From: Escherichia phage vB_EcoM_Lutter | Reading direction: 5' to 3' (one strand) | Sequence record: NC_054924.1 | DNA: 64,000 nucleotides | Shown here: piece by piece, positions 1 through 64,000 of the stretch | Position numbering within the stretch: position 1 is the stretch's first letter | How the letters are laid out: the number at the start of each line of letters is the position of its first letter | Notes under the pieces: generated by a model | Seen by the model: the letters and a program-made list of their open reading frames with translations, nothing else | What the model was told of the DNA's origin: nothing | Databases searched by the model: none | Program-made: the position numbers and the translations under genes

Positions 1-247
1 CTGTAGTATGTTTGCGCATTAGTTCAATCCATTTATTACTTACTTCACGATCGATAGCTTCATAATACGCATGACGAGCAGGTGCAGATTTAATTTTGTT
101 CTGAATAACTTCCATTGCGTTATCAGAAAGAGACAAAACCCATGCTCGACGAATTTTATTTTGGTTTTGTGGATTTGATTCAGAACGCACGTGTTTTGGC
201 TGAATATCTTTTACATCAACGTTATAATTCACAGTAATTTTAGTCAT
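1..247 (-). CDS. hypothetical protein, N-terminal 82 codons only (gene runs past window start); position matches T4 rpbA
   Basis: Minus-strand ATG at 247 reads [19 protein letters not shown]... open to position 1; synteny next to gene 46. Confidence 0.4.
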
Positions 248-256
248 AATACACCT

Positions 257-445
257 TTAGTCATAATAATCAGTAACAGTCCAAGCTTCATTTCTATTGG
301 ACATTATTTTTGTATATTCTGCTTTAAATGCATTCCTAAGCATAGATTCAGTAACTATATGCTCTTCATTAGAAAAATTATTTCTCAGAATATATCGTTT
401 TATTTCAGGAATAGTTAATAGATGCTGTCCAGTTGAATATTCCAT
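257..445 (-). CDS. hypothetical small protein (62 aa)
   Basis: ORF in early minus-strand block between the rpbA-like gene and gene 46. Confidence 0.4.
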   Translation of the reverse strand: MEYSTGQHLLTIPEIKRYILRNNFSNEEHIVTESMLRNAFKAEYTKIMSNRNEAWTVTDYYD

Positions 446-500
446 GTTTTTCCTCCATAGAGATTATACTCTAATAAATTAAAGCATAATCTCTTATAAA

Positions 501-2183
501 TTAAACCATTACAGTAAATCGACCAACTTTCTTCATTTGAAGATGCTGACCATATTCTTGCGGGTCATGGTCTTTATGCGAAATTATAAAAACATTAGTG
601 TTTTTCATTGAATTTATAATATTAGCTACACCTTTAATACCTTCGGCATCAAATGACCCATCAAACACTTCATCGAGTATTAATGTACTAATACTAACAC
701 CAGATACAATAGAAGCAATATCACGCCAAGTAAATAAAAGAGCAATATCAATTCTTGCTTTTTCACCTTCACTAAATGAAGCATAACTAAAATCTTCGCG
801 ACCACGGGATTTAATTGTCTCATTAAATTCTTCATCTAATGTAAACACATAATCCGCTTCCATTATTTTAAGATAATGGTTAATCTGCTTATTAAATAAT
901 GGAATGTACTTTTTAATAATAGCACCTTTAATACCAGAATCTTTGAGCATATCAGTCAAAATTCCTCGGTGGTATTTTTCCATTACTAAATTAGTTTTTG
1001 TCTTAACAATTTTATCAAGTTCTTCTTGAAGCAGTGCTATTTCATCAGCATGGTCAATAAACTCAGAAGATGCTTTTTCTATAGCCGCTTTAACTTTTTT
1101 AGCTTTATCTACTGCTGCGATCAGAGATTGCTTTTTATTGCGAATATCATTTGCCAACGACTGCTGAGTTTTAATATTATCTCGGTATTCATCAACAAGA
1201 ACTTTTAAATTATCACGATGTGTTGAAAGCTGTTCAAACGAATGCGTGCATTCAGAAACTTTATCTTTAATTTTAGAAACAACTTTATCACCGGAACTCA
1301 ATTGTGACAAACAGGTTGGACATAATCCACCTTCGTGATACATATTAATGACTTTATTATATGAGTCAATTTTTGATTTAATTAAAACTGCTTCTTGACC
1401 GATTTTATTAAATGCATCAGTCGGGTCTTCATCTAAAACAATATTAACTAATCTTTCATTAGCTTCTTCTATTTCCGATTTTAGCGTTCTAGCTTCTTTT
1501 GCCAAATCATCATACATATTTTGCAGACGAATAAGGTTTTCACCAGTTAATTTTTTCTGGCGTTCAACGTTATCATTATATATTTTAATTTGTTGGATAA
1601 TACTATCTTTTTTAACATCAAGCACTTGGTTTTGTGAATTTAATTCACGTATTAGTGCTTTATTAAGCTTATCCATTTCAGCTAATGTTCCTACCTCGAG
1701 CAGGTCTTCCACAAGCTTTCTTCGCGCAGGGGTCGACAAACCCATGAAAGGGGTATACCCTGCTGTACCAAGGACAACAATCTGCTTGAAACTGGCATAT
1801 GACATTCCGATAAGCTGTTCAAATTCTGCTTGGAAATCTTTACTGCTGGCAGATTCATTAAGACGTGTACCGTTAACGGTGATTTCGAAAACGTTCGGTT
1901 TTTGTCCTCTTTTGATATAGTACTTTTTCTCATCATATTCCATCCACAGTTCAACTAAAAGTTCTTTCTTATTTGTGCTGTTTATTAATTGACCTTTCTT
2001 TACATCACGAAATGGCTTGCCAAAAAGCCCAAATGTGATGGCTTCTAGCATAGTAGACTTACCACCGCCATTTCGTCCAGTAATAAGAGTTTTTTGAACC
2101 TTATCTAATTGAATGTCAACTCCATTTTGACCAACTGACATTATATTTTTATATTTTACTCTATTAAGTTTAAATGATTTCAT
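501..2183 (-). CDS. 46: recombination endonuclease subunit gp46 (Rad50/SbcC-like ATPase)
   Basis: 560 aa; Walker A GRNGGGKST, long coiled coil with CPTC zinc hook, C-terminal LILDEVFDGSFD; same length as T4 gp46. Confidence 0.92.
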   Translation of the reverse strand: MKSFKLNRVKYKNIMSVGQNGVDIQLDKVQKTLITGRNGGGKSTMLEAITFGLFGKPFRDVKKGQLINSTNKKELLVELWMEYDEKKYYIKRGQKPNVFEITVNGTRLNESASSKDFQAEFEQLIGMSYASFKQIVVLGTAGYTPFMGLSTPARRKLVEDLLEVGTLAEMDKLNKALIRELNSQNQVLDVKKDSIIQQIKIYNDNVERQKKLTGENLIRLQNMYDDLAKEARTLKSEIEEANERLVNIVLDEDPTDAFNKIGQEAVLIKSKIDSYNKVINMYHEGGLCPTCLSQLSSGDKVVSKIKDKVSECTHSFEQLSTHRDNLKVLVDEYRDNIKTQQSLANDIRNKKQSLIAAVDKAKKVKAAIEKASSEFIDHADEIALLQEELDKIVKTKTNLVMEKYHRGILTDMLKDSGIKGAIIKKYIPLFNKQINHYLKIMEADYVFTLDEEFNETIKSRGREDFSYASFSEGEKARIDIALLFTWRDIASIVSGVSISTLILDEVFDGSFDAEGIKGVANIINSMKNTNVFIISHKDHDPQEYGQHLQMKKVGRFTVMV

Positions 2184-2198
2184 TTTGTATCCAATTGT

Positions 2199-3053
2199 TC
2201 ACAATGAAGAAAATTCTTTAACTAAAGCCTGTAATGAAGCCTCTATTGGATATCCGTTCTTAACTAACATTTTCCTAAACATCACATGTTTAGGACGATT
2301 ATATGATATCCACAATTCATACAATTTATCTTTATTATCCCAATGATAGCCTTTTCGTCGAGATGCTATATGAGCTTTTCTAATCTCCGGATTTTTCCAA
2401 CTAGCAGCTACTGAATTTGATATAGCTATTTTATATTCAGGTTTTGATAAAGCAGCACGAACAGCCTTTTGGTGTTTAATTTTATTTTCTTCGTTATTAA
2501 ACCATTCCCTTGAAGCCATTGAAATTTTTTGTTTTGTTTTAAAACTATTTAATCTTTCTTTGTTATCTTTCCTATTTTTTGCTACTGAAAAATATTTTAA
2601 TGCCCTTTCTCTAGCAGCATTTCTATTTTGCGGATTTGAATAATATTGTTGAAGCCTTTTTGATATTGTGTCACTTACATCTTGTTTTATAAAACTATAT
2701 TCAGCAGCTATTAAATCAACTTCGGCTAAAGATAAATTTTTATATGTTTTTCCTGACATCATTCTATTTAAAGCATTTAGCATTTTTCCATTTTTACCTT
2801 TTGCTAATAAGAAATGTGCTTTAAAATGATTAAAATGACTTAAATTAACTAAATTCCATGTAGATTTTAAATATTCAGGAAATATTGATTTAGGAAGCAC
2901 GTGATGTGCTTCCGTTTTACCTGGAGTTTTAACAGTTGAATTCATAGAAATAAAATTAATGTAAGACTTGGCGTCTTCTTCACTCAACGCTAATTTTTCA
3001 ACTAATTCCTTTATTAAAAATTCATCATTAATGTCAAGTTTAAAATTCTTCAC
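2199..3053 (-). CDS. free-standing HNH homing endonuclease with NUMOD-like repeats (possible GTG start)
   Basis: 284 aa; HHVLPKS...NLVNLSHFNH HNH motif; repeated basic NPxxRxAxxxA-type modules; sits between genes 46 and 47. Confidence 0.65.
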   Translation of the reverse strand: MKNFKLDINDEFLIKELVEKLALSEEDAKSYINFISMNSTVKTPGKTEAHHVLPKSIFPEYLKSTWNLVNLSHFNHFKAHFLLAKGKNGKMLNALNRMMSGKTYKNLSLAEVDLIAAEYSFIKQDVSDTISKRLQQYYSNPQNRNAARERALKYFSVAKNRKDNKERLNSFKTKQKISMASREWFNNEENKIKHQKAVRAALSKPEYKIAISNSVAASWKNPEIRKAHIASRRKGYHWDNKDKLYELWISYNRPKHVMFRKMLVKNGYPIEASLQALVKEFSSL

Positions 3054-3258
3054 AAAAGATTCCTTTTAATGTATCTTTTAGACCATTCTATCATATCATC
3101 ATAATCTAAAAAGTATTCATCAAATTCAGCCATGCAAACAACACCTTGTGCTGTTTTTGATGTAATATAAATTATTCCAACATATCTAGAATCTTCTTCG
3201 GTATAATCAATGTTTGCTATGAATTCATCATTAATGTCAAATGTCGAAAACTTCACAG
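3018..3258. repeat. direct repeat pair bracketing a ~200-bp small-ORF cassette next to the HNH gene
   Basis: aattcatcattaatgtcaa exact at 3019-3037 and 3222-3240, plus shared cttcac; both copies hold a TGA/GTG stop-start junction. Confidence 0.6.
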
Positions 3259-3313
3259 TATGCATCCTTAATACAAGATACGGCCATATCTCGCAATGAT
3301 TTAGGTGTGTCAT
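3050..3313 (-). CDS. hypothetical small protein; start uncertain (possibly internal Met, MHTVKFSTFDINDEF)
   Basis: ORF overlaps the 3237-3500 ORF in another frame; N-terminus duplicated at the HNH gene start. Confidence 0.3.
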   Translation of the reverse strand: MTHLNHCEIWPYLVLRMHTVKFSTFDINDEFIANIDYTEEDSRYVGIIYITSKTAQGVVCMAEFDEYFLDYDDMIEWSKRYIKRNLL

Positions 3314-3500
3314 TATCTAAAATGTTGAAGTTAAAAGATACAGCCCAATCTGTACAGACCGTAACTTTTTTAATACAATTATCTTCAACCTCTAGCGGTT
3401 CAAACCAATATTCAATAATTTCTTTATGCCCAATATCATCTTTTACTTCACATTCAAAATGCTGACTCATCATAACATTTTTAAATTCATCAAAAGTCAT
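3237..3500 (-). CDS. hypothetical acidic small protein (87 aa)
   Basis: ORF immediately downstream of gene 47 on minus strand. Confidence 0.45.
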   Translation of the reverse strand: MTFDEFKNVMMSQHFECEVKDDIGHKEIIEYWFEPLEVEDNCIKKVTVCTDWAVSFNFNILDNDTPKSLRDMAVSCIKDAYCEVFDI

Positions 3501-4516
3501 TGTGTTGCCTCTACATATAACTGATTTGCATATTGAATAAGTGCTTCACGGTCAGAATCAGTGATGTCTGGAATTGCATTAATGTATTCTTCCATCAACG
3601 TCTGAAGAGATTGAACTTCAACTTCTTCACTGTCATCTGACTCGACAGAGTTATCAATCTTTGACACAACTCGTAATGAATGCACAACTTTTTCTAGTTC
3701 AGATTCGAACTTCGTCAGATTTTTGTCTACTTCAGTTACTATAACACGTACTGATAGATTTGTAAAATCTTTATAGTCAATTTTTCCTTTAAATGGATAA
3801 TGAATTCTACGATGCCAGGTAGTATTGTTTGGAATAAATTCCATTCGTTCTGTTTCTGTATCAAACATCCAGAACCCACGAGGGTCATTCTCGTCACCTG
3901 CAGTTAGTGTCCATGGTGTCCCAATATATCTGACGTTTGCAGCCTCAGAGATAGTATGGAAGTGACCAGACCACACCTCTTTATAAGTCTTAAGGAAATC
4001 AGGTTCAAGACCGTGAGATTTCATTCCTTTATAAAAATAAAATCCATTCAGTTCCCAGTGACCAACACAAAAAGAAGCAGATGAAGTTTTGATGTGCTCA
4101 AGAATTTCACCAGTATTTTCTTCGCACATCCAAGGAATTAAATCAATTAAACATCCGTCAAAATCGACTGTAGTAGGCTTATCATATACTTTAACATTAG
4201 GATATTTAGCCAAAAGCTCAGTAGAAGCATTTGGATGCATTACATTTTTGTAGTGGAGATCGTGATTTCCTACAATAGTATGTAATGTGATTCCAGCGTC
4301 ATCAAGCATTTGAACTATTTCACGGGCAAACTCCATAGTTTTATGTGTGATTGCTTTTCGCACATCAAAAATATCACCATATTGAATCCATACAGTAATT
4401 CCATTTTTCTTAGAATATTCTATCGCTTGCTTAATTCCATCAATTTGAATACCGCGAATCCACTCATCATCAGCTTTAACGCCTAAATGCCAATCACCCA
4501 AGTTTAGTATTTTCAT
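3497..4516 (-). CDS. 47: recombination endonuclease subunit gp47 (Mre11/SbcD-like phosphoesterase)
   Basis: 339 aa; calcineurin-like motifs LGDWHLG, GDIFD, GNHD, GHWE, SGHFH; T4 gp47 length. Confidence 0.92.
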   Translation of the reverse strand: MKILNLGDWHLGVKADDEWIRGIQIDGIKQAIEYSKKNGITVWIQYGDIFDVRKAITHKTMEFAREIVQMLDDAGITLHTIVGNHDLHYKNVMHPNASTELLAKYPNVKVYDKPTTVDFDGCLIDLIPWMCEENTGEILEHIKTSSASFCVGHWELNGFYFYKGMKSHGLEPDFLKTYKEVWSGHFHTISEAANVRYIGTPWTLTAGDENDPRGFWMFDTETERMEFIPNNTTWHRRIHYPFKGKIDYKDFTNLSVRVIVTEVDKNLTKFESELEKVVHSLRVVSKIDNSVESDDSEEVEVQSLQTLMEEYINAIPDITDSDREALIQYANQLYVEATQ

Positions 4517-5117
4517 GGTGTCTTTTCCATCCTAATTTAGCTGCTTTTGAAACCAGTTCTTTAATTTTTCCTTTTGTCCATTCAGGACCAGGAGGTTCAT
4601 GACATAACAATTGCTTAACTCCGTTATTATACCATTTTTTACCTTTATTATGTGATGAAGCTTTAAATTTATTTGACCTTCCTTTTACATAACCTTCTGG
4701 AATATAAGGCAAAAAGGCAGATTTTCCTGTTAATGGATCATGTGAATGTATATTTCCTTTACAATTATGAGAACCATATAATGGATGATTTTGTCCTTTA
4801 TTATCTCTTCCAAATGAACCTTTTGGAGCAGCATATGACATATTAAAGAATAATGGATTTTTAACTGCATCATGCAATCGTTGATAATATAACTCGCATT
4901 TAATAGCTTCTTCACGTGTATCAAATTCAGCTAAAATGCATGAATCAAATAAGTGAGGATTATCTAAAAGCTCTTTATTATAAATTTTCTTATACTTTTT
5001 AGATAAAACTGAACCATGATATCCAGCTAAATGCCTATCTAAAGACGTAGATCCAATATAAAAAGGAGGAAGTTTATCTCCACTATATATTGTTAAATAA
5101 GTTATATATTTTTTCAT
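4494..5117 (-). CDS. free-standing GIY-YIG homing endonuclease (seg-like)
   Basis: 207 aa; N-terminal YITYLTIYSG...FYIGST (GIY-YIG), C-terminal Gly/Lys/His-rich NUMOD-like region; overlaps end of gene 47. Confidence 0.65.
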   Translation of the reverse strand: MKKYITYLTIYSGDKLPPFYIGSTSLDRHLAGYHGSVLSKKYKKIYNKELLDNPHLFDSCILAEFDTREEAIKCELYYQRLHDAVKNPLFFNMSYAAPKGSFGRDNKGQNHPLYGSHNCKGNIHSHDPLTGKSAFLPYIPEGYVKGRSNKFKASSHNKGKKWYNNGVKQLLCHEPPGPEWTKGKIKELVSKAAKLGWKRHHENTKLG

Positions 5118-5277
5118 ATATCAAGAACCGTCATTGAAATGCAAAATAAAATTAATGAAATAAATCCATCTGGAGTGCTAAAGAACCCAATCCAACATGC
5201 TCTAGTGAACAAATAAAACGCTAGAAAAAGTATCACATATCCAAGAAATATCATTATATCAAACTCCGTATAAAGCT

Positions 5278-5296
5278 AAAGGGCCGAAGCCCTTTA
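5278..5296 (-). terminator. CUUCGG tetraloop hairpin (terminator-like) at a-gt 3' end
   Basis: AAAGGGC-UUCG-GCCCUUU on minus-strand RNA, overlapping a-gt stop. Confidence 0.45.
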
Positions 5297-6496
5297 TTTT
5301 GTAATAATGTCAAACTGTTCTTTAAAGCAGAAGCTTGAATCTTGATGCTGATACAAAAATTCATAAGCTTTTTCGCGTTCACGGTCATAAAGAGCTCGGT
5401 CAGATGACAGTTCTTTAATACGCTCAAATGTTGATTCCATGTCATTTTCATCAAACCAAACGATACCGCTATCATGAGAAATTAACGGAGTATTATCAAC
5501 ACGGAATTTTAAATTTTCACCAGTAGATTTCCAAAATACTGGAATTGTTCCGCATGCACCAAGCTCGAGATGAGTGTATTCTAAAGAACGTTGTAGATAT
5601 TTTTTATCTAATTTACTCAGCTGATAACCAAATCCGGATTTACTCATACGTTCAAGCATTTCGCTATTTACATAACGGTCGAGAATTTGCGTTGACAAAT
5701 TAGGAGCAATTTTAATTTGGTCTACTTGATGAAGACGATAATACTCGTATGGAATTCCTTTTTCTTTAATAGGAATGAACGCTGGAGAACGTTCCAGACC
5801 TTCCATAATAGTACTCAATCCCGCAGGTTTAAGATGTTTTTCATGAAAATCAAACATCTGATAAAAGCCTTTCCATGTAGTAGTACGACCAATCCAACGG
5901 TTGATATTCATGTTAATTTCAGAAACATCTTTCCAGTAGGTTGATCGAACCTTCGCAATATCCATAGGAGGCTGAAAGTTATATACGGTCGGTGCTTCTT
6001 CAATATCATCAAACAGAGAAACTGTTTCTGGATACCATTCTTTCATCAGAACTTTATTAAAATCGCCATTATCAGAATGGCTAAAAATAACATCAGCTCG
6101 ACGAACAGTTTCTTCTAATCCCAAATTTCGGCGCAAAGAAAGAGAAGAATGGTCATGTTGATAAACTACAACACGAACCGAAGGTTTAATGTTATCAATA
6201 ATTTTTTTATAGTTATTAATAGTGTCTTCTTCGACTGAAGTAGCAGGAACTGAATTGATAATTAGAATATCACAATCATTTACCAGCTTAAGTGTTTTAT
6301 CGTATTCTTTTGCCAATAAAACCGGAATTGAAAATGACTTATAATCATGCGCGCAATTACGAGTAAATGATTTATCTTTAGCATAAACCAAAGTTACTTC
6401 ATGACCATTTTTAATAAACCAATCACGTTGCTCAAGAGAAAATTTAGTTACGCCACAACCTTCAAGACCTCGAGCCATAAAAATGCATACTTTCAT
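5294..6496 (-). CDS. a-gt: DNA alpha-glucosyltransferase
   Basis: 400 aa, same length and position as T4 a-gt; glycosyltransferase-like. Confidence 0.8.
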   Translation of the reverse strand: MKVCIFMARGLEGCGVTKFSLEQRDWFIKNGHEVTLVYAKDKSFTRNCAHDYKSFSIPVLLAKEYDKTLKLVNDCDILIINSVPATSVEEDTINNYKKIIDNIKPSVRVVVYQHDHSSLSLRRNLGLEETVRRADVIFSHSDNGDFNKVLMKEWYPETVSLFDDIEEAPTVYNFQPPMDIAKVRSTYWKDVSEINMNINRWIGRTTTWKGFYQMFDFHEKHLKPAGLSTIMEGLERSPAFIPIKEKGIPYEYYRLHQVDQIKIAPNLSTQILDRYVNSEMLERMSKSGFGYQLSKLDKKYLQRSLEYTHLELGACGTIPVFWKSTGENLKFRVDNTPLISHDSGIVWFDENDMESTFERIKELSSDRALYDREREKAYEFLYQHQDSSFCFKEQFDIITK

Positions 6497-6547
6497 TTAA
6501 TATCCTCATTGTTTTGGTTTATTTTACCAAAAATTTATAAAGCAATA

Positions 6548-6566
6548 TAGGAGCCGAAGCTCCTAT
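6548..6566 (-). terminator. CUUCGG tetraloop hairpin
   Basis: UAGGAGC-UUCG-GCUCCUA followed by U-rich run. Confidence 0.45.
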
Positions 6567-6736
6567 CCACATAATACACCATACAGAGGCTCATTAGAGC
6601 TTCTAAATTTTATACGCTTATATGTTATAGTTCCTTCTGCTTTAGCTTTATCATGAGACTCTTTAAAGCGTCTCATCATTTCTACTTTAGAGGAACGAAT
6701 TTTATTATAATCTATTTCAGAAGTCTGGGTGTTCAT
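6563..6736 (-). CDS. candidate small ORF (57 aa) below the track length cutoff
   Basis: Hand-translated MNTQTSEIDYNKIRSSKVEMMRRFKESHDKAKAEGTITYKRIKFRSSNEPLYGVLCG; fills an otherwise noncoding gap. Confidence 0.3.
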   Translation of the reverse strand: MNTQTSEIDYNKIRSSKVEMMRRFKESHDKAKAEGTITYKRIKFRSSNEPLYGVLCG

Positions 6737-6739
6737 CTT

Positions 6740-6946
6740 TCACAGTTGCCACCATTTTTTGACTTGATAGGAATCAACCCACACTTTCATATTAGGGTCT
6801 GCTCTTACAATAGGAGGATTAACTTCTTTAATTGAACTATCGTGGTACTCTTTTTCAGAAATTTTCACGCAAAGATGACCATTCAAAGATTCAGTAAATC
6901 CTGCATTAATTTTAAGACGCTTGAATTTTACGTGTGTAAGCATCAA
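6740..6946 (-). CDS. hypothetical protein (68 aa)
   Basis: ORF in early block between 55 and a-gt. Confidence 0.4.
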   Translation of the reverse strand: MMLTHVKFKRLKINAGFTESLNGHLCVKISEKEYHDSSIKEVNPPIVRADPNMKVWVDSYQVKKWWQL

Positions 6947-7229
6947 TCATATCCTCAATTTGCGATCTAGTAGTCTTCCAAAGAATACTGATGAGTTCAT
7001 CGTTATATGGCTGTTTTAGAATATCCCGACTTTTCTTGATAGCATATTCGTATTGAGCAAAATTATTGTTTTCAGCTGCGATCTGAGCGTGCTTATAAAG
7101 ACGATTCAGTTCGCGTTTGTTTTTAGACAATAACTTATTTGCTTTTCTTTCTGCTTCAAGACGGTTCTTTTCTTCAATAGAAGAAATAAGCTTTTCCACT
7201 TCATCATTAATTTCGGGTTTATCAGTCAT
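6912..7229 (-). CDS. hypothetical coiled-coil protein (105 aa)
   Basis: ORF in early block. Confidence 0.5.
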   Translation of the reverse strand: MTDKPEINDEVEKLISSIEEKNRLEAERKANKLLSKNKRELNRLYKHAQIAAENNNFAQYEYAIKKSRDILKQPYNDELISILWKTTRSQIEDMIDAYTRKIQAS

Positions 7230-7230
7230 A

Positions 7231-7449
7231 TTATTTCTCTAATATAAAATAAAAATCATCATCTGTTAAATGATACCGATAGTTTAATTCTACACCATTA
7301 GATTTAAAAGCGGTATCATACGGATTTTCTGGATCAATATCAATGTCAAGAGCTAAAACTTCCCTGAGATACATTTTAAGTAAATAGGGAATAGCTTCAA
7401 CTTCAGGTATTTCTTCCAAGAATCCGGAGAGGTTAATCGTTAGCCTCAT
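7231..7449 (-). CDS. hypothetical protein (72 aa)
   Basis: ORF, start overlaps gp55 stop. Confidence 0.45.
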
Positions 7450-7996
7450 ATAAAAAATCCAAACTAGGAGAATCGTCTACAACACTTTTCTTTTCAGCCC
7501 CTGGTGTTCTATAGGTTGATTCTTCGTAATGCGTCATTTTATCGTAGATGTCTTGAATAAAAGTTTCATCTACTAACGCAACCATATCGTCGTCACGACT
7601 GTCATAGACATTGTGAACGAAGTAACTATATTTCTTTGCAACTTCCTTACGTTCTTTTTTAATACGTTGGACGAATGCATTAAAACAAGCTTGAGTTATA
7701 TACGCATGTGGGTTTTTATATTTCGTTTCATCAAAATTGTGAAGCCCCTTAATAGAAGCTTCTATACCATCTGCAATCATTTCTTGTTTCCAAGACTGGG
7801 TGTATCCTGAAAAGTTGAAACGTTTAGATAAGCCTTCTGCAATAAGCATAATGGCTAATCCGATAGTATCATTCTGACGAACTACTTTATTTGGGTCTTT
7901 ATTATTTGCTAATTCTGTTTTCCAATCAATAATAGCTTGTAAAAGCTCTTTATTGTTTACGTAATTATATTTAGGCTTAGTTTCTGACATTTTCAC
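7433..7996 (-). CDS. 55: late-transcription sigma factor gp55
   Basis: 187 aa; [25 protein letters not shown]...; size and synteny of T4 gp55. Confidence 0.9.
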
Positions 7997-8068
7997 CTCT
8001 TAGCTCAATTCATAGATCTATTATATCATAATATTTGAAGATCTATCTTAAAGCACAGAGGATATCAG

Positions 8069-8338
8069 TTATCTAAGTAAGCAGTATGCTTGGAACACTT
8101 TCTCCATCATCTTTTTAAATTCATGAATATCTATATAATGACTAGTTAAATCAGCATGATATAAAAAGTCTAAAAACTTTTTATGGGTATTAGAATATTT
8201 ACTTCCAGTTAATTCAGAAACATGGCTTTCCCAATATCCAACACCAGTTTTATTTGGGAAAAATGAAATTTTCATGTATTGGTCAACATAGAAAATACCA
8301 AAATTTTCAATAGCAATAGAAATATTAATTAATTTCAT
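8069..8338 (-). CDS. hypothetical protein (89 aa)
   Basis: ORF. Confidence 0.45.
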   Translation of the reverse strand: MKLINISIAIENFGIFYVDQYMKISFFPNKTGVGYWESHVSELTGSKYSNTHKKFLDFLYHADLTSHYIDIHEFKKMMEKVFQAYCLLR

Positions 8339-8550
8339 ACATTCATCAACTTAGCCGCTTCAAGAGCTGCATCTAGTGAATCAAATTGGTCAACATATTC
8401 AATCAATTCGCCGTAATTGGCATATAACCACCATTGGCTAAATTCATACTCAAGGATGAATCCATTTCCTTCAATTTGAGTTAAACCAATGCCATTTGTA
8501 TTTACTTCATATCCGGCAAGACGCAAATCGTTAATAAGAGCTTCGTTCAT
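8335..8550 (-). CDS. hypothetical protein (71 aa)
   Basis: ORF, start/stop overlap with neighbours. Confidence 0.45.
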   Translation of the reverse strand: MNEALINDLRLAGYEVNTNGIGLTQIEGNGFILEYEFSQWWLYANYGELIEYVDQFDSLDAALEAAKLMNV

Positions 8551-8552
8551 AA

Positions 8553-8879
8553 TTATACCTTAGTAATTTTCAGGTCTGCAAATTTTTTCTTGCGTTGATT
8601 TTTCATGCGACGAATAGTTTTATCGGAAATTTCATGCTTTTGATAAGCTTTAGATTCTACACCAAAAGCTTTAACATCAAATTCTGACAAGATATATTGA
8701 ACCAACAATTCACGGACAGTATTGCGTCCAATCTTCTGATCATTCTGTTTCATCATCTGATGAAGCTCTTTTTCCCATTTATCCAAAATTTGAGGAGTTA
8801 CAATATCGCCTTTTTCTAGCAAAGAAACTACTTTATCGTATGCGTAAGAATTAATGACGTTTTTAATTTGAATAGTCAT
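8553..8879 (-). CDS. hypothetical protein (108 aa)
   Basis: ORF. Confidence 0.5.
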   Translation of the reverse strand: MTIQIKNVINSYAYDKVVSLLEKGDIVTPQILDKWEKELHQMMKQNDQKIGRNTVRELLVQYILSEFDVKAFGVESKAYQKHEISDKTIRRMKNQRKKKFADLKITKV

Positions 8880-8917
8880 ACATTATCCTCAATTACGTTA
8901 AAATTTTATTATCCAAA

Positions 8918-8933
8918 AAGGGCCGAAGCCCTT
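8918..8933 (-). terminator. CUUCGG tetraloop hairpin terminator
   Basis: AAGGGC-UUCG-GCCCUU followed by UUUGGAUAAUAAAAUUUU. Confidence 0.5.
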
Positions 8934-9132
8934 AGCTAAACTGTTTGGCACCCTTCCAGCCTTCGTACATCATTGCAGCTGATATTAATATTGCTCCTGC
9001 GCATTTTGAATATTTGTGATTCCAAAACCAGTTCAGAAAAACTTCGTCATCAATACCCTGGGCTATCATATTTTCAAAGAACTGGCGACGAGCTTCAGCA
9101 ATTCGTTGCGATAATTTAGATTCAGGATTCAT
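8932..9132 (-). CDS. hypothetical protein (66 aa)
   Basis: ORF; stop overlaps a CUUCGG hairpin. Confidence 0.45.
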   Translation of the reverse strand: MNPESKLSQRIAEARRQFFENMIAQGIDDEVFLNWFWNHKYSKCAGAILISAAMMYEGWKGAKQFS

Positions 9133-9348
9133 TTAAATTTTCCAATTACCATTTTCATCAATAAATTTAATCCAGTCATTTACTGACCACTTGGTCGTAT
9201 CGCCTTTTGGAGCAACATTTAAAGTATATAATCCCTGTTTAAAAAGCATGCGTTTGATATTCATATTTTCCTCAGCTGTAACGATAGCACTCGTTTGATT
9301 TACGCTTAGCAACTCGTTGAGAAGTATTGTAATCAAAATCATCGTCAA
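9133..9348 (-). CDS. hypothetical protein (71 aa)
   Basis: ORF. Confidence 0.45.
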   Translation of the reverse strand: MTMILITILLNELLSVNQTSAIVTAEENMNIKRMLFKQGLYTLNVAPKGDTTKWSVNDWIKFIDENGNWKI

Positions 9349-9565
9349 TGTAAACTGATTTTTTCAACTTTCTTACTTCACCACGTAATTGACGATTTAA
9401 CTCATCTTTAACTTCTGAATCAATGCCTTTCATTCTACGCCATTTATCTGAGCGAAAAATGTTTTCAACCATATCTTTATGACTTACACCATCAGGAGCT
9501 TTACGCTTTCCGAAATAGTCATAATCACGTACTTTTAAATCTTTACGACGATACGTTTTACCCAT
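9272..9565 (-). CDS. hypothetical basic protein; start trimmed to ATG MGKTYRR
   Basis: ORF; ATG overlaps stop of upstream small ORF (CATGGGTAA junction). Confidence 0.4.
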   Translation of the reverse strand: MGKTYRRKDLKVRDYDYFGKRKAPDGVSHKDMVENIFRSDKWRRMKGIDSEVKDELNRQLRGEVRKLKKSVYIDDDFDYNTSQRVAKRKSNECYRYS

Positions 9566-9734
9566 GGAGTTTAATTTCCTTAGCAACTGAACTAAATACA
9601 GCACGATCGCAAATCATCTGTTTATTCCATTTAAGTACAGTATAATGAACATCTAGATCATCTACTGCTGTAACAATAACAATATGTCCGTTAACACGAT
9701 AATACTGATCCTTTTTAATCTCTTTATCAACCAT
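9558..9734 (-). CDS. candidate small ORF (58 aa) below the track cutoff
   Basis: MVDKEIKKDQYYRVNGH...; GAGGA ribosome-binding site; directly downstream of early promoter 9765-9793. Confidence 0.35.
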   Translation of the reverse strand: MVDKEIKKDQYYRVNGHIVIVTAVDDLDVHYTVLKWNKQMICDRAVFSSVAKEIKLHG

Positions 9735-9764
9735 ATCAAATCCTCAAAGGCAATTCATATGTTA

Positions 9765-9793
9765 ATAATACCACAGTTTGAACTTCTTGTAAA
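9765..9793 (-). promoter_or_regulatory. T4-type early (sigma-70) promoter
   Basis: Minus strand TTTACA-17 bp-TGG-TATTAT with A/T-rich upstream TTTCACAAAG. Confidence 0.6.
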
Positions 9794-9873
9794 CAACTTT
9801 GTGAAATTATTTTAGGGAACGATAAGAAGGGAACGATAGCTTAGAATGGTAATATACAGAATGCGAGAAAGAA

Positions 9874-9889
9874 AGGCCCAGAGGGCCCG
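9874..9889 (-). terminator. intrinsic terminator after nrdH
   Basis: GGCCC-UCU-GGGCC stem then UUUCUUUCU. Confidence 0.55.
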
Positions 9890-9891
9890 TC

Positions 9892-10200
9892 TTAGTCTTC
9901 TATGATATCTCTATCATATCCAAGTGAAATGAGAGTTTCTTTGAAGTGTTTAATGTTCTTTTGTCTAGAATCATTGATGAAAATGACTGGATAACGAATG
10001 TTAAGAGATGTGAATCCAGCGCGTTTAGCAAGAGATACAATCAGTGGACGATCATACTCAATCTTACCATTATTTGTAAGAACTTTATAGAAAGTAAAAG
10101 GAGCATTGAGCTCCTTTAGAAGTTTTGTAACTGATTGACATCCAGGACAACGACCTACTTCATCTGGAATTCCATAGACTTCAATCTTGTTTTGTTTCAC
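9892..10200 (-). CDS. nrdH: glutaredoxin-like protein NrdH
   Basis: 102 aa; CPGC redox motif; adjacent to nrdG/nrdD. Confidence 0.8.
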   Translation of the reverse strand: MKQNKIEVYGIPDEVGRCPGCQSVTKLLKELNAPFTFYKVLTNNGKIEYDRPLIVSLAKRAGFTSLNIRYPVIFINDSRQKNIKHFKETLISLGYDRDIIED

Positions 10201-10202
10201 AA

Positions 10203-10415
10203 CTATTCCTTACTAAGAGCAGCATTCAGCTTGTTAGTAATTTTATCCAGACGCTCATTGAACTCACTAGAAGATAGTCCTTTTTCTGGAGAAATCAAAC
10301 TAATCACGAAAAATATAGCAATAAAAGGAATAAGGAAAATAGCTCCAACTGCCATAAACAGAAAGAATGTTACAGTTGTAAGAAAATCAGCTAAACCTTT
10401 ACGAAATTTATACAT
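10203..10415 (-). CDS. small membrane protein (70 aa)
   Basis: Hydrophobic core TVTFFLFMAVGAIFLIPFIAIFFVISLI. Confidence 0.45.
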   Translation of the reverse strand: MYKFRKGLADFLTTVTFFLFMAVGAIFLIPFIAIFFVISLISPEKGLSSSEFNERLDKITNKLNAALSKE

Positions 10416-10530
10416 ATTTTACCCTTAATTGATTAACCAAGCATTGATAAGCACTAAACTATATTGGGAATAAAATTCTGGACCAAAATGAAAAATCATA
10501 TCATTTATAGTATCCATAATGTAATTCAAT

Positions 10531-11001
10531 TTAATCATGTTTCCACACCCCATCGGTATTTGACCAAAGCCGCTGATTATCTGATCCTCGCCACAGCTTT
10601 TTAGTCGGAAGATTTTTCTCATACTTCCCATCAATAATAACATCAACATATTTAAGCATTTCTAGCTGTTTAACATCTTCAAACTTATATCCTGTCCACA
10701 ACCAAATGCTTTTATTGGGATAAAGATTTTTTACTGTTTGAACAATGCAATGAATAACATCTCGGTTATCAGGATAGAGAGGGTCACCTCCAGTTATAGT
10801 CAATCCTTCTATATAATCATTATTCAAACATTCAATTAATTGCTCTAGTGTTTCACCAGTGAATGGAACGCCATTTCTAGCGTTCCATGTTGATTTATTA
10901 TAACACCCTTCACATTTATGCAAACAACCTGTAACGAAAAGAACGACCCTGCATCCAGGGCCATTCACAAAATCGCAAGGATAAAATCTATCATAATTCA
11001 T
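10531..11001 (-). CDS. nrdG: anaerobic ribonucleotide reductase activating protein (radical SAM)
   Basis: 156 aa; CxxxCxxC-type cluster GCLHKCEGCYN; 4-nt overlap with nrdD. Confidence 0.9.
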   Translation of the reverse strand: MNYDRFYPCDFVNGPGCRVVLFVTGCLHKCEGCYNKSTWNARNGVPFTGETLEQLIECLNNDYIEGLTITGGDPLYPDNRDVIHCIVQTVKNLYPNKSIWLWTGYKFEDVKQLEMLKYVDVIIDGKYEKNLPTKKLWRGSDNQRLWSNTDGVWKHD

Positions 11002-12815
11002 TGGTGTTTAACCCTATGCATGATTTCTTTATTTTTGCCGAGATTAAATCCACGTTCGTTCGGATTTCCCAAATAACCACAAGTTCTTCTTATTGTGTTC
11101 ATCTTTTTAGGATCAGTTTCTCCACAAATAGAACAAACAAACCCGTTTTCAGTAGGAGTCATTTCATGGGTACTTCCGCATGTAAAACACTTATCTACTG
11201 GCATATTAACACCAAAATAATCTAAATGCTGTGCAGCATAATCCCACACGGCCTCAAGACCTTTTAGGTTATTTTTCATATCAGGAAGTTCAACATAAGA
11301 AATGTGACCACCTGTCGCAATGAAATGATATGGCGCTTCACGAGAAATCTTTTCAAACGGAGTAATATTTTCTTCTACTGAAACATGGAAACTATTAGTG
11401 TACCAGCCTTTATCAGTAACATCCTTTACACTTCCATATTTCTCAGTATCAAGTTTACAGAAGCGATAGCACAGGTTTTCAGCAGGAGTAGAATACAAGC
11501 TAAAAGCAAAACCAGTTCTTTCAGTCCACTGCTTAAGACGAGCATTCATTTTAGTTAAAATTTCTCGTCCAATATCACGACCGACAAGAATATTCAATTC
11601 GTGAATACCAATGTATCCTAGGGACACTGAACTTCTACCGTTTTTAAATAACTCAATTATGTCGTCATCAGGTTTAAGACGAACCCCGAATGCACCTTCT
11701 TGGTAAAGAATAGGAGCAACAGTAGCTTTAACTCCTTTTAAGGAACTAATTCTACACATCAAAGCTTCAAAACATAAATCCATTCGTTCATTAAATAGCT
11801 CAACAAATTTCTGTTCATTGAATTGTGTTCCAATATAAGAATCTAACGCGATGCGAGGAAGATTCAGTGTTACAACACCAAGATTATTACGTCCATCAAG
11901 AATTTCATTACCAGTCGAATCTTTCCATACGCTCAAGAAACTACGGCAACCCATTGGAGAAACAGGAACAGATGAACCGGTGATAGCTTTATTGTTCTTA
12001 GCTGAAATAATATCAGGATACATTCTTTTGCTTGCACACTCTAGAGCAAGCTGCTTAATATCATAGTTCGGATCGTCTTTGTAAAGATTAACGCCTTCTT
12101 CGACGAACATAACAAGCTTAGGAAAAATAGGAGTTATCCCATCACGACCGAGACCTTTAATGCGGTTTTTAAGAATTGCCTTCTGAATCATTCGTTCAGT
12201 CCAGTCAGTTCCCGTACCAAATGTAATTGTTACAAAAGGAGTCTGTCCGTTTGAACTAAAGAGAGTATTTACTTCATATTCATAAGCTTGGAATGCATCG
12301 TATACGTCTTTTTCTGTTTTAGATTGAGCATAATTCAACGCATCAGCGATTTGCCATTTTTCTGCATCCTCAATATGTTTTGCATAGGTGCGTTTAACAT
12401 AAGGAGAAAGTACTTTATCTACATTCGCAAAAGTCGTTCCGCCATATTGGTGAGAAGCAACCTGTGCAGTAATTTGTGCCATAATTGCAGTAGCAACGCC
12501 AATTGATTTAGGAGTTTCAATCTGTGCATTACCTAGCTTAAATCCATTCTCAAGCATCCCCTTTAAATCTACTAAACAACAATTAGTAAAGGGCAATGAT
12601 ATACTGTAATCTAAATCATGAAAATGAATTAATCCAACATTATGGGCATTTACAATATGACTTGGAAGAATACGACAAGCGATATGTTTAGAAACAATAC
12701 CGGCCATTAAATCTCTTTTTGTTGGAAAGACACGAGAATCTTTGTTGGCGTTTTCGGTATTTAATTCTTTATCTTTATTTGAAATAAAATTTAAAACATC
12801 TTTCTCTAAAGACAT
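10998..12815 (-). CDS. nrdD: anaerobic ribonucleoside-triphosphate reductase; uninterrupted (no intron)
   Basis: 605 aa continuous ORF; C-terminal CxxC zinc site and glycyl-radical region. Confidence 0.93.
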   Translation of the reverse strand: MSLEKDVLNFISNKDKELNTENANKDSRVFPTKRDLMAGIVSKHIACRILPSHIVNAHNVGLIHFHDLDYSISLPFTNCCLVDLKGMLENGFKLGNAQIETPKSIGVATAIMAQITAQVASHQYGGTTFANVDKVLSPYVKRTYAKHIEDAEKWQIADALNYAQSKTEKDVYDAFQAYEYEVNTLFSSNGQTPFVTITFGTGTDWTERMIQKAILKNRIKGLGRDGITPIFPKLVMFVEEGVNLYKDDPNYDIKQLALECASKRMYPDIISAKNNKAITGSSVPVSPMGCRSFLSVWKDSTGNEILDGRNNLGVVTLNLPRIALDSYIGTQFNEQKFVELFNERMDLCFEALMCRISSLKGVKATVAPILYQEGAFGVRLKPDDDIIELFKNGRSSVSLGYIGIHELNILVGRDIGREILTKMNARLKQWTERTGFAFSLYSTPAENLCYRFCKLDTEKYGSVKDVTDKGWYTNSFHVSVEENITPFEKISREAPYHFIATGGHISYVELPDMKNNLKGLEAVWDYAAQHLDYFGVNMPVDKCFTCGSTHEMTPTENGFVCSICGETDPKKMNTIRRTCGYLGNPNERGFNLGKNKEIMHRVKHQ

Positions 12816-13627
12816 AATTCTAATTTATCCTTTTGAAATTCTTCGTCTAAATATGGGTTCCAACCCATTTTAAACCTTTTGATGAAATTATCAATTCTAA
12901 ATTTCGGTAAGTTTAAATCCGCAAAAATAGATGATTTACTTTTAAAATCTGGACCTAAATAATCATATAAAATTTCTGCGTATTTTAACCATAATATACA
13001 AGTACCAGATTTAATTGCGTTCGGATGTTTCCAAGGTTTTACACCATACATCGGATTTCCACTTCCTTTATGCCTGATAGAAGATGAAATTCCAATTTTA
13101 ATTTTAGCTTCCTTTGTATGCGAAAATCCACGATGCGGATTTTCTTTCCAGTATTTTTTAGAAGCTTCTGATATTTTCTTTCTGGCTAAATTAGTATGAT
13201 GCTTTCCATAAAATCCATGATTTTTGCCTTTATTACGATTTCTTTTAATCATGGTTATTGATTGCTTTTCTCTAGTTTCTTTAGAAGGAGAAACACCGTA
13301 CGTTGTAAATTGACCATCAGCATATGCTAAATTAAAATACTCTTTATTCCATACATCTTTTTCTATATTCTTTTGAAATTCAGCTTCAATGCTAGTTATT
13401 TGTTCATCTCCGACTAATTGAAAATATAATATTTCAACTTTCGGCGTTTCTTTCAATAAGGCTTTTTGAAATTCGGAAGATGACGAAGACGAATAATAAA
13501 ATTTACCATTTTTATCAATAATATTCGTTCCATCAAAAGTGCAATTGGTTTTACTTCCAATGTAATAATATGGTGGGGTTTTAGCATTAATTCTATTAAT
13601 AAATGATAGTTTATATACTACGTTCAT
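12806..13627 (-). CDS. free-standing GIY-YIG homing endonuclease
   Basis: 273 aa; VVYKLSF...YYYIGSK then NUMOD-like repeats (NRNKGKNHGFYGKHH, GSGNPMYG); wedged between 49 and nrdD. Confidence 0.6.
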   Translation of the reverse strand: MNVVYKLSFINRINAKTPPYYYIGSKTNCTFDGTNIIDKNGKFYYSSSSSSEFQKALLKETPKVEILYFQLVGDEQITSIEAEFQKNIEKDVWNKEYFNLAYADGQFTTYGVSPSKETREKQSITMIKRNRNKGKNHGFYGKHHTNLARKKISEASKKYWKENPHRGFSHTKEAKIKIGISSSIRHKGSGNPMYGVKPWKHPNAIKSGTCILWLKYAEILYDYLGPDFKSKSSIFADLNLPKFRIDNFIKRFKMGWNPYLDEEFQKDKLELCL

Positions 13628-14097
13628 TTTAAACTCTTTCTAAGCTGCTTCTTAAATGAAGCTATTAACTGTGTTTTGGTGTCAGATTCATTATATTCAA
13701 ATCCTCTTTGAAGCATCTCGGCCATCATTTCCTCTTTTCCTAAACGAGAAAATTCCTTTGATTTATCTCCAACAAAGTTAGGGTGAATATTATTTTGGGT
13801 GTAATCGGATTTTAAATAAGTAAGTAAATTTTCTAACCATTCAAGATAATCAACACCTTGTCCCTTTAAGCCAGAACGATTAAATTTATGTTTCATTTGA
13901 CCTTCTGCGGCATTGCAGAGATTACAAAGCAATCCACGTACCTTTCCTGCTTTTGGTCCATTTAATTCATGGTCATGGTCGAGGTGATTAGCTTGAACAT
14001 CAGGATTTAGTTCTCGTTGGCAAATTAAGCATTTACCGTTTTGTGCATCATAAAATTTCTGTTTTTCTTCTTTATATAATTTGCCAGTCAATAACAT
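13624..14097 (-). CDS. 49: endonuclease VII (Holliday junction resolvase)
   Basis: 157 aa; zinc motif CLICQ...HLDHDHE...CNLCN; T4 gp49 length. Confidence 0.9.
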   Translation of the reverse strand: MLLTGKLYKEEKQKFYDAQNGKCLICQRELNPDVQANHLDHDHELNGPKAGKVRGLLCNLCNAAEGQMKHKFNRSGLKGQGVDYLEWLENLLTYLKSDYTQNNIHPNFVGDKSKEFSRLGKEEMMAEMLQRGFEYNESDTKTQLIASFKKQLRKSLK

Positions 14098-14138
14098 AAT
14101 AAACCCTTACCTTAAATAGATAAGGGTATTTATTATTT

Positions 14139-14642
14139 TCAAGTATTGTAAAACATTTGATTCAATCGCTTATATTGCCGAATCTTTTGGTCAGAAAAAG
14201 AAATTTGGGTTTCAAGCCATTCAATATATTCTGCCGCAGCTTGCATCAGGTTACCTTCATAGCCATCGTTATTTTCTTGTGCAGCTAATTTAGCTAATGC
14301 GTATGAAATACGTTCACCTTGAAAATCGGCTTTAGGCTTCTGAACAACTTGATTAGTTCGCTCTACAACTTCTTCAATTTCGCCATTTTCTACTGATTCA
14401 GTATTCCACAAGCACCAATACGTAATTGGCTTATCATAGATGTTAATAATCTTTCCGTCGGAAAGTTCAATTTCAATAATTCCAGTATCAGGCTCTATAT
14501 CATCTTCACATTCTTTTGCAAGTTCACGAACTTTAAAGACAGTACCTGCACTAAGTTCCGGCCAGTAATTACACAGCCCTGTATCAGCACGATTAATTCT
14601 AAACCACTTATCTACTGTAATCATGTCCCATCTCCATATCAA
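14139..14642 (-). CDS. hypothetical acidic protein (167 aa)
   Basis: ORF between 49 and nrdC. Confidence 0.5.
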   Translation of the reverse strand: MIWRWDMITVDKWFRINRADTGLCNYWPELSAGTVFKVRELAKECEDDIEPDTGIIEIELSDGKIINIYDKPITYWCLWNTESVENGEIEEVVERTNQVVQKPKADFQGERISYALAKLAAQENNDGYEGNLMQAAAEYIEWLETQISFSDQKIRQYKRLNQMFYNT

Positions 14643-14746
14643 TTAAGTCATTTATCGTTGGTTCATTATATACTGTTTCTTCATCAGTGTAAACCGGTTC
14701 TTCCGGCTCTGGCTCTACAGTTTCCCATCTAACCGCCCACCAAGGT

Positions 14747-14956
14747 TTAACCCCGAAGCTTATTAAGTTCTTCATAATCAATCCAGGATTCTAGTCCTGA
14801 TGGCAAATCAGATTCAATTTCCCAAAGAAGCTCTTCAATTTTCTGAAGACGATCTAGTTCTTCGGCTGGAATAGTAACCATTGACGGAGTTCTTGATACA
14901 CTAATATCGTAAATCATATTTACCCCAGTTTGACCATACAATCGCCATATTTCCAT
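14747..14956 (-). CDS. hypothetical protein (69 aa)
   Basis: ORF. Confidence 0.4.
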   Translation of the reverse strand: MEIWRLYGQTGVNMIYDISVSRTPSMVTIPAEELDRLQKIEELLWEIESDLPSGLESWIDYEELNKLRG

Positions 14957-15135
14957 TTAGAAATAGACTTTTCACCGTTAGAATAATAAACTTCGAGTTT
15001 AGCACGGTTATTTTTAATTTGAATAACTTTGGCTGTCATCAAAGTTCCATACCCGTAATAAACTGCAACCTCATCACCTACATATACCGCGCTTCCGCGG
15101 TAGTCATGGATATAATCAGTTCCTTCGAGAATCAT
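14920..15135 (-). CDS. hypothetical protein (71 aa)
   Basis: ORF. Confidence 0.4.
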   Translation of the reverse strand: MILEGTDYIHDYRGSAVYVGDEVAVYYGYGTLMTAKVIQIKNNRAKLEVYYSNGEKSISKWKYGDCMVKLG

Positions 15136-15395
15136 TTAAAGTATTCCCGCAATTTGTCAAATCCACCAATATAACTTCCATCAGGAGCAAATACCTGGGG
15201 CATTGTCAAGCCGATTTGAGTATCACGACCTAGTTTAGTCAGAAGCTCAGCGATTTTCTCATCATCAAAAACACCTTTTTCCGGCATAATGTTGATAAAT
15301 TCAAACGGTTGTTTCTTCACTGTCAAAAGACGTTTTGCATTATCGCAATACACACATTTGTGGATGTTGCTATCATAACCATATACTTTAAACAT
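15132..15395 (-). CDS. nrdC: phage thioredoxin/glutaredoxin
   Basis: 87 aa; VYCDNA redox motif; T4 NrdC length. Confidence 0.85.
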   Translation of the reverse strand: MFKVYGYDSNIHKCVYCDNAKRLLTVKKQPFEFINIMPEKGVFDDEKIAELLTKLGRDTQIGLTMPQVFAPDGSYIGGFDKLREYFK

Positions 15396-15396
15396 A

Positions 15397-15639
15397 TTAT
15401 TCCTTAATTCCTAGTACTTGTTTAAAAGTCTCGTCGTAATCAAGACTTTGGCCCGTTTGTTCTTTATGTTTGTATATAATATCACTTACTTCTGATAGCA
15501 TATTTTTATATGAACGAGTTAAAGCAGATTTAAGCACGCTGTATCTATCAGGAAATTTACCGTGTTCATTATAATAAGCTATTGCTAATTCACGGACTGC
15601 CTTTTCAGCAGTCTCCATATATTCTTTACGCTTGGTCAT
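15397..15639 (-). CDS. hypothetical protein (80 aa)
   Basis: ORF. Confidence 0.5.
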
Positions 15640-15641
15640 TT

Positions 15642-16031
15642 TTAATCCAAAATATTATTAGGCATTGGTTGAACACTCGCAAGTTCTTTAAAGAACTCAG
15701 TAGAGTCAGGTAATTTAACCATTTCCGGAGCATGCTTACTAAATTTATGTTTGCAATGACGGCATTTATATTCAAGTTCCGGTTTACGCCAGTTAATCAA
15801 TTGAACTTGTTCAGTACCGCATTCAGGACAATTAGGAACGTTTTTAGAAGCCCTTTCGCGACGTTTAACCATAACCATAATAGCATCCCAGGCTGGAGGT
15901 TTAAAATCTAAATCATCACAACCATGAATCTTTCCGCGCATTTCCAGATCGTCTTCTTCACCAGCCATAATAATTTTAATTAGACTGGAATTACTTGAAG
16001 CTGCAATATCTTCTAATAGACGCTTTTTCAT
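15642..16031 (-). CDS. zinc-ribbon protein (129 aa)
   Basis: CPECG...CRHCKH four-cysteine motif. Confidence 0.5.
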
Positions 16032-16957
16032 TTCAATACCTCAATAGCATTACGTAAACCATTTGCTTTTGCATTAAGAGCTTTTAACAATTTAGTGTGT
16101 TCGGCAATCTGAGCTTCAACTTCAACTAGTCGAGATTTGAGGTATTCACGTTCTTCGCTCAAGTTATCAATCTTTTCTACTTTAGGCTCTTTTACAACTG
16201 TCTTATATGTATTAGGGTTCTTCAGTTTAATTAAAATGCGTGAACTGTATAACATTGAACCATTATCTTCGGTTTCGTCATACATTTCTACTACGTCCAT
16301 GATTTTTAACATCATGCGGAGTTTATAAGATAACGAACGAATAGTTTTGTTGTGCTTATTAATTTCTCTAGAGTTCATGGTGCCGAGATTACGTGAGTAA
16401 TAATAAGGAACCTGGATATTAATTAATACTGATGAACCACCTGGCTTGTGTGTTACTTCATCAGCAATAACCCAATCCTTAACATGAACTGTATTTGTAC
16501 GGTCATCGCCCGCGGTAAATAGTTTGCGAGCATGCTTAAAAAGCATATTCACTTGGTCATTGAATTGACAAGCAAATTTATCAGCAAATTTAGTTTCAGG
16601 AATGGTAGATAACCAATCAGCCAAATGGGTCTTTTTAACATCGTTAACAATAGTAAATTCAACCAAATCAGTTATAGATGTCTCAGATTTAATAAAGCTC
16701 GGCTTCATAAAGTTTTTAATGTTATCGCGAGCTACAGTAGAAGATAACATACGAGAACGTTTAAACCATTGAAGCAAATTGCCCAACGAATGAGAATAAG
16801 CGTTTTGAGTATCTTTACAGATATGATTTTCCTGGCCAACATATTGAAGGAAATCACGAAGAATATTATTGATTACTGCTCTGTGTCCGATCTGATAATT
16901 ACGGTGTTTAGTAATAAGACTGTCAAAATAATCAATATAATGTTTACGAGTTTTCAT
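16028..16957 (-). CDS. hypothetical protein with C-terminal coiled coil (array member 1)
   Basis: 309 aa; C-terminal heptad-rich helix. Confidence 0.55.
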   Translation of the reverse strand: MKTRKHYIDYFDSLITKHRNYQIGHRAVINNILRDFLQYVGQENHICKDTQNAYSHSLGNLLQWFKRSRMLSSTVARDNIKNFMKPSFIKSETSITDLVEFTIVNDVKKTHLADWLSTIPETKFADKFACQFNDQVNMLFKHARKLFTAGDDRTNTVHVKDWVIADEVTHKPGGSSVLINIQVPYYYSRNLGTMNSREINKHNKTIRSLSYKLRMMLKIMDVVEMYDETEDNGSMLYSSRILIKLKNPNTYKTVVKEPKVEKIDNLSEEREYLKSRLVEVEAQIAEHTKLLKALNAKANGLRNAIEVLK

Positions 16958-17009
16958 GTTCTTCTCACTTGGTTAATGATTTATACTCCGAGCCATCCTT
17001 GGCTTTAAA

Positions 17010-18011
17010 TTACTTAATTAACTGTAAAGCTTGTTCCAGACGATCAAGACGATTAACAGATTCTTCCCAAATCCTTTTAGCCTGCTCATATTCTTTCTGC
17101 GCTTTATTAGAAATTTCTAGAACTTCTTTATAAGCTTTTTCTAGTGCAATAACTTCTGGACGAATTTCTACCGGTTCAGGTGAATCGTCAAGACATTCCA
17201 TTAGTTCCTCAAGGGTAGTTTCTTCTTTAGGAGTATTCACAATTTCATCACATTTTTGTTGGTAAATTTCTTTATCAGTAGGTGAATAAGCACATTTCAC
17301 TTCACGAAGACTAATTACAATTTTATATCCTTCCCAACCGCATATATTCTTAAAAGGATAAGTATGAATATTTTCTACTGTTTCCATACAAAGTAATGCG
17401 GTCTCTAATTGACGAGTTATAGTGCTAGCAATTGAGAAAAATTTATTAATATTCTTTTGGTTAGTTTCTGGTGTAAAAAATCCATAATTCACAAAAATAG
17501 ATACTTTATTTTTATCAAGTTCATATTCTTTTACGATAATCATATCAGAAGCCAAAGGATGAATTTGACGATAATCGCCATAACATAATTTAGAAGCTGA
17601 TTTTAGAATCTGTCCTTTGAAAAGTCTGAAATTACTAATCCAACGACGAGTAAAAATATTCTCAGGGTCTTCTTTATTATTAAGATGATAAGAATTAACA
17701 TCACCGAACCAATTATATCCTACTACATCTTTAGTTCGTTTAATTTCTTTCCCAAAATTACCAAGAATATCCCGATTAACCAAATATGAAAGAAGACGAG
17801 ACTCTTTAAAGGTTTTCTTGATAACATCTTTATCTACACGACTAGAAATTTTACGAATTTCATGAATAAATTTAGTAGAAGAAACAATACTTGCATCAAC
17901 ACTATTGAGCCATTGATTGATAATAGAAAGAACGATATTTTGACCAAACATCGGTATAGCTTTATCATCAATAACGCTATTGAATGATTTGATATATTCG
18001 TTACGAGTCAT
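17010..18011 (-). CDS. hypothetical protein with C-terminal coiled coil (array member 2); start trimmed to MTRNEY
   Basis: Track ORF extended over the upstream promoter; GAGGAG ribosome-binding site before ATG at 18011. Confidence 0.55.
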   Translation of the reverse strand: MTRNEYIKSFNSVIDDKAIPMFGQNIVLSIINQWLNSVDASIVSSTKFIHEIRKISSRVDKDVIKKTFKESRLLSYLVNRDILGNFGKEIKRTKDVVGYNWFGDVNSYHLNNKEDPENIFTRRWISNFRLFKGQILKSASKLCYGDYRQIHPLASDMIIVKEYELDKNKVSIFVNYGFFTPETNQKNINKFFSIASTITRQLETALLCMETVENIHTYPFKNICGWEGYKIVISLREVKCAYSPTDKEIYQQKCDEIVNTPKEETTLEELMECLDDSPEPVEIRPEVIALEKAYKEVLEISNKAQKEYEQAKRIWEESVNRLDRLEQALQLIK

Positions 18012-18039
18012 ATTAATCTCCTCAGTAGAAAGTAAGAGC

Positions 18040-18068
18040 ATTATACCACATCCTTGTGGCAAAGTAAA
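18040..18068 (-). promoter_or_regulatory. early promoter
   Basis: TTTACT-17-TGG-TATAAT upstream of coiled-coil gene 2. Confidence 0.6.
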
Positions 18069-19094
18069 CTAGTTCAGTGCATTTAGTGCATTGTTCAGTT
18101 TAGAACGTTGCTTTGTCAGATTTTGAACCCTTGACTGAGCTTGTTTTAACACCTTTTCAGCTTCTAGCACTTCATTAGTTGCTTTAACGAGTTCATCATC
18201 TACTGCCTTAAGAGACTTCTCAATCGCATCCGCGTGCCATTTTTCAACAGGTTTAAGACTCGGATTTTCAACAGGAAGAAAATTCACTTTATTGAATTTC
18301 CATGCATCTTTATTACCTGAACTATACATCCAAAATTTAGGATCGTTTGATAAGTAATTGGATAAATTTAAATTTAAGTTATCTTGTACTTCCTGCTTTT
18401 TCTCTTGCGGGACTTCGTCCTTTCTCAAAAATTCATATTTAAATGAAACGATCATATCAAGTTCATATGATGTTGTATCTAACTTAAATCGTTCAAAACG
18501 AGGTAAAATCTTAGATTGAACAGCAGCAACAACATCCATATACTTAAATGCTTCTGTCAACTGTGATTTAAGGCATTCACAAATTGAAAGAGAATTTTTT
18601 GTATTAGGTTTAAAGCTAATTCGTGCAGTTCTATTATTTTCTTTTAACGGTCTTACTTCCATCTGAAGAGTATAACCATCAAATTTCAGGTTCTTTAAGT
18701 TAATATCAGAACCTTTTAATCGACTAGCAGTAGACAAAATTTGCTTTAATTGTTTACGGAATAGAGCAATAAATCTCCATTCAAGACGATAATGATTTGG
18801 ATTGAAAAATCCAGATGATAAATCAACCTTACTTTGACCAACGCCTTGAACAAATAGAGGATTTTTATAATCAATAGTTTTACAGAAATCGGTGAGCTGC
18901 TCACGAGCAGTCATTTGTGTAATATACCCAGCTTTACTAAAATGACGTAACCATTCACTGCTATTCATATACTTAAAGTGAATATCACGATTAACTTTAT
19001 CAGGGTCTAAATTATTTTGGCACAAAAATGTCATAACATCACGAGTATAGCTGGCATTACGAACCATATCTTCAATTTGAGAACGAGTTTTCAT
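18069..19094 (-). CDS. hypothetical protein with C-terminal coiled coil (array member 3)
   Basis: 341 aa. Confidence 0.55.
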   Translation of the reverse strand: MKTRSQIEDMVRNASYTRDVMTFLCQNNLDPDKVNRDIHFKYMNSSEWLRHFSKAGYITQMTAREQLTDFCKTIDYKNPLFVQGVGQSKVDLSSGFFNPNHYRLEWRFIALFRKQLKQILSTASRLKGSDINLKNLKFDGYTLQMEVRPLKENNRTARISFKPNTKNSLSICECLKSQLTEAFKYMDVVAAVQSKILPRFERFKLDTTSYELDMIVSFKYEFLRKDEVPQEKKQEVQDNLNLNLSNYLSNDPKFWMYSSGNKDAWKFNKVNFLPVENPSLKPVEKWHADAIEKSLKAVDDELVKATNEVLEAEKVLKQAQSRVQNLTKQRSKLNNALNALN

Positions 19095-19102
19095 GGTGTT
19101 CC

Positions 19103-20005
19103 TTAAGATTTAAGTAAATCAACAATTTTAATTAATTTTTCACGCTCAGATTTAGCTTTACTACTCAATCCAGATAGTCTGAAAATTTCATCGTCATACT
19201 GTTGAATAGAAATATTCAGCTCTTCAATTTGCTTATTAAAATAATCAATTTGCTCAGAATGTTTTTCATTACTGCGAACTGGTACAGGTTTTGTAGGCAA
19301 TTTAGTTAAACTGGATTCATCCGGGCGATAAATTAAAATACAACTTGAACCAATCGGGCATTTAGCACCAGACACATATTCTAATGTTCCGGCTTCTTTT
19401 AAAACTTCAAAAGCTAAACAGAGATGATGCCCCATATTAACATAATCTGTAGAGCGAGCTCTGACGTAATAATCATCGCCGCGAATACTAAATTTAAAGC
19501 ATTTAAGGTCTTCTGTATTATTGGTCTTAAAAATCATTTGTTTATCTAGACCTTTAGCTAATCGAGCGCCTAATGCTAATAATCGTCGTTGATTTTCCCA
19601 CAAATCTGCGATCATTTGGTCAAATGATAATTTCGGCATTAGTCGACCGTAAAGATCATAGCCTTTATTATAATTGCGAAGAATTTCACTTGCATTAATA
19701 CGAGACAATGCTCCAATTTTATTAAGGGCTTTCATAATGCGATTAGATAAACCCATTCCAGACCCGTTTGTTCGCTGCAAATGTTTTTCTAATCCAAATC
19801 CAATATCAACTTTAAATTTATCTAAAATTTCAGCATGAACATCTCTGTCAATAACATTCAAATCCAAAGTTGGGTTAAATCTATGAAAAAATTTATCTGG
19901 CTCTCCACGACGAAGTACAGTCCATTCATTTAATTTTTTATTAGCTAAAGATTTAATTACTGCATTGACATTATTAATTACTACTGACATATTTTCCTCA
20001 CTCAA
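19103..20005 (-). CDS. hypothetical protein with C-terminal coiled coil (array member 4)
   Basis: 300 aa. Confidence 0.55.
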   Translation of the reverse strand: MSEENMSVVINNVNAVIKSLANKKLNEWTVLRRGEPDKFFHRFNPTLDLNVIDRDVHAEILDKFKVDIGFGLEKHLQRTNGSGMGLSNRIMKALNKIGALSRINASEILRNYNKGYDLYGRLMPKLSFDQMIADLWENQRRLLALGARLAKGLDKQMIFKTNNTEDLKCFKFSIRGDDYYVRARSTDYVNMGHHLCLAFEVLKEAGTLEYVSGAKCPIGSSCILIYRPDESSLTKLPTKPVPVRSNEKHSEQIDYFNKQIEELNISIQQYDDEIFRLSGLSSKAKSEREKLIKIVDLLKS

Positions 20006-20412
20006 TTTTCAATTTTAATTTTACTAAATACGCAGAATATGATGGAAAAGACTATATAAGCACCACACACAGATTGAACTAATACCATTCCAAAGAACCA
20101 AACAATATTATCAAACAATGTCTGTTTTACGTCGAAAGGACGTAAACTTACAGTAATATTATCACCTTTTTCTATTGAAGAATACATCTCTGGGGAAATA
20201 TATTCGCTAAATCTATAACCGTCTTTGAGTTCATATACGGCAATAAACGATAAACTAGACCCTTTTCCTTGTGTTCCTGTAATGGTATTAACTACAGTAA
20301 CATCATAATCTTTATAATGCATATAATCATTAATTGCGTAATAACCATATGCAACTACTACACATAAACAACATATCAATAAATTCAATCTTTTAATTAT
20401 CAACTGTTTCAT
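20002..20412 (-). CDS. membrane protein (136 aa)
   Basis: N- and C-terminal hydrophobic segments. Confidence 0.5.
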   Translation of the reverse strand: MKQLIIKRLNLLICCLCVVVAYGYYAINDYMHYKDYDVTVVNTITGTQGKGSSLSFIAVYELKDGYRFSEYISPEMYSSIEKGDNITVSLRPFDVKQTLFDNIVWFFGMVLVQSVCGAYIVFSIIFCVFSKIKIEN

Positions 20413-20467
20413 AATAATCTCAATTAAAAGGGCTTAGAACCATTATACCATCCTTGGTATAAAGCGG

Positions 20468-20995
20468 TTATGCGAGTACCGTCTTTAACCGTTCTTCAAA
20501 CTTCCGAAGAGTATTCTGGCGTTCAGCTCTTTGCTTTTTGTAAGTTTCAATACGCTCTGAAATGAGAGTGTATCGTTCATTTACTGATTCTTTCATAAAA
20601 TCAGGAATTTCACGAGAAGATTTAATCTCGTCAAATTTATCAATAACAGCTTGCTCTTCAGCAATTAAGTTATCATACATCAAAATATCTTTCTTGATGA
20701 ACTCAATATCTTCTTGAGTTACACGAGATAATTTAGATGCTTTATCCTTTTTGTACTGTTCATTAGTATCACGAGACCAGTGTAATGTACGATTTTTATT
20801 CGTATTTTTGTAAATTTCTACAATACCGATCTCATCAATAATAACGATCCAATTCCAACGAGATTTGTAAATTTGCCCTCCATCAACCGTGATTTCACCT
20901 CCGATTGAGATGTCATTAAAGAACTTGCTTTGTGCTTCAGATTTAAATTTACCATCATTGTAGTTTACCAAGTTGAAAATATCTTTAGCATTCAT
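20468..20995 (-). CDS. hypothetical protein; start trimmed to MNAKDIF
   Basis: Track ORF reads through the promoter motif; GGAGG ribosome-binding site before ATG at 20995. Confidence 0.5.
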   Translation of the reverse strand: MNAKDIFNLVNYNDGKFKSEAQSKFFNDISIGGEITVDGGQIYKSRWNWIVIIDEIGIVEIYKNTNKNRTLHWSRDTNEQYKKDKASKLSRVTQEDIEFIKKDILMYDNLIAEEQAVIDKFDEIKSSREIPDFMKESVNERYTLISERIETYKKQRAERQNTLRKFEERLKTVLA

Positions 20996-21023
20996 TTTCT
21001 GTTCCTCCGTAGTTGATAGTTGT

Positions 21024-21052
21024 ATAGTACCACAGAGGAACGGTCTTGTAAA
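21024..21052 (-). promoter_or_regulatory. early promoter
   Basis: TTTACA-17-TGG-TACTAT, then conserved ACAACTATCAAC. Confidence 0.6.
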
Positions 21053-21055
21053 CAA

Positions 21056-21370
21056 CTAAAAGAAACTTCTTTCACAATTTTTTCCACTGAACCACGCGCT
21101 CACTGCTTTCTTAGTCTCAGGAGCAGTGTTATCCATAAACCATTCAAAGGCAGCCTTTTTATGATTCTGGAGAGCTTCTCGGGCTTTAATCTGCTCACGG
21201 TCTATTAACACTAACATATGAGCCTTTCTTGTCACCAAGGGCTTCTTATGATTCTTGGAGTATTCCCAGTCATTTGTCCAACGCATTGTCGTTGCGAACT
21301 GATGAACCGCGTCTTTAATTTTAGTTTCGTAAATTTCACGAGCCTTTGAGTATAACATCACTACCTCCAT
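21056..21370 (-). CDS. hypothetical protein (104 aa)
   Basis: ORF. Confidence 0.5.
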   Translation of the reverse strand: MEVVMLYSKAREIYETKIKDAVHQFATTMRWTNDWEYSKNHKKPLVTRKAHMLVLIDREQIKAREALQNHKKAAFEWFMDNTAPETKKAVSAWFSGKNCERSFF

Positions 21371-21459
21371 TTACCAGTTTAATTCTAATCATCTTTTTGA
21401 TGGCAGTCCATATAATCTATTTCTGAACTGCCTTTTTGTCATAGAAGTCCTCTTATGAA

Positions 21460-22428
21460 TTATTTCAGAAGAGTAACCTCAGCGATTTCTTGCCAACCGT
21501 TTTTGTCGGTCATAATAAAGTCAGCAAGATAAAGTGCAGTACGCAGTGAAACATTGCGTAAACGGTTAACATTGACTTTCATCCATGATAATGCTTTATA
21601 AGTTTCTTCATCAGAAAGACCGCGCTTTTGCATCATGTCGGTTGAAAGAATAACATCTTCAACCCTGACCATAATTTCTTCATTAGTGTGAACACCCAAA
21701 TCTAAATAAACTGAGCGGGACACTAACGCTTGTAAGTGTGGGGCAAGTTTAGTACCACGGTCTAATTCGCGGTCAATGTCAACGTTTGTGATAAAAACAA
21801 TCGTTCCTTTAAATTCAAACTCACGCTCAATGTCTTTTTCTTCTAAGTAAGAAGATGCAGTGCTCCAGCAGACTTTACGGGTCTCTCCGGTGTCCAGAGC
21901 GGCTTTTAGAAGATTAAGAATGTCCATATCAGAGAAAACATCCACATCATCAATCAAAAGGACAGAATTCTCTTCACGATTATTCCAGAGCTGTTCATAA
22001 AGACCAATACCAGAGATTTTACCGTTAATGCTTTTATATTCAATGTATCCATTATCATTTGCTTTATTCAAAGCTTTATCTAAAGAATACGTTTTACCAA
22101 TACCCGCCGCACCAGAGATAATTAATGAACGAATGTTTCCGTTAATAATACCATTCGTCATCATTCCCATAACATTAAATCTTTTATTAATGCGGGTTTT
22201 CATATCTTCATATGATTCTTTAACTTCTTCAACTTTTACACCATCATATGAAATGTCTGATTTGTAAACCCAAACACCGCGACGTTTACCGTCAATTTCA
22301 ACAAAAACTTTACCATCTCCTTGTGCATCTACCGGAGCATTATCTGGGAACCATTCGCCTAAGAGCTCAAAAGTTCCAGAGATTTCTTTACCGAAGTAGA
22401 TACCCTTATTGATAGTTACAGTTTTCAT
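21460..22428 (-). CDS. P-loop ATPase (AAA-like); start trimmed to MKTVTINKG
   Basis: Walker A GAAGIGKTYS, Walker B VLLIDDVD. Confidence 0.6.
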   Translation of the reverse strand: MKTVTINKGIYFGKEISGTFELLGEWFPDNAPVDAQGDGKVFVEIDGKRRGVWVYKSDISYDGVKVEEVKESYEDMKTRINKRFNVMGMMTNGIINGNIRSLIISGAAGIGKTYSLDKALNKANDNGYIEYKSINGKISGIGLYEQLWNNREENSVLLIDDVDVFSDMDILNLLKAALDTGETRKVCWSTASSYLEEKDIEREFEFKGTIVFITNVDIDRELDRGTKLAPHLQALVSRSVYLDLGVHTNEEIMVRVEDVILSTDMMQKRGLSDEETYKALSWMKVNVNRLRNVSLRTALYLADFIMTDKNGWQEIAEVTLLK

Positions 22429-22462
22429 TTTATTCTCCAAATCCGTATCAGTTGATAGTTGT

Positions 22463-22491
22463 ATAGTACCACAAAGCTCTATGCTTGTAAA
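22463..22491 (-). promoter_or_regulatory. early promoter
   Basis: TTTACA-17-TGG-TACTAT; follows a terminator hairpin. Confidence 0.6.
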
Positions 22492-22511
22492 CAATTTTGT
22501 GAAAAAATTTT

Positions 22512-22529
22512 AAAATAAAAAGGGAGCCC
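22512..22529 (-). terminator. intrinsic terminator (CUUCGG loop)
   Basis: GGGAGCC-UUCG-GGCUCCC then UUUUUAUUUUA; followed by an early promoter. Confidence 0.6.
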
Positions 22530-22541
22530 GAAGGCTCCCTA

Positions 22542-23555
22542 TCATTTATAATAACTTCGATGGTTTTCAAGATAGACCTTCTCAAGGAAGTCATCCCAGA
22601 AACTCATGTCTACTTTTTGCTGCATACCGTTCTTAGAAGCTTCAGTAGATGCTGCTTCTACTTGATCGACCACATCTTCCAAAAACTCTTGAACTGTTTT
22701 AAATGGGTGTTTACCCAACTTCACGTCGAGAATAAATGGAGCATCTTGGAGTGGATAAACCAAGTCACCAGTTTTGTAAATTTCCAATAGTTGGAGTCCA
22801 CCACGGCAGGCATGGCTCAGAGCTTTCCAGTCAATGCCTTCATTGGCTTCGGCCTTACGAGCGCGTTCACCGTATTCAGCATCTAATTTGTTCAGTGACT
22901 GCTTAAGCTCAATAAGAGAAAGCGTTGTCTGATATTTACGACCCAACACAGTGTAGAACATTTGTGGGCCTGTTTTCTCATGATTATGGAACACCCATTC
23001 ACAGAATTCGTTTTCTGGAAGACGATGCTTAATATCTTCAACTTTAGTACGACGCTGCTTAATAGAACCATCTTCTTGGTAATCAATCCATTGCTCAGGG
23101 ATTTGATTAACTACTTTCAATACATCACGTAATGCAGCCAAACGAGAACCCTTGACGCCATATTTAGAAGCTTGCTTACGGACATATCCTAAATAGGATT
23201 TCATGTTAGTCGTATAAAAACGAGAACGGTTGTCTTGAATAAACTTCCACACATCAGGCAAATCAGATTTAACCACTAGTTCAGGTGGAGTGTGAAGCAT
23301 ATCCAATGCTACAGTTTCACCATCTGCTGCTAATTTAAAGAAATATTTAAGACTGTATAGTTCATGGTCAATATCATCTTTAGTGTTTTTAGATGATGTA
23401 TTGTTGGTATTTTTACTCATATGCTCTTTAACATTTCCGATAAGAATATCACGAGCAGGAGGAACAAAGATTTCTTTAAAATCTACATCAGATTCTGGGG
23501 TAGAAGTTCCATAAAGATGACTACCAAAATAGCTTTTCATTACTGTTTTCATCAT
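22542..23555 (-). CDS. nucleotidyltransferase-fold protein
   Basis: 337 aa; N-terminal FGSHLYGTSTPESDVDF fits the GS...DxD nucleotidyltransferase signature. Confidence 0.5.
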   Translation of the reverse strand: MMKTVMKSYFGSHLYGTSTPESDVDFKEIFVPPARDILIGNVKEHMSKNTNNTSSKNTKDDIDHELYSLKYFFKLAADGETVALDMLHTPPELVVKSDLPDVWKFIQDNRSRFYTTNMKSYLGYVRKQASKYGVKGSRLAALRDVLKVVNQIPEQWIDYQEDGSIKQRRTKVEDIKHRLPENEFCEWVFHNHEKTGPQMFYTVLGRKYQTTLSLIELKQSLNKLDAEYGERARKAEANEGIDWKALSHACRGGLQLLEIYKTGDLVYPLQDAPFILDVKLGKHPFKTVQEFLEDVVDQVEAASTEASKNGMQQKVDMSFWDDFLEKVYLENHRSYYK

Positions 23556-24013
23556 TCAGCCTTATATTCAATAACAGGACATACTTTAGCTTTACGAGCC
23601 TTTAAAAATTCGACGATAATCGATTTCTTAGGTTGAATAGGAGGTAAACCTTTATACGCCCTATCAATATTTTCTACGTGTAAAGCATAATCCTTTTTCC
23701 ATTTATAATCTTTATATTTTTCACGCAGTTGTGCAGGAATAACAAATGAACCGATAATAAGTAAAACAAGCAAAATGGCAAGTATAAATGCTGATGGAAT
23801 AAGAGTCCATAAACTACCAAAAATAAGCCAACGTTGTAGGCTTTCTGCACAAATAATTGTTAACCCTACGAGTATAGCACACCCAAAAATAGAAACGAAA
23901 AATGTAGGAATGGCAATAGACCAAAAATATGCGCACAGTGTCTTAGGTCGTTTCCATTCGTCGTTAAACATTTTGAATAATTTATAATGCCAAGAGTTTT
24001 CATTAATAATCAT
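23552..24013 (-). CDS. membrane protein (153 aa)
   Basis: Several hydrophobic helices. Confidence 0.5.
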   Translation of the reverse strand: MIINENSWHYKLFKMFNDEWKRPKTLCAYFWSIAIPTFFVSIFGCAILVGLTIICAESLQRWLIFGSLWTLIPSAFILAILLVLLIIGSFVIPAQLREKYKDYKWKKDYALHVENIDRAYKGLPPIQPKKSIIVEFLKARKAKVCPVIEYKAE

Positions 24014-24015
24014 AA

Positions 24016-24537
24016 TTATCCTTTCATTGAAGGTGTAACAGTTGTTAAATACTTAATCATAGCTTCAGCTTCTGATTTTGATAATGAAATTTCTCCATTG
24101 TTTTGACGAATAGAAATAAAATCCGGATGACGGTCACCACCAGCTTTTAAAACACACATATAAGTATCAGTTTCATCTTCAATATTTGAAATGATTGAAG
24201 CAGTTCCACATGAATGTGGTTTTTGATAAATCAATGCAGCTTTTCTTCCGCCATTTGACTGTTCATAAACTTTTAACACATCAAACAAATCGCTTCTTTT
24301 ATCAATAGCTAAGATGTTGTTTTCATCTTCAATATTAAATCCTTCGGATACTTCATAAAGTGTCACCCATAAATCACCAATATCAATAACAGCGTTCACT
24401 TTTCCATGACTTTCAAGAGCATTACAAATTTTCTTAATTTCATCATAACTCATTTTAATAATATCATCTCCTTGAATAAGGAAGATGTCATTTTTAAATT
24501 CAACACGAATTAAACCACTTCCACTTGAAATAAACAT
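24016..24537 (-). CDS. hypothetical protein, paralog of 24544-25101
   Basis: 173 aa; shared C-terminal motif ...KYLTTVTPSM. Confidence 0.5.
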   Translation of the reverse strand: MFISSGSGLIRVEFKNDIFLIQGDDIIKMSYDEIKKICNALESHGKVNAVIDIGDLWVTLYEVSEGFNIEDENNILAIDKRSDLFDVLKVYEQSNGGRKAALIYQKPHSCGTASIISNIEDETDTYMCVLKAGGDRHPDFISIRQNNGEISLSKSEAEAMIKYLTTVTPSMKG

Positions 24538-24543
24538 ATTTCC

Positions 24544-25101
24544 TCACTTTGAAATCATAGTTGGAATAACAGAATCAAGATAAGTCTTTAGTGCAATAGC
24601 TTCGTCTTTGTTTAATGTAATGATATGTGATCGAAAATCGTCAATTTGACGAATAGATACTACATCTCCCTCTTCATAGCATTTTGACACATTTAAAATA
24701 GTTTCATCATTATGATTACAGGAGTTAGTAATAATAGCATTACATTTTTTAAACCATTTTAAATTATGTTTTCTTTTAGTAGAATCATAAAAATATTTAA
24801 TGTTAGTTATAAAATTATCCCAATTATTAATTGATAAGCACATTGACTCGCTTTTAATATTAAATCCTGGGCATGAAGAATAAAAATGAATTTTATGCTC
24901 ATCATTAATGCTTACAATTTTATCAGTGTAAGCATATTCAATTTGGGTTAAACGAACAATTTCGCTAGGCGTAAAATATAACATGTCATCTTCTTGCGTC
25001 AAACGATACATGTTATTTACTTTTTCTATAGCCAATTCACCAAAAAGTGGACTAACTTCTAATACTAATCGTTTCATATTGATTCTCTTCGACTCGCTCA
25101 C
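24544..25101 (-). CDS. hypothetical protein, paralog of 24016-24537 (start probably ATG at 25077)
   Basis: 185 aa; C-terminal ...KTYLDSVIPTM. Confidence 0.5.
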   Translation of the reverse strand: MSESKRINMKRLVLEVSPLFGELAIEKVNNMYRLTQEDDMLYFTPSEIVRLTQIEYAYTDKIVSINDEHKIHFYSSCPGFNIKSESMCLSINNWDNFITNIKYFYDSTKRKHNLKWFKKCNAIITNSCNHNDETILNVSKCYEEGDVVSIRQIDDFRSHIITLNKDEAIALKTYLDSVIPTMISK

Positions 25102-25236
25102 AATTACATACTCCTTTGAATAATATCAATAATGTTGTTCACCAAATTATAAGTAAACATTGGGTAATTATATTGAATCATCACATACACAACAAACAAA
25201 ACTTTCATTCTCTTCTCCTTGGCAGTTGACAAGATT

Positions 25237-25265
25237 ACTATACCATAACCTTGCCAACTTGTAAA
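25237..25265 (-). promoter_or_regulatory. early promoter
   Basis: TTTACA-17-TGG-TATAGT. Confidence 0.5.
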
Positions 25266-25431
25266 CCATTAAATGACGTTTTCAATAAAATTCTGAAGCT
25301 TTGTGTGAGCATCAACCATGATTTTCATTTCTTCCTTTGCGAAAGCTGTACCTCTTTCCCGAGCAGAATACTCATAGTCAGAAACTGCATTAGCATATTC
25401 TTCAATTAGCTTCATTAAAAACATCTGCTTT

Positions 25432-25626
25432 TCAGTTTTCATTATTCCACCTAATCATTTCAAGATATTGAACTAACTTAGCTTTAGATTTGTCCAAATC
25501 CTTTTTAGCTGCTTCTATACCATCGTATGAATATCCTTCACAATGCTCAACTGCTAATTGGTATGAATCTATTTCAATATCATGCGCTAATTTAATGATT
25601 TTTTCAAACTGTTCGCGTGTTAGCAT
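25432..25626 (-). CDS. hypothetical protein (64 aa)
   Basis: ORF. Confidence 0.45.
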   Translation of the reverse strand: MLTREQFEKIIKLAHDIEIDSYQLAVEHCEGYSYDGIEAAKKDLDKSKAKLVQYLEMIRWNNEN

Positions 25627-25628
25627 AA

Positions 25629-25847
25629 TTAAACTCTCGTATTATGATCGATAATTTCATCAAGAAACATATCTAACGCTTCTAAAGCATTATCAACTTT
25701 AGCTTCAAATTCTTCAATACTTGATAAGGCAAAGTTAATGCGTTCCTCATCTGCTTTACGAATTAAAGCTACCAATTCCTTAATTTTATCCGCTTGTTCG
25801 ATACTAATCATTATTCCACCACATATGAAAGAGAGAATATTGCACAC
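25629..25847 (-). CDS. hypothetical protein (72 aa)
   Basis: ORF. Confidence 0.45.
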
Positions 25848-25999
25848 GCCATGTGAGTTGCAACTTCATCACACATATTATAACGTTTCTTAAGAAGTTC
25901 TACAAGTTCTTCACTAGTAACTTCATCCATGTCGACGAAAAAATCACCATTAATGATGACGTAGATATTTCCTTCTTGATTGAGTGCTTCAATTTTCAT
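25811..25999 (-). CDS. hypothetical protein; start trimmed to MKIEALNQ
   Basis: Track ORF extended through promoter motif. Confidence 0.45.
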
Positions 26000-26027
26000 G
26001 ATGTTCTCCTCTTTATCCGATAGTTGT

Positions 26028-26056
26028 ATAGTACCACAGCTCAAACGGAAAGTAAA
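26028..26056 (-). promoter_or_regulatory. early promoter
   Basis: TTTACT-17-TGG-TACTAT; follows hairpin 26074-26089. Confidence 0.6.
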
Positions 26057-26073
26057 CCGGTAAAATGAAAAAA

Positions 26074-26089
26074 GTCTCCCGAAGGAGAC
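26074..26089 (-). terminator. intrinsic terminator (CUUCGG loop) after rI.-1
   Basis: GUCUCC-UUCG-GGAGAC then UUUUUU; followed by an early promoter. Confidence 0.6.
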
Positions 26090-26094
26090 TAATG

Positions 26095-26481
26095 TTATTC
26101 GAGGGAAAGAAGATACTTACTCTGGTAAAACATTCCAGTAATATCATCTATCGTGCTTTGGATGGCTGGAGGCATTTCTTTATAAATGCTGTTAGATTGG
26201 TCTAGTATGCGATCAATCATTTTAATTGTGTCGGTAGGAAGTTTACTGGCATCTGGAATTGAAGGTGTGTATTTTCTACCAGAATACCCCAAATATTGCT
26301 CACCAAATTTATCAATCAAATCTGGCAACTCGGAAAAAATAAAATCGTATGCTTTGTGTCTAGCATAACTTTTAGTTTCAAAATGTGCAGAATGAAAATA
26401 AGCTTGTGCAGCCATTAATAAACCTAAGTATTCATCTGCCTTTGAAGGTTTTCCACTTTGTGAAAAGTCGCTGAATTTCAT
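26095..26481 (-). CDS. hypothetical protein (rI.-1 position)
   Basis: 128 aa; immediately upstream of rI. Confidence 0.5.
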
Positions 26482-26771
26482 TCAGTCTCCAATTTAATGT
26501 TCATAATTCTAGCGTATGATTGTGCCATCTCCGCGCCTCGTTCTATACATTCAAAATCAGAAGAGCACGGGTCATTTTTATAGGTCGTTCTCATAAAACT
26601 ATAGAATTGTTCAGACGATTCTACGCTTTTATTTTCAAAAAGCATATAAACGTGCCTAATACCAGATTCCATAAATTTATCAAAATGAGGATCGACATTC
26701 GCTTCAATCGGTGGAGATAAAGCAAACGCTAATCCTAGCATGGCAAATAGTGCCGTTGCTTTTAAGGCCAT
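26478..26771 (-). CDS. rI: lysis inhibition regulator RI (periplasmic antiholin)
   Basis: 97 aa; N-terminal signal-anchor MALKATALFAMLGLAFALSPPIEA; T4 RI length and position. Confidence 0.75.
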   Translation of the reverse strand: MALKATALFAMLGLAFALSPPIEANVDPHFDKFMESGIRHVYMLFENKSVESSEQFYSFMRTTYKNDPCSSDFECIERGAEMAQSYARIMNIKLETE

Positions 26772-26783
26772 AAAGGCCTCCTA

Positions 26784-26996
26784 TCATTTTTGTCCTGTAT
26801 TTACTTTATGCCGATGCACGGCCTTAACTTTATCAAGGTATTTTTCAAAATTTCGCAATCTAGTATAGTCTGCCGGAGATTGGTTGAGTGATACTTCTCG
26901 ACGCAAAGCTGAAATGATATTTCCAACTTCCCTACGAATTTCATCTAATTGAAGAACGGTAAGATTGCGAAGTTGCTTTTCAGTTAATTGTAGCAT
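26784..26996 (-). CDS. hypothetical protein (rI.1 position)
   Basis: 70 aa. Confidence 0.5.
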
Positions 26997-27022
26997 ATAT
27001 ACCCCTTTAGTTAGATAAACCT

Positions 27023-27030
27023 ATTTATAA
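27023..27030 (-). promoter_or_regulatory. candidate T4 late promoter (TATAAATA)
   Basis: Exact TATAAATA on minus strand about 30 nt upstream of the rI.1/rI start. Confidence 0.4.
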
Positions 27031-27038
27031 CTTTTGCA

Positions 27039-27620
27039 CTAACCGAGCTTTTTAGTTAATTCATTCCAATGTTTTCTACACAAAGAAACATAAATTTCAT
27101 CACCAATACAGATTTGATTACCTTCTTTAACTGGTGTTCCATCTTCCATTAATCGAGCTGTCATAATAGCTTTTTTACCACAATGACAAACTGCCTTTAG
27201 TTCAATAAGTTTATCTGCAATCGCCAAAAGTTCTTTAGAACCTTCAAATAATTTTCCAGCGAAATCAGTCCTTAGTCCATAAGCCATAACAGGAACATTA
27301 TATGTATCAACAATTCGGCTTAATTGATGCACTTGTTCAGTTTTTAAAAACTGAGCTTCATCTACAAATACACAATGAATATCTTTTTGTGCTTCAGCCC
27401 ATTTATAGAACTCAAAAATATCCATATCATCCGTAATAATATTCGCTTCCTGTTTAATTCCAATGCGAGAAACGACTTCACAGACAGAATCGCGAGTATC
27501 AATAGCAGGCTTAAGAACTAATACACTCATTCCACGTTCTTTATAATTATGCGCAGCAGTCAAAAGAGAAGCAGATTTTCCAGCATTCATTGCTGCATAA
27601 GTAAAAATTAAACTCGCCAT
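27039..27620 (-). CDS. tk: thymidine kinase
   Basis: 193 aa; P-loop NAGKSASL, C-terminal CxxC...C zinc motif. Confidence 0.9.
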   Translation of the reverse strand: MASLIFTYAAMNAGKSASLLTAAHNYKERGMSVLVLKPAIDTRDSVCEVVSRIGIKQEANIITDDMDIFEFYKWAEAQKDIHCVFVDEAQFLKTEQVHQLSRIVDTYNVPVMAYGLRTDFAGKLFEGSKELLAIADKLIELKAVCHCGKKAIMTARLMEDGTPVKEGNQICIGDEIYVSLCRKHWNELTKKLG

Positions 27621-27629
27621 ATCACCTTC

Positions 27630-27815
27630 TTAAAGCGTATTCACATAAGCTATTAATTCATTTTCTTTCTTATCAAACCGATCAGCAAATTCTTCCTGCT
27701 GTTCAGGAGATAGCGGGCCGTATTCATCATAAAAGGTGTTTGCTTCTGTATGCTCATCTAGAAGTTCATGGATAAGCTCAAACAATTTATCTTTTTGTTC
27801 TTTGCTTAGGCTCAC
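27630..27815 (-). CDS. hypothetical acidic protein (61 aa)
   Basis: ORF. Confidence 0.45.
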   Translation of the reverse strand: MSLSKEQKDKLFELIHELLDEHTEANTFYDEYGPLSPEQQEEFADRFDKKENELIAYVNTL

Positions 27816-27984
27816 AGTATGTCAATCCCCAAAAGTTTTAAAATGACTCGTTTCTGATTCATAACTGCTACGATTGAATGACCGTTGGGGTCTTTTTGAC
27901 CTGATCCAATTATAAATCCTTTTTGCGCAGAAAGTTTAATCAAAACATCAAGTTCACGTAATAATTGATATTTTAAATCATCAT

Positions 27985-28212
27985 TCATTTTGGTTTACCT
28001 TCTTTAACGAAATCAGGATAAGGATAAAATCCTGAATAAAATCCTTCACCTTTATGATTGATGCATCCTTTATTAGAACAATAGCACCAATAATCGAAAT
28101 CACAAGTCATTTCATCGTTGCATAAAGCAAAAACAACCGGCCACTTACACTTTTCGCAGTGGGCATTTTTAAGAATACTAGTTTGGCTCATAACCATGTA
28201 ACCTTTAAGCAA
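27985..28212 (-). CDS. cysteine-rich small protein (75 aa)
   Basis: Multiple Cys/His pairs (CEKCKW...CNDEMTCDFDYWCYC...CINH). Confidence 0.45.
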   Translation of the reverse strand: MLKGYMVMSQTSILKNAHCEKCKWPVVFALCNDEMTCDFDYWCYCSNKGCINHKGEGFYSGFYPYPDFVKEGKPK

Positions 28213-28415
28213 TATTCTTCTACATGTTGTTTACGACCTTTCTTATCAATAAAGGTATATTCAACGAATGTTCCAATGTAGTCTTTATCTACATCATGTG
28301 GACTATTAATTGGACATTTAGTACGGCAAATGCGTTCCCATTGACGAATAATTACTGCCTTATTCTTTGGGTCATACGGATGTGGATAATGTATATTCAT
28401 AATAACGGTTCCCAA
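28188..28415 (-). CDS. hypothetical protein (75 aa)
   Basis: ORF. Confidence 0.45.
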   Translation of the reverse strand: MGTVIMNIHYPHPYDPKNKAVIIRQWERICRTKCPINSPHDVDKDYIGTFVEYTFIDKKGRKQHVEEYCLKVTWL

Positions 28416-28864
28416 TCAACAATCACAATTTCTAATTTAGAGGAATATGTATCTAAAATCCCCTCAATAATATCCCAGTTCCCTTTACCTATGCCTGCAC
28501 CAATCCTAGGCATATAGATTGTAGGTTTAATCAGTTTATTTTCACCAAACTCATTTAATTCTAACATACAATTCATTAAAGCGGAATACTCAAAATTTGG
28601 CCCCGGTTGAAATTGAGTATAAAGATTGAAGCAGTAAGCTTTATGAGTCCTAAAGTATTTTTCATAGACTGAGTAAGAACCGAGTTTAGTTACATCGCCC
28701 CATTCTGTCTGTAATTTATCAGCTTCCAAAATTTTAGGGAAAGCTTTAGTTAATTGACCTGCGACTCCAGCTTTCATCGTGTGAAAACAGTTACACCCAT
28801 GCGCAATAATATTACCTTCAAGAAAGAGGGCGACAATATCGCCCTTGATATATTTTACAATCAT
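28397..28864 (-). CDS. macro-domain-like protein
   Basis: 155 aa; HGCNCFHTMKAGVAGQL and PRIGAGIGKG resemble macro-domain ADP-ribose-binding loops. Confidence 0.5.
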   Translation of the reverse strand: MIVKYIKGDIVALFLEGNIIAHGCNCFHTMKAGVAGQLTKAFPKILEADKLQTEWGDVTKLGSYSVYEKYFRTHKAYCFNLYTQFQPGPNFEYSALMNCMLELNEFGENKLIKPTIYMPRIGAGIGKGNWDIIEGILDTYSSKLEIVIVDWEPLL

Positions 28865-29208
28865 CTAGTACTCAATCCTCGATTATAAGAATCTACCAAA
28901 CGGTCAACCATTGAATGACAAGCGGCTTTATCTTTCTCCTCCGCAACTGAACATTCTAAGGTATTCCACTTTTTAGCATATCGTTTTAACAATGTATCAT
29001 TTTTGTATCTGCTTGATTTATCTCTTTCTCCGTCTTTATATGCATATATTAATTTCTGCGCAAATTCAGCTTGGCATGCTTTATTTTTCCCGCAATAATC
29101 CGCTGCAGTACGGTTTACATACTCTCTAATTTCAGTATATGATGTATCTGCTAACGCAGAAGCAGAAAATGAAATTAATCCTATACATAAAACCAAAATT
29201 TTAGTCAT
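28861..29208 (-). CDS. small secreted protein (positional candidate for vs)
   Basis: 115 aa; N-terminal signal peptide MTKILVLCIGLISFSASALA. Confidence 0.45.
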   Translation of the reverse strand: MTKILVLCIGLISFSASALADTSYTEIREYVNRTAADYCGKNKACQAEFAQKLIYAYKDGERDKSSRYKNDTLLKRYAKKWNTLECSVAEEKDKAACHSMVDRLVDSYNRGLSTR

Positions 29209-29746
29209 TTACTATTTCCAAAAGTTTATTATTTTTAAGGTAATTAGCCTTTTCTAGGACTTCAGAAGCATATTTAGAACCAGCTTTAACATTCCATCCC
29301 GAATTATAAGAGGATATTGCTTTTCTTATATCGCCCTTATGTATATTTAACCAATAAGAAAGTTCAATGTACGCCCAGGAAGCTGAATTGGATCGTTTAT
29401 TCAACATTCTTTTTATTTCAGCATCGGTCATATTATAACCAAGTTCCTTAACTCTCGCTCGCATAGTAGGCAAATAATTTTGGAACATTCCGTAGGCGTG
29501 ATGCTTTGGTTTAGATTTTAAATTAACTCCGCCAGAGCTTTCTTGCCATAAAATGGCTGCCATTATATGACCTAATCCGCTCTTGTGGATATTTTTGTGT
29601 GTTTTATATTTTCCATCCTTAGAAAATTGTTCCCCGAATTGATACGCGTAACGCATGTTATCGAGTTGGACATTACTGAAAGTATGCTCGGAGCTATGCG
29701 CCATCATTGAAATGGCCAATAGACCAGCGAGTAGTGCTTTTCTCAT
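29201..29746 (-). CDS. periplasmic lytic transglycosylase-like protein (SLT domain)
   Basis: 181 aa; signal peptide; motifs AILWQESSG, AYGMFQ, SSYNSGWN. Confidence 0.65.
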   Translation of the reverse strand: MRKALLAGLLAISMMAHSSEHTFSNVQLDNMRYAYQFGEQFSKDGKYKTHKNIHKSGLGHIMAAILWQESSGGVNLKSKPKHHAYGMFQNYLPTMRARVKELGYNMTDAEIKRMLNKRSNSASWAYIELSYWLNIHKGDIRKAISSYNSGWNVKAGSKYASEVLEKANYLKNNKLLEIVND

Positions 29747-29753
29747 GCTTACC

Positions 29754-30215
29754 TCATTGAGTTTTAATTACTGCTTTAGAAGCCTTTCCTGGTAAACGAC
29801 GACTGTTGATAATTGCCATCCTGCATTGAAGTGACGGGTTTTTGAACTTCTCATTAGGCTTACAAACTGTAAATCCAAGCCAAAGATTTCCATCTGTGAT
29901 TTCTAAACGTCCAGGACGATATTCAACCCCATCAATAAAATCCTCATCAATGTCAGGACGCGGAGGCATACTCAGGAATTCATTAACTTCTAAAACATGG
30001 TCTTTTATTTTATGGAATAATTCAAAAACATATGTCTCATCAATCTCCCGTTGAATTGCACGATCAAGAAGATGCTGAGAATATTTTAGATGAAACGATG
30101 AGACCCCTGCTGCTTTTGATGCCTCACGAATCTCATTGTTAATTTGACGAAACTCCGACTCAAAGTGACGACGAAGCTTATTTCGACGGATAAAAACTTC
30201 TGTATTGATAGTCAT
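29754..30215 (-). CDS. regB: site-specific endoribonuclease RegB
   Basis: 153 aa; MTINTEVFIRRNKLRR...; size and position of T4 RegB. Confidence 0.7.
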   Translation of the reverse strand: MTINTEVFIRRNKLRRHFESEFRQINNEIREASKAAGVSSFHLKYSQHLLDRAIQREIDETYVFELFHKIKDHVLEVNEFLSMPPRPDIDEDFIDGVEYRPGRLEITDGNLWLGFTVCKPNEKFKNPSLQCRMAIINSRRLPGKASKAVIKTQ

Positions 30216-30242
30216 GTTATTCTCCTCTTAACTGATAGAAAA

Positions 30243-30271
30243 ATTATACCACAGTCAAGAGGAAAAGTAAA
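30243..30271 (-). promoter_or_regulatory. early promoter upstream of regB
   Basis: TTTACT-17-TGG-TATAAT. Confidence 0.65.
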
Positions 30272-30274
30272 CAG

Positions 30275-30553
30275 TTATTCTTTAAATCTAATCAATTTAT
30301 TCATAGACTTTGAAACTTCTGCACGAACCTCATGTAGATTTTTGAGCTGTTCAAGACGCTGCTCATAGTAAGCAATTTCATCTTCTTCGAGACAGTCCTG
30401 TGAATCTTCTTTAAGATAACGTGCATAGTCCTGGAAAGCTTTACGGACTACTTCCTGGAAGTCATCAAGACTTTGAATTTTCTTAGGAGCAACAGATACA
30501 CGACGAGGGGCAGTATAATACTCATAACCAAACCCTGCGCTTAATTGAGCCAT
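30275..30553 (-). CDS. hypothetical protein; start trimmed to MAQLSAG
   Basis: TAATG stop/start overlap with upstream gene. Confidence 0.45.
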
Positions 30554-30819
30554 TAGTATTTTTCCTCTGGTTGGAACACAGCACGGCAAGCCCACATACT
30601 GGCTTCTTTGAGTTTCGTTTTAGCAATAGTTAACTGATCGAGGCTTTCGGCGTAATTCTTCGCGAGTTCATCATCTTCACAGCTATCAAATGCTTCCCAG
30701 AATTCATCATATAAAGCATCAAAGATAAGCCCTAAACGAACTTCAGCATCTTTGATAGCATTCACTTTACTGATTTTATCGTCAGTATGTGGTTTATAAC
30801 CTTTAATGTCTTCAATCAT
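30553..30819 (-). CDS. hypothetical small helical protein (positional candidate for vs.4/Acb2-type)
   Basis: 88 aa; position two genes upstream of regB. Confidence 0.35.
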
Positions 30820-31033
30820 ATTTTACTTCCTCACCTGTTCCCAAATCATATTCAACTAAACGAATAGGTTCATGAATGCCATATCCTTGAACAGAAATTT
30901 CTGTCGTAGGATAAATTCCATTAATATCACCCATGTTCCATACTTCGTTAAATTGCTGTTCGCCTGAATTACTAAACCACTCGGCGAAAGCATTTAGCAC
31001 ATCTTCAGAACCTTCAATAATTATCTTTGCCAT
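30812..31033 (-). CDS. hypothetical protein (73 aa)
   Basis: ORF. Confidence 0.45.
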   Translation of the reverse strand: MAKIIIEGSEDVLNAFAEWFSNSGEQQFNEVWNMGDINGIYPTTEISVQGYGIHEPIRLVEYDLGTGEEVKYD

Positions 31034-31395
31034 TACAAACTCTCGGTGAAGGTACGAGCGATAACGTCGCGCTGCTGTTCCGGAGTCAGAGAGTTAAAGC
31101 GAACTGCATAACCGGATACACGGATGGTCAGCTGCGGATATTTTTCCGGATGCTTAACTGCATCTTCCAGAGTTTCACGACGCAGAACGTTAACGTTCAG
31201 GTGTTGACCACCTTCAATTTTAACTGTAGGCTGTTGCTCAATTTCAATTTCACGGGCATGCAAACCATAGAAAATTTCTGGGTCTACAAAAGAGTCCTCT
31301 TTAAAGGTTTTAGAGACAATAATTCGTGCTTGAATACCATCTTCAAAATAAATAGTACCTTTATGTGTGCCTTCAAGAATTTGATATGCTTTCAT
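31033..31395 (-). CDS. autonomous glycyl radical cofactor-like protein (GrcA/YfiD-like C-terminus)
   Basis: 120 aa; C-terminal [27 protein letters not shown] glycyl-radical fingerprint; N-terminus unrelated. Confidence 0.7.
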
Positions 31396-31402
31396 ATAAA
31401 CC

Positions 31403-31732
31403 TCAATTAGAAAATAAATTTATCCAAGATTGTTCTTTAATTAAAAATGGCTCAGAATCATATGCCATTAAACTCTGTGTGATTAGTCCTTTAAAAGGCC
31501 CATCAATAAATTCCATGGTAAAATATGGAATTTTATTCATTAGCCGTGCATTAGGAGCAGTACACAAAACTCTGCATCCTTTGAATACGCCTTTTTGTAA
31601 TTTGTATTGCTTAGGATAAAATTCGCTCAAGACGTTGTTATTTGCCAAAATTTCAAAATGATTCACCAATTTATTTTTAATAGTTTTTGGCGAAAAATAA
31701 AGATATTCGAAAAGCTGAGTGTCTGTCATCAT
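31403..31732 (-). CDS. hypothetical protein (109 aa)
   Basis: ORF. Confidence 0.45.
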
Positions 31733-31865
31733 TGCATTCCGATTACGAAAAACTGTGGACGAGTAATACCATCAATGCAACATTTAATATTACAGCAGCA
31801 GTGTACAGTGTCAATATGGACACTATAAATCTTATCCATATCAGGAGATTTGACAGGCTCATCAA

Positions 31866-32315
31866 TTATATACAAAATTCGCGAAAGCGATAAACCTCTG
31901 AACTTGCTTCCTTTATTACCAATAAACTGCGCACAGAATCAGTAAATAAACGAAAACGTATATCATCATTAGAATAACGCGAAAATTCCTTTTTAATGTT
32001 ATTTGCAGAAATTTTAGCGTAAGCTGAAGTATTAGAAAGAACAATAACTGTTCCGCCATCATACAACCAATTAGCAGCAAAGTTAGTCACAGCAATTGAT
32101 TTACCAGATTGACGTCCACCATCTAGTCGAAGTGTGCAATACTGTTTGAGTAAGTCTTCAAATGGTGGGATATAATCGTTTTTACAAATTTCTTCTACTC
32201 TAGCATCAGAATGGTGTGTAAAAGCATTCATCAGGGATAGATAAGGACCAGTTAAAAATGTTCTCATTTTGTTATCTCTAAATTTGGGCCATTCCGTGGC
32301 GCGTGAATTGTCCAT
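31866..32315 (-). CDS. hypothetical protein with P-loop-like motif
   Basis: 149 aa; GGRQSGKS. Confidence 0.45.
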   Translation of the reverse strand: MDNSRATEWPKFRDNKMRTFLTGPYLSLMNAFTHHSDARVEEICKNDYIPPFEDLLKQYCTLRLDGGRQSGKSIAVTNFAANWLYDGGTVIVLSNTSAYAKISANNIKKEFSRYSNDDIRFRLFTDSVRSLLVIKEASSEVYRFREFCI

Positions 32316-32444
32316 TTCTGTATTTACCCATTACCGCACTTGGGATCGACCTTATTACAGGTTGGCGGGAATCCCTCACAGAATCATGAGGTCCAGCTTG
32401 TTCCCATGTTATTTGAATATAAATAGTCCTAAGTATAGGCCTTA

Positions 32445-33023
32445 TTAATTACCACGGGCTGCATTAGCAACGGCATAAGCGTACTGAACATTAGCGTCCT
32501 TAAACGTACCTTTAGAGGTATCTATTTCTGCCTTAAAGCCGCCTTTAGCCATAACATCGGCAAATTCTTTACGGAAAGCCATTGCATCAAGACCTTTCCA
32601 TGATGATTTGTGCTTAGCGAATTCAAGACCAGCGTAGTTGACAGCCTTAGCTAATTTATTATCAATGACCCATTTACCGGCTTTAGGCACAAACTTCGGG
32701 CCTTTTTGTTTAGAGAACAGTTTTAAATTCCAGCGACGAAGATCACTGTCGGCTTTAACAAAAGCTGCGTCTAAGTTACTAGCAACAACATCTTCAATAT
32801 GAGCAAATTTAAGTCCGTCAACTTCAATATTTAAATCGGTACGCCAGCGAAGTCCTTCCCAAGCGAAAGCTTTAAAGTCAGAAGCCTTTGTAGCTAAGTA
32901 TCGTTCAATAGGAGCTGTTTTAGGGTCAAAGCCGTTTCCCGATCGATAGGTCCACTCATCTTTATTAATGCCTTTGGCCTTTTCCACAGAAGCTTCAGCG
33001 ATAAATTCTTTATACGTTTTCAT
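32445..33023 (-). CDS. head internal protein with capsid targeting sequence
   Basis: 192 aa; N-terminus MKTYKEFIAEA. Confidence 0.7.
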   Translation of the reverse strand: MKTYKEFIAEASVEKAKGINKDEWTYRSGNGFDPKTAPIERYLATKASDFKAFAWEGLRWRTDLNIEVDGLKFAHIEDVVASNLDAAFVKADSDLRRWNLKLFSKQKGPKFVPKAGKWVIDNKLAKAVNYAGLEFAKHKSSWKGLDAMAFRKEFADVMAKGGFKAEIDTSKGTFKDANVQYAYAVANAARGN

Positions 33024-33053
33024 TTTTGTTTCCTTGTTTGTTTTGATAGAGTA

Positions 33054-33082
33054 ATTATACCATATTAATACTTAAGCGTAAA
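33054..33082 (-). promoter_or_regulatory. sigma-70-type promoter upstream of internal protein gene
   Basis: TTTACG-17-TGG-TATAAT. Confidence 0.5.
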
Positions 33083-33086
33083 CCGT

Positions 33087-33348
33087 TTAAGCTTCACCGC
33101 CAGAAATAATTCCGAAGTTGTTAAAATCGTATCCAATATCGTCAACATCTACTTTAGGACTTGTAGCAACATAAGCAATTTCACTGCGTTTTGCATAGGT
33201 GTTGATTTCTTTACCATCACCACCTAAGAAAAAAATACCCATTACGTTTTAATGAGCCAAAATCTTCGGCATCACCAACGAAAGCTTTAACTTTAAATTT
33301 GGGGCCTTTGGCATCTGCTTCAGCGATAAATTCTTGATACATTTTCAT
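33087..33348 (-). pseudogene. frameshifted internal-protein gene
   Basis: MKMYQEFIAEADAKGPKF... halts after an A7/T7 run at 33229-33235; one fewer base gives an ~86-aa ORF to the TAA at 33087. Confidence 0.5.
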
Positions 33349-33354
33349 TTTTCC

Positions 33355-33768
33355 TTAGTAAATTGATTTACCATAGTATTTGTACCAAGTCGGACGTTGA
33401 GCAATTTTTTCATCTAAGCGTGCTTGACTTATCGCAATGGACGCTTCGGACGGGACATAATTATTACGAAATTCGGCAGGGATGTCGGAAATATCCTGGA
33501 CTGTCGTGTCCTTGATTTTGAAACCACGTTTCAAGCATTCGGCGATTAGCTCGATTTGTCGTAAACGTAAAAATTCAAGTTTGTCGTAAAAGAATGTTAC
33601 GTGACCTGTGCCTAAGATAAATGTTGGAGAGATTTTAAAATCCTTTACACGTTTACCGTTTTGAACATGTTTACGGACTGCACCAAATACGCGTGGTAAT
33701 TCACGATACTCAGCCATAAGATGTTGGTCGGTCAGTTCAGAAACAAGTGTTAAATTGATACGAGTCAT
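33355..33768 (-). CDS. denV: endonuclease V (pyrimidine dimer DNA glycosylase)
   Basis: 137 aa from [12 protein letters not shown]...; T4 DenV size. Confidence 0.88.
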
Positions 33769-33795
33769 AATTTCCTCCAAGTAGTTGATGAATGT

Positions 33796-33824
33796 ATAGT
33801 ATCAAAACCCTTGGAGGAAGTAAA
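33796..33824 (-). promoter_or_regulatory. early promoter upstream of denV
   Basis: TTTACT-17-TACTAT; spacer holds the arm complementary to the denV ribosome-binding site. Confidence 0.6.
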
Positions 33825-33827
33825 CAA

Positions 33828-35068
<1,241 letters not shown>

Positions 35069-35087
<19 letters not shown>

Positions 35088-35557
35088 TCAGTGATAAAGC
35101 TATTTAAATTTTGAGCATATTTCTTTTCATCATAAATCTTTTGCTGTCTGCGTAAACGCCATGGCATTTCAATGAACGTGTACCATATCCCAGATAATAT
35201 TGCTGCTGTAAAAATATTAACAAGTATGGTTAAAATAATCCAATCTCCCGTTCTGTCTACTGGACTTTCTCCAAAGAAGCAAAATACAAATGATGTCACA
35301 GGAAAACTAATAATATACCACAGAATCATAATCTTATCTGTGAACCAATCAGTGTTCGTTAATTTAGCGCGACCATTATGAATACACACGAATTTATCAT
35401 CTGTTGCAGTAGATGGCTTAACTGGTTGATATCCCATTCTAAACTCCCTAATCAGCAAATTTTTCATATCTTCGGAACAGCCATTCCAGTCAACTCTATC
35501 AACTGAAATGCCATCATCCCCATCATCTAAATCATACCAGCGAGTTTTTAAAATCAT
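35069..35557 (-). CDS. membrane protein, tandem paralog 1
   Basis: 162 aa; TM helices; C-terminal ...FITECRKLK. Confidence 0.5.
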
Positions 35558-35928
35558 TTGATTTTCCTACAATCATTCACGAATTCTTTCATTGATTCAT
35601 TTTCAATATAAGACATGTAGTTATTATATTCTTTTAATTGTATTTTGTAATCCTTTTTTCTTTGCCAATTTATTTTAAAATTATCATAATGAAAATATAA
35701 AATAATACCAAAGAATGAAAATAATGAAATCGCTATAGTATAATGAAGTTCACTCCAAACTTCTATTATATCTACTATACCGCTGACATTACTGCGGATG
35801 TTTAAAATAATACAGTCAATCATTAATCCAATAAGACTACCCGCAAGAGCTGCAGCCAACGCCACAGCAAAAATTAAAAATGACTCAGAAAACGAATATT
35901 TGACTTTATTTAGTTTTGGCTTTTGCAT
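35554..35928 (-). CDS. membrane protein, tandem paralog 2
   Basis: 124 aa; C-terminal ...FVNDCRKIK. Confidence 0.5.
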   Translation of the reverse strand: MQKPKLNKVKYSFSESFLIFAVALAAALAGSLIGLMIDCIILNIRSNVSGIVDIIEVWSELHYTIAISLFSFFGIILYFHYDNFKINWQRKKDYKIQLKEYNNYMSYIENESMKEFVNDCRKIK

Positions 35929-36323
35929 CGTGATTCCTTAACAAATTTCATAATTTCATCAAATTCATACGCGGCAAGTTTAAGCTGATGTTCCTTTTTA
36001 ATCTTTTTACACTGTGCTTTCCAATCACGTACACGTTTACGATAATGTCTTCCTTGATACCAATATCCTATCCAATTTACAGGTACTAATAAAAGTGGAA
36101 CTATTAATGGAAGAATTAGCATTAACACAAGTATTTCGCCAGAATCAATATCAGTCATAACATCTAAAACACCTCCAATAATCAATAGAATTACAAATGA
36201 TATGAGTATAACAGGACCTATTAACACATCAGTAGAAATTATCTGGCGCTTTAATTCATACTTTAAGGGTTTACTTGGAAGATACATTGATGGCTTTGAC
36301 ATATTCTCTACATTCCTTAACAA
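35910..36323 (-). CDS. membrane protein, tandem paralog 3
   Basis: 137 aa; C-terminal ...FVKESRCKSQN. Confidence 0.5.
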   Translation of the reverse strand: MLRNVENMSKPSMYLPSKPLKYELKRQIISTDVLIGPVILISFVILLIIGGVLDVMTDIDSGEILVLMLILPLIVPLLLVPVNWIGYWYQGRHYRKRVRDWKAQCKKIKKEHQLKLAAYEFDEIMKFVKESRCKSQN

Positions 36324-36879
36324 ATTTTTCTAATAATAAATCGCTTTCAAAATTAGGATTTTCCACGAATTTATCAAAAAGATCATCAACGATAGTTAAG
36401 ATATTCTTTTTATTAAGAATACGCTTATTTTCATATTTTGTTTCAGAGTCAACTATAAGAGTAAAGAAATATTTCTTTCCCTGAAATTTTACCGTAGTAT
36501 CAATATAGAACAAATTTGACTTTTGTAAATTACGTTTAAACCATGCGTCACTTAAACTATAAACGCCAAGATAATCATAATCGTCGTTTAAATAACAAAC
36601 TGTCCATTCAGGAGAAATGAAATCAGTAAATTCAACATCAAAATCACATGTCAATGAATGAATCGATTCAATACTTTTAATAAGTATTCCAGGACGTATT
36701 AAAGACTTTTTACCTCTGGAAAATCTTCCAGAAAGACTTTCATTAGTTTCATATGAAGAACCCCAATAATAATTACGCCCTTCTGCCATACGTTTAAGAG
36801 CATTTAGTAATTGATCTGGAACATCAACCTGTCTTTGGAACTCTTCAAACATTGAATTGAAATCACTTTGCATTTTCAT
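36271..36879 (-). CDS. hypothetical protein (start possibly downstream Met)
   Basis: 202 aa ORF. Confidence 0.5.
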   Translation of the reverse strand: MKMQSDFNSMFEEFQRQVDVPDQLLNALKRMAEGRNYYWGSSYETNESLSGRFSRGKKSLIRPGILIKSIESIHSLTCDFDVEFTDFISPEWTVCYLNDDYDYLGVYSLSDAWFKRNLQKSNLFYIDTTVKFQGKKYFFTLIVDSETKYENKRILNKKNILTIVDDLFDKFVENPNFESDLLLEKFVKECREYVKAINVSSK

Positions 36880-36898
36880 TCCTACTTACTCCAAGTAA

Positions 36899-36916
36899 TA
36901 GGGGCCGAAGCCCCTT
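36899..36916 (-). terminator. CUUCGG tetraloop hairpin
   Basis: AGGGGC-UUCG-GCCCCU; weak U tract. Confidence 0.4.
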
Positions 36917-36920
36917 ATCA

Positions 36921-37514
36921 TTATTTCAGAGAATTAATATATTCCTGAACATCGGCAGAGGTAGTTTCAACCCCAGAAATATTACCATTAAAGGTTTCAA
37001 CTCGAGCAAGGGTATCTTCAATATCAACCTTAGTCAGTGCTGCAATTTCAACTACATCATCTGCAGTACTAATTCCAAGGGCATTTGCTGCGCGAGTTTC
37101 ACGGATATATTCCAATTTAACTGCAAGTTCTTGGCGAGCATCATCCAATTCAACTACTTTCTTAGCGATTTCAATTCGCATTTCAGCATAACCATCAGCT
37201 TTAGTAGTCAACTGCTCAGCTGTTCGACGATATAGTAAACCGAGTTTAGCATGCATTGTTACATCTTGACCTTCGGAAAGAAGCTTGCGAATTTCACGCT
37301 CTTTTGATTCGGCTTGCTTATTCTTTTCGACAATAAGTTCACGAATACGCTTTTCTTCATTAATAGATTTAACGGAAGCAGTTTTTAGATCTTTAATCTT
37401 ATCAAGTAGTTTTGCTGCCGCAGCAGTATACTGTTCTTCAACAGATAGATTTTTAGCCATAGCAGAACCAAGTTTAGTGCGAATAAACTCAACAATTTTC
37501 TTCAGTGTGTTCAT
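36921..37514 (-). CDS. coiled-coil protein, possibly PspA/IM30-like
   Basis: 197 aa; long heptad-rich helices; composition resembles PspA family, unverified. Confidence 0.4.
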
Positions 37515-37570
37515 AGTATTTCCTTAGGTTGGTATAATTAGATAATATCACGTTTTAATAGATTGTAAAC

Positions 37571-37906
37571 TTATTCTTCGTCTAGCTCGTCGATAAAGGC
37601 GTCGATGGCCTCGACAACAGCATCATTGATAGCCAATAAAATAAAATCATCGTCAGTACCTTTAGAAGATTCTAAAGCATTGATATATGCTTGATTGGCG
37701 AGTTCCCAAGCCTTTTTAAAATAAGGAGCTTCATCATCGGGGCCAACGAAACGTACGCCTTCAAAGATACGGTTAGCATAATCCAATACCCACTGTACAG
37801 GCATGTTTTGAGAACGTTCGTTAAACTCTTTAAATTCCTTAGATTCAAAAAGCTCTTCAGGATAATCATTTCTATTACAAAAAGCTTTACTAAAGTTACG
37901 TTTCAT
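37571..37906 (-). CDS. hypothetical acidic protein (111 aa)
   Basis: ORF. Confidence 0.5.
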   Translation of the reverse strand: MKRNFSKAFCNRNDYPEELFESKEFKEFNERSQNMPVQWVLDYANRIFEGVRFVGPDDEAPYFKKAWELANQAYINALESSKGTDDDFILLAINDAVVEAIDAFIDELDEE

Positions 37907-37948
37907 AATGTTTTCCTTGTGATGATAAGTCTATAGTAACGCCTTCAT

Positions 37949-38112
37949 ACTTAGATGTAAACTATTTCAACATCACCTTTTGCTGCTTTATAACCTTCAG
38001 CCCAAGATACAACCGAGTTTTTATCTGAAGATTCAAATTCTGGCATTGGGCTTTCGCCAATGTTCACGCAGTATGTTTCTTCATTTTCGTCGAACCAAAT
38101 AATTAAAGTAGT
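37949..38112 (-). CDS. candidate small ORF (54 aa) below track cutoff
   Basis: MTTLIIWFDENEETYCVNIGESP...; preceded by promoter-like motif near 38150-38180. Confidence 0.3.
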
Positions 38113-38183
38113 CATTTATTTCTCCGTTTCTGTATTTGTTTTGATAAGTCTATAATAACACCGTCCTTGGTGTTTGTACACAA

Positions 38184-38459
38184 TTATTTCATATTATTGA
38201 AATATTCTTCTGCGATTTCGTCGTTATCATGGTAAACTTTAGAAGACAGTTTAACATAACCTTCTGCCGTGAACATATTAATCACAACCTTTACAGTATA
38301 CCACTGACCATCTTCATTACCCATTACTGCGTAAGTTTCAAACATCGGATGATCAGGACCGATAACTTTAATATCATTCACTGTACGACCAAAATCTTCT
38401 GAAACACATTTCATAAAGAAGTTGAACAGTTCGCCGTAATTATCCATTTTATTCTCCAA
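38184..38459 (-). CDS. hypothetical protein (91 aa)
   Basis: ORF downstream of early promoter 38491-38519. Confidence 0.5.
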   Translation of the reverse strand: MENKMDNYGELFNFFMKCVSEDFGRTVNDIKVIGPDHPMFETYAVMGNEDGQWYTVKVVINMFTAEGYVKLSSKVYHDNDEIAEEYFNNMK

Positions 38460-38490
38460 GTTGTTTTCTGTATCAGTAGTTGATAGTTGT

Positions 38491-38519
38491 ATAGTACCAT
38501 GGAAGAACAGGGATGTAAA
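38491..38519 (-). promoter_or_regulatory. early promoter
   Basis: TTTACA-17-TGG-TACTAT. Confidence 0.6.
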
Positions 38520-38551
38520 CAGTTTTGTGAAAAAATTTTTTAAAAAGTTTT

Positions 38552-38575
38552 GGGGAATTCTGGGGCAGGGAGGGG
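38552..38575 (+). other. G-quadruplex-type motif in an intergenic spacer
   Basis: GGGGAATTCTGGGGCAGGGAGGGG: four G-runs with loops of 6, 2 and 1 nt. Confidence 0.35.
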
Positions 38576-38658
38576 CAATTAAAGGATAGGATAATATATT
38601 ATAACGGGTAGAAACTAAATGATGTCTGGAGAGGCCCAGAAAGGCCTAGATGCCAAAA

Positions 38659-38682
38659 AGCCCCAATCTTTCGGTCGGGGCT
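38659..38682 (-). terminator. intrinsic terminator after internal-protein-like gene
   Basis: GCCCCGACC-GAAA-GAUUGGGGC then UUUUU, 8 nt after the stop. Confidence 0.6.
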
Positions 38683-38689
38683 AAGAATG

Positions 38690-39163
38690 TTATTTGATTT
38701 GTTTAGCAGACCAAATGCGGTCTTTGATAATTTTTTGGATGTCTTCAACATACTCAAGAGAGTGAACATGTGGATTATCTTTGAAACTATGAGCTCGCGC
38801 AAGTTTCTGGCCTTCAGTTTTGATTACTAAAAGCTCTTTAAGGATAGCTTCATATTTGGAGATAATTCCTTTAACAATATTTTTCTCTTGTGCGACTTTA
38901 GGATCTGCTTTAGGAGCAGGTTTACCCGAAGCCTTTGCAAAAGCAGCGCCAGTAGCAACTAAACTTTTCCAGGCCATACTAACTGCATTTCCCGTAAATC
39001 CTTCCGCTTTCATGTCGCGTGCGAACTGGAATCGCGATTCATCAGAAGCATCTTTATAGGAATATTTACCCGCTGCAATGGCTGCTTTTGCGACAGCTTG
39101 AATTTCGGTGCTAGATGCTTCATTTAACACCGCTTCATTTAAAAATTGAGTATATGATTTCAT
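38690..39163 (-). CDS. internal-protein-like protein with capsid targeting sequence
   Basis: 157 aa; MKSYTQFLNEA; own late promoter, flanked by terminator hairpins. Confidence 0.6.
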   Translation of the reverse strand: MKSYTQFLNEAVLNEASSTEIQAVAKAAIAAGKYSYKDASDESRFQFARDMKAEGFTGNAVSMAWKSLVATGAAFAKASGKPAPKADPKVAQEKNIVKGIISKYEAILKELLVIKTEGQKLARAHSFKDNPHVHSLEYVEDIQKIIKDRIWSAKQIK

Positions 39164-39199
39164 CTTATTTCCTGTTTTAATTTGTAGATTTAATATACT

Positions 39200-39207
39200 T
39201 ATTTATA
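39200..39207 (-). promoter_or_regulatory. late promoter for internal-protein-like gene
   Basis: TATAAATA on minus strand 36 nt upstream of ATG at 39163, just after terminator hairpin. Confidence 0.55.
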
Positions 39208-39213
39208 CTAAAA

Positions 39214-39237
39214 AGCCCCAACCTTTCGGCTGGGGCT
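39214..39237 (-). terminator. intrinsic terminator at end of tRNA/small-RNA region
   Basis: GCCCCAGCC-GAAA-GGUUGGGGC then UUUUU. Confidence 0.6.
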
Positions 39238-39283
39238 AAGCCTTGCGGCAACCTTGTCGGGGTTCCACCTGCTAAGGCAAGTG

Positions 39284-39548
39284 TTTGTACGAAACGCCGG
39301 GATTCGAACCCGGTTATTAAGCAGTTGACGCTACTCAATATTTTTAAAAGGCCATATCTCGACCATATCCGAACGTTCCGTCAAAAACGCTACTCGGCTT
39401 ACGGCAAAGATATTTCCTCGAATCGATAATTCTGTGCGCCGTTTCTGCTGTGATGTAAGGGGATATTAACAAATCGTAAAGATTTATTAAGACCAGTCCT
39501 TACTCAGGGAACATCAGTCCGACGTCTTGCCGGTAGCGACCCGGCTTC
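39284..39548 (-). ncRNA. candidate structured small RNA(s), tRNA-like 3' module (possible species 1/2 RNA equivalents)
   Basis: Noncoding; canonical T-arm CCGGG-UUCGAAU-CCCGG at 39296-39314 with 7-bp acceptor-like pairing, but no canonical anticodon arm; further stems upstream. Confidence 0.35.
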
Positions 39549-39893
39549 TTATTTTGGCATATCATCAATTTGCTCTCGACGCCGACGCCATAGATTAATC
39601 GCTTCATTGGCACATTCTGCGTTTGGTATATGACGGCAGCAATATAATGATTCGCGTTTCTGGAACCGATGTTGCAACGGAATTTCGTTTAAAAGGTCTT
39701 TACGGTCAAAGTATTCAAAACTAGTTAACCCGGAACGGTTTTTAAGAAACTTCCAATATCCGAATTCATTTTGAAAATAGACATAATCAGCATGCTGATA
39801 CAGCGAATTAATTAACCTATCGGAAATAACAGTGTCATTGTGATTAAAATAGAATGTTAAATCATGAACTACTAAATAAACATTACCTTTCAT
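39549..39893 (-). CDS. hypothetical protein (114 aa) within tRNA region
   Basis: ORF. Confidence 0.4.
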   Translation of the reverse strand: MKGNVYLVVHDLTFYFNHNDTVISDRLINSLYQHADYVYFQNEFGYWKFLKNRSGLTSFEYFDRKDLLNEIPLQHRFQKRESLYCCRHIPNAECANEAINLWRRRREQIDDMPK

Positions 39894-39909
39894 ATTTTCC
39901 TCACTTAAT

Positions 39910-39985
39910 TGGTCGAGGCAGTAGGGATCGAACCTACGACCTAGGACTTAGAAGGTCCTTGCTCTTCCTTCTGAGCTATGCCTCG
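39910..39985 (-). tRNA. tRNA-Arg (anticodon UCU), CCA encoded
   Basis: Hand-folded cloverleaf: acceptor CGAGGCA/UGCCUCG, anticodon loop CUUCUAA, T-loop GGUUCGAUCC. Confidence 0.8.
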
Positions 39986-39989
39986 GATT

Positions 39990-40064
39990 TGGCGGACGTG
40001 ATAGGATTCGAACCTATAACCAATCGCTTAACAGGCGATCGCTCTGCCATTGAGCTACACATCC
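39990..40064 (-). tRNA. tRNA-Asn (anticodon GUU), CCA encoded
   Basis: Acceptor GGAUGUG/CACGUCC, anticodon loop CUGUUAA, T-loop GGUUCGAAUCC. Confidence 0.8.
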
Positions 40065-40068
40065 AAAT

Positions 40069-40155
40069 TGGTGGGGAGTGATGGAGTCGAACCACCCGAG
40101 TCGCAATGACAATGGATTTACAGTCCACACCGCTACCTCTACGGGATAACTCCCC
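40069..40155 (-). tRNA. tRNA-Tyr (anticodon GUA), long variable arm
   Basis: Acceptor GGGGAGU/ACUCCCC, anticodon loop CUGUAAA, 87 nt with extra arm, CCA encoded. Confidence 0.75.
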
Positions 40156-40168
40156 TTAATTCTTAATT

Positions 40169-40243
40169 TGGTGGCCCTGGGTGGAATTGAACCACCATCT
40201 GGCGATTATGAGTCGCTTGCTTGAACCTTCCAGCTACAGGGCC
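40169..40243 (-). tRNA. tRNA with CAU anticodon (Ile2-like; Met not excluded)
   Basis: Acceptor GGCCCUG/CAGGGCC; anticodon stem-loop AGCGACUCAUAAUCGCC resembles lysidine-type tRNA-Ile. Confidence 0.75.
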
Positions 40244-40251
40244 AAATTTTC

Positions 40252-40737
40252 TTATTTTATGTAGTATTTATTTAAAAACTTTCTAGCTTGAGTATGGCTA
40301 ACATTTATAGCGTTTGCATAATTTTTAATAAAACCTCGTTCATCCATATTAAAATTTTCTAATATTTTTAATCGTCTAGTTATCTCATCTTGGCTTAAGG
40401 TACTTGCATTATTTTTAGAAATTTTTTCTAAAGACTGCACTGAGTGTTTTCGACCATTAAAATTAAAATTTTTAGATTTTGGAGGAAATCTATCATTTAG
40501 TCTCGCATCTTTTGTATTTTGATTATTAGTTGCGCAATATATGTTATTTAATGAGTATGGTCCTTTATCACCAAAACGACACATACAGTATTCATGACCC
40601 TTTCTTCCACGCTTATCATAATTTCCCGTTGATTTCCACCAATTCAACCACTCATCAAAAGTTAAATTCCATTCAATGTTTCTACGTATAGCAGAATTCC
40701 GCTGAGAAATATATTTTGCATAATCTTCTTTCATCAC
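40252..40737 (-). CDS. HNH homing endonuclease inserted within the tRNA cluster
   Basis: 161 aa; GHEYCMCRFGDKGPYSLNNIYCATNNQN HNH-type motif. Confidence 0.55.
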   Translation of the reverse strand: MMKEDYAKYISQRNSAIRRNIEWNLTFDEWLNWWKSTGNYDKRGRKGHEYCMCRFGDKGPYSLNNIYCATNNQNTKDARLNDRFPPKSKNFNFNGRKHSVQSLEKISKNNASTLSQDEITRRLKILENFNMDERGFIKNYANAINVSHTQARKFLNKYYIK

Positions 40738-40781
40738 AAATTTCTCTACTTATTACATACACTAAGCTAAATCAGCAAAAC

Positions 40782-40871
40782 TGGCGGAGGCGATAGGATT
40801 TGAACCTATGAGTCGCCGGAGCGACTGCCGGTTTTCAAGACCGGTGCATTAAACCACTCTGCCACGCCTCC
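40782..40871 (-). tRNA. tRNA-Ser (anticodon UGA), long variable arm
   Basis: Acceptor GGAGGCG/CGCCUCC, anticodon loop CUUGAAA, CCA encoded. Confidence 0.8.
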
Positions 40872-40873
40872 AG

Positions 40874-40947
40874 TCTCCGCGGCAGGATTTGAACCTGCGA
40901 CATTCTGCTCCCAAAGCAGACGCTCTACCAAACTGAGCTACACGGAG
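40874..40947 (-). tRNA. tRNA-Pro (anticodon UGG)
   Basis: Acceptor CUCCGUG/CGCGGAG, anticodon loop UUUGGGA, T-loop GGUUCAAAUCC; no encoded CCA. Confidence 0.8.
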
Positions 40948-40957
40948 TAAATTAAAT

Positions 40958-41031
<74 letters not shown>

Positions 41032-41036
41032 AAATT

Positions 41037-41123
41037 TGGTGCGAGAAGTGGGACTCGAACCCACAAGGAAATCATTCCGCAGCATTTTAAGTGCTGTGCC
41101 TTTACCAATTTGACCATTCTCGC
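41037..41123 (-). tRNA. tRNA-Leu (anticodon UAA), long variable arm
   Basis: Acceptor GCGAGAA/UUCUCGC, anticodon loop CUUAAAA, CCA encoded. Confidence 0.85.
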
Positions 41124-41129
41124 GCTATA

Positions 41130-41762
41130 TTATTTATTACGTGAAAAAGACTGTTCTATCAATTCTGGACACTTTCGTTCTATCCATTTTCTAGCTTTTT
41201 GTGGGCTTATACCTATTATTTTAGCAGCTTTACTAACCCATCCAAATTTAGAATAATCGATTTTAACTAATTCTTCGTAAATTTCATCAGTTAAAATCTT
41301 TTCATTAATATTTACCAGTAAATGATATAATTTATTATCATTAGCAATTTTAATGAATCTTTTATAGTTTCCGCCTTTACTTAAACCTAATGAAGTAATT
41401 GCAGATGATATAGTAGCCGAATTTAATAGTGCGTTTAAAATTTCTTCATCACTAACATTATAACGCTTTTTATTATTTTTAATATTTTTACCAGCAAAAG
41501 TATCAGTTTGCGAATGGCAGTTTGGACATAATAATCTTAAATTTGATTTAAGATGATTTTTGTTATTTCCATCAATATGGTCTAATTGCAGAACAATATG
41601 CTTATTTTGCCATTTTGAAATTTTACAAATTGCACACTCATATGGAAAAATATTTTCTTTTATTATTTTGTCTTTCAGCTTTCCTGTACTAAAATTTGGA
41701 TGTTTTCCTTCAAAAATTTCAGCTAATTTAGTATCCATAATATGATTCCCAATTATTAACAA
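41130..41762 (-). CDS. HNH homing endonuclease at head of tRNA cluster
   Basis: 210 aa; CAIC...LQLDHIDGNNKNH...LLCPNCH HNH/zinc motif. Confidence 0.65.
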   Translation of the reverse strand: MLIIGNHIMDTKLAEIFEGKHPNFSTGKLKDKIIKENIFPYECAICKISKWQNKHIVLQLDHIDGNNKNHLKSNLRLLCPNCHSQTDTFAGKNIKNNKKRYNVSDEEILNALLNSATISSAITSLGLSKGGNYKRFIKIANDNKLYHLLVNINEKILTDEIYEELVKIDYSKFGWVSKAAKIIGISPQKARKWIERKCPELIEQSFSRNK

Positions 41763-41848
41763 AGGCTCTCAAACAAGAACCCTTGATGATAGAGGGTATT
41801 AATCAGTGCGGTATGAGTTAATAATAACAAATAATTCTTAAAGCATAT

Positions 41849-42142
41849 TTACCATTTATGATAATACATATTTACGATGCATTCAAGACCCAAAGGATTC
41901 TTGAAAATATCATATTCAAGAGGACCTTTTTCTGTTTCAATAAAGAAATCAAAATTTACTGTATTAAATTTACGGTCTTCCTTTACTAATTTAACTTGTG
42001 AAGATGAACGGTCAATGTAAACCTTTTCAACTTCAAAATATGTTAAAATGCCATAATCATCAATCAAGGCTTTAGCCGCGTCTTGATCATATTTATATCC
42101 ATTTTCAATGGACGATACTTTCGCATAAAGAATCATTATCAA
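41849..42142 (-). CDS. hypothetical protein (97 aa)
   Basis: ORF. Confidence 0.5.
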   Translation of the reverse strand: MIMILYAKVSSIENGYKYDQDAAKALIDDYGILTYFEVEKVYIDRSSSQVKLVKEDRKFNTVNFDFFIETEKGPLEYDIFKNPLGLECIVNMYYHKW

Positions 42143-42531
42143 CCTTCATCAACAATAGTATGCGTATTGGCATTTACAATTTGCCACCAATCAAAGCGAT
42201 TAGAACCATAATCTGGTTTGTTTTCATTTTCTTTGATAATGTCACGGAGTTCATCTTCAGTGGCGGCTTTCGCGATTAAATCAGCATATCCACCACGAGG
42301 ATAATAATTATCACCTGCAAAAAGTAAAAAGTTTGGTTTAATGTTATTGAACTCTTCAAGAGTAATAACTGTTCCTGATGGTAGTTGAACAATCTCTACA
42401 TATTTATATCCCAATTTTTGAGCAGCATCTACTGCTTCAAGCAAAGTATCATGAGCCCATCCAATTTGACAACCTGGCTTTTCAGATGGATTAGCCTGAT
42501 AATCCGCATACACTTTATACATTCTATTCAC
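42139..42531 (-). CDS. hypothetical protein (130 aa)
   Basis: ORF. Confidence 0.5.
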   Translation of the reverse strand: MNRMYKVYADYQANPSEKPGCQIGWAHDTLLEAVDAAQKLGYKYVEIVQLPSGTVITLEEFNNIKPNFLLFAGDNYYPRGGYADLIAKAATEDELRDIIKENENKPDYGSNRFDWWQIVNANTHTIVDEG

Positions 42532-42709
42532 CTTTAGAAATTTTATCCATAACGATAGCGATTAAACCAATTAAAAATGCTACTACAAGTGAAAAAACGT
42601 TTTCTGCTGTAGTCAATAATCCGCATATAAATCCAACAAACATTGAAAAACTAAAAGCAGAAGCAGAAATTGCAATAGCAACATTTCGAATTAATTCACA
42701 ACGTTTCAT
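42524..42709 (-). CDS. small membrane protein (61 aa)
   Basis: Two hydrophobic helices; downstream of early promoter 42738-42766. Confidence 0.45.
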   Translation of the reverse strand: MKRCELIRNVAIAISASAFSFSMFVGFICGLLTTAENVFSLVVAFLIGLIAIVMDKISKGE

Positions 42710-42737
42710 TTTATTCTCCTCAGTAGTTGATAGGGTA

Positions 42738-42766
42738 ATAGTATCACAACTAAAACCCTATGTAAA
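42738..42766 (-). promoter_or_regulatory. early promoter
   Basis: TTTACA-17-TACTAT flanked by inverted repeat ATAGGGT/ACCCTAT. Confidence 0.6.
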
Positions 42767-42779
42767 CAACTTTGTGAAA

Positions 42780-43037
42780 TTATTTTAAATCTTCTAATCG
42801 TTTCTTCATCTTAGAACCATTTTTAGCAATTTCTCCTGCATCGGAGCATAACGCTAAAAGTGCTTTAACTTTAGTTTGGTCTCCTTTAAAAGACGAAGGA
42901 TCGACCGCAGCAGCAAGTTCTTTAATACGAGAGAAAAGACGCTCAGCTTCAGCTAAAGCCATTCCAAGCTTTACTTCCATACCGTGAGAAGATTCAGTAA
43001 TAGTAGTTTTTGTAGCAAACTCTTTGAAAGTTTTCAT
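42780..43037 (-). CDS. internal protein (ipI position) with capsid targeting sequence
   Basis: 85 aa; MKTFKEFATK; shares EIAKNGSxMKxRLE with 33828-34124. Confidence 0.6.
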   Translation of the reverse strand: MKTFKEFATKTTITESSHGMEVKLGMALAEAERLFSRIKELAAAVDPSSFKGDQTKVKALLALCSDAGEIAKNGSKMKKRLEDLK

Positions 43038-43066
43038 TTTATTTTCCTAATTAATTTTGATGAGGT

Positions 43067-43095
43067 AATAGTATCACTACCTCATCAGCGTGTAA
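43067..43095 (-). promoter_or_regulatory. early promoter upstream of ipI-like gene
   Basis: TTTACA-17-TACTAT flanked by inverted repeat GATGAGGTA/TACCTCATC. Confidence 0.6.
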
Positions 43096-43109
43096 ACAAC
43101 TTTGTGAAA

Positions 43110-43806
<697 letters not shown>

Positions 43807-43807
<1 letters not shown>

Positions 43808-44520
43808 TATAGTACCTTTAGTGTATTTTTAATTTTAGAAAAAAGTTCTTCAAGAGAACCATCGTTTGTAATTACTAAATCGCCATTACGAATTGGCAAT
43901 CCAGCTTCTGTAATATGAGTATCATTGGATTTTTGACCAGGACGAACTACATGAATTACTGTAGCACCCATCGCCCTAGCCGCATCCATTTCATGATCTT
44001 GACGAGTATCAGGAACGATATAATAATCATAACCTGAGTTAAATTTATCAAGATAATCTAAAGCAAATAATTTTACCCAATACATGCGGTCGAAGTTATT
44101 AACAATCAAATCCGTACCTAGGGCTTGCATCAGACGACGGACTGACCATTGATCTTCAATATTATTTATAACGTCAGCAATCTTGTTAAATGCTACGAAA
44201 TTAACTGCGTCATCAAAAACAAACACACCTTTAATTGGGCTTTTACTATTAAGATAGCAAAATGCTTGTTCCATAATCGTAATTACTTCTAATTTAGTCA
44301 GATTTAAATTAGTTTCACGATCATAGTCAATTCCTTCAAACTCTTTACGAGTTAAACAAGGATAGTCAGTGTTTGCTGCAAATACACCCCATGCATAAGC
44401 CAATGCATCCTTAATAGGACCAGCAAGTTGATATTTAACTGCAGAATAATTATTCATAATAAAATCTGCAGTAGTATCTTTTCCACTACGCTTTACACCA
44501 CTTAAAAAGATTAGTTTCAT
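43807..44520 (-). CDS. 1: deoxynucleoside monophosphate kinase gp1
   Basis: 237 aa; P-loop GVKRSGKDT. Confidence 0.85.
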
Positions 44521-44569
44521 ATGTTTCTCCTCAAATTTAGTTAAGATTATAACACATGAAACTGAAGCA

Positions 44570-45100
44570 TTAAACTTCTGCTATAATTTTTCCATCTTTT
44601 TCTACTTGAAAATACGTATAAGGAATCGTTGCTGTGCATACTAAGGCTGGGTCTGAATCTTCTGTGTAGCTAAATTCTACTTCAGACAGGTCAGAAACCC
44701 AGGGCTTATAAAAATTTATTGACATCACGATTTCAGTTTTACTATTATCTAAAATGTAAAGCGTAATGTATTCAGGACCTGTTTTTTGGGCAGTATTTTC
44801 GCCTGTAAGATAGTTACTAGTTCCTAGCATCCATTCATACATTCCTATCCATGACTTAAGCTCTTCATCAACTATAAATCTCACGATGAGTGGGTCGTAC
44901 TCAAATGTAACACCTGGACGTTGTGCTCGGCCTAGTCCAAACGGCCCAGTCACGGTATCAGTAACAGGTATCCTAATTCCCGGAATAGGAACTGACTGAG
45001 CATTTAAAGTAAAAGCAGATGTAGTATTACTATGCGGTATTGATACTACAAAGTTAGTTGTATTTGCTTGGTTAAAAATTTGTTGTAGTGCTTGCGACAT
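44570..45100 (-). CDS. 3: tail completion / sheath stabiliser gp3; start trimmed to MSQALQQ
   Basis: 176 aa from ATG at 45100; T4 gp3 length. Confidence 0.8.
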   Translation of the reverse strand: MSQALQQIFNQANTTNFVVSIPHSNTTSAFTLNAQSVPIPGIRIPVTDTVTGPFGLGRAQRPGVTFEYDPLIVRFIVDEELKSWIGMYEWMLGTSNYLTGENTAQKTGPEYITLYILDNSKTEIVMSINFYKPWVSDLSEVEFSYTEDSDPALVCTATIPYTYFQVEKDGKIIAEV

Positions 45101-45206
45101 ATATTCCTCATAATGCTTCATAAATGTTGGTGGTATAATGGGTCTAAGTCCCTTCCATTCAATTCCAATTAGAACAAACAATAGAAAAGAATGGAAGATA
45201 ATAGAA

Positions 45207-46031
45207 TTAGATATTTGACCAGACTTTGTTTGCAGAGAAACGTTTTCCTTTTGAAACGAACTGCTGAAGTGGCATTAATACAACGTTCGCCCAGTCTTTC
45301 GGGGCGATTTCAACAAGGCTACCCATAATATTACCGGGTATATATGCCTTAATCATTTGGTCTGCACCCCTAAATCCTTTCACTTGACTCCAATCAATTT
45401 TTAATTTCGTTTTATTAGTAATAGTAGGTGTATTCGAATATTGCTTTAAAAGCTCTTCTAGAAATTGCTGACGAGCTTTAGGTGGAATATAGTGCAAGTT
45501 TAATCCGTACATTAAATTATGCTTACCTAAACCAAGGTAAATTATCAAAGGAAATTTATCCCAGTAAGGAAGAGTTTCCTTATGTTTAGCATCATAAGCA
45601 AAAGCATATATTCGTCCCGGCTGCGGGCGAACAACTTTATGTCCTTTTACTTGCTTAATAGTTTCAGCAAACCACTTTCTGGTTTTATTATTAATTGCTG
45701 CACCTTCATTACGAATTTTATCACGCAATGTTTGCCTGAATGAATTTATCATAAGCAGTTGTCTTTCTTGCTTATTGAGTTTATTCATTGGTTTTGATTC
45801 AAGCTTTTGAATCTTTTCAGCCGTTTTAATTCCTGAAGCATATTTTGACATTGCCGAAGTAAACGTAGAGTATTTGATTCCTCTTTCTTCAGCAAATTGC
45901 TTTCCTGTCATTCCTTTTGCTTTGGCCTTTTTATATTCAAGACCTATCTGAATCCATTTCTTTTCGTTTAATGATTGCTTAACCTTTGGAACTTGGGGAG
46001 TGCTTTCATTAATTATTTGAAAAATAGCCAT
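45207..46031 (-). CDS. 2: DNA end protector gp2
   Basis: 274 aa; T4 gp2 length and position. Confidence 0.85.
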
Positions 46032-46483
46032 TATGCCCCCTTAAAGCCAAGAGCTCGTAATCCATCTTCTGTTAGAATTCTAAATTTTATTCCACGCTTT
46101 TCAGCTAAAGATTGTGCTGCTTTCCATTTGTCGGTATTAACGGAATATGTATAAATTTCATTCATAAATCTTTTCTTCGCTGCAGTTGTTAGATGTGCTG
46201 GTTTAACTGGTGGTTGTGTTTCTTTTTTAGGTTTTATTTCAATAAAAAATTCTTGTCCAGAAGAATCTTTCATCCAAATATCCATGAAGTATCTACGTTT
46301 TTTCCCTTCGGCATTACAAAAATAAGGAATTACTGCTGTTTCACTACCCCATGCAATAATTTCTGGATTTTTATCTAACCATTCAAAAAAGAATTTTTCC
46401 CAATTTGATCTATACGTAATTTTTTTAGGGTCACCTCTATATTTTGATATATTTTTAGGAACCCATTTTCCAGAATATGCCAT
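46031..46483 (-). CDS. 4: head completion protein gp4
   Basis: 150 aa; last minus-strand gene before strand switch. Confidence 0.85.
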
Positions 46484-46494
46484 TGGATTCTCCT

Positions 46495-46502
46495 TATAAA
46501 TA
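46495..46502 (+). promoter_or_regulatory. late promoter for gene 53 operon
   Basis: TATAAATA on plus strand 28 nt upstream of gp53 ATG. Confidence 0.6.
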
Positions 46503-46509
46503 GATAATA

Positions 46510-46517
46510 TATTTATA
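46510..46517 (-). promoter_or_regulatory. late promoter for gene 4/2/3 direction
   Basis: TATAAATA on minus strand upstream of gp4 start at 46483; divergent from the gp53 promoter. Confidence 0.55.
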
Positions 46518-46530
46518 AACAGGAGGGCCC

Positions 46531-47121
46531 ATGCTCTTTACATTTTTTGATCCGATTGAATATGCGGCCAAAACGGTGAATAAAAACGCGCCGACTATTC
46601 CTATGACAGATATTTTTAGAAACTATAAAGACTATTTCAAACGTGCTCTTGCGGGATACCGCTTACGTACTTATTATATTAAAGGTTCACCACGCCCGGA
46701 AGAATTAGCAAATGCTATATATGGAAATCCACAGCTGTATTGGGTTTTATTGATGTGTAATGATAATTATGACCCGTATTATGGATGGATTACTTCACAA
46801 GAAGCTGCTTATCAAGCATCTATACAAAAATACAAAAACGTAGGTGGAGACCAAATAGTATATCATGTGAATGAGAATGGTGAAAAATTTTATAATTTAA
46901 TATCATACGATGATAATCCATATGTTTGGTATGATAAAGGCGATAAAGCTAGAAAATATCCTCAATATGAAGGAGCACTTGCTGCGGTCGATACGTATGA
47001 AGCGGCTGTTCTTGAAAATGAAAAACTTCGTCAAATAAAAATAATAGCAAAATCAGACATTAATTCATTTATGAACGACCTTATACGTATAATGGAGAAA
47101 TCTTATGGAAATGATAAGTAA
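46531..47121 (+). CDS. 53: baseplate wedge protein gp53
   Basis: 196 aa; first gene of plus-strand late operon. Confidence 0.88.
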   Translation: MLFTFFDPIEYAAKTVNKNAPTIPMTDIFRNYKDYFKRALAGYRLRTYYIKGSPRPEELANAIYGNPQLYWVLLMCNDNYDPYYGWITSQEAAYQASIQKYKNVGGDQIVYHVNENGEKFYNLISYDDNPYVWYDKGDKARKYPQYEGALAAVDTYEAAVLENEKLRQIKIIAKSDINSFMNDLIRIMEKSYGNDK

Positions 47122-48832
47122 TAACCTTAATTGGTTTGTTGGTGTTGTTGAAGATAGAATGGACCCATTAAAATTAGGTCGTGTTCGTGTTCGTGTGGTT
47201 GGTCTACATCCACCTCAAAGAGCACAAGGTGATGTAATGGGTATTCCAACTGAAAAATTACCATGGATGTCAGTTATTCAACCTATAACTTCTGCAGCGA
47301 TGTCAGGAATTGGAGGTTCCGTTACTGGACCAGTAGAAGGAACTAGAGTTTATGGTCATTTTTTAGACAAATGGAAAACTAACGGAATTGTCCTTGGCAC
47401 GTATGGTGGAATAGTTCGCGAAAAACCGAATAGACTTGAAGGATTTTCTGACCCAACTGGACAGTATCCTAGACGTTTAGGAAATGATACGAACGTATTA
47501 AACCAAGGCGGAGAAGTAGGATATGATTCGTCTTCTAACATTATCCAAGATAATAACTTAGACACCGCAATAAATCCCGATGATAGACCACTATCAGAGA
47601 TTCCGACCGATGATAATCCAAATATGTCAATGGCTGACATGCTTCGCCGTGATGAAGGATTAAGACTAAAAGTTTATTGGGATACCGAAGGATATCCTAC
47701 AATTGGTATTGGTCATCTTATCATGAAGCAGCCAGTTCGTGATATGGCTCAAATTAATAAAGTTTTATCGAAACAAGTTGGTCGTGAAATTACTGGAAAC
47801 CCAGGTTCTATTACAATGGAAGAAGCGACGACTTTATTTGAGCGTGATTTGGCTGATATGCAACGTGACATTAAATCACATTCTAAAGTAGGACCAGTCT
47901 GGCAAGCTGTCAACCGTTCTCGTCAAATGGCATTAGAAAATATGGCATTTCAGATGGGTGTTGGCGGTGTAGCTAAATTTAACACAATGTTAACTGCTAT
48001 GTTAGCCGGAGATTGGGAAAAAGCATATAAAGCCGGTCGTGATTCATTGTGGTATCAACAAACAAAAGGCCGTGCATCCCGTGTTACCATGATTATTCTT
48101 ACGGGGAATTTGGAATCATATGGTGTTGAAGTGAAAACTCCAGCTAGGTCTTTATCGGCAATGGCTGCGACTGTAGCTAAATCTTCTGACCCTGCTGACC
48201 CTCCTATTCCAAATGACTCGAGAATTTTATTCAAAGAACCAGTTTCTTCATATAAAGGCGAATATCCTTATGTGCATACAATGGAAACTGAAAGTGGACA
48301 TATTCAGGAATTTGATGATACCCCTGGGCAAGAACGATATAGATTAGTTCATCCAACTGGAACTTATGAAGAAGTATCACCATCAGGAAGAAGAACAAGA
48401 AAAACTGTTGATAATTTGTATGATATAACCAACGCTGATGGTAATTTTTTGGTAGCCGGCGATAAAAAGACTAACGTCGGTGGATCAGAAATTTATTACA
48501 ACATGGATAATCGTCTTCACCAAATAGATGGAAGCAATACAATATTTGTCCGTGGCGATGAAACTAAGACAGTTGAAGGTAATGGAACTATCCTAGTCAA
48601 AGGTAATGTTACTATTGTAGTTGAAGGTAATGCTGACATTACAGTTAAAGGGGATGCTACCACTTTAGTTGAAGGAAATCAAACTAACACAGTAAATGGA
48701 AACCTTTCTTGGAAAGTTGCCGGGACAGTTGATTGGGACGTTGGTGGTGATTGGACAGAAAAAATGGCATCTATGAGTTCTATTTCATCTGGTCAATACA
48801 CAATTGATGGATCGAGGATTGACATTGGCTAA
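47105..48832 (+). CDS. 5: baseplate hub / tail lysozyme gp5
   Basis: 575 aa; lysozyme domain MLRRDEGLRLKVYWDTEGYPTIGIGHL; C-terminal VxGxxxxx beta-helix repeats. Confidence 0.95.
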   Translation: MEMISNNLNWFVGVVEDRMDPLKLGRVRVRVVGLHPPQRAQGDVMGIPTEKLPWMSVIQPITSAAMSGIGGSVTGPVEGTRVYGHFLDKWKTNGIVLGTYGGIVREKPNRLEGFSDPTGQYPRRLGNDTNVLNQGGEVGYDSSSNIIQDNNLDTAINPDDRPLSEIPTDDNPNMSMADMLRRDEGLRLKVYWDTEGYPTIGIGHLIMKQPVRDMAQINKVLSKQVGREITGNPGSITMEEATTLFERDLADMQRDIKSHSKVGPVWQAVNRSRQMALENMAFQMGVGGVAKFNTMLTAMLAGDWEKAYKAGRDSLWYQQTKGRASRVTMIILTGNLESYGVEVKTPARSLSAMAATVAKSSDPADPPIPNDSRILFKEPVSSYKGEYPYVHTMETESGHIQEFDDTPGQERYRLVHPTGTYEEVSPSGRRTRKTVDNLYDITNADGNFLVAGDKKTNVGGSEIYYNMDNRLHQIDGSNTIFVRGDETKTVEGNGTILVKGNVTIVVEGNADITVKGDATTLVEGNQTNTVNGNLSWKVAGTVDWDVGGDWTEKMASMSSISSGQYTIDGSRIDIG

Positions 48833-48842
48833 TATACTTCCA

Positions 48843-49361
48843 ATGAGCGCTGATTTAGGAGAATCCATGGAAGGTTCTTCTATCGACGTCACCTTTACCG
48901 CTCAATTAGAAACAGGTGAAACGTTAGTATCTATAAATATAACTAGTTACGAAGAAACTCCTGGGGTTTTAGTAGAAGAAAATCGCTTATACGGAACATA
49001 TGAATCTGTGTTTGGATTTGGAAATGACGCGTTGAAATATCGTTTAGGCGATGAATTTAAAACTGCTGCTTCATGGGAAGAACTTCCTACTGATTCTGAC
49101 ACTCAGTTGTATTTGTGGAAAGCTCCTCAGAATCTCCAGAAGACATTCACTTACGAAGTAACATTAATATATGACTACCAAGAACAAAGTGAATCTGGAG
49201 GTTCTGGCAGTAATTCTAGGTCATCTTCTGATACTACTGAACCAACGGATCCTCCTGCTCCAATAAGAAAAACTCTCGTTAAAAATTATACTAAAACTAT
49301 AGTTGGAAATTGGAGTCGTTGGGCTAATAAATTGAGAAGCTATGTGTATGAGAGGCCATAA
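48843..49361 (+). CDS. 5.1: gp5.1-like hypothetical protein (start set to first ATG after gp5 stop)
   Basis: Track ORF begins with TTG inside gp5. Confidence 0.6.
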
Positions 49362-49655
49362 ATGTCAGGATTAAGTTATGATAAGTGTGTCACTGCTGGC
49401 CATGAAGCGTGGCCTCCAACAGTTGTGAATGCTACACAAAGTAAAGTATTCACTGGAGGAATTGCTGTTCTCGTAGCAGGTGATCCAATTACAGAACATA
49501 CAGAAATTAAAAAGCCATATGAAACACATGGCGGAGTGACACAACCCAGAACTTCTAAGGTATATGTCACTGGAAAGAAAGCTGTTCAAATGGCTGATCC
49601 AATATCATGCGGTGATACTGTGGCTCAGGCATCATCTAAAGTATTCATTAAATAG
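49362..49655 (+). CDS. 5.4: PAAR-repeat spike tip protein gp5.4
   Basis: 97 aa; Cys/His-containing small protein after gp5. Confidence 0.8.
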
Positions 49656-49663
49656 GATTTAAA

Positions 49664-51646
49664 ATGGCAAATACCCCTGTAAATTATCAATTAACAAGAA
49701 CAGCAAATGCTATTCCCGAGATATTCGTCGGGGGTACGTTTGCTGAAATAAAACAAAACCTCATTGAATGGCTTAATGGTCAAAATGAATTTTTGGATTA
49801 TGATTTTGAAGGCTCAAGATTAAACGTTCTGTGTGACCTTTTGGCTTATAATACGCTGTACATTCAACAGTTTGGTAATGCTGCTGTGTATGAAAGCTTT
49901 ATGCGTACTGCTAACTTACGAAGTTCAGTTGTTCAAGCTGCACAAGATAACGGATATTTACCTACTTCAAAATCCGCTGCGCAGACCGAAATTATGTTAA
50001 CATGCACCGACGCATTGAATAGGAATTACATTACTATTCCTCGCGGAACTCGCTTTTTAGCATATGCAAAAGATACTTCTGTTAATCCATATAACTTCGT
50101 TTCTACCGAAGACGTTATTGCTATTCGTGATAAAAATAACCAATATTTTCCACGTTTAAAATTGGCTCAGGGACGTATAGTAAGAACTGAAATCATTTAT
50201 GATAAATTAACACCTATTATCATTTATGATAAAAATATTGATAGAAACCAGGTTAAATTATATGTTGATGGAGCGGAATGGATTAACTGGACGAGAAAGT
50301 CAATGGTTCATGCTGGTTCAACATCAACGATTTACTATATGCGTGAAACTATTGATGGAAACACTGAATTCTATTTTGGCGAAGGTGAAATTTCTGTTAA
50401 TGCTTCTGAAGGAGCTTTGACCGCTAATTATATCGGAGGTCTTAAACCTACCCAGAACTCTACGATTGTTATTGAGTACATCAGTACTAACGGTGCAGAT
50501 GCGAATGGTGCAGTCGGATTTTCATATGCAGATACATTAACAAATATAACTGTCATCAATATTAATGAAAATCCAAACGACGACCCAGATTTTGTCGGAG
50601 CAGATGGCGGCGGTGATCCAGAAGATATTGAACGTATTCGCGAATTGGGTACTATTAAACGCGAAACCCAGCAACGTTGCGTAACTGCGACTGATTATGA
50701 TACATTCGTTTCAGAGAGATTTGGTTCTATTATTCAAACTGTTCAGACTTTCACTGATTCTACTAAACCTGGGTATGCATTTATTGCTGCTAAACCTAAA
50801 TCAGGATTGTATTTAACTACTGTGCAACGTGAAGATATTAAAAATTATCTCAAAGACTATAATTTAGCTCCTATTACGCCATCAATTATTTCTCCTAATT
50901 ATCTTTTTATTAAGACTAATTTAAAAGTCACATATGCTTTAAATAAGCTGCAAGAATCCGAACAGTGGCTCGAAGGTCAAATAATTGATAAAATTGATCG
51001 TTATTATACCGAAGATGTAGAAATTTTCAACTCGTCTTTTGCCAAGTCTAAGATGTTGACATATGTAGATGATGCAGATCATTCTATCATTGGTTCATCA
51101 GCGACAATTCAAATTGTTCGTGAAGTACAAAACTTCTATAAAACGCCTGAAGCAGGTATTAAATACAATAATCAAATAAAAGATCGTTCTATGGAATCTA
51201 ATACGTTTTCATTTAATTCTGGACGAAAGGTTGTAAATCCTGATACTGGTTTAGAAGAAGATGTATTATATGACGTTCGTATAGTATCAACAGACCGAGA
51301 TTCTAAAGGAATTGGTAAAGTTATTATTGGTCCATTTGCTTCTGGCGATGTTACAGAAAATGAAAACATCCAGCCGTATACAGGCAACGATTTTAACAAA
51401 TTAGCAAATTCTGATGGACGCGACAAATACTATGTTATCGGTGAAATAAATTATCCAGCTGACATGATTTATTGGAATATCGCTAAAATTAATTTAACAT
51501 CTGAAAAATTTGAAGTTCAGACTATTGAATTATATTCTGACCCAACCGATGATGTTATCTTTACTCGCGATGGTTCACTGATTGTATTTGAAAATGACTT
51601 ACGTCCACAATACTTAACTATCGATTTGGAGCCTATATCACAATGA
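49664..51646 (+). CDS. 6: baseplate wedge protein gp6
   Basis: 660 aa; T4 gp6 length. Confidence 0.9.
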   Translation: MANTPVNYQLTRTANAIPEIFVGGTFAEIKQNLIEWLNGQNEFLDYDFEGSRLNVLCDLLAYNTLYIQQFGNAAVYESFMRTANLRSSVVQAAQDNGYLPTSKSAAQTEIMLTCTDALNRNYITIPRGTRFLAYAKDTSVNPYNFVSTEDVIAIRDKNNQYFPRLKLAQGRIVRTEIIYDKLTPIIIYDKNIDRNQVKLYVDGAEWINWTRKSMVHAGSTSTIYYMRETIDGNTEFYFGEGEISVNASEGALTANYIGGLKPTQNSTIVIEYISTNGADANGAVGFSYADTLTNITVININENPNDDPDFVGADGGGDPEDIERIRELGTIKRETQQRCVTATDYDTFVSERFGSIIQTVQTFTDSTKPGYAFIAAKPKSGLYLTTVQREDIKNYLKDYNLAPITPSIISPNYLFIKTNLKVTYALNKLQESEQWLEGQIIDKIDRYYTEDVEIFNSSFAKSKMLTYVDDADHSIIGSSATIQIVREVQNFYKTPEAGIKYNNQIKDRSMESNTFSFNSGRKVVNPDTGLEEDVLYDVRIVSTDRDSKGIGKVIIGPFASGDVTENENIQPYTGNDFNKLANSDGRDKYYVIGEINYPADMIYWNIAKINLTSEKFEVQTIELYSDPTDDVIFTRDGSLIVFENDLRPQYLTIDLEPISQ

Positions 51647-54600
51647 CAGTAAAAGCACCTTCAGTCACTAGTCTCAGAATTTCCAAGTTATCCGCAAATC
51701 AGGTGCAAGTACGCTGGGATGACGTTGGTGCTAATTTCTACTATTTTGTAGAAATCGCTGAGACAAAAACAAACTCGGGGGAAAATCTCCCGAGTAATCA
51801 ATACAGATGGATTAACTTAGGATATACTGCAAATAACAGCTTCTTTTTTGATGATGCTGATCCATTAACAACATACATTATTAGAGTAGCTACGGCGGCG
51901 CAAGATTTTGAGCAGTCTGATTGGATTTATACCGAAGAGTTTGAAACTTTTGCTACAAATGCTTATACATTTCAAAACATGATTGAAATGCAATTAGCTA
52001 ATAAATTCATTCAGGAAAAATTTACTCTTAATAATTCTGATTATGTTAATTTTAATAATGACACTATAATGGCTGCATTGATGAATGAATCATTTCAATT
52101 CAGCCCATCGTATGTTGATGTTTCATCAATAAGTAATTTTATTATTGGTGAAAATGAGTATCATGAAATACAAGGTTCTATTCAGCAAGTATGTAAGGAT
52201 ATTAACCGAGTTTATTTGATGGAATCAGAAGGAATTCTATATCTTTTTGAGCGCTATCAACCCGTAGTTAAAGTATCTAATGATAAAGGACAAACCTGGA
52301 AAGCTGTAAAGCTCTTCAATGACCGCGTAGGATATCCTTTATCTAAGACTGTATATTACCAATCTGCGAACACAACATACGTTCTAGGATACGACAAGAT
52401 TTTCTACGGCCGTAAATCAACTGATGTTAGATGGTCAGCTGATGATGTCAGATTTAGTTCGCAGGATATAACATTTGCTAAACTTGGTGACCAATTACAT
52501 CTAGGATTTGATGTAGAAATTTTTGCCACTTACGCGACTTTGCCAGCGAATGTATACCGCATTGCAGAAGCTATTACTTGCACTGATGATTACATTTACG
52601 TTGTCGCCAGAGACAAAGTTAGATACATAAAAACGAGTAATGCACCTATAGATTCTGATCCATTATCTCCAACATATTCGGAAAGACTTTTTGAACCTGA
52701 TACCATGACTATAACTGGAAATCCTAAAGCAGTATGTTATAAAATGGATTCTATCGGTGATAAAGTTTTTGCTCTTATTATTGGTGAAGTTGAAACATTA
52801 AATGCCAATCCGAGAACATCAAAAATAATTGATTCCGCTGATAAAGGAATATATGTTTTAAATCATGACGAAAAAACATGGAAAAGAGTTTTTGGTAATA
52901 CCGAAGAAGAAAGAAGACGTATTCAACCCGGATATGCGAATATGTCAACTGACGGTAAATTAGTTTCTCTGTCTTCGAGTAATTTTAAATTTTTAAGCGA
53001 TAATGTTGTTAATGACCCTGAAACTGCAGCAAAATATCAGTTAATTGGTGCCGTCAAATATGAATTTCCTCGTGAATGGCTAGCTGATAAGCACTATCAT
53101 ATGATGGCATTTATAGCGGATGAAAAATCTGATTGGGAGACTTTTACTCCTCAACCAATGAAATACTACGCAGAACCGTTCTTTAACTGGTCTAAAAAAT
53201 CTAACACACGCTGTTGGATAAACAACTCTGATAGAGCTGTAGTAGTTTATGCTGATTTAAAATACACCAAAGTTATAGAAAATATTCCGGAAACATCACC
53301 AGATAGATTAGTTCATGAATACTGGGATGATGGTGATTGCACTATAGTAATGCCAAATGTTAAATTCACTGGATTTAAAAAATACGCATCAGGAATGCTT
53401 TTCTACAAATCTTCTGGCGAAATAATTTCTTATTATGATTTTAACTATCGTGTGAGAGATACAGTAGAAATTATTTGGAAACCAACTGAAGTATTTTTAA
53501 AAGCATTTTTACAAAACCAAGAGCGTGAAACTCCTTGGTCGCCTGAAGAAGAGCGTGGATTGGCTGATCCTGATTTAAGACCATTGATTGGCACAATGAT
53601 GCCTGATTCTTATTTGTTACAGGATTCGAATTTTGAGGCATTTTGCGAAGCATATATTCAGTATCTTTCTGATGGATATGGAACTCAGTATAACAATTTA
53701 CGAAATTTAATTCGTAACAAATATCCACGAGAAGAGCATGCATGGGAATATTTGTGGTCAGAGATATATAAAAGAAACATTTATTTAAATGCTGACAAAC
53801 GCGATGCTGTTGCAAGATTTTTCGAATCACGCAGCTATGATTTTTATTCTACTAAAGGAATTGAAGCATCATACAAATTTCTTTTTAAAGTTCTTTATAA
53901 TGAAGAGGTTGAAATTGAAATTGAATCTGGGGCTGGTACTGAATATGATATAATTGTTCAATCTGATTCTTTGACTGAAGACTTAGTAGGACAAACGATT
54001 TATACAGCTACAGGAAGATGTAATGTTACTTATATAGAAAGAAGTTATTCTAATGGTAAATTGCAATGGACCGTGACTATACATAATCTTTTGGGGCGTT
54101 TAATAGCAGGGCAAGAAGTTAAAGCAGAAAGACTTCCTAGTTTTGAAGGCGAAATTATTCGTGGGGTTAAAGGAAAGGATTTGCTTCAAAATAATATAGA
54201 CTATATTAATAGAAGTCGATCATATTATGTAATGAAAATTAAATCCAATTTACCTTCTTCTCGTTGGAAATCTGACGTTATTCGTTTTGTTCATCCAGTG
54301 GGATTTGGATTTATAGCAATTACCCTTTTAACGATGTTTATTAATGTTGGTTTAACTCTTAAACACACAGAGACTATAATTAATAAATACAAAAACTATA
54401 AATGGGATTCTGGATTGCCTACTGAATATGCTGATAGAGTAGCTAAATTGACTCCAACTGGTGAAATTGAGCATGATTCGGTAACAGGTGAAGCAATTTA
54501 TGAGCCTGGCCCAATGGCTGGTGTAGAATATCCTCTTCCTGATGACTATAATGCTGAAAATAATAATTCAATATTTCAAGGTCAATTGCCGTCTGAACGA

Positions 54601-54741
54601 CGTAAATTAATGAGTCCTTTATTTGATGCATCTGGAACAACATTTGCGCAATTTAGAGATTTAGTTAATAAACGTCTAAAAGATAATATAGGAAATCCAA
54701 GAGACCCTGAAAATCCAACACAGGTTAAAATAGATGAATGA
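51643..54741 (+). CDS. 7: baseplate wedge protein gp7
   Basis: 1032 aa; T4 gp7 length; ATGA overlap with gp6. Confidence 0.9.
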   Translation: MTVKAPSVTSLRISKLSANQVQVRWDDVGANFYYFVEIAETKTNSGENLPSNQYRWINLGYTANNSFFFDDADPLTTYIIRVATAAQDFEQSDWIYTEEFETFATNAYTFQNMIEMQLANKFIQEKFTLNNSDYVNFNNDTIMAALMNESFQFSPSYVDVSSISNFIIGENEYHEIQGSIQQVCKDINRVYLMESEGILYLFERYQPVVKVSNDKGQTWKAVKLFNDRVGYPLSKTVYYQSANTTYVLGYDKIFYGRKSTDVRWSADDVRFSSQDITFAKLGDQLHLGFDVEIFATYATLPANVYRIAEAITCTDDYIYVVARDKVRYIKTSNAPIDSDPLSPTYSERLFEPDTMTITGNPKAVCYKMDSIGDKVFALIIGEVETLNANPRTSKIIDSADKGIYVLNHDEKTWKRVFGNTEEERRRIQPGYANMSTDGKLVSLSSSNFKFLSDNVVNDPETAAKYQLIGAVKYEFPREWLADKHYHMMAFIADEKSDWETFTPQPMKYYAEPFFNWSKKSNTRCWINNSDRAVVVYADLKYTKVIENIPETSPDRLVHEYWDDGDCTIVMPNVKFTGFKKYASGMLFYKSSGEIISYYDFNYRVRDTVEIIWKPTEVFLKAFLQNQERETPWSPEEERGLADPDLRPLIGTMMPDSYLLQDSNFEAFCEAYIQYLSDGYGTQYNNLRNLIRNKYPREEHAWEYLWSEIYKRNIYLNADKRDAVARFFESRSYDFYSTKGIEASYKFLFKVLYNEEVEIEIESGAGTEYDIIVQSDSLTEDLVGQTIYTATGRCNVTYIERSYSNGKLQWTVTIHNLLGRLIAGQEVKAERLPSFEGEIIRGVKGKDLLQNNIDYINRSRSYYVMKIKSNLPSSRWKSDVIRFVHPVGFGFIAITLLTMFINVGLTLKHTETIINKYKNYKWDSGLPTEYADRVAKLTPTGEIEHDSVTGEAIYEPGPMAGVEYPLPDDYNAENNNSIFQGQLPSERRKLMSPLFDASGTTFAQFRDLVNKRLKDNIGNPRDPENPTQVKIDE

Positions 54742-55738
54742 TTCAAGTGTTATCTATCGTGCGATAGTTACTTCAAAATTTAGAACAGAAAAAATGTTGA
54801 ATTTTTATAATTCAATTGGAAGTGGTCCGGATAAAAACACTATCTTTATCACATTTGGAAGATCAGAACCGTGGTCATCAAATGAAAATGAGGTGGGCTT
54901 TGCCCCACCTTATCCAACTGATTCTGTATTAGGCGTAACTGACATGTGGACGCATATGATGGGAACCGTAAAGGTTCTTCCATCTATGCTTGATGCAGTT
55001 ATTCCTCGCAGAGATTGGGGAGATACTAGATATCCGGATCCATACACATTTAGAATTAACGATATTGTAGTGTGTAACTCAGCTCCTTACAACGCTACTG
55101 AATCAGGCGCAGGCTGGTTAGTATATCGTTGTTTAGATGTTCCTGATACCGGAATGTGTTCAATCGCATCTTTAACTGATAAGGATGAATGCCTTAAGTT
55201 AGGTGGAAAATGGACTCCTTCTGCTAGGTCAATGACTCCTCCTGAAGGTCGAGGAGATGCTGAAGGAACAATTGAACCTGGGGACGGGTATGTGTGGGAA
55301 TATCTATTTGAGATTCCGCCTGATGTATCTATAAATAGATGCACGAATGAATATATCGTGGTTCCTTGGCCTGAGGAATTAAAAGAAGACCCGACTAGAT
55401 GGGGGTATGAAGATAATCTCACTTGGCAGCAAGATGATTTTGGATTAATTTACCGTGTTAAGGCAAATACTATCCGTTTTAAAGCATATTTAGATTCAGT
55501 TTATTTTCCTGAAGCTGCATTGCCAGGAAATAAAGGATTTAGACAAATATCAATAATCACGAATCCTCTTGAAGCTAAAGCTCATCCAAATGACCCAAAC
55601 GTTAAAGCTGAAAAGGATTATTATGATCCGGAAGATTTAATGAGGCATTCGGGCGAAATGATTTATATGGAAAATAGGCCACCTATTATTATGGCAATGG
55701 ATCAGACAGAAGAAATCAATATTCTGTTTACATTTTAA
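54734..55738 (+). CDS. 8: baseplate wedge protein gp8
   Basis: 334 aa. Confidence 0.9.
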   Translation: MNDSSVIYRAIVTSKFRTEKMLNFYNSIGSGPDKNTIFITFGRSEPWSSNENEVGFAPPYPTDSVLGVTDMWTHMMGTVKVLPSMLDAVIPRRDWGDTRYPDPYTFRINDIVVCNSAPYNATESGAGWLVYRCLDVPDTGMCSIASLTDKDECLKLGGKWTPSARSMTPPEGRGDAEGTIEPGDGYVWEYLFEIPPDVSINRCTNEYIVVPWPEELKEDPTRWGYEDNLTWQQDDFGLIYRVKANTIRFKAYLDSVYFPEAALPGNKGFRQISIITNPLEAKAHPNDPNVKAEKDYYDPEDLMRHSGEMIYMENRPPIIMAMDQTEEINILFTF

Positions 55739-55743
55739 CTTAA

Positions 55744-55770
55744 GGGAGCCCATGGGCTCCCTTTTTCTTT
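55744..55770 (+). terminator. intrinsic terminator after gene 8
   Basis: GGGAGCC-CAUG-GGCUCCC then UUUUUCUUU on plus strand. Confidence 0.65.
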
Positions 55771-55777
55771 ATAAATA
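55770..55777 (+). promoter_or_regulatory. late promoter for gene 9
   Basis: TATAAATA on plus strand 24 nt upstream of gp9 ATG. Confidence 0.6.
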
Positions 55778-55801
55778 CTATAAACTCATAAGGAAACCGC
55801 T

Positions 55802-56668
55802 ATGTTCATTCAAGAACCAAAGAAATTGATTGATACCGGCGAAATTGGTAACGCTTCTACTGGTGATATCTTATTCGACGGTGGTAATAAAATTAATAGT
55901 GATTTTAACGCAATTTATAATGCGTTTGGCGATCAACGTAAAATGGCAGTAGCAAATGGCACTGGAGCAGATGGTCAAATTATCCATGCTACTGGATATT
56001 ATCAAAAACACTCTATTACAGAGTACGCAACTCCAGTGAAAGTCGGCACTAGACATGATATTGATACCTCTACTGTAGGTGTTAAAGTTATCATTGAAAG
56101 AGGCGAACTCGGCGACTGCGTTGAATTTATTAACTCAAATGGATCAATATCAGTTACTAATCCTTTGACAATTCAAGCTATTGATTCAATTAAAGGTGTT
56201 TCGGGTAATTTAGTAGTAACTAGCCCATATAGTAAAGTTACTTTACGCTGCATTTCATCTGATAATTCTACGTCGGTTTGGAATTATTCTATTGAAAGCA
56301 TGTTTGGACAAAAGGAATCACCAGCTGAAGGTACATGGAATATTTCTACATCCGGATCAGTTGATATTCCACTATTTCATCGCACTGAATACAATATGGC
56401 TAAATTGCTAGTTACATGCCAATCGGTAGATGGAAGAAAAATTAAAACAGCAGAAATAAATATTCTTGTGGATACTGTTAATTCAGAGGTCATTTCTTCT
56501 GAATATGCTGTCATGCGAGTTGGGAATGAAACCGAAGAAGACGAAATCGCTAATATTGCATTTAGTATTAAAGAAAATTACGTAACGGCGACTATAAGTT
56601 CTTCAACTGTCGGTATGAGAGCAGCAGTTAAAGTTATCGCTACGCAGAAAATCGGGGTGGCTCAATAA
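55802..56668 (+). CDS. 9: baseplate wedge / long tail fiber connector gp9
   Basis: 288 aa; preceded by terminator and TATAAATA. Confidence 0.9.
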   Translation: MFIQEPKKLIDTGEIGNASTGDILFDGGNKINSDFNAIYNAFGDQRKMAVANGTGADGQIIHATGYYQKHSITEYATPVKVGTRHDIDTSTVGVKVIIERGELGDCVEFINSNGSISVTNPLTIQAIDSIKGVSGNLVVTSPYSKVTLRCISSDNSTSVWNYSIESMFGQKESPAEGTWNISTSGSVDIPLFHRTEYNMAKLLVTCQSVDGRKIKTAEINILVDTVNSEVISSEYAVMRVGNETEEDEIANIAFSIKENYVTATISSSTVGMRAAVKVIATQKIGVAQ

Positions 56669-58476
56669 TGAAACAAAATATTAATATCGGTAATGTTGTA
56701 GATGATGGTACCGGTGACTACCTGCGTAAAGGTGGTATAAAAATAAATGAAAACTTTGATGAGCTTTATTATGAACTCGGTGATGGTGATGTTCCATATT
56801 CAGCCGGTGCCTGGAAAACTTATAATGCTTCATCAGGACAAACATTAACAGCAGAATGGGGAAAATCATACGCTATTAATACATCTTCTGGAAGAGTGAC
56901 TATAAATCTTCCAAAGGGCACAGTTAATGATTACAACAAGGTAATTAGAGCTAGAGACGTATTTGCTACATGGAACGTCAACCCAGTTACACTAGTAGCT
57001 GCTTCCGGAGATACGATTAAAGGGTCTGCAGTACCAGTTGAAATTAATGTTCAATTCAGCGATTTAGAACTAGTGTATTGTGCCCCAGGACGTTGGGAAT
57101 ATGTCAAAAATAAACAAATTGACAAAATTACCAGTTCAGACATTAGTAATGTAGCTCGTAAAGAATTTTTAGTCGAAGTCCAAGGACAAACAGACTTTTT
57201 AGATGTTTTCCGTGGAACCAGTTATAATGTAAATAACATCAGAGTAAAACATCGTGGTAACGAATTGTATTACGGCGATGTGTTTAGCGAAAACAGTGAT
57301 TTTGGCTCTCCGGGCGAAAATGAAGGAGAACTAGTTCCTCTTGATGGATTTAATATTCGATTAAGACAGCCTTGTAATATTGGTGACACTGTTCAAATTG
57401 AAACATTTATGGATGGTGTATCGCAGTGGAGAAGTTCATATACAAGACGTCAAATTAGATTGTTAGATTCAAAATTAACGTCAAAAACTTCTTTAGAAGG
57501 AAGCATTTACGTTACTGATTTATCAACAATGAAATCAATTCCATTTTCTGCTTTTGGATTAATTCCAGGAGAACCTATTAATCCTAACTCTCTTGAGGTT
57601 CGTTTTAATGGAATTTTGCAGGAATTAGCTGGCACAGTTGGAATGCCATTATTTCATTGTGTTGGTGCCGATTCAGACGATGAAGTAGAATGCTCTGTTT
57701 TAGGTGGAACTTGGGAACAATCTCATACCGATTATTCAGTTGAAACTGATGAAAACGGCATACCGGAAATTTTACATTTCGATAGAGTATTTGAGCATGG
57801 TGACATTATCAATATCACCTGGTTTAATAATGATTTGGGTACATTATTAACGAAAGATGAGATTATTGATGAAACTGATAATCTCTATGTATCGCAAGGG
57901 CCGGGAGTAGATATTTCTGGTGATGTAAATTTAACAGACTTCGATAAAATTGGTTGGCCAAATGTAGAAGCAGTTCAATCTTATCAACGCGAATTTAATG
58001 CTGTTTCAAATATCTTTGATACGATTTATCCTATTGGAACTATATATGAAAACGCTGTTAATCCAAACAACCCTGTTACATATATGGGATTCGGCTCATG
58101 GAAATTATTTGGGCAAGGAAAAGTTTTAGTTGGATGGAATGAAGATATTTCGGACCCTAACTTTGCTTTAAATAACAATGATTTAGATTCGGGTGGAAAT
58201 CCTTCACATACTGCAGGTGGAACAGGTGGTTCTACTTCTGTTACATTGGAAAATGCTAATCTTCCTGCAACTGAAACAGATGAAGAAGTTCTAATAGTTG
58301 ATGAAAATGGATCAGTCATTGTTGGTGGGTGTCAATACGATCCAGATGAATCCGGTCCAATCTACACTAAATACCGCGAAGCTAAAGCATCTACTAACTC
58401 TACTCACACTCCGCCAACATCAATAACTAACATTCAACCATATATTACAGTTTATCGTTGGATAAGGATTGCATAA
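56668..58476 (+). CDS. 10: baseplate wedge / short tail fiber attachment gp10
   Basis: 602 aa. Confidence 0.9.
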
Positions 58477-59135
58477 TGAGTTTACTTAATAATAAAGCGG
58501 GAGTTATTTCCCGCTTAGCCGATTTTCTTGGTTTTAGACCTAAAGCTGGTAATATAGATGTAATGAATCGTCAATCAGTTGGGTCAGTGACAATTTCTCA
58601 ATTAGCGAAAGGTTTTTATGAACCAAACGTAGAATCAGCTATTAATGATGTTCATAATTTTTCTATAAAAGACATTGGTACAATTATTACTAATAAAACT
58701 GGTGTTTCTCCTGAGGGTGTTTCTCAAACTGATTATTGGGCATTTTCTGGAACTGTAACAGACGATTCTCTTCCTCCGGGTTCTCCTGTTACGGTATTAG
58801 TATTTGGTCTTCCAGTTTCAGCAACAACTGGAATGACGGCAATTGAGTTTGTTGCAAAAGTTCGTGTTGCCCTTCAAGAAGCTATTGCGTCATTTACTGC
58901 TATCAACTCATATAAAGACCATCCAACAGATGGTAGTAAATTAGAAGTTACTTATTTAGATAATCAAAAACATGTATTAAGCACATATTCTACATATGGA
59001 ATAACTATTTCACAGGAAATTATTTCTGAGTCTAAACCTGGCTACGGTACATGGAATTTATTAGGCGCACAAACTGTAACTTTAGATAATCAGCAGACTC
59101 CTACAGTACTTTATCATTTTGAGAGAACAGCATGA
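58476..59135 (+). CDS. 11: baseplate wedge / short tail fiber connector gp11
   Basis: 219 aa from ATG at 58476 (TAATG overlap with gp10). Confidence 0.88.
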
Positions 59136-60715
59136 GTAATAATACATATCAACACGTTTCTAATGAATCTCGTTATGTAAAATTTGATCCAACTGGTACA
59201 AATTTTCCGGAAGAGATTACTGATGTTCAGGCTGCTATAGCAGCCATTTCTCCTGCTGGCGTAAATGGAGTTCCTGATGCATCGTCAACAACAAAGGGAA
59301 TTTTATTTCTTGCCACTGAACAGGAAGTTATAGATGGAACTAATAATACCAAAGCAGTTACACCGGCAACGTTGGCAACAAGATTATCATATCCAAATGC
59401 TACCGAAGAAGTTTATGGACTTACACGTTATTCAACAGACGATGAAGCTGTAGCTGGTGTTAATAATGAATCATCTATAACTCCGGCTAAATTTACTACA
59501 GCAATTAATCACATTTTTGATACACGAATTTCTTCTGAAAGTTCACTTGGCGTTATTAAGTTATCATCTCTACCGCAAGCATTAGCTGGTGCAGATGATA
59601 CTACTGCAATGACTCCATTAAAAACGCAGCAGTTAGCTATTAAATTAATTGCGCAAATTGCTCCTTCTGAAACTACAGCTACAGAGTCTGACCAGGGTGT
59701 TGTTCAATTAGCAACAGTAGCACAGGTTCGTCAGGGAACTTTGAGAGAAGGCTATGCAATTTCTCCTTATACGCTAATGAATTCTACTGCTACTGAAGAA
59801 TATAAAGGCGTAATTAAATTAGGAACACAATCAGAAGTTAACTCGAATAATGCTTCTGTTGCTGTTACTGGTGCAACTCTTAATGGTCGTGGTTCTACAA
59901 CGTCAATGAGAGGCGTAGTTAAATTAACTACAACTGCCGGCTCACAGAGTGGAGGTGATGCTTCATCAGCACTAGCTTGGAATGCTGACGTTATCCATCA
60001 AAGAGGCGGTCAAACTATTAATGGAACACTCCGCATTAATAACACGCTTACAATAGCTTCAGGTGGAGCAAATATTACCGGAACAGTTAACATGACCGGT
60101 GGTTATATTCAAGGTAAGCGTGTCGTAACACAAAATGAAATTGATAGAACTATTCCTGTCGGAGCTATTATGATGTGGGCCGCTGATAGTCTTCCTAGTG
60201 ATGCTTGGCGTTTTTGCCACGGTGGAACTGTTTCAGCATCAGATTGTCCATTATATGCTTCTAGAATTGGAACAAGATACGGCGGAAGTTCATCAAATCC
60301 TGGATTACCTGATATGCGTGGTCTTTTTGTTCGCGGCTCTGGTCGTGGCTCTCACTTAACAAATCCAAATGTTAATGGTAATGACCAGTTTGGTAAGCCT
60401 AGATTAGGTGTAGGTTGTACTGGTGGATATGTTGGTGAAGTACAGAAACAACAGATGTCTTATCATAAACATGCTGGCGGATTTGGTGAGCATGATGATT
60501 CTGGGGCATTCGGTAATACCCGTAGATCAAATTTTGTTGGTACACGTAAAGGACTTGACTGGGATAACCGTTCATACTTCACCAATGATGGATATGAAAT
60601 TGACCCGGCATCGCAGCGAAATTCCAAATATACGTTAAATCGCCCTGAATTAATTGGAAATGAAACACGTCCATGGAACATTTCTTTAAACTACATAATT
60701 AAGGTAAAAGAATGA
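59132..60715 (+). CDS. 12: short tail fiber gp12
   Basis: 527 aa; Ser/Thr/Ala-rich fibrous repeats. Confidence 0.9.
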
Positions 60716-62175
60716 CAGATATTGTACTGAATGACTTACCATTCGTTGACGGCCCTCCTGCAGAGGGCCAGAGCCGCATTTCCTGGATTAAAAACGGCGA
60801 AGAAATATTAGGAGCTGACACACAATATGGAAGTGAAGGCTCAATGAATAGGCCCACAGTTTCTGTATTAAGAAATGTTGAAGTTCTCGATAAAAACATC
60901 GGAATACTTAAAACATCTTTAGAAACCGCAAATAGTGATATTAAAACAATTCAGGGCATCTTAGATGTATCTGGTGATATAGAAGCTTTAGCACAAATAA
61001 GTATCAATAAAAAGGATATTTCTGACCTCAAAACGCTAACCAGTGAACATACAGAAATATTAAATGGAACTAATAGTACAGTTGACAACATTCTTGCTGA
61101 TATTGGTCCATTTAACTCCGAGGCCAACTCTGTATACAGAACGATCAGAAATGATTTATTGTGGATAAAGCGTGAACTTGGACAATACACAGGTCAAGAT
61201 ATTAATGGTCTTCCTGTTGTAGGAAATCCTAGCACAGGAATGAAGCATCGCATCATTAATAATACTGATGTCATCACTTCACAGGGAATACGTTTAAGCG
61301 AATTAGAAACAAAATTCATTGAATCTGATGTAGGTTCTTTAACTATTGAAGTTGGTAATCTTCGCGAAGAGCTTGGACCGAAACCACCGTCATTTTCACA
61401 AAACATCTACAGTCGTTTAAATGAAATTGACACTAAACAGACAACATTCGAATCTGACATTAGTGCTATTAAGACCTCAATAGGATATCCAGGAAATAAT
61501 TCGATTATCACGAGTGTTAATACAAACACTGATAATATTGCATCTATTAATTTAGAGCTAAATCAAAGTGGAGGTATTAAACAGCGTTTAACAGTTATTG
61601 AAACTTCCATTGGTTCAGATGATATTCCTTCGAGTATTAAAGGTCAAATCAAAGATAATACAACTTCAATCGAATCTCTGAATGGAATCGTCGGTGAAAA
61701 CACTTCATCCGGTTTAAGAGCGAATGTTTCGTGGTTAAACCAAATTGTTGGAACTGATTCTAGCGGTGGACAACCTTCTCCTCCTGGGTCTCTTTTAAAC
61801 CGAGTTTCTACAATTGAAACTTCTGTTTCAGGTTTGAATAACGATGTTCAGAACCTACAAGTAGAGATTGGTAATAACAGCACAGGAATTAAAGGGCAAG
61901 TTGTAGCGTTAAATACTTTAGTAAATGGAACTAATCCAAACGGTTCAACTGTTGAAGAGCGCGGATTAACCAATTCAATAAAAGCTAACGAAACCAACAT
62001 TGCATCAGTTACACAAGAAGTGAATACAGCCAAAGGTAGTATATCTTCTCTGCAAGGTGATGTTCAAGCTCTACAAGAAGCAGGTTATATTCCTGAAGCT
62101 CCAAAAGATGGTCAAGCTTACGTTCGTAAAGACGGCGAATGGGTATTACTTTCTACCTTTTTATCACCAGCATAA
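60712..62175 (+). CDS. wac: fibritin (whiskers)
   Basis: 487 aa; segmented coiled coil; C-terminal foldon-like [27 protein letters not shown]. Confidence 0.92.
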
Positions 62176-62178
62176 CAT

Positions 62179-62206
62179 GGGGCCGCAAGGCCCCAAAGGA
62201 TTTTTA
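62179..62206 (+). terminator. hairpin after wac (possible attenuator/terminator)
   Basis: GGGGCC-GCAA-GGCCCC then AAAGGAUUUUU. Confidence 0.45.
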
Positions 62207-62207
62207 A

Positions 62208-63909
<1,702 letters not shown>

Positions 63910-63950
63910 TAAATATTATAAACTAATTAAAGCCCAGATTAGGAGAAATC

Positions 63951-64000
63951 ATGTTTGGTTATTTTTATAATTCGTCTTTTAGACGATATGCTACCTTGAT
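63951..64000 (+). CDS. 15: tail sheath stabiliser/terminator gp15, first 16 codons only
   Basis: ATG at 63951 reads MFGYFYNSSFRRYATL to window end. Confidence 0.7.
   Translation, partial: MFGYFYNSSFRRYATL

Follow-up and report, generated by a model that had tools for sequence, protein, structure and literature searches.

The regB leader and its early promoter

The window, by which we mean the whole 64-kb stretch of DNA that was analysed, is a segment of a Tequatrovirus genome, and the region considered here lies on its minus strand, where regB is found between vs.3 and vs.1 in a gene order collinear with that of T4. The product of the regB reading frame matches the Pfam family PF10715 (REGB_T4) over residues 3–151 with an E value of 5.9e-69 and 231 bits (cut-off 27), and is 100% identical to the RegB protein from several Tequatrovirus phages, the search having yielded roughly 1,100 regB loci. 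The gene is thus regB, as the original prediction had called it, and the possibility named there of its being another gene is set aside. The 1 kb around the regB leader is matched by 654 phage records, T4 at 97.3%, and the leader itself is identical to the T4 leader. According to the literature, regB is non-essential in laboratory hosts. Directly downstream of regB, vs.1 (29201–29746, minus strand) contains a match to the SLT lytic transglycosylase domain PF01464 (E 1.4e-5; 25.1 bits, with a cut-off of 21.3).

The vs.3–regB intergenic region is 59 nt long and reads, on the minus strand, TAA-CT-G-TTTACT(30271–30266)-TTTCCTCTTGACTGTGG-TATAAT(30248–30243)-TTTTCTATCAGTTAAGAGGAGAATAAC-ATG(30215–30213). 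The features of the gene and its leader are the following.

29754..30215, minus strand: regB coding sequence, 153 aa plus stop (open reading frame list, Pfam and annotation of the T4 homologue)
30215..30225, minus strand: candidate RegB/S1 target GGAGAAUAACA, 11 nt, a 10/11 match by eye to GGAGRAYARAA
30222..30225, minus strand: GGAG, core of the Shine-Dalgarno (SD) sequence and RegB cleavage motif, with the cut expected between 30224 and 30223
30220..30234, minus strand: 3' arm of the hairpin, CAGUUAAGAGGAGAA, covering the whole SD (repeat search, RNA folding)
30235..30251, minus strand: 17-nt loop with the -10 hexamer and the predicted transcription start (repeat search, RNA folding)
30236, minus strand: predicted transcription start, the A of AUCAG..., 7 nt past the -10
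30243..30251, minus strand: extended -10, composed of TG (30251–30250), G and TATAAT (30248–30243) (promoter scan)
30252..30266, minus strand: 5' arm of the hairpin, UUUUCCUCUUGACUG, an anti-SD in the promoter spacer (repeat search, RNA folding)
30266..30272, minus strand: -35 element, G-TTTACT (promoter scan; GTTTAC precedes most early-type promoters in the window)
30273–30270 with 30218–30215, minus strand: weak lower helix of 4 bp, UGUU with AACA (MFE and centroid of the 71-nt fold)
30277–30275, minus strand: vs.3 stop codon TAA, 3 nt ahead of the G of the regB -35

The TTTACT-17-TATAAT promoter that had been proposed at 30243–30271 was recovered, together with its TG, as the best sigma-70 match (10/12) in a scan of 29600–31200 (1.6 kb), and the same bases are annotated independently as a 'predicted early promoter' in the near-identical Tequatrovirus fPS-65. 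It displays the GTTTAC-type -35, the 17-bp spacer and the TGn-TATAAT of T4 early (sigma-70) promoters, an architecture that recurs at 17 other sites in the window, and published work describes the regB promoter as immediate-early, with shut-off 2–3 min post infection. A late promoter (TATAAATA) is absent near regB, the nearest on the same strand being at 34628 and 34615. By analogy with ATCAAC-type starts, transcription would begin at 30236, ~21 nt ahead of the AUG. ATCAAC(TAC) is a conserved initial transcribed motif at many minus-strand early-type promoters (42767, 38520, 33825, 22492 and 21053), whereas the initial transcribed bases at regB are ATCAGT.

The original prediction had paired the regB SD region with a segment of the promoter spacer through a 12-bp imperfect inverted repeat, and the repeat was found to be longer than claimed. 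The 12-nt arms (30223–30234 and 30252–30263) are 11/12 complementary as DNA, the lone mismatch being a G.U pair in the sense RNA, and the repeat extends to 15 nt (30220–30234 and 30252–30266; 87% as DNA, with 17 nt between the arms), the 5' arm having base 30266 in common with the -35 hexamer. All 15 positions pair in the sense RNA (30266–30252 with 30234–30220), 13 of them as Watson-Crick and two as G.U pairs (30264.30222 and 30256.30230), to form a stem that covers AAGAGGAGAA. The lower helix UGUU/AACA takes in the A of the AUG and is not conserved. The 5' arm is positioned wholly upstream of the -10 (30248–30243) and is therefore present only in RNA from upstream promoters; transcripts begun at the regB promoter, from the start predicted above, lack it.

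Folding predictions gave the stable pairing on which the original prediction depended. The predicted energy is -21.4 kcal/mol for the 51-nt core (z -5.7; 0/200 dinucleotide shuffles as stable) and -23.1 kcal/mol for the 71-nt leader (z -5.2; likewise 0/200 shuffles), the hairpin is still the centroid structure in a 141-nt context, and in a 112-nt read-through context the GGAG of the SD is paired with a probability of 0.99–1.0. RNA reading in from upstream promoters is thus predicted to hold the SD in a stable local helix. The promoter-proximal transcript, by contrast, gave folds of 0 to -1.2 kcal/mol, the latter for RNA begun just past the -10 (z +0.9), and should be unstructured. The MFE folds represent RNA on which no ribosome is terminating at the vs.3 stop, which lies 8 nt ahead of the stem. 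When 51-nt segments were slid along both strands of the window, 19 of 42,634 (0.045%) reached -21.4 kcal/mol or lower, the background having a mean of -5.9 and an sd of 3.3 kcal/mol; the 19 segments fall into ~7 loci that include the regB hairpin, which ranks ~7th among the local structures of the window. Other very stable hairpins in the same scan (-19.5 to -25.5 kcal/mol), at 49696–49746 on the plus strand and at 43931–43981, 26687–26737 and 35471–35521 on the minus strand, apparently lie within coding regions. A search of the leader against Rfam 15 returned no family at gathering score; the only two matches, both to snoRNAs, were at the level of chance and fell well short of that score (E 0.54 and 0.75). 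A reading of the hairpin as an intrinsic terminator was rejected: the stem is followed by UAACAUGAC, which has no U tract, and the minus-strand terminator scan was empty here.

Conservation and covariation of the spacer/SD pairing

Across 500 Tequatrovirus records, identity in the 91-nt leader is 97.8% or higher. Four leader variants from this genus were inspected, and their changes lie outside the stem with the exception of phage F26 (locus L158, position 61, corresponding to window position 30230), in which a U to C change converts a G.U wobble into a G-C pair. For a wider comparison we assembled the regB loci of 13 diverged GenBank phages and 51 IMG/VR contigs, which yielded 37 distinct promoter-leader segments. 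A pyrimidine anti-SD was found in 12 lineages, placed directly after the GTTTAC-type -35 and pairing with the SD of regB: T4/Tequatrovirus, Mosigvirus p000v, Gelderlandvirus STP4-a, Citrobacter phage CF1, Karamvirus CC31, Serratia phage CHI14, Kanagawavirus CIP9, a QL01-like group, EcS1, Pectobacterium phage PM2, Roskildevirus Cronus and Jiaodavirus KPV15. The SD lies within the stem in 12/12 of these lineages, and the promoter-proximal transcript is predicted to be unstructured in all of them (0 to -0.5 kcal/mol). Past the CUCC/GGAG core, the sequence of the stem varies by lineage while its complementarity is kept, as seen in the distal arms of T4 (CUCUUGACUG/CAGUUAAGAG), Mosigvirus (CUCUAGUUG/CAACUAGAG), CF1 (CCUGUAAGU/ACUUACAGG), CHI14 (UCCUCAUUUG/CAAAUGAGGA) and CIP9 (CCUUUUAGU/ACUAAAAGG). 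The SD is GGAG or GGAU in all regB relatives examined; it is GGAU in Krischvirus ECD7, and a review gives the same for the related phage RB49.

When the promoter-leader segments were aligned whole with MAFFT, the arms fell out of register and the GGAG columns were shifted, and this alignment was discarded; anchored ungapped blocks and an alignment-free swap test were used instead. In the block alignment each sequence was anchored on one MFE base pair, and under this procedure, which favours pairing, standard pairs occupy 80% of cells compared with 66.2 +/- 1.6 in column shuffles (0/500). Compensatory changes on both sides were observed at 8/13 pairs, amounting to 38 cells compared with 13.8 +/- 2.8, and the covariation score was 0.316 compared with 0.099 +/- 0.019 when shuffled (0/500), falling to 0.126 or less when the partner was slid by 1–3 columns. 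The swap test was added because it is free of the bias introduced by anchoring on an MFE pair. Each spacer paired with its own leader gave a mean of -18.05 kcal/mol over the 12 lineages and permuted partners gave -11.79 +/- 0.84 kcal/mol, with 0/20000 permutations as good; the result stands after the seven lineages that lack the device are added (-13.04 vs -8.45 +/- 0.58 kcal/mol). Covariation in 12 lineages thus indicates, at the level of sequence, that the spacer/SD pairing is under selection, and the G.U pairs together with the F26 variant point to selection on the sense-strand RNA and not on a DNA palindrome.

The promoter is present and the spacer anti-SD absent in Gaprivervirus VR25, Tegunavirus fHe-Yen9-01, Biquartavirus avDM5 and Muldoon. 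Marfavirus EK29 likewise lacks the spacer anti-SD, its hairpin spanning the -10 and not involving the SD. A proximal regB promoter is missing altogether in Krischvirus ECD7 and in a Gualtarvirus. The device can therefore be dispensed with. In VR25, fHe-Yen9-01 and Muldoon the -10/discriminator pairs weakly with the SD (-7.5 to -10.8 kcal/mol), for example as TATGAT-TATCC ~40 nt upstream of regB. This segment is likewise upstream of the expected start, and its pairing may represent an alternative placement that follows the same logic.

A predicted translational gate at regB

The RegB/S1 target has the consensus GGAGRAYARAA, and RegB requires single-stranded RNA and is inhibited by structure (PMC1702504). 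RegB cleaves the GGAG of its own SD, which constitutes autoregulation (PMC3014915, summarising Sanson and Uzan; Piesiniene et al. 2004), and cleavage at the regB GGAG is reported in a review for T4, whose leader is the one present here. The features of a self-cleavage site are observed in the regB leader, in which an intergenic SD GGAG is followed by A-rich sequence and is unstructured in the predicted primary transcript. The hairpin, as modelled, should hide this GGAG from both RegB and ribosomes, while the primary transcript should be open to both. The original prediction held that regB would be gated by structure in read-through RNA as well as by its own nuclease target; both parts find support in sequence analysis and in the literature, with the refinement that the two gates act on different RNA populations. 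Autoregulation and the hairpin involve the same GGAG (30225–30222) with its A-rich continuation, in a leader that is as in T4, but in autoregulation a protein acts on the open transcript, whereas the hairpin is formed by the RNA itself in cis and would spare long transcripts this regulation.

We consider it probable that the leader functions as a translational gate, such that regB is translated only from its own early promoter, read-through RNA is silent, and RegB is made in a sharp early pulse. This reading, to which we attach fair confidence, draws on the anatomy, predicted thermodynamics and covariation described here, and on the literature for promoter class and timing, self-cleavage and the need for single-stranded RNA; from these we infer the site of transcription initiation, the production of read-through RNA and its amount, and the block to translation. 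In the first state, RNA polymerase would begin at GTTTACT-17-TATAAT and produce an unstructured mRNA without the 5' arm, on which ribosomes would load at the GGAG and RegB, once accumulated, would cut the same GGAG. In the second state, polymerase would arrive from upstream promoters and transcribe the spacer, which would fold at once onto the SD across the 17-nt loop; the resulting 15-bp stem, at ~-21 kcal/mol, would enclose both the SD and the RegB/S1 site, with a weaker hold on the A of the AUG. No RegB would then be made from read-through RNA, which would also go uncut by RegB at the vs.3–regB junction, and this would limit RegB synthesis to the short period in which its own promoter fires. 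A stem of -21 kcal/mol over an SD is far above what the 30S subunit tolerates.

Early-type promoters are positioned upstream on the minus strand at ~33083 (GTTTACG-17-TATAAT) and ~33825 (the denV promoter), and the terminator scan of the minus strand between 36500 and 30200 found no terminator-like site. MotA-box middle promoters were sought on the minus strand over 30200–36500, where there was no full match and one loose TGCTT at 33177; the source of read-through is therefore taken to be the early-type promoters at ~33083 and ~33825, possibly with later or late transcription from upstream. Given these promoters, the tight packing of the genes and the lack of a terminator, read-through into regB would be expected. 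RegB cuts the ribosome-binding sites of many early T4 mRNAs, and the early-to-middle switch includes the confinement of its own production to the first minutes. If regB is silenced on long RNA, a conserved cis structure would form a third layer of this limitation beside promoter shut-off and self-cleavage.

The predicted arrangement resembles that of the T4 genes e, soc, 49 and I-TevI, in which long transcripts keep the SD/AUG sequestered while those begun at a late promoter within the hairpin region leave it accessible, the gene e hairpin being credited with a 100-fold drop in lysozyme synthesis (PMC3014915). The gene e leader, which we used as a positive control (34588–34640, minus strand; lysozyme AUG 34594), contains two late promoters TATAAATA, at 34628 and 34615, as well as the published structure, and folds at -14.9 kcal/mol (z -4.5), so that this experimentally validated hairpin is weaker than that of regB (-14.9 vs -21.4 kcal/mol). 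In both cases the SD lies in a local helix whose 5' arm is in or upstream of the promoter, so that promoter-proximal RNA misses the arm. The internal promoter of e, soc, 49 and I-TevI, however, is late (gp55) and delays expression, whereas at regB the late sequence that defines this class is replaced by an early sigma-70 promoter, and the predicted effect is the opposite, with expression only in the first minutes. The logic of a hairpin combined with an internal promoter would then also switch genes off after the early period, besides switching them on late. In phage Aeh1, Gibb and Edgell reportedly described in 2009 an RBS-sequestering hairpin at mobE, work cited in PMC3014915. That hairpin likewise hides the RBS of a nuclease gene inside a longer transcription unit, but it belongs to another phage, gene and promoter class.

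The regB promoter, the gene and its self-cleavage are already known, as is the SD hairpin relieved by an internal promoter. The review PMC3014915 does not name regB among its hairpin examples, and we found no description of the regB leader hairpin in the accessible literature; older regB papers may mention it, the likeliest being Ruckman 1989, Valerie 1986, Sanson and Uzan 1993/1995, Piesiniene 2004 and Miller 2003. Nor did we find there an account of the use of an early promoter in this way at regB, of the covariation across genera, or of the sharing of the device with denV and nrdC.8.

The device at denV and nrdC.8, and alternative explanations

Of the early-type promoters in the window, 18 have a gene close by, and all of these were scanned for spacer/SD complementarity, which is strong at three of them, those of regB, denV and a homologue of nrdC.8. 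The spacer/SD duplex reaches -21.6 kcal/mol at regB (z -5.8 vs shuffled spacers), -18.9 kcal/mol at denV (z -4.9; -35 at 33825, AUG 33768) and -20.0 kcal/mol at the nrdC.8 homologue (z -5.7; -35 at 21053, AUG 20995); the other 15 promoters are without such complementarity (-0.6 to -9.5 kcal/mol). The two additional leaders are arranged as follows.

33762–33826, minus strand: denV device, GTTTACT-TCCTCCAAGGGTTTTGA-TACTAT, in which UUCCUCCAAG pairs with CUUGGAGGAA ahead of the AUG (-19.1 kcal/mol, z -3.9)
20989–21054, minus strand: device of the nrdC.8 homologue (175 aa), GTTTACA-17-TACTAT, in which the spacer anti-SD GUUCCUCUGUGGU pairs with ACUACGGAGGAAC (-19.4 kcal/mol, z -3.7)

Relatives of denV and nrdC.8 have the same device with other stem sequences, and in some denV relatives the anti-SD is placed in the discriminator, between the -10 and +1. 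The denV SD is described in the literature as RegB-resistant in vivo, and nrdC.8 undergoes only moderate RegB cutting (Durand et al. 2006). Since denV and nrdC.8 share the device, the hairpin is no speciality of regB, which weakens the specific link between hairpin and RegB implied in the original prediction and points to the device as a general way to restrict the translation of a gene to its own early promoter.

The denV leader also bears on the explanation that we rank next to the translational gate, although we regard it as unlikely, namely that the hairpin is an mRNA-stability device that hides the GGAG from RegB and opposes a stem to 3' exonucleases, the translation block being a side effect. 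Such a device would keep the polycistronic vs.8...vs.3-regB-vs.1-vs-tk RNA intact, and it accords with the inhibition of RegB by structure and its need for a single-stranded GGAG (PMC1702504), with the enclosure of the whole 11-nt RegB/S1 site in the stem and lower helix, and with the presence of genes downstream of regB with no predicted terminator between. denV, however, has the same device even though its SD is RegB-resistant for reasons of sequence, so protection from RegB is not the general selective reason, and a pure 3'-end stabiliser would have no need of an SD, yet the SD lies in the stem in every one of the 12 lineages. The stability and translational-gate functions are compatible and not mutually exclusive.

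Translational coupling, in which ribosomes terminating at the vs.3 stop would melt the stem and regB on the long RNA would depend on vs.3 translation, appears improbable. The vs.3 stop is positioned 8 nt upstream of the first stem pair, with similar spacing in other lineages, and judging from standard footprint sizes a terminating ribosome would open the lower helix UGUU/AACA; by standard distances, however, a ribosome at the stop would reach only 1–2 of the 15 stem pairs and leave ~13 bp over the SD. We give even less credence to the view that the repeat functions as DNA and governs promoter activity, whether as an operator bound by a protein or as a cruciform around the -10. The repeat arms do flank the -10 hexamer, and several other early-type promoters in the window have -10-centred hairpins clear of the SD, but the arm sequences vary by lineage with complementarity kept and so provide no conserved recognition sequence, the two sense-strand G.U pairs do not match in DNA and read A.C in the opposite strand, pairing in the RNA is improved by the F26 variant, and the SD is always within the 3' arm. 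A fortuitous, functionless match between a pyrimidine-rich spacer and a purine-rich SD is strongly disfavoured and hardly credible: the CUCC/GGAG core alone gives cross-lineage duplexes of ~-11 kcal/mol, so that part of the pairing is due to conserved motifs, but no shuffle (0/200) or permutation (0/20000) equalled the observed pairing, compensatory changes occur at 8/13 pairs, and the complementarity is missing at the 15 other early-type promoters of the window.

Extending the translational gate beyond regB, we tentatively suggest that T4-like phages may use a general immediate-early-only gate, in which an anti-SD placed in the non-transcribed part of an early promoter leaves read-through RNA silent. 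The anti-SD would reside in the spacer or, in some lineages, in the -10/discriminator, and the RNA silenced would be delayed-early, middle and late read-through, a picture that we find plausible without yet favouring it. If true, the general gate would be the mirror image of the late-gene gate of e, soc, 49 and I-TevI and could help explain the brief RegB pulse. As the device is common to denV and nrdC.8 and co-varies across genera, it is perhaps a design rule of use in annotating or engineering T4-like genomes.

Hairpins centred on the -10 and without an SD, with folding energies of -8 to -19 kcal/mol, were also observed at minus-strand promoters with the -35 at 43097, 42767, 25266, 18069 and 38181. 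Their arms lie mostly upstream of the expected start, as in GAUGAGGUAGUGAUACUAUUACCUCAUC at 43097, and the Marfavirus regB promoters resemble these promoters of the window.

Follow-up and report, generated by a model that had tools for sequence, protein, structure and literature searches.

The vs.6 locus and its product

The window, by which the whole 64,000-nucleotide stretch analyzed here is meant, was taken from Escherichia phage vB_EcoM_Lutter (NC_054924.1) and is a segment of a Tequatrovirus (T4-like) genome. The gene under study was identified as vs.6 (Table 1). In megablast comparisons it was 98.3% identical at the nucleotide level to positions 63557-63919 of the T4 genome (AF158101), where vs.6 is annotated, and the local gene order (denV, vs.8, vs.7, vs.6, vs.5, vs.4, vs.3, regB, vs.1) was that of T4. 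The gene matched 755 phage records in all and was 100% identical in phages Pinarejo and UTI-E2. The encoded protein shared 118 of its 120 residues with T4 Vs.6, the two differences being Q54P and R73H. The gene is the orthologue of T4 vs.6 (Y06I), and both the protein and its function are already known.

Table 1. Positions of vs.6, its segments and the other features discussed, numbered along the window
Feature	Coordinates	Strand	Evidence
NrdG, 156 aa	10531..11001	-	Pfam Fer4_12, E 2.6e-48; Radical_SAM, E 2e-07
NrdD, 605 aa, single uninterrupted ORF	10998..12815	-	Pfam NRDD, E 6e-171
ORF of 273 aa overlapping the nrdD start	12806-13627	-	NUMOD3 motif, E 5.5e-8, as in homing endonucleases
ORF at the vs.5 position, downstream of vs.6	30812-31033	-	73 aa, 222 nt
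vs.6 (Y06I) coding sequence, 120 aa plus stop	31033..31395	-	ORF list, ATG start; identity to T4 vs.6; PHROG 1209; TIGR04365
Phage-type 3' end of vs.6, gene nt 348-363, with GAGAG at 31040-31044	31033..31048	-	Five differences from grcA
Host-identical tract, gene nt 179-347 (beta-strand, radical loop, most of the C-terminal helix)	31049..31217	-	169/169 versus E. coli grcA
RVSGY glycyl-radical fingerprint, codons 92-96	31108..31122	-	Sequence reading; alignments to 6OWR and PFL 697-759
Phage-type 5' half of vs.6, gene nt 1-178 (codons 1-59 plus one base), AT-rich	31218..31395	-	GC3 0.20; 81/178 matches to grcA
Shine-Dalgarno GAGG, 5 nt 5' of the vs.6 ATG, overlapping the vs.7 stop codon	31401..31404	-	Sequence reading
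vs.7 ORF, upstream of vs.6	31403..31732		ORF list

The TAA stop codon of vs.6 overlaps the ATG of the next gene (TAATG), whose ORF starts at 31033. A scan for promoters and terminators around vs.6 gave sites that were no more numerous than in shuffled sequence. The gene at the vs.5 position encodes 73 aa in the window compared to 58 aa in T4, and its length of 222 nt is close to that of the 225-nt gene found there in Mosigvirus ATK47. This difference from T4 directly adjoins the host-like tract of vs.6 described below. Elsewhere in the window, the nrdD gene is uninterrupted; the T4 nrdD gene is interrupted by a group I intron.

The initial annotation had noted an RVSGY fingerprint within about 60 C-terminal residues that appeared nearly identical to enterobacterial GrcA/YfiD, and both points were borne out. 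BLASTP alignment to E. coli GrcA (E 2e-52) showed residues 62-120, the C-terminal 59 residues and exactly the string given in the initial annotation, to be identical, with RVSGY at residues 92-96. The radical glycine was assigned to G95 (codon 31111-31113, minus strand), the counterpart of GrcA G102 and PflB G734. The Pfam Gly_radical domain (PF01228) was matched by residues 60-101 (E 2.5e-18). The closest solved structure was that of E. coli GrcA (6OWR; E 9e-42), and the next match was residues 697-759 of pyruvate formate-lyase (PFL), which aligned to Vs.6 residues 58-120 (E 5e-26) and were identical, by our own count, at 49 of 63 positions (78%). The top NCBIfam match was TIGR04365 (spare_glycyl), the model that, with IPR011140, defines the GrcA/YfiD autonomous glycyl radical cofactor family. 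The match covered model positions 25-126 only, and its score of 154.9 bits lay under the curated equivalog cut-off of 170 bits, compared to 233.9 bits for E. coli GrcA. The lower score was attributed to the divergent N terminus of Vs.6, a divergence that could alter the choice of partner. PHROG 1209 was matched over its full length (residues 1-120 to profile positions 1-121 of 121; E 5.7e-63), and the N-terminal 60 residues alone still gave an E value of 4.8e-16. In size, a stand-alone ORF of 120 aa with its own Shine-Dalgarno sequence and stop codon agrees with the family (about 120 to 127 aa), and the RVSGY-bearing domain is collinear with PFL residues 697-759, approximately. The Gly_radical, 6OWR and TIGR04365 matches are in agreement with the initial view of the protein as a GrcA-type glycyl-radical spare part, and from these comparisons Vs.6 would best be classed within GrcA as a phage subfamily (PHROG 1209).

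The N-terminal 60 residues had been considered unrelated to GrcA. This was not upheld, as the alignments of Vs.6 to GrcA began at residue 22 with both BLASTP and phmmer, and hhalign comparison of phage and bacterial profiles joined the N-terminal halves with a probability of 96.1% (E 3e-9), the alignment being collinear across 60 columns and 28% identical. The profiles were built from 10 phage halves (T4-like genera, T5-like phages, two jumbo phages and one Aeromonas phage) and 16 bacterial GrcA halves. When the 13 residues adjoining the conserved half were removed and the first 47 residues were compared, the same register was recovered with an E value of 5e-4, although the probability was then only 30%. 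The ten phage N-terminal halves have a motif in common, consisting of a 14-letter element followed at a distance by a 10-letter element. The phage and bacterial proteins are also of near-equal length (120 versus 127 aa) and of the same layout. Judged from these alignments, the N-terminal half corresponds collinearly to the GrcA N terminus, from which it has diverged, and is common to T4-like, T5-like and jumbo phages; Vs.6 is a full-length diverged GrcA homologue. T5-like, jumbo and Aeromonas phages, in which the 3' half is old and AT-rich, also showed the two-part layout, which was therefore deduced to predate the host-like tract.

Nucleotide tracts shared with host grcA

At the DNA level the two halves of vs.6 differed sharply. 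Matches to grcA increased from 81 of 178 positions in the 5' half to 180 of 185 in the 3' half (Fisher p = 1e-31), and GC3 rose from 0.20 to 0.47. No blastn match to the 5' half (nt 1-178) was found in E. coli. The nucleotide identity to host grcA that had been proposed as a check on the 3' half was found: nt 179-347 were identical to grcA of E. coli SK1144 at all 169 bases, and grcA was present at 97.3% identity to nt 179-363 in all 5426 complete E. coli genomes. The differences beyond nt 347 were at nt 348, 351, 354, 357 and 358, comprising four synonymous changes and one first-position Leu change. The GAGG of phage Mineola that is equivalent to the GAGAG in this last segment of the window gene is annotated as the ribosome-binding site (RBS) of the downstream gene.

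The age and direction of the transfer were deduced from synonymous divergence. In the 3' half, dS to E. coli was 0.118 for the window and 0.045 for T4, compared to 0.98 between E. coli and Salmonella over the same codons. For the window phage versus Mosigvirus, the 5' half gave a dS of 0.43-0.49 and the 3' half one of 0.12-0.20; the lower value for the 3' half implies a tract younger than the genus split at the vs.6 locus. The E. coli and Salmonella grcA genes were equally diverged in their two halves (0.844 and 0.843), which indicates transfer from host to phage, and the phage 3' tract is host-like in composition.

A tract at least 95% identical to nt 200-384 of E. coli grcA was present in 637 phage records, none of which covered the 5' half. 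This E. coli-type tract occurs in Tequatrovirus and Mosigvirus (about 640 records), and the next-best bacterial species was no more than 91% identical to the 3' half of the window gene. The left end of the tract was constant and lay at the GGQ codons, where phage-host similarity starts. The right end varied, falling at nt 347 in the window, at nt 356 in T4 and at the stop codon in Escherichia phage OES_C-2, and tract end-points differed among close relatives. The OES_C-2 gene (PQ642263.1, positions 79-435 of the examined segment) has a 6-nt deletion in its 5' half (EIETQP versus EIEIEQQP), owing to which only its 3' tract was compared; this host-like tract showed a single difference from E. 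coli grcA.

Homologues of Vs.6 were found in 1590 phage records. In the T5-like, jumbo and Aeromonas phages, both halves were equally phage-like in composition, and the 3' half had only 72-79% nucleotide identity to any of 80 bacterial grcA genes. The synonymous sites of the radical domain therefore do drift in phages, and GC3 was as low as 0.08-0.10 in other phage lineages under the same protein constraint. For the homologues from Slopekvirus, Pseudotevenvirus, Krischvirus, T5-like phages, Aeromonas phages and jumbo phages, no recent donor was found, the best identities being 75-84%.

A second host-specific tract was observed with K. pneumoniae grcA, for which the query was a grcA from gut metagenome data that encodes exactly GRCA_KLEP7. 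This query was matched at 95% or more in 105 phage records, over nt 202-369 only; the records of this type are Klebsiella phages, and those fetched were Jiaodavirus. In phage Mineola, nt 181-344 were identical to K. pneumoniae grcA at 164 of 164 positions, with 27 differences from E. coli grcA across nt 179-363, while the tract of the window showed 24 differences from the Klebsiella type. In Jiaodavirus, L76 and E81 of the Vs.6 proteins are residues of the Klebsiella type, and GC3 along the genes jumps from 0.20-0.25 to 0.54-0.62.

Three Klebsiella phages showed features of their own. For the gene of KP179, within Jiaodavirus, identity to its relatives was 97-99% over the 5' half but only 92-95% over the 3' half, and its best identity was 88-90% among 80 GTDB grcA loci and 65 metagenome loci; the sequence of this 3' half is suggestive of an additional donor or of an earlier event. 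Phage vB_Kpn_AM_K4 (PP355766.1, a 288-kb Straboviridae record; positions 1324-1686 of the examined segment) has a vs.6 of the Jiaodavirus type, Klebsiella tract included, but its neighborhood is a different one, beside tRNA genes, which may reflect either a mixed assembly or real transfer between phages. In phage KPV15 (KY000080.1, positions 1501-1862 of the examined segment), the homologue is annotated as two coding sequences of 150 and 156 nt, probably because of a frameshift, a sequencing error or a pseudogene.

With grcA of Salmonella, Enterobacter and Citrobacter amalonaticus, no near-identical tract was found in phages, the identities being at most 84%, 86% and 92%, respectively, and the E. 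coli-type tract is enough to account for matches of this closeness. Documented cases of conversion are therefore limited to two host species. On the evidence of the tracts themselves, the 3' half has been replaced separately from E. coli (Tequatrovirus and Mosigvirus) and from K. pneumoniae (Jiaodavirus), that is, at least twice and each time from the phage's own host. A prior account of the vs.6 DNA mosaic, or of its host-specific, repeated replacement, was not found in the searchable literature, although an earlier mention may exist elsewhere.

Alternative readings and proposed mechanism

The initial annotation had interpreted the protein as a chimera in which a host-derived radical domain was joined to a phage-specific N terminus. 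A true fusion of a captured host domain with an unrelated phage module would explain the sharp DNA junction at nt 178/179 with its jump in composition, the lack of a nucleotide match to the 5' half in E. coli, and the score under the GrcA equivalog cut-off. Nevertheless, it is considered very unlikely since the N-terminal half is collinear with that of GrcA, the phage and bacterial proteins are near-equal in length and layout, and phage homologues whose 3' halves are old and AT-rich, from T5-like, jumbo and Aeromonas phages, already combine this N terminus with the radical domain. The architecture was therefore deduced to be ancestral and only the 3' DNA to be recent. Thus, the host origin of the 3' half was retained from the initial interpretation (169/169 bases; dS 0.12 versus about 0.98), while the unrelated N terminus was not; the alignment of the N-terminal half to GrcA, which the annotation itself had named as the mark of a plain orthologue rather than a chimera, was observed at the protein level, and the mosaic is real at the DNA level. 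Since the N-terminal half is homologous to that of GrcA, the gene is better described as a phage grcA homologue with its 3' half overwritten by host DNA than as a fusion of unrelated parts. The opposite reading, a plain vertical orthologue whose host-like 3' half results from extreme purifying selection on the radical domain, is consistent with the near-invariance of the C-terminal 59 residues across Enterobacterales and phages and with a dN of about 0 in the 3' half. However, the identity extends to the synonymous sites throughout the 169 nt, other phage lineages under the same protein constraint have diverged to the nucleotide identities and GC3 values given above, and the tracts are host specific, with the E. 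coli type in coliphages and the K. pneumoniae type in Klebsiella phages. This reading is contradicted by the synonymous-site data and was rejected, its probability being regarded as negligible.

A separate question is which enzyme would be served by Vs.6. The initial annotation had suggested the rescue of a glycyl-radical enzyme damaged by oxygen, of either phage or host. For host PFL this agrees with published work on T4 Y06I, whereas for the phage anaerobic ribonucleotide reductase NrdD, with activation by NrdG, we regard the role as highly improbable because Vs.6 has no similarity to the NrdD of the window. The NrdD assignment does have some points in its favor. NrdD and NrdG are both encoded in the window, on the minus strand and with Pfam matches, as had been annotated (10531-12815); a role for vs.6 in phage nucleotide metabolism was speculated upon in PMC1524935 since the Gly_radical domain is common to NrdD; and in the Salmonella jumbo phage PHA46 (PP191103.1, 337 kb) a GrcA-like gene of 120 aa lies directly between nrdD and nrdG. 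Against these points, BLASTP detected no similarity between Vs.6 and the NrdD of the window (best E 2.4, with the radical motifs unaligned), whereas identity to GrcA is complete over the C-terminal 59 residues and the match to PflB 697-759 is 78%. The NrdD radical site, RRTCGYLG, was found in another C-terminal context, behind a CxxC...CxxC cysteine cluster. Furthermore, about 18 kb separate vs.6 from nrdD in this genome, and the activation and rescue reported in PMC8683613 are activation by PFL activase and rescue of PFL. Apart from the PHA46 gene (positions 295-657 of the examined segment), no genomic link of a phage GrcA homologue to the class III reductase was observed.

Most of the functional assignment comes from earlier biochemistry. 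YfiD and T4 Y06I, both of about 14 kDa, were reported to receive a radical from PFL activase and to restore the activity of O2-cleaved PFL (Wagner et al. 2001, BBRC 285:456, pmid 11444864, as cited in PMC8683613), and they are described as the only two validated spare parts (PMC8683613). According to the same source, residues 61-127 of YfiD reproduce the PFL 693-759 fold, and the disordered residues 1-60 are required for the binding of cleaved PFL and for efficient radical installation. In a 2006 comparison of T4-like genomes, vs.6 was conserved in six of six genomes and matched Gly_radical (PMC1524935).

Taken as a whole, vs.6 is very probably the orthologue of T4 vs.6/Y06I and a GrcA-type PFL spare part with its 3' half overwritten from host grcA. 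The mechanism for the window protein is proposed by analogy to T4 Y06I, with which it shares all but two residues. Oxygen would cleave host PFL at its radical glycine, G734, and Vs.6 (14 kDa) would bind the enzyme so cleaved; the beta-strand, radical loop and helix at the C terminus of Vs.6 would substitute for PFL residues 697-759, approximately. The host activase PflA would then install a new radical on G95, and the conversion of pyruvate to acetyl-CoA and formate would be restored. The phage presumably supplies its own spare part because host gene expression is shut off after infection. In vivo, the benefit to the phage would be the upkeep of PFL and with it the supply of ATP and acetyl-CoA by fermentative metabolism in micro-oxic, gut-like infections.

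With regard to the DNA, we infer that the 3' half of an old phage grcA homologue was overwritten through homologous recombination with the host chromosomal gene. The left junction would correspond to the start of phage-host homology at the GGQ codons, and the right junction would fall in the last few codons, where homology ends and where the RBS and start codon of the next gene are located. The radical-domain half is likely to be a standing recombination window between the strictly lytic, host-DNA-degrading T-even phages and the host chromosome, with conversion recurring independently. It is much more doubtful that recurrent conversion is adaptive and keeps the spare part of the phage in step with the resident PFL and PFL activase; alternatively, the recurrence may be neutral, a by-product of homology that reinforces itself.

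Significance and comparison with known systems

Neither the gene nor its function is new, T4 Y06I having been a validated PFL spare part since 2001, and the evolutionary addition made here, the host-specific and repeated replacement of the 3' half of vs.6, is a modest one. The annotations can be corrected. Across the phage homologues the labels found were hypothetical protein, pyruvate formate-lyase, 2-ketobutyrate formate-lyase, formate acetyltransferase and GrcA, many records still giving the family as hypothetical, of unknown function or "pyruvate formate-lyase," and PHROG 1209 is listed as of unknown function despite the 2001 biochemistry. The locus is also a natural record, and an unusually clean one, of homologous recombination from host to phage among virulent T-even phages: each replaced tract is a perfect copy, 164-169 nt long, for which the donor species can be named. 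The vs.6 tract could be used to trace recent host history, and the frequency of recombination between lytic phage and host DNA could be measured with it.

Among known systems, the closest is T4 Vs.6 (UniProt Y06I_BPT4), which is the same gene between vs.7 and vs.5 at the nucleotide and protein identities given above. The window protein differs from it by Q54P and R73H, the host-like tract of the window ends about 9 nt before that of T4, and the downstream vs.5 product is 58 aa in T4 rather than 73 aa. The Jiaodavirus Vs.6 (Mineola gp117) is encoded by an orthologous gene at the same locus, with the same mosaic anatomy and left junction; it differs in that its tract is from K. pneumoniae grcA (164/164 nt), that it carries L76 and E81, and that its 5' half is just 72-74% identical to that of the window.

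E. coli GrcA/YfiD (6OWR) has in common with Vs.6 the identical C-terminal 59 residues, the 169 consecutive bases, the two-part layout and the context of the radical glycine. In contrast to GrcA, the N-terminal half of Vs.6 is only about 28-30% identical, is 7 residues shorter and is without the NSFWLLD motif that is invariant in bacterial GrcA, and the TIGR04365 score of Vs.6 falls under the equivalog cut-off. The genomic settings also differ, as vs.6 sits in an array of phage early-region genes while host grcA lies between ung and eamB. The C-terminal radical domain of PflB (697-759; 1H16, 2PFL) is the segment replaced by the spare part, and the 49 of 63 residues that are identical include the whole of a 22-letter core; Vs.6 is, however, a stand-alone 14-kDa protein without the catalytic barrel. 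The T4-type NrdD class III ribonucleotide reductase resembles Vs.6 in its Pfam Gly_radical domain class and its oxygen sensitivity and is encoded in the same window, but it differs in having no pairwise similarity to Vs.6, a TCGY radical motif and a dedicated activase, NrdG.

Follow-up and report, generated by a model that had tools for sequence, protein, structure and literature searches.

Internal head proteins of phage T4 are carried into the capsid through their first 10 residues, the capsid targeting sequence (CTS), in which residues 4 and 7 serve targeting and residues 8 and 10 serve processing by the gp21 protease (PMC9026906). They are dispensable on standard or laboratory hosts (PMC9026906). 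The set of internal proteins is hyper-diverse and thought to counter host nucleases (PMC3012670), and IPIII, described as acting in host range or anti-defence, is easily lost if unselected (PMC9391042). In T4, the gene order is e, ipIII, ipII and denV.

The classical e and rII hot spots of T4 correspond to Streisinger-type slippage frameshifts at A/T runs. A homopolymer or a CUU-AGG at the junction of two reading frames is also found in genes using programmed slippage or frameshifting, such as Thermus dnaX (A9), Shigella mxiE (T9), prfB (CUU-UGA) and Ty1 (CUU-AGG-C). The window analyzed here (64,000 nt of Escherichia phage vB_EcoM_Lutter, NC_054924.1) harbored an internal head protein gene interrupted at a run of seven T. 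Like the Streisinger-type frameshifts, this lesion lengthened a 6-nt A:T run of a T-even phage by one base, and the length of the run was polymorphic (T5, T6, T7) among close relatives; those of T4 were laboratory mutants, whereas the present one belonged to the standing natural variation of wild phages. The locus probably represents a real allele, circulating in nature, in which a small accessory gene of the RB69ORF125c family of internal head proteins has lost its function or leaks at most weakly.

An interrupted internal head protein gene downstream of denV

Genes on the minus strand of the window followed the order e lysozyme (34106-34594), a gene for a 93-aa internal head protein of RB69ORF127c type (33828-34109, phrog_3499), an intact denV encoding endonuclease V (33355-33768), the broken gene, and an intact gene (32445-33023) for a 192-aa IpIII-like internal protein (phrog_5341, E = 6e-118) with the CTS MKTYKEFIAE. 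The broken gene was located near e and denV and flanked by other CTS genes, the 93-aa gene being part of the same internal-protein cluster. It shared with the T4 internal proteins this location in the e-denV cluster, along with dispensability and high turnover, but displayed no sequence similarity to them outside the CTS. The 98-aa ORF called mechanically at 33828-34124 started at a TTG and overlapped the end of e; the true start of the 93-aa protein is probably the ATG at 34109, and its N-terminus displayed a divergent CTS-like sequence, as in RB69ORF127c.

Direct reading of the sequence placed an ATG at 33348, opening a 43-codon ORF (MKMYQEFIAEADAKGPKFKVKAFVGDAEDFGSLKRNGYFFLRW; 33217-33348, minus strand) closed by a TGA at 33219-33217. 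Its product, the N-terminal part of an RB69ORF125c-type internal head protein, was made of 40 native residues followed by out-of-frame LRW. The frame was lost at a run of seven T on the coding strand (33229-33235, A7 on the plus strand), where intact alleles harbored T6 or TTCTTT. From this run the +1 frame was open down to a TAA at 33089-33087, and the resulting out-of-frame remnant (33087-33228, minus strand) encoded the conserved C-terminal 46 residues (LGGDGKEINTYAKRSEIAYVATSPKVDVDDIGYDFNNFGIISGGEA). The first-pass annotation had described, between denV and the 192-aa internal protein gene, an ORF beginning with a CTS and stopping after 43 codons just past the A7 run, and had proposed that removing one base would restore a protein of about 86 residues ending at the TAA at 33087. 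Its coordinates proved correct, and the in silico deletion of one T reproduced the 86-aa protein, which matched, far beyond chance, an ORF in one piece in 213 of 215 phage records (tblastn).

A Shine-Dalgarno-like AAGGA (33352-33356, minus strand, by direct reading) overlapped the denV stop codon 3 nt 5' of the ATG, which implies that the gene is co-transcribed and coupled with denV. Late promoters (TATAAATA) were located upstream of e, at 34608 and 34621 on the minus strand, and a sigma-70-type promoter-like site (TTTACG-17-TG-TATAAT, 33054-33082, minus strand), recognized by consensus match only, was found between the broken gene and the 192-aa gene. Polarity of the frameshift on the downstream IpIII-like gene is thus unlikely, since that gene probably has a promoter of its own 3' of the broken gene.

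In GenBank, a second "internal head protein" (QLF82375.1) is annotated in Lutter, identical to a 51-aa ORF of the window that started from an ATG within the gene, in the +1 frame (MGIFFLGGDG..., 33087-33242, minus strand). The 41-aa version of the truncated product, starting at the second ATG, is annotated as QLF82380.1. The 51-aa ORF is probably not expressed on its own, since it displayed neither a CTS nor an obvious Shine-Dalgarno sequence, being preceded in direct reading by UUAAAACGUA-AUG.

The first 10 residues of the gene (MKMYQEFIAE, 33319-33348, minus strand), followed by Ala11, were identical at nine of 10 positions to the CTS of T4 IPII and IPIII (MKTYQEFIAE, also followed by Ala; translated from NC_000866), as expected from the first-pass reading of this N-terminus. 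Residues 4, 7, 8 and 10 were all conserved, including Y4 and F7. Residues I8-A9-E10 followed by A11 reproduced the cleavage context of T4 IPII and IPIII and the pattern of the gp21 prohead protease (I/L-x-E, then A), with predicted cleavage after Glu10. In one otherwise intact allele (L050, about 1315-1335), the first ATG was lost (AACGAAAATG vs ATGAAAATG); this allele would start at Met3 (MYQEFIAE...), with a CTS two residues shorter.

Once repaired, the protein was 92-99% identical to the copies of RB69 (92%), IME340 and PTE-Eco15, with a best match at 98.8% identity (E = 1e-48), and was homologous over its full length to the phrog_2667 "internal head protein" family (E = 5e-20). The unrepaired ORF spanned family residues 1-40 only. 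This family includes RB69ORF125c (RB69p125, NP_861815.1, "internal head protein"), VR7ORF127c and S16 gp70.1. The first-pass annotation had suggested a decaying paralog. Judged from its sequence and context, the gene is instead an ortholog of RB69ORF125c, because it occupied the same position directly after denV; it also shared with that family the CTS and the 86-aa length, and differed from it by one extra T. The suggestion stood insofar as the allele appears to be a loss-of-function one, but no further decay was found and a near-isogenic sibling with T6 was obtained (see below). The CTS suggests that proteins of the RB69ORF125c family are packaged into heads. No report of a phrog_2667 family protein in the head or injected with DNA was found in the literature, a Pfam search with the protein gave no match, and a PDB sequence search gave nothing meaningful. 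An AlphaFold2 model built on a three-sequence alignment reached a pLDDT of 54, too low for use.

Intact copies of the gene were under purifying selection, as displayed by Nei-Gojobori dN/dS values of 0.08-0.2 between those of Mosigvirus, Gaprivervirus and Gelderlandvirus, and of 0.25-0.45 among those of close relatives. The motif GDAEDFGSLKRNGYSF, which spans the frameshift site, was nearly invariant in orthologs. It follows that the 46 conserved C-terminal residues cut off by the frameshift belong to a protein that is functional when intact.

Authenticity and distribution of the T7 allele

Homopolymers are well-known error sites in sequencing, and the first-pass annotation had listed a homopolymer error among the possible causes of the frameshift, in which case the true genome would carry T6 and an intact gene. 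No T7 was found among GenBank phage isolates in the searched copy, which excludes Lutter's own record (MT682714). All 24 GenBank phage matches to an 81-mer around the run were one base shorter (one of them two bases shorter), and the otherwise identical T6 allele occurred in seven distinct phages in the same search. PTE-Eco15, the closest isolate, differed in this gene only by T6 instead of T7 and by one SNP.

A second private frameshift in the same genome, 1.3 kb downstream, also spoke for an error. It affected a vs.8-like gene (31866-32315, minus strand), with an indel at about 31924-31927 due to a T3 instead of a T4 run on the coding strand (TGTGCGCAGTTTATTGG). This gene encoded 195 aa in PTE-Eco15 and was represented in the window by a 149-aa ORF followed by a frame change. 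Among the fetched loci, the T3 state was restricted to the window and its Logan twin (L032).

The sequence data left little room for such an error. The Lutter genome was obtained by MiSeq sequencing (2x300) at 97x coverage and contains 8 tRNAs (PMC7471380), which those of the window match. The contig independently assembled in Logan from the same run (SRR12226697) matched the window at 100% identity over 3,126 nt, T7 included, and reproduced the second frameshift. At least 10 contigs obtained with other samples and assemblers carried the identical allele as well, unrelated Illumina metagenome assemblies among them. A general homopolymer-error signature across the window was ruled out, as only 2 of 106 ORFs of relatives were truly split in it and only 31 gaps separated it from PTE-Eco15 over 64 kb. 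A sequencing or assembly artefact is therefore extremely improbable, and the seventh T was regarded as genuine.

The plus strand had no other A7 than the run at 33229-33235, and homopolymers of at least 7 numbered only three, this one included, in the 64 kb, where 54 A6/T6 runs were counted. The two others, T7 on the plus strand at 6202-6208 and 46420-46426, were located inside intact minus-strand ORFs (5294-6496 and 46031-46483). Compared with the 54 runs of 6, runs of at least 7 looked strongly avoided in the window.

The exact 43-aa product was encoded on two ENA metagenome contigs and its 41-aa version on nine contigs. A check at the DNA level placed the T7 allele on 2 + 9 + 1 contigs (ENA and Logan short-read assemblies), the ENA contigs including several accessions that may belong to one study. 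The allele was distributed over three haplotypes and in several distinct strains. Haplotype A comprised the window and its Logan twin. Haplotype B encompassed seven ENA and Logan contigs, distinguished by 5-6 SNPs in the flanks and by an additional 104-aa CTS gene on the downstream side; it was not a single strain, as two of its members differed by 23 mismatches over 3,126 nt (L033 vs L034) and two others by 17 over 3,658 nt (L011 vs L012). Haplotype C was represented by one contig (L017, ERR11042183) with an RB69-like background in the gene (Ile, GGC).

The 104-aa CTS gene (phrog_3966; 852-1166 in L011) was present or absent by genome between the broken gene and the IpIII-like gene (32994-33047 in the window vs about 852-1200 in L011). 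The boundaries of the insertion fell inside the conserved CTS codons and the promoter/Shine-Dalgarno region, which suggests that cassettes are exchanged through recombination between the CTS sequences they share. In addition, RB69ORF124c (90 aa; 1897-2169 in L002) looked like a 3'-frameshifted version of this gene, ending with NRFAAESLPSYW where the 104-aa gene ended with NRFAAKVFRRIGNKLYDAYSKNFPKE. From this comparison, RB69ORF124c would be another broken internal-protein gene, in a reference genome.

A further set of loci was collected using the exact denV protein as bait, a sample unbiased with respect to the broken gene. It included a 170-kb metagenome scaffold (L053) with T6, from which the window differed only by the T run and one intergenic SNP over 2,215 nt. 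T6 and T7 thus coexist on near-isogenic backgrounds, and the event that separates them was either very recent or recurrent.

A comparison with orthologs, proposed as a check in the first-pass annotation, showed that intact single ORFs of relatives carried T6 or TTCTTT. Most orthologs harbored TTCTTT and no tract; RB69 was among them and reads Y-S-F, while the T6/T7 background reads Y-F-F. The T7 state was limited to a few very close strains, more than 200 orthologs being single ORFs. In one sub-lineage, a Ser-to-Phe change (TCT to TTT) would first have turned the ancestral TTCTTT into T6, to which replication slippage, the presumed cause of the frameshift, would have added one T. The ribosome would then read ...NGYFF-LRW-stop and release a 43-aa product with the CTS and without the conserved C-terminal 46 residues; if packaged, this product would be trimmed to 33 residues. 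Loss of function of the T7 allele is the expected outcome of such a truncation.

Decoding of the T7 run

The downstream frame was open in all T7 alleles, as expected for a young allele, which also fits continued low-level use. Full-length protein could still be made from the T7 allele by programmed or adventitious recoding, a reading that appears very unlikely. One route would be +1 ribosomal frameshifting at UUU-UUU-CUU-AGG, where a CUU followed by AGG, a rare codon in E. coli, is reminiscent of Ty1 and prfB. The other would be RNA-polymerase slippage dropping one U from the U7 run. The first route is consistent with the intact +1 frame past the run and with the resemblance of CUU-AGG-N to the Ty1 heptamer. 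For the second, slippage of E. coli RNA polymerase is detectable from T7 (PMC6260861), amounting to about 5% at T7/8 and to about 10% deletion at T8 (PMC6260861).

The site itself was unconserved, relatives carrying a single frame with T6 or TTCTTT. No stimulatory RNA structure was found around it (z = +0.46 vs shuffles), nor did reading of the sequence display a Shine-Dalgarno-like element 3 nt upstream, unlike in prfB, and the phage tRNA-Arg(UCU) weakens the pause expected at a hungry AGG codon. Ty1/prfB-like programmed +1 frameshifting was rejected, as both the conserved two-frame layout and the stimulators were missing. Known sites of programmed transcriptional slippage use runs of about 9 (PMC1088944), typically at least 9 and conserved, whereas the present run counted 7 and was unconserved. 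In contrast to dnaX, mxiE, prfB and Ty1, the junction of the two frames was not conserved, it lacked stimulators, and the ancestral state was one uninterrupted ORF.

Recoding would at best provide a few percent of the product. Leaky rescue at this level by RNA-polymerase slippage is possible, and the allele may be a hypomorph rather than a null, because T7 is the shortest T run with measurable slippage of the host RNA polymerase. Such leakage is compatible with the preferred reading of a circulating, at most weakly leaky loss-of-function allele.

Repeated disruption of the gene in T-even phages

Other lesions were found at or beside a 12-nt segment, GGGTATTYTTTC. A reduction of the adjacent G3 to G2 occurred in three backgrounds and 16 contigs, T5-type -1 alleles were displayed by ECO07P1 and one contig (L031), in two backgrounds, and a TT deletion was carried by UFV13, whose RefSeq entry likewise lists two halves as "internal head protein". 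Outside this segment but still within the gene, FL23, FL44, JM10 and Pu-Krd-SF2/SF5 shared an AA insertion, and later frameshifts occurred in P0045, P0046 and P0049. Deletions were of several kinds, some in-frame and bounded by short repeats (P0044, L045), others larger and producing fusions (P0051, P0052), and one removing almost the whole gene (L047). In Ozark, the sister isolate of Lutter, the internal-protein locus was different and the gene was absent. In the G2-allele lineage (L019-L025, about 1326-1500), the loss of about 298 nt from within denV left an out-of-frame remnant (ATGACC joined to CGTCCGAAG...), so that both denV and the internal-protein gene were lost.

The gene was disrupted in about 6% of the approximately 110 distinct isolate records inspected, and 2 of the 10 architectures in the denV-anchored sample lacked a functional copy. 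Gapped pattern scans for the hotspot returned two loci in IMG/VR, one in JGI metagenomes and none in GTDB genomes, which contained too few Mosigviruses for a census, and a related-locus search of IMG/VR returned three loci. A homologous-protein search gave 11 cluster representatives, too coarse for allele frequencies, but it showed other truncated forms. The frameshifts grouped at the T-rich segment hint at a hotspot of slippage and could reflect more than neutral decay, but the short products were listed from a protein cluster built on the 43-aa fragment, and this sampling was biased toward the GGGTATTYTTTC site.

This variation also bears on whether mutations in the T6/T7 tract and the adjacent GGG reversibly turn an injected protein ON and OFF, by which phage populations would hedge between hosts against whose defences the protein helps and hosts that sense it or in which it serves no purpose. 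The first-pass annotation had considered a slippage-prone switch, and the tract was polymorphic (T5/T6/T7) among close relatives. Tract length varied between near-identical genomes, both between the window and the T6 scaffold (2 positions over 2,215 nt) and between haplotype B T7 and PTE-Eco15-type T6. T7 and G2 were each seen in three haplotypes and T5 in two, T7 strains persisted in several samples, and the tract was created by a non-conservative Ser-to-Phe change inside a conserved motif. Other observations did not favor a switch, as the tract was absent from most orthologs, which retain TTCTTT, and recoding signals were lacking. A T6 tract was unremarkable against the 54 A6/T6 runs in 64 kb, so that the tract was neither conserved nor longer than the background. 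Deletions have moreover eliminated the gene irreversibly, a pattern closer to plain loss than to switching, and recombination could have carried a single T7 allele across backgrounds. A reversible switch is accordingly regarded as unlikely. In its most explicit form, GGG-TAT-TTT-TTC would be a contingency site with an ON state (T6) and several OFF states (T5, T7, G2), of which T7 would leak a few percent through RNA-polymerase slippage; this too seems doubtful. If it held, both states would be present at all times in a phage population, allowing rapid adaptation to hosts that need the protein as a counter or that sense it.

The loss-of-function reading thus remains the preferred one, in which the T7 allele is an ordinary young frameshift allele that reveals no new mechanism. 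Its persistence would be explained by relaxed host-specific selection, the loss being tolerated wherever the host pressure is absent, because members of this hyper-variable cluster are injected along with the DNA, can be spared on many hosts and, where their function is known (IPI, IPIII), act as host-specific factors of counter-defence or host range. Repeated breakage in nature fits a dispensable, host-specific accessory gene.

In the annotation, what is given as two short "internal head protein" CDSs, of 41-43 aa and of 51 aa, is a single broken 86-aa gene cut in two, for which a frameshifted pseudogene or a disrupted allele would be a more fitting description than two proteins. Near-isogenic natural T6/T7 pairs, such as Lutter and the MUNK18-1 scaffold, provide material for probing the function of the protein. 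More broadly, a conserved internal-protein gene has been lost repeatedly in wild T-even phages through many different lesions, which is the pattern expected of host-specific counter-defence cargo such as IPI and IPIII.

Follow-up and report, generated by a model that had tools for sequence, protein, structure and literature searches.

We asked whether denV, the endonuclease V gene of T4-like phages, can be translated from every transcript that crosses it or only from transcripts that begin at its own early promoter. The question is raised by an inverted repeat in the denV leader of Escherichia phage vB_EcoM_Lutter (Tequatrovirus), from which we analyzed a stretch of 64,000 nucleotides (NC_054924.1), referred to here as the window. 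The nearest relatives of the window are the phages vB_Eco_BGP and PTE-Eco15, and its denV region is ∼77% identical to that of T4. On the minus strand the genes follow each other in the order nudE, e (lysozyme), a 93-amino-acid internal head protein gene, denV, and further internal-protein-like open reading frames (ORFs) (Table 1). Close relatives carry the annotation endonuclease V for denV, and the terminus of the encoded protein matches that of T4 DenV. The original prediction, made from the letters alone, was that the Shine-Dalgarno (SD) sequence of denV is complementary to a segment between the −35 and −10 elements of the promoter in front of it, so that transcripts from this promoter would leave the SD free while read-through transcripts would fold it into a hairpin.

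Table 1. Positions of the features discussed in the text (window coordinates; for the jumbo-phage loci, positions in the locus).
Feature	Position	Strand	Evidence or remark
Lysozyme gene e	34106..34594	−	Pfam Phage_lysozyme
Internal head protein gene, 93 aa, MKTYSEF leader	33828..34109	−	phrog_3499, E = 1.2e-46
denV (endonuclease V, pyrimidine-dimer glycosylase)	33355..33768	−	ATG 33768; Pfam PF03013 Pyr_excise, E = 3.3e-14
−35 hexamer GTTTAC, denV early promoter (T4 type)	33820..33825	−	Sequence
5′ arm (anti-SD) UUCCUCCAAG, in promoter spacer	33810..33819	−	Inverted repeat, 10/10 complementary
Extended −10: TG (33804-33803), A, TACTAT (33801-33796)	33796..33804	−	Sequence and promoter scan
Predicted transcription start, centered on A33789, ∼7 nt past −10	33787..33791	−	Sigma-70 geometry
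3′ arm CUUGGAGGAA with denV SD GGAGG (33778-33774)	33772..33781	−	Inverted repeat
regB leader	30213-30272	−	ATG 30215; same design as denV
175-aa nrdC.8-like gene	20993-21053	−	ATG 20995; phrog_2274, unknown function, nrdC.7-nrdC.9 block (relatives' annotation)
Further early-promoter cassettes	43058-43087, 42716-42767, 38445-38520, 25997-26057, 38113-38181	−	Covariance model
Jumbo-phage denV loci L024, L026, L030, L032	∼1430-1475		GC-rich hairpin, UUCG-type loop, T-run over −35

Along the minus strand, two T's separate the TAG stop codon of the internal protein gene from the −35 hexamer. The promoter can be written GTTTAC-N18-TACTAT with a TG in front of the −10, as an early promoter of the sigma-70 type, or TTTACT-N17-TACTAT, in which form it fits the early-promoter consensus of PST and T4, TTTACW-N17-TAYWAT (PMC4122927). 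Its 18-nt spacer reads TTCCTCCAAGGGTTTTGA, and the first ten bases, which start immediately after the −35 hexamer and precede both the TG and TACTAT, are complementary to the segment that bears the SD. Downstream of TACTAT come 14 nt, then CTTGGAGGAA (33781-33772), ATT, and the ATG, which places the GGAGG 5 nt before the start codon. The repeat foreseen by the original prediction is thus exact in sequence, coordinates, and strand, with ten of ten positions complementary across a 28-nt loop that contains the extended −10. Given that the 5′ arm lies between −35 and −10, transcripts of that promoter cannot contain it. Sigma-70 geometry is the established basis for predicting the start site, and it yields a proximal leader of ∼21 nt without the 5′ arm; the arm is likewise absent from RNAs with 5′ ends anywhere from 33787 to 33795.

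With 0.17 matches to GTTTAC-N17/18-TAnnnT...GGAG expected, the window has 10, and every one is on the minus strand. A generic sigma-70 scan left the denV promoter of the window unlisted at a score of 8/12 and listed its T4 homologue, with the TG. The late-promoter motif TATAAATA was not found within the denV leader. The T4 GenBank records carry no promoter features at the denV locus, and our literature search returned neither a genome-wide T4 start-site data set nor a 5′-end mapping or translation measurement for T4 denV.

To assess how much of this could arise by chance, we counted perfect inverted repeats of at least 10 bp with loops of 3 to 40 nt, using dinucleotide shuffles as a control. 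The window contains 10 such repeats, compared with 4.7 ± 1.9 (maximum, 11) in the shuffles, so the denV repeat taken alone is only weakly significant. What lies above chance is its coverage of the SD, its site in the promoter spacer, its rank in SD masking, and the conservation of compensatory pairing in other phages. For the ranking, we computed the energy needed to open the SD in the context from −90 to +30 for 92 crudely called genes in the window. The denV SD, at 12.9 kcal/mol against a median of 2.2, ranks third of 92. Rank 2 is held by lysozyme gene e (13.3 kcal/mol), the classic case, in which the hairpin has been established by experiment. Its leader shows the arrangement known from T4 and was our internal positive control; the e leader (34598-34640, minus strand) has two TATAAATA late promoters (34628-34621 and 34615-34608) and a masked SD. 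An Rfam scan of 33300-34800 gave two chance-level matches (E = 0.66 and 0.86), far below gathering scores.

The predicted folds of the two kinds of denV RNA differ as anticipated. The read-through leader folds at −21.8 kcal/mol (z = −4.2), a value that none of 200 shuffles equaled, whereas an RNA that starts after the −10 is essentially unstructured (−2.1 kcal/mol; z = +0.9). The stem over GGAGG is perfect, 10 bp long, and stable locally: its pair probabilities in read-through RNA are 0.81 to 1.00, with nine of the ten pairs at 0.98 or above in contexts of 130 to 895 nt, and in none of these contexts was the SD unpaired. Opening the SD costs 12.9 kcal/mol in the read-through RNA versus 2.3 in the proximal one, whose predicted start discards the 5′ strand of the helix. 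Some pairing persists in the proximal transcript, where the first two SD guanines have probabilities of 0.05 to 0.36 of being unpaired because of a weak partner in the coding sequence, but even so the cost of opening remains just ∼2 kcal/mol.

In order to learn whether this arrangement is conserved, we gathered denV loci from IMG/VR, metagenomes, and annotated phage genomes, among which were 41 distinct denV leaders of T4-like phages from several genera. All 41 mask the SD. The median opening energy is 10.8 kcal/mol (range, 7.0 to 16.9) in read-through RNA and 2.1 kcal/mol (range, 0.6 to 3.7) in RNA from the predicted start, and in 40 of the 41 leaders the partners of the SD lie at or upstream of the predicted +1. 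The sequence of the 5′ arm is specific to the lineage (UUCCUCCAAG in the window, UCUCCUGUAG in T4, and CUCCGUUUG or UCUCCUGUG elsewhere). T4 denV has the same architecture with a different pair of arms, UCUCCUGUAG and CUACAGGAGA, complementary at 10 of 10 positions; the arm pairs of further lineages are CUCCGUUUG/CAAACGGAG, UCUCCUGUG/CACAGGAGA, and UUUCUCCUAG/CUUGGAGGGA. Around an invariant CUCC/GGAG core, five adjacent helix positions each occur as three standard pair types.

We quantified this covariation on an alignment of the arm segments only, anchored on the CUCC/GGAG cores and kept in register. In this alignment 81.9% of cells pair (68.0 ± 2.3 in shuffles), 45 cells are compensatory in that both sides have changed (22.1 ± 3.3 in shuffles), and the covariation score is 0.439 (0.186 in shuffles), each of these values being reached in 0 of 500 shuffles. 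Compensatory changes fall on 7 of the 12 helix positions, and sliding the partner columns as a control lowered pairing to 41 to 52%. An alignment-free test pointed in the same direction: when the SD region of each lineage was combined with its own promoter region or with those of others, the observed helix length of own over chimeric pairs was reached in 0 of 20,000 permutations. A MAFFT alignment of the class A leaders and an Infernal realignment were also tried and discarded, since both keep a one-column register shift between subfamilies (pairing in 64% of cells at slide 0, rising to 68% at slide −1) that makes their covariation count uninformative; the anchored alignment and the own-versus-chimera permutations were used instead.

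The 5′ arm occupies one of two places. In 27 of the 41 leaders it sits in the promoter spacer, as in the window. In the remaining 14 it runs from inside the −10 hexamer to 6 to 9 nt past it, and the 3′ arm reaches through the SD-AUG spacer to the AUG (for example, TATGATGTCTTCC with GGAGGACATCATG). Both layouts are predicted to keep the 5′ arm at or upstream of the sigma-70 start in 40 of 41 leaders; in the second, a start at +6 would leave 1 to 3 arm nucleotides in the RNA. Some denV homologues additionally have an inner stem that encloses the −10 alone. The two layouts are interleaved along the divergence of the DenV protein, indicating that the cassette was exchanged repeatedly while SD masking was kept. 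Such repeated exchange is hard to explain unless selection maintains both the masking and the exclusion of the arm from the proximal transcript.

From the anatomy, predicted folds, conservation, covariation, and gene context of the locus we infer a start site, a read-through RNA, and a translational effect, and we consider it probable that the denV leader works as a translation switch set by the start point of the transcript. The early promoter carries a 10-nt anti-SD in its spacer, a segment that should be missing from its own transcripts. RNA from this promoter would begin ∼21 nt before the AUG, lack the anti-SD, and present an open SD, such that DenV could be made in the first minutes of infection. 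RNA arriving from upstream, either by early read-through or as late RNA from the lysozyme and internal-protein genes, would hold both arms, fold the local hairpin that hides the SD, and carry denV untranslated. DenV synthesis would in this way follow the activity of the gene's own early promoter and be shielded from the genes of late function upstream. Counting against the switch, it is not obvious what selective advantage silencing denV on long RNAs would bring.

The genes around denV bear on how much read-through RNA there may be. In every lineage, the gene directly upstream is either e or an internal head protein gene with an MKTY.EF leader, and this neighbor varies between e and one of several internal-protein genes. 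A terminator scan of the minus strand from e to denV found no terminator-like site in the window or in T4. According to the entries for these genes in the supplement of a time-resolved omics study (PMC9697503), T4 e, ipIII, and ipII belong to the class with early RNA and late protein, while denV and regB are early as both RNA and protein. Together with the missing terminator, these expression classes make read-through from e and the internal protein gene into denV plausible. Within the T4 block e-ipIII-ipII-denV, which is early as RNA, DenV alone is thus early as protein, which fits a rule by which denV is translated from its own promoter only; the switch, if real, would help explain this difference. 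Two further observations concern the gene layout. In the window, the stop codon of e overlaps the start codon of the internal head protein gene (ATGA, 34106-34109), and the two make up a single translational unit that no promoter cassette interrupts; at this place T4 carries a cassette and ipIII. Just downstream of denV (33087-33348, minus strand), a 43-amino-acid ORF with the internal-protein leader MKMYQEFIAEA meets an overlapping 51-amino-acid ORF in another frame near a T run (∼33235-33245), and the pair may be an internal-protein gene split by a frameshift.

denV loci with other surroundings provide natural controls. The SD is free, with opening energies of 1.4 to 4.1 kcal/mol, at denV loci that either have a terminator-like hairpin over the promoter or lack a codirectional upstream gene. 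One group of environmental loci has a divergent upstream ORF and a free SD. At cyanophage-type loci there is no promoter, and the denV start codon overlaps the upstream gene. The jumbo-phage loci have a near-consensus TTGAC-N-TATAAT promoter overlapped by a hairpin (Table 1) and a free SD (1.4 to 3.5 kcal/mol). By inspection this hairpin looks like a combined terminator and promoter, although the scan tool made no call. The jumbo-phage and T4-like denV hairpins are alike in overlapping the promoter, and the former would insulate denV from upstream transcription; they differ in that the jumbo-phage element has a short GC-rich stem, a tetraloop, a T-run, and a free SD, whereas the T4-like leaders have no T-run and a masked SD.

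Switches of a related kind are known from T4. In transcripts of e, soc, 49, and I-TevI that start far upstream, the SD, the AUG, or both are held in a local helix, while a promoter located inside the region of the 5′ strand produces transcripts that lack this strand and are translated; the promoter is a late one in every listed case, and denV is not among the cases in this 2010 review (PMC3014915). The likeness drawn by the original prediction to the logic of e and soc proved apt, an early promoter taking the place of the late one: as in these four genes, the denV SD would be hidden in the long RNA and an internal promoter would supply the translatable RNA. denV differs from them in that its promoter is of the early sigma-70 type (GTTTAC...TACTAT) rather than the late TATAAATA type and in that the 5′ arm is inside the promoter spacer itself. 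An internal late (or middle) promoter, typical of the e/soc type, is absent at denV, which makes denV a variant rather than a plain member of this type. The predicted timing is also reversed, since the e/soc type is switched on late, whereas denV would be on early and silent on later or longer RNAs.

The cassette itself resembles the promoter-early stem-loop (PeSL) cassettes described for T4-type phages by Arbiol et al. in 2010 and Comeau et al. in 2014 (PMC2839356, PMC4122927). PeSL stem-loops lie between −35 and −10 or over the −10 and have been read as attenuators and recombination sites; neither paper mentions SD pairing or translation (PMC2839356, PMC4122927), and in the drawings of the 2010 paper, in which the words "ribosome" and "translation" do not occur, the SD is a separate 3′ element (PMC2839356). 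At denV, too, a stop codon is followed by a consensus early promoter, an SD, and an ATG, in a locus of shuffled internal-protein genes, and related cassettes recur, as shown by the matches of a covariance model of the denV leader and by the varying upstream neighbor. In addition, the T4 e-ipIII cassette is homologous to the e-denV cassette of RB68-type phages. As to the stem-loop, those of PeSL cassettes are described as self-contained; at denV the 5′ arm is between −35 and −10 and the 3′ arm is 28 nt downstream, at the SD, so that the loop holds the −10 and the start site. The 3′ arm at denV is the SD itself, there is no U-tract, and the arms covary with the SD flanks. The in silico evidence supports viewing denV as a putative switch of the lysozyme type with reversed temporal polarity, set in a PeSL-type early-promoter cassette. 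An abstract by Valerie et al. from 1986 (Nucleic Acids Res 14:8637) reportedly mentions possible stem-loops before ipIII, ipII, denV, and orf61.9. If the T4 denV stem-loop was seen then, it was, to our knowledge, without the present interpretation.

The PeSL literature suggests another explanation, namely that the denV stem is a transcription attenuator or terminator that stops or reduces polymerase coming from e and the internal-protein gene and that its overlap with the SD is incidental. The composite PeSL layout of the leader agrees with this, as does the fact that the covariance model also matches other promoter cassettes in the window and in T4; moreover, one RB49 PeSL stem-loop cut lacZ expression about as much as a strong terminator did (PMC2839356). 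By sequence criteria, though, the denV stem does not look like a terminator. None of the 41 leaders has a T-run after the stem (at most 4 T in the 10 nt past the SD), the loop spans 23 to 30 nt, and, as described above, the terminator scan was empty on the minus strand of both the window and T4. An attenuator would have no need of the SD, yet all 41 leaders use the SD region as the 3′ arm, which in the second layout extends to the AUG, and ordinary PeSL stems that enclose the −10 alone and leave the SD free do occur nearby (43058-43087). We regard attenuation as unlikely. A role in nuclease protection appears quite unlikely as well. Here the hairpin would hide an intergenic GGAG from RegB, or act as a 3′ stabilizer of the lysozyme and internal-protein mRNA, with silencing as a side effect. 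In favor of this, GGAG sites in early intergenic regions are cleaved by RegB, an enzyme that secondary structure inhibits (PMC3014915, PMC1702504) and that the window encodes, and the regB leader has the same design. However, the resistance of the T4 denV GGAG to RegB was traced to the bases that lie 3′ of this motif, and an A-rich graft at this place made the site cleavable in vivo (PMC1702504), which implies that the SD is accessible in most early denV RNA and would agree with a proximal transcript that predominates early. Late transcripts are all resistant to RegB already, as are most middle ones (PMC3014915), and a 3′ stabilizer would not need an SD.

Translational coupling, in which ribosomes finishing the internal-protein gene would melt the stem and hand over to denV, is suggested by the spacer layout, where the upstream stop codon is just 8 to 12 nt before the 5′ arm. 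Judged by standard geometry, a ribosome positioned on this stop codon should reach the first 1 or 2 nucleotides of the arm at most, and in the second layout the arm is ∼30 nt further downstream with masking kept. Entries in the omics supplement mentioned above (PMC9697503) also class T4 DenV as an early protein and the products of the upstream genes as late proteins, and we find coupling very unlikely. That the repeat is due to chance, or is a functionless relic of cassette recombination, is hardly credible and was already disfavored, even though chance alone should yield ∼5 such repeats in 64 kb and the locus is known as a hot spot where promoter cassettes and internal-protein genes recombine (PMC4122927). 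Masking has been kept in all 41 leaders, across several genera and in two geometries, with compensatory changes at 7 of 12 positions, a covariation level found in none of 500 shuffles, and own-pair helices equaled in none of 20,000 permutations. That the SD is used invariably, that a U-tract is absent, and that the arm has two placements fit attenuation, nuclease shielding, or coupling less well than a start-site-dependent switch.

The start-site-dependent switch may extend beyond denV. Strong masking of the SD from the promoter spacer was found for 3 of the 16 early promoter-gene pairs in the window, namely, denV, regB, and an nrdC.8-like gene. Since 13 of the 16 early promoters leave the SD open, masking is gene specific rather than a generic by-product of the cassette; the broader idea that all early-promoter cassettes carry anti-SDs was ruled out on the same count. 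In regB, the spacer segment that follows GTTTAC, UUUUCCUCUU (30266-30257), pairs with the SD-bearing AAGAGGAGAA (30229-30220), and opening the SD takes 11.1 kcal/mol in the read-through RNA versus 1.7 in the proximal one. The T4 regB leader is identical to that of the window, and the 2010 review describes a typical early promoter and self-cleavage of the SD for regB and nothing more (PMC3014915). The nrdC.8-like gene has the strongest SD masking in the window (13.5 kcal/mol), its GUUCCUC in the spacer of GTTTAC-N18-TACTAT pairing with GGAGGAAC.

A tentative generalization, which we hold to be possible rather than probable, is that some T-even early-promoter cassettes are translational insulators. 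By virtue of an anti-SD in the nontranscribed part of the promoter, denV, regB, and the nrdC.8-like gene would be translatable solely from their own immediate-early promoters, and their synthesis would be confined to the first minutes despite continued transcription from upstream. T4 is the reference system for temporal gene control, and the known hairpin switches of e, soc, 49, and I-TevI all silence late or selfish genes on early RNA. A switch of opposite polarity, if confirmed, would mean that RNA structure blocks early enzymes, including a DNA-repair glycosylase (DenV) and an mRNA-cutting nuclease (RegB), on the long middle and late RNAs that run through their genes, as an early-gene mirror image of lysozyme control. 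It would also give some PeSL stem-loops, so far seen as terminators or recombination sites, a translational function unrelated to termination. For phage engineering, payloads placed behind such cassettes, or behind relocated ones, would then be translated from the cassette's own promoter alone.

In the window, the covariance model of the denV leader matches the regB leader and sites at 20993, 25997, 38113, 38445, 42707, and 43035; it also matches the T4 e/ipIII cassette. Several of the further cassettes (Table 1) have the motif TGTGGTACTATACAACTATCAACTAC after the −10 in common. At 43058-43087, the stem formed by TGATGAGGTA and TACCTCATCA encloses the −10 alone, and those further cassettes whose stems do the same look like ordinary PeSL stem-loops. 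In another early-promoter leader (25215-25266, minus strand), UUGGCA in the spacer pairs with UGCCAA directly upstream of GGAG; this stem abuts the SD without covering it and may represent an intermediate form. Finally, in the T4 ipII cassette (locus L001, 2230-2300, minus strand), UCCUAGAAUUGUGA and UCACAAUUCUAGGA form a perfect stem of 14 bp, whose loop contains the −10 and whose 3′ arm ends in UAGGA, ∼40 nt ahead of the real ipII SD. The UAGGA looks like a decayed SD, and the cassette may be a denV-type relic left behind by insertion of an internal-protein gene.

What the first reader, a model, noticed from the sequence alone, without database searches (positions are those of the whole stretch)
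38659..39237. Internal-protein-like gene forms an insulated late cassette: terminator, late promoter, gene, terminator
The 157-aa protein (N-terminus MKSYTQFLNEA, capsid-targeting-like) is preceded by a GAAA-loop hairpin with U5 (39214-39237) and a TATAAATA (39200-39207), and followed 8 nt after its stop by a second hairpin with U5 (38659-38682). The two hairpins are near-identical in stem and loop, so the gene looks like a self-contained module, consistent with internal-protein loci being hypervariable cargo sites.
Basis: partly seen in the sequence, partly recalled or inferred. Interest (0 to 1): 0.5.

Follow-up and report, generated by a model that had tools for sequence, protein, structure and literature searches.

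The report
Late-expressed internal-protein gene cassette in T4-like phage
A T4-like phage carries an optional, self-contained gene module (late promoter, gene for a probable head-packaged protein, and a copy of the neighbouring terminator) at a site that is empty in T4, which is a new example of a known kind of phage gene shuffling.

Summary
The window is a Tequatrovirus genome. ORF 38690-39163 (-) encodes 157 aa with a T4 internal-protein-type leader (MKSYTQFLNE|AVLNE|A). A GC-rich GAAA-loop hairpin plus T5 and a TATAAATA lie upstream. A second copy of the same 30-nt hairpin/T-run lies downstream; these are the only two copies in 64 kb.

The upstream hairpin is not private to the gene. It is the terminator after rnaC, at the end of the tRNA/rnaD/rnaC cluster. 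T4, T6, RB6 and PST have one hairpin at this site and no gene.

Related phages show four states: empty, the 157-aa gene, a 187-aa gene, or both. Every junction falls right after GGGGCTTTTT. Alleles are swapped independently of the flanks.

The site lies between rnaC and e.8. It is not one of the two classical Ip loci, and its flanks differ from the early-promoter/stem-loop repeats found there.

The 157-, 187- and 205-aa proteins belong to one uncharacterised family (phrog_2280). The gene is under purifying selection. A 97%-identical homolog (fD1 g140) was detected in purified virions.

Verdict: a real but mostly expected feature, a new member of a known kind. What the mature protein does is only inferred, most likely anti-defence.

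The parts
39288..39426 (-). rnaC (species 1 RNA) homolog. It is the last annotated gene upstream of hairpin A, after the tRNAs and rnaD.
   Evidence: 98.6% identical over 139 nt to the rnaC annotated in T4. Annotated as rnaC in Kha5h and T4. No Rfam family matches it.
39210..39239 (-). Hairpin A with its T5 run (stem-loop 39214-39237). It looks like an intrinsic terminator following rnaC. It is the left copy of the 30-nt direct repeat.
   Evidence: MFE -20.6 kcal/mol, z = -3.9. Found by the terminator scan. The same single hairpin is present in T4, where the site is empty. Others have annotated it as a terminator in Kha5h, G50 and fPS-2.
39200..39207 (-). T4-type late promoter motif TATAAATA, 2 nt after the T-run and 36 nt before the ATG.
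   Evidence: Of the 12 locus-survey loci that hold at least one gene (T4 is empty), 10 have exact TATAAATA and 2 have AATAAATA at the homologous position. Jiaodavirus has it too. It is absent from the empty T4 site.
39168..39173 (-). Ribosome-binding site AGGAAA, 4 nt before the ATG.
   Evidence: Read directly from the sequence.
38690..39163 (-). Gene for a 157-aa internal-protein-like protein of phrog_2280. Codons 1-15 (39119-39163) form the capsid-targeting-type leader, with two L-x-E motifs.
   Evidence: Leader and [LIV]xE sites. dN/dS 0.05-0.15. 510 phage records carry a homolog. fD1 g140, 97% identical, was detected in virions.
38655..38684 (-). Hairpin B with its T5 run (stem-loop 38659-38682). 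It is the right copy of the 30-nt repeat and the terminator-like element of the cassette.
   Evidence: MFE -13.6 kcal/mol, z = -2.3. It is the second of only two matches in the window. Annotated as a terminator in G50 and fPS-2.
38491..38519 (-). Early-type promoter (TTTACA, 17-nt spacer, TACTAT, with TG before the second hexamer) for the next unit (e.8). It marks the end of the transcription-free gap that hosts the cassette.
   Evidence: Promoter scan. Conserved in T4. Annotated as a predicted early promoter in fPS-2.
38184..38447 (-). e.8 homolog, the right-hand conserved flank.
   Evidence: phrog_2678. 96-98% nucleotide identity to T4 and other Tequatroviruses. Annotated as e.8 in T4 and PST.

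Best explanation
The 157-aa ORF is a dispensable, late-expressed protein that is targeted to the head, of the T4 internal-protein (Ip) kind. It sits as a plug-in cassette in the transcription-free gap between the hairpin that follows rnaC and the early promoter of e.8.

Proposed expression. Hairpin A is expected to stop transcription coming from the tRNA/rnaC side. TATAAATA, placed directly behind it, would drive late (gp55-type) transcription of the gene. That timing matches prohead-core assembly. The leader MKSYTQFLNE|AVLNE|A would direct the protein into the prohead core. The prohead protease would then cut it off after L-x-E, leaving a basic protein of about 142-147 aa that is ejected with the DNA. 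Hairpin B, a duplicate of hairpin A, would end the transcript before e.8.

Proposed mobility. The cassette consists of late promoter + gene + terminator copy, so it is bracketed by 30-nt direct repeats. Homologous recombination at these repeats and at the conserved 3' end of the ORF adds, deletes or swaps cassettes without disturbing the neighbours.

What is shown and what is inferred. Shown: the anatomy, the polymorphism with junctions at the repeat, purifying selection, and virion association of a near-identical homolog. Inferred: late-only transcription, termination, leader cleavage, injection, and the role of the mature protein. That role is most likely counter-defence, by analogy with Ip1-3, which inhibit GmrSD-type restriction enzymes.
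For: - Anatomy.
- Empty site in T4 with one hairpin and no TATAAATA.
- Four configurations, with every junction right after GGGGCTTTTT.
- Systematic sample of 42 records that have both anchors: 23 single, 10 double, 2 with a roughly 700-bp insert, 7 empty.
- Allele mosaicism. L004 has flanks at 97-98% identity but the ORF at 82%. L007 has rnaC at 99% but the ORF at 76%. The left breakpoint is at hairpin A.
- The same architecture (hairpin, T5, AG, TATAAATA, homolog, hairpin, early promoter) lies downstream of the tRNA cluster in a Klebsiella Jiaodavirus, with a different stem sequence. Mosigvirus-like loci repeat the hairpin + TATAAATA unit before each of two genes.
- The leader matches the one carried by the window's ipIII-type and ipII-locus proteins. 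The [LIV]xE rule reproduces the 76-aa mature IPI* of T4. pI is 9.5-9.6.
- dN/dS is 0.05-0.15.
- fD1 g140 is flagged PPAP and is 97% identical.
- Ip1, Ip2 and Ip3 each inhibit a distinct GmrSD variant (PMC12373910).
Against: - There is no transcript, cleavage or injection data for this protein.
- The fD1 proteome flags 113-137 of 277 gene products as particle-associated, including DenV, NudE and lysozyme. That detection is therefore only moderately specific.
- The protein resembles Ip1-3, and the PHROG families named as internal proteins, only in the leader.
- The AF2 model (pLDDT 74.6) has no informative fold match.
- TATAAATA is not enriched in the window as a whole.
- Hairpin B carries a stem mismatch in this phage.
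- The 187-aa cassette has no exact TATAAATA and ends in a different hairpin.
- The right breakpoint of allele swaps lies inside the ORF, not at hairpin B.
Confidence: 0.7

Rival explanations
1. The gene is a real late gene, but its product is not a packaged and injected internal protein. It could be a cytoplasmic late protein or an assembly factor. On this reading the leader resemblance is a remnant of recombination with ip genes, and the virion detection is carry-over.
For: The fD1 particle proteome also lists clearly non-structural proteins such as DenV, NudE and Tk. PHROGs files the family under unknown function, not as an internal protein. Similarity to known Ips is limited to 11 residues.
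Against: The leader, including its L-x-E motif, is kept in all alleles and in distant homologs from Yersinia and Klebsiella phages, although the following domain diverges. In this window the motif occurs only in ORFs at Ip loci and in this ORF. The protein is basic, dispensable and preceded by a late-promoter motif, like Ips. g140 passed the strict threshold, whereas its neighbours g138 and g139 were not detected.
Confidence: 0.12
2. The duplicated hairpin serves only as a terminator and has no part in mobility. On this reading, gain and loss of the cassette come from general recombination in the long conserved flanks during mixed infections. Co-conversion driven by the homing endonucleases in the adjacent tRNA cluster may add to this.
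For: Flanks (rnaC, e.8) are 96-100% identical among Tequatroviruses, which gives ample homology. Homing-endonuclease-like ORFs lie about 1-2 kb away at 40252-40737 and 41130-41762, where T4 has segB. The right breakpoint of allele swaps is inside the ORF. A terminator followed by TATAAATA also occurs at a core late region near 55770.
Against: Flank recombination moves existing states between phages, but it does not explain how they arose. All four states differ by exact units bounded by the repeat. The B-only state (Shfl2) is precisely the double state minus one repeat-to-repeat unit. The left breakpoint of allele swaps coincides with hairpin A. The cassette itself contains no endonuclease gene.
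Confidence: 0.2
3. The pattern is a chance ORF with chance hairpins.
For: TATAAATA alone is at chance frequency.
Against: Two copies of the 30-mer against 0 in 100 shuffles. dN/dS is 0.05-0.15. 510 records carry homologs. Peptides were detected for the homolog.
Confidence: 0.01

Closest known systems
T4 internal proteins IPI, IPII and IPIII and the T-even Ip repertoire (Repoila et al. 1994, as cited in PMC2839356 and PMC12373910)
   Same: Small, basic and dispensable. N-terminal leader of about 10-15 residues of the MK(T/S)Y.EF(I/L).E type, ending in an L/I-x-E protease motif. Variable presence among close relatives. A homolog was found in virions.
   Different: No sequence or fold similarity beyond the leader. 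It belongs to phrog_2280 (unknown function). It is encoded at rnaC/e.8, not at the ipI or ipII-ipIII loci. It has its own TATAAATA, which the T4 ip genes lack immediately upstream.
PeSL cassettes (promoter-early stem-loops) of RB49/phi1, and the PeSL-like repeats at the T-even Ip loci (Arbiol 2010, PMC2839356; Comeau 2014, PMC4122927)
   Same: A gene is bracketed by short repeated regulatory motifs that contain a stem-loop acting as a terminator. The cassettes are transcriptionally self-contained. Insertion, deletion and replacement polymorphism has its junctions in the repeats.
   Different: Here the repeat is a GC-rich intrinsic-terminator-like hairpin shared with the upstream rnaC unit. The promoter is the late TATAAATA, placed after the stem-loop. 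It is not an early or sigma-70-like promoter overlapping the stem-loop. In Tequatrovirus only the terminator is duplicated. In Mosigvirus-like loci the terminator + late promoter composite is duplicated.
Hairpin following rnaC (species 1 RNA) in phage T4, at the end of the tRNA/rnaD/rnaC cluster
   Same: Hairpin A is its ortholog, with 28 of 30 positions the same and the same position after rnaC.
   Different: In this phage the element is present twice. The second copy ends an inserted late gene.

Membership tests
T4-type internal (injected head) proteins | N-terminal capsid-targeting leader of the MK(T/S)Y.EF(I/L).E type | tested here: met
   MKSYTQFLNEA. In the window the motif occurs only in ORFs at the ipII/ipIII locus and in this ORF. 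It is kept in all alleles and in distant homologs.
T4-type internal (injected head) proteins | Prohead-protease (gp21) site L/I-x-E at the end of the leader, and its cleavage | tested here: inconclusive
   The motif is present twice, as LNE at residues 8-10 and 13-15. The same rule reproduces the 76-aa mature IPI* of T4. Actual cleavage cannot be tested with these tools.
T4-type internal (injected head) proteins | Protein present in purified virions | tested here: met
   fD1 g140, 97% identical, is flagged PPAP under the strict threshold in Table S3 of PMC8309999. Caveat: that list covers 41-49% of the proteome.
T4-type internal (injected head) proteins | Located inside the head and ejected with the DNA | not testable with these tools
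   This needs head fractionation and an injection assay.
T4-type internal (injected head) proteins | Sequence or fold homology to a characterised Ip family | tested here: not met
   phrog_2280 has unknown function, whereas the window's other Ips hit phrog_3499 and phrog_5341, which are named internal head/virion protein. No Pfam family. No PDB or BFVD fold match. Ips are mutually non-homologous apart from the leader (PMC12373910), so this feature is weak as a criterion.
T4-type internal (injected head) proteins | Encoded in one of the two described Ip loci | tested here: not met
   It lies between rnaC and e.8. T4 ipI lies between 57B and trna.4, and ipII/ipIII lie between denV and e. The literature speaks of two Ip loci.
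PeSL / Ip-locus promoter-stem-loop shuffling cassettes | Gene flanked on both sides by a repeated short motif that contains a stem-loop | tested here: met
   A 30-nt repeat, 27/30 identical, with only two copies in the window.
PeSL / Ip-locus promoter-stem-loop shuffling cassettes | The repeated motif contains an early (sigma-70-like or T4 early) promoter associated with the stem-loop | tested here: not met
   The promoter motif here is the late TATAAATA, downstream of the stem-loop, and is present only at the left copy. The T4 ipI flanks show the early-promoter type.
PeSL / Ip-locus promoter-stem-loop shuffling cassettes | Insertion, deletion or replacement among relatives with junctions in the repeats | tested here: met
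   Empty, A, B and A+B states all join right after GGGGCTTTTT.
PeSL / Ip-locus promoter-stem-loop shuffling cassettes | Circular excision products (mini-circles) | not testable with these tools
   This needs inverse PCR on infected cells.
Intrinsic (rho-independent) terminator | GC-rich stem-loop directly followed by a U-run | tested here: met
   Both hairpins. Independent ARNold-type and other annotations exist in Kha5h, G50 and fPS-2. Termination efficiency was not tested.
T4 late promoter | TATAAATA about 6-7 nt upstream of the start site, with no -35 element | tested here: inconclusive
   The motif is present and its position is conserved across three genera. It is not enriched in the window. 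Dependence on gp55/gp33/gp45 cannot be tested here.

The most novel reading that the evidence does not exclude
The rnaC/e.8 gap is a third injected-protein locus of T-even-type phages that has not been catalogued so far. It would be conserved from Tequatrovirus to Mosigvirus and Jiaodavirus. Its phrog_2280 proteins (157, 187 and 205 aa) would be a diversifying family of counter-defence effectors, for example against further GmrSD or other nuclease variants. The variable N-terminal domain would set specificity and the near-invariant C-terminal helical hairpin would be a common module. The cassettes would be shuffled by terminator/late-promoter repeats, a late-gene counterpart of PeSLs.
Probability: 0.3. 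Interest if true: 0.6.

Novelty: new member of a known kind. Interest (0 to 1): 0.4.

Why it matters
Ip1, Ip2 and Ip3 of T4 were recently shown each to disarm a different GmrSD-type restriction enzyme (PMC12373910). The authors predict that the other proteins of 'the two Ip loci' do likewise.

The results here point to a further locus. It holds an uncharacterised Ip-like family that 510 of 737 related phage records carry, but that T4, T6, RB6 and PST lack. That gives concrete candidates for host-range and counter-defence tests.

It also shows that cassette shuffling in T-even phages is not tied to early-promoter PeSL-type repeats. A duplicated terminator can play the same part.

For phage engineering, the rnaC/e.8 gap looks like a natural, transcriptionally insulated safe harbour for late-expressed cargo.

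Tried and rejected
- Pfam gave nothing for the 157-aa protein.
- The profile search of PDB sequences gave only a spurious designer-PPR hit with no passing stretch.
- Foldseek against BFVD and PDB returned only the protein's own relatives or noise.
- Rfam has no family for the hairpins or for rnaC.
- PST 'ipIV' has the same length (157 aa), so I suspected the same gene at another Ip locus. Beyond the N-terminal leader, the translated sequence shows no evident resemblance to the 157-aa protein.
- Repoila et al. 1994 is not held. Its content is cited only through PMC2839356 and PMC12373910.
- The supplement of PMC4122927 is not held.
- The IMG/VR scan with e.8 gave only 10 loci. I therefore estimated configuration frequencies with a two-anchor query padded with random sequence, so that BLAST pieces up to about 3 kb apart were joined.
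- BLASTP of the 157- against the 187-aa protein finds only the leader. Their relationship rests on the shared PHROG profile and on the 205-aa intermediate.
- The profile search of 1.8 billion representatives found only 12 clusters, so the family is narrow.

Full report
**Identity of the window.** The region matches 737 phage records, nearly all Tequatrovirus and relatives, at 90-99% identity. Genes here run on the - strand. Upstream of the finding lie eight tRNA genes. They are followed by homologs of T4 rnaD (39434-39552) and rnaC (39288-39426, 98.6% identical to T4). Downstream lies the e.8 homolog at 38184-38447.

**The observation.**
- Hairpin A folds at -20.6 kcal/mol (z = -3.9). Hairpin B folds at -13.6 kcal/mol (z = -2.3), because in this phage one stem position is mismatched.
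- The repeat extends to 30 nt, TTAGCCCC...GGGGCTTTTT. Allowing 3 mismatches, the window holds exactly two copies, against none in 100 shuffles.
- TATAAATA by itself is at chance frequency, 13 sites against 10.8 expected. Its evidential value comes from conservation of position, described below.

**What the upstream hairpin is.** In T4 the interval between rnaC and e.8 holds the same hairpin once (AGCCCCGACCGAAAGGTTGGGGCTTTTT, -21.6 kcal/mol). It is followed directly by the sequence that follows hairpin B in the window. T4 has no TATAAATA and no ORF there. Others have annotated the element as a terminator in Kha5h, G50 and fPS-2. So hairpin A is the terminator-like element that follows rnaC at the end of the tRNA/rnaD/rnaC cluster. 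Relative to T4, the extra DNA is exactly [AG-TATAAATA, 5' UTR, 157-aa gene, 7 nt, second copy of the hairpin and T-run].

**Polymorphism of the locus.** I compared T4, Kha5h, G50, PST, Shfl2, fPS-2, phiD1 and ten IMG/VR loci. In Tequatrovirus four states exist:
- empty (T4, PST);
- cassette A, the 157-aa gene (window, Kha5h, fPS-2, phiD1);
- cassette B alone, 187 aa starting MKTYAEFLTEA (Shfl2);
- A+B (G50, L006, L007, L013).

Every junction falls immediately after GGGGCTTTTT. The Shfl2 state equals the double state minus one repeat-to-repeat unit.

To estimate frequencies I used a two-anchor query, rnaC 3' part plus the e.8 region, padded with random sequence so that distant pieces were joined. 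I sampled it evenly down the ranking of 737 records. Of the 42 records with both anchors:
- 23 had spans fitting one cassette;
- 10 had spans fitting two cassettes;
- 2 had a roughly 700-bp insert (Shfl2 and G4498);
- 7 were empty, including T4, T6 and RB6.

By tblastn, 510 records carry the 157-aa family and 165 carry the 187-aa gene.

**More distant relatives.**
- Mosigvirus-like loci carry the unit [GGCCCTTCC-GAAA-GGTTGGGCC, T-run, G, TATAAATA] before a DUF7338 gene (184 aa, no leader). The same unit recurs before a 205-aa gene that does have a leader.
- A Klebsiella Jiaodavirus has the homolog at the same place, after its tRNA cluster. A different hairpin (GCCCCGTC-TTCG-GACGGGGC) is followed by the same TTTTTAGTATAAATA, then the gene, a hairpin and an early promoter.

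The arrangement (terminator, late promoter, Ip-like gene, terminator, early promoter) is therefore conserved while the stem sequences change. That argues for function rather than shared accident.

**Exchange as a unit.** Cassette alleles do not follow the flanks.
- L004 has rnaC at 97% and e.8 at 98% identity to the window, but the ORF at 82%.
- L007 has rnaC at 99% and the ORF at 76%, a Mosigvirus-type allele.

Identity profiles drop at hairpin A and recover about 60 nt before the stop codon. The protein alignment agrees. The leader and N-terminal domain fall into three allele classes, while residues from about 85 to 157 are almost invariant. Swaps therefore use hairpin A on the left, and the conserved 3' end of the ORF plus hairpin B on the right.

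**The protein.**
- It is basic (pI 9.5) and has L-x-E motifs ending at residues 10 and 15. The same rule applied to T4 IPI gives the known 76-aa IPI* (the size of IPI* is from my own knowledge).
- In the window the leader motif occurs in only four ORFs. Three are at the ipII/ipIII locus and the fourth is this one.
- dN/dS against ten alleles is 0.05-0.15.
- The family has no Pfam model.
- The 157-, 187- and 205-aa proteins all match phrog_2280 over their full length. The 157- and 205-aa proteins are 26% identical (E = 2e-9).
- Only 13 clusters at 90% identity and 12 at 50% identity exist in the large protein collections. All named members come from phages of enterobacteria, and those I examined are T4-like.
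- The AF2 model (pLDDT 74.6) shows a disordered leader, a small helical domain, a Pro/Lys/Ala linker and a long helical hairpin. It has no informative structural neighbour.
- In Table S3 of PMC8309999, fD1 g140 (97% identical) is a phage-particle-associated protein under the strict threshold. Its neighbours g138 and g139 (e.8) are not. The same table also flags DenV and NudE, so specificity is limited.

**Mechanism proposed.** The gap between the hairpin after rnaC and the e.8 early promoter (38491-38519) is not part of any transcription unit. A cassette that brings a late promoter and restores a terminator can sit there without polar effects. Late timing suits a protein that must enter the prohead core. 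The 30-nt direct repeats, together with the conserved ORF end, give T4-type recombination short homologies; less than 50 bp suffices according to PMC2839356. This would generate the observed gain, loss and replacement. These steps are inferred from anatomy and comparison.

**Relation to what is known.** Hyperplastic Ip loci and promoter/stem-loop cassettes are established. Repoila 1994 described them at 'the two' Ip loci, with T4 early promoters and AT-rich stem-loops. PeSLs were described in RB49/phi1 and later in other T4-like phages. I confirmed the early-promoter type around T4 ipI and around the window's ipI-locus gene. A 2025 study still refers to two Ip loci. It shows that Ip1-3 each inhibit a distinct GmrSD enzyme.

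The present cassette is the same kind of thing, with three differences:
- it sits at a third position;
- it uses a late promoter;
- its flanking repeat is a duplicated GC-rich terminator.

A terminator followed by TATAAATA also occurs at a core late region of this window, so the regulatory design itself is ordinary for T4.

**Verdict.** It is a new member of a known kind: a further Ip-like family and locus. It is of moderate interest, mainly as a source of candidates for counter-defence functions.

Noticed in passing
window 33060-33348 (-): An Ip-type ORF at the ipII position (MKMYQEFIAEADAKG...) stops after 43 aa. It continues in the +1 frame (..GGDGKEINTYAKRSEIAYV..) past a T7 run. This is either a frameshifted pseudogene or a homopolymer sequencing error.
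   Followed up: partly
window 33828-34109 (-) and 42780-43037 (-): A 93-aa gene next to e and an 85-aa gene at the ipI position both match phrog_3499 (internal head protein) and are clearly homologous. Their leaders differ ([16 protein letters not shown] versus MKTFKEFATKTTITES). So one Ip family is present at both classical loci of the same phage.
   Followed up: partly
window 40252-40737 (-) and 41130-41762 (-): Two ORFs interrupt or abut the tRNA cluster. One is 161 aa with no Pfam hit. The other is 210 aa with a weak HNH match below the cut-off. T4 has the homing endonuclease segB in this region. They are probably mobile endonuclease genes.
   Followed up: partly
window about 55735-55777 (+): A second composite of the same design: GC-rich hairpin GGGAGCCCATGGGCTCCC, T-run, then TATAAATA, with an ATG 24 nt further on.
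   Followed up: no
window 39549-39893 (-): A 114-aa ORF (phrog_3355, unknown function) lies between tRNA-Arg and rnaD. T4 has no gene there, so this is another small indel in the tRNA region.
   Followed up: no
P0013 (94 aa, a 2.9-kb assembly contig): A chimeric protein. Its N-terminal part resembles the window's trna.3-like protein (42139-42531). Its last 32 residues are the C-terminus of the 157-aa protein. It is either a natural recombinant joining two distant sites or an assembly artefact.
   Followed up: no
L008 about 3785-3940 (region positions 574-730): In this Mosigvirus-like locus only the first few codons and the 3' end of the DUF7338 gene remain between the two hairpins. It is a deletion derivative of the arrangement seen in L010.
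   Followed up: no
OP870145.1 (vB_Eco_F26) 70380-71290: The 187-aa cassette gene matches in two pieces spanning 911 nt instead of 561. There is therefore an insertion of about 350 bp inside the gene.
   Followed up: no
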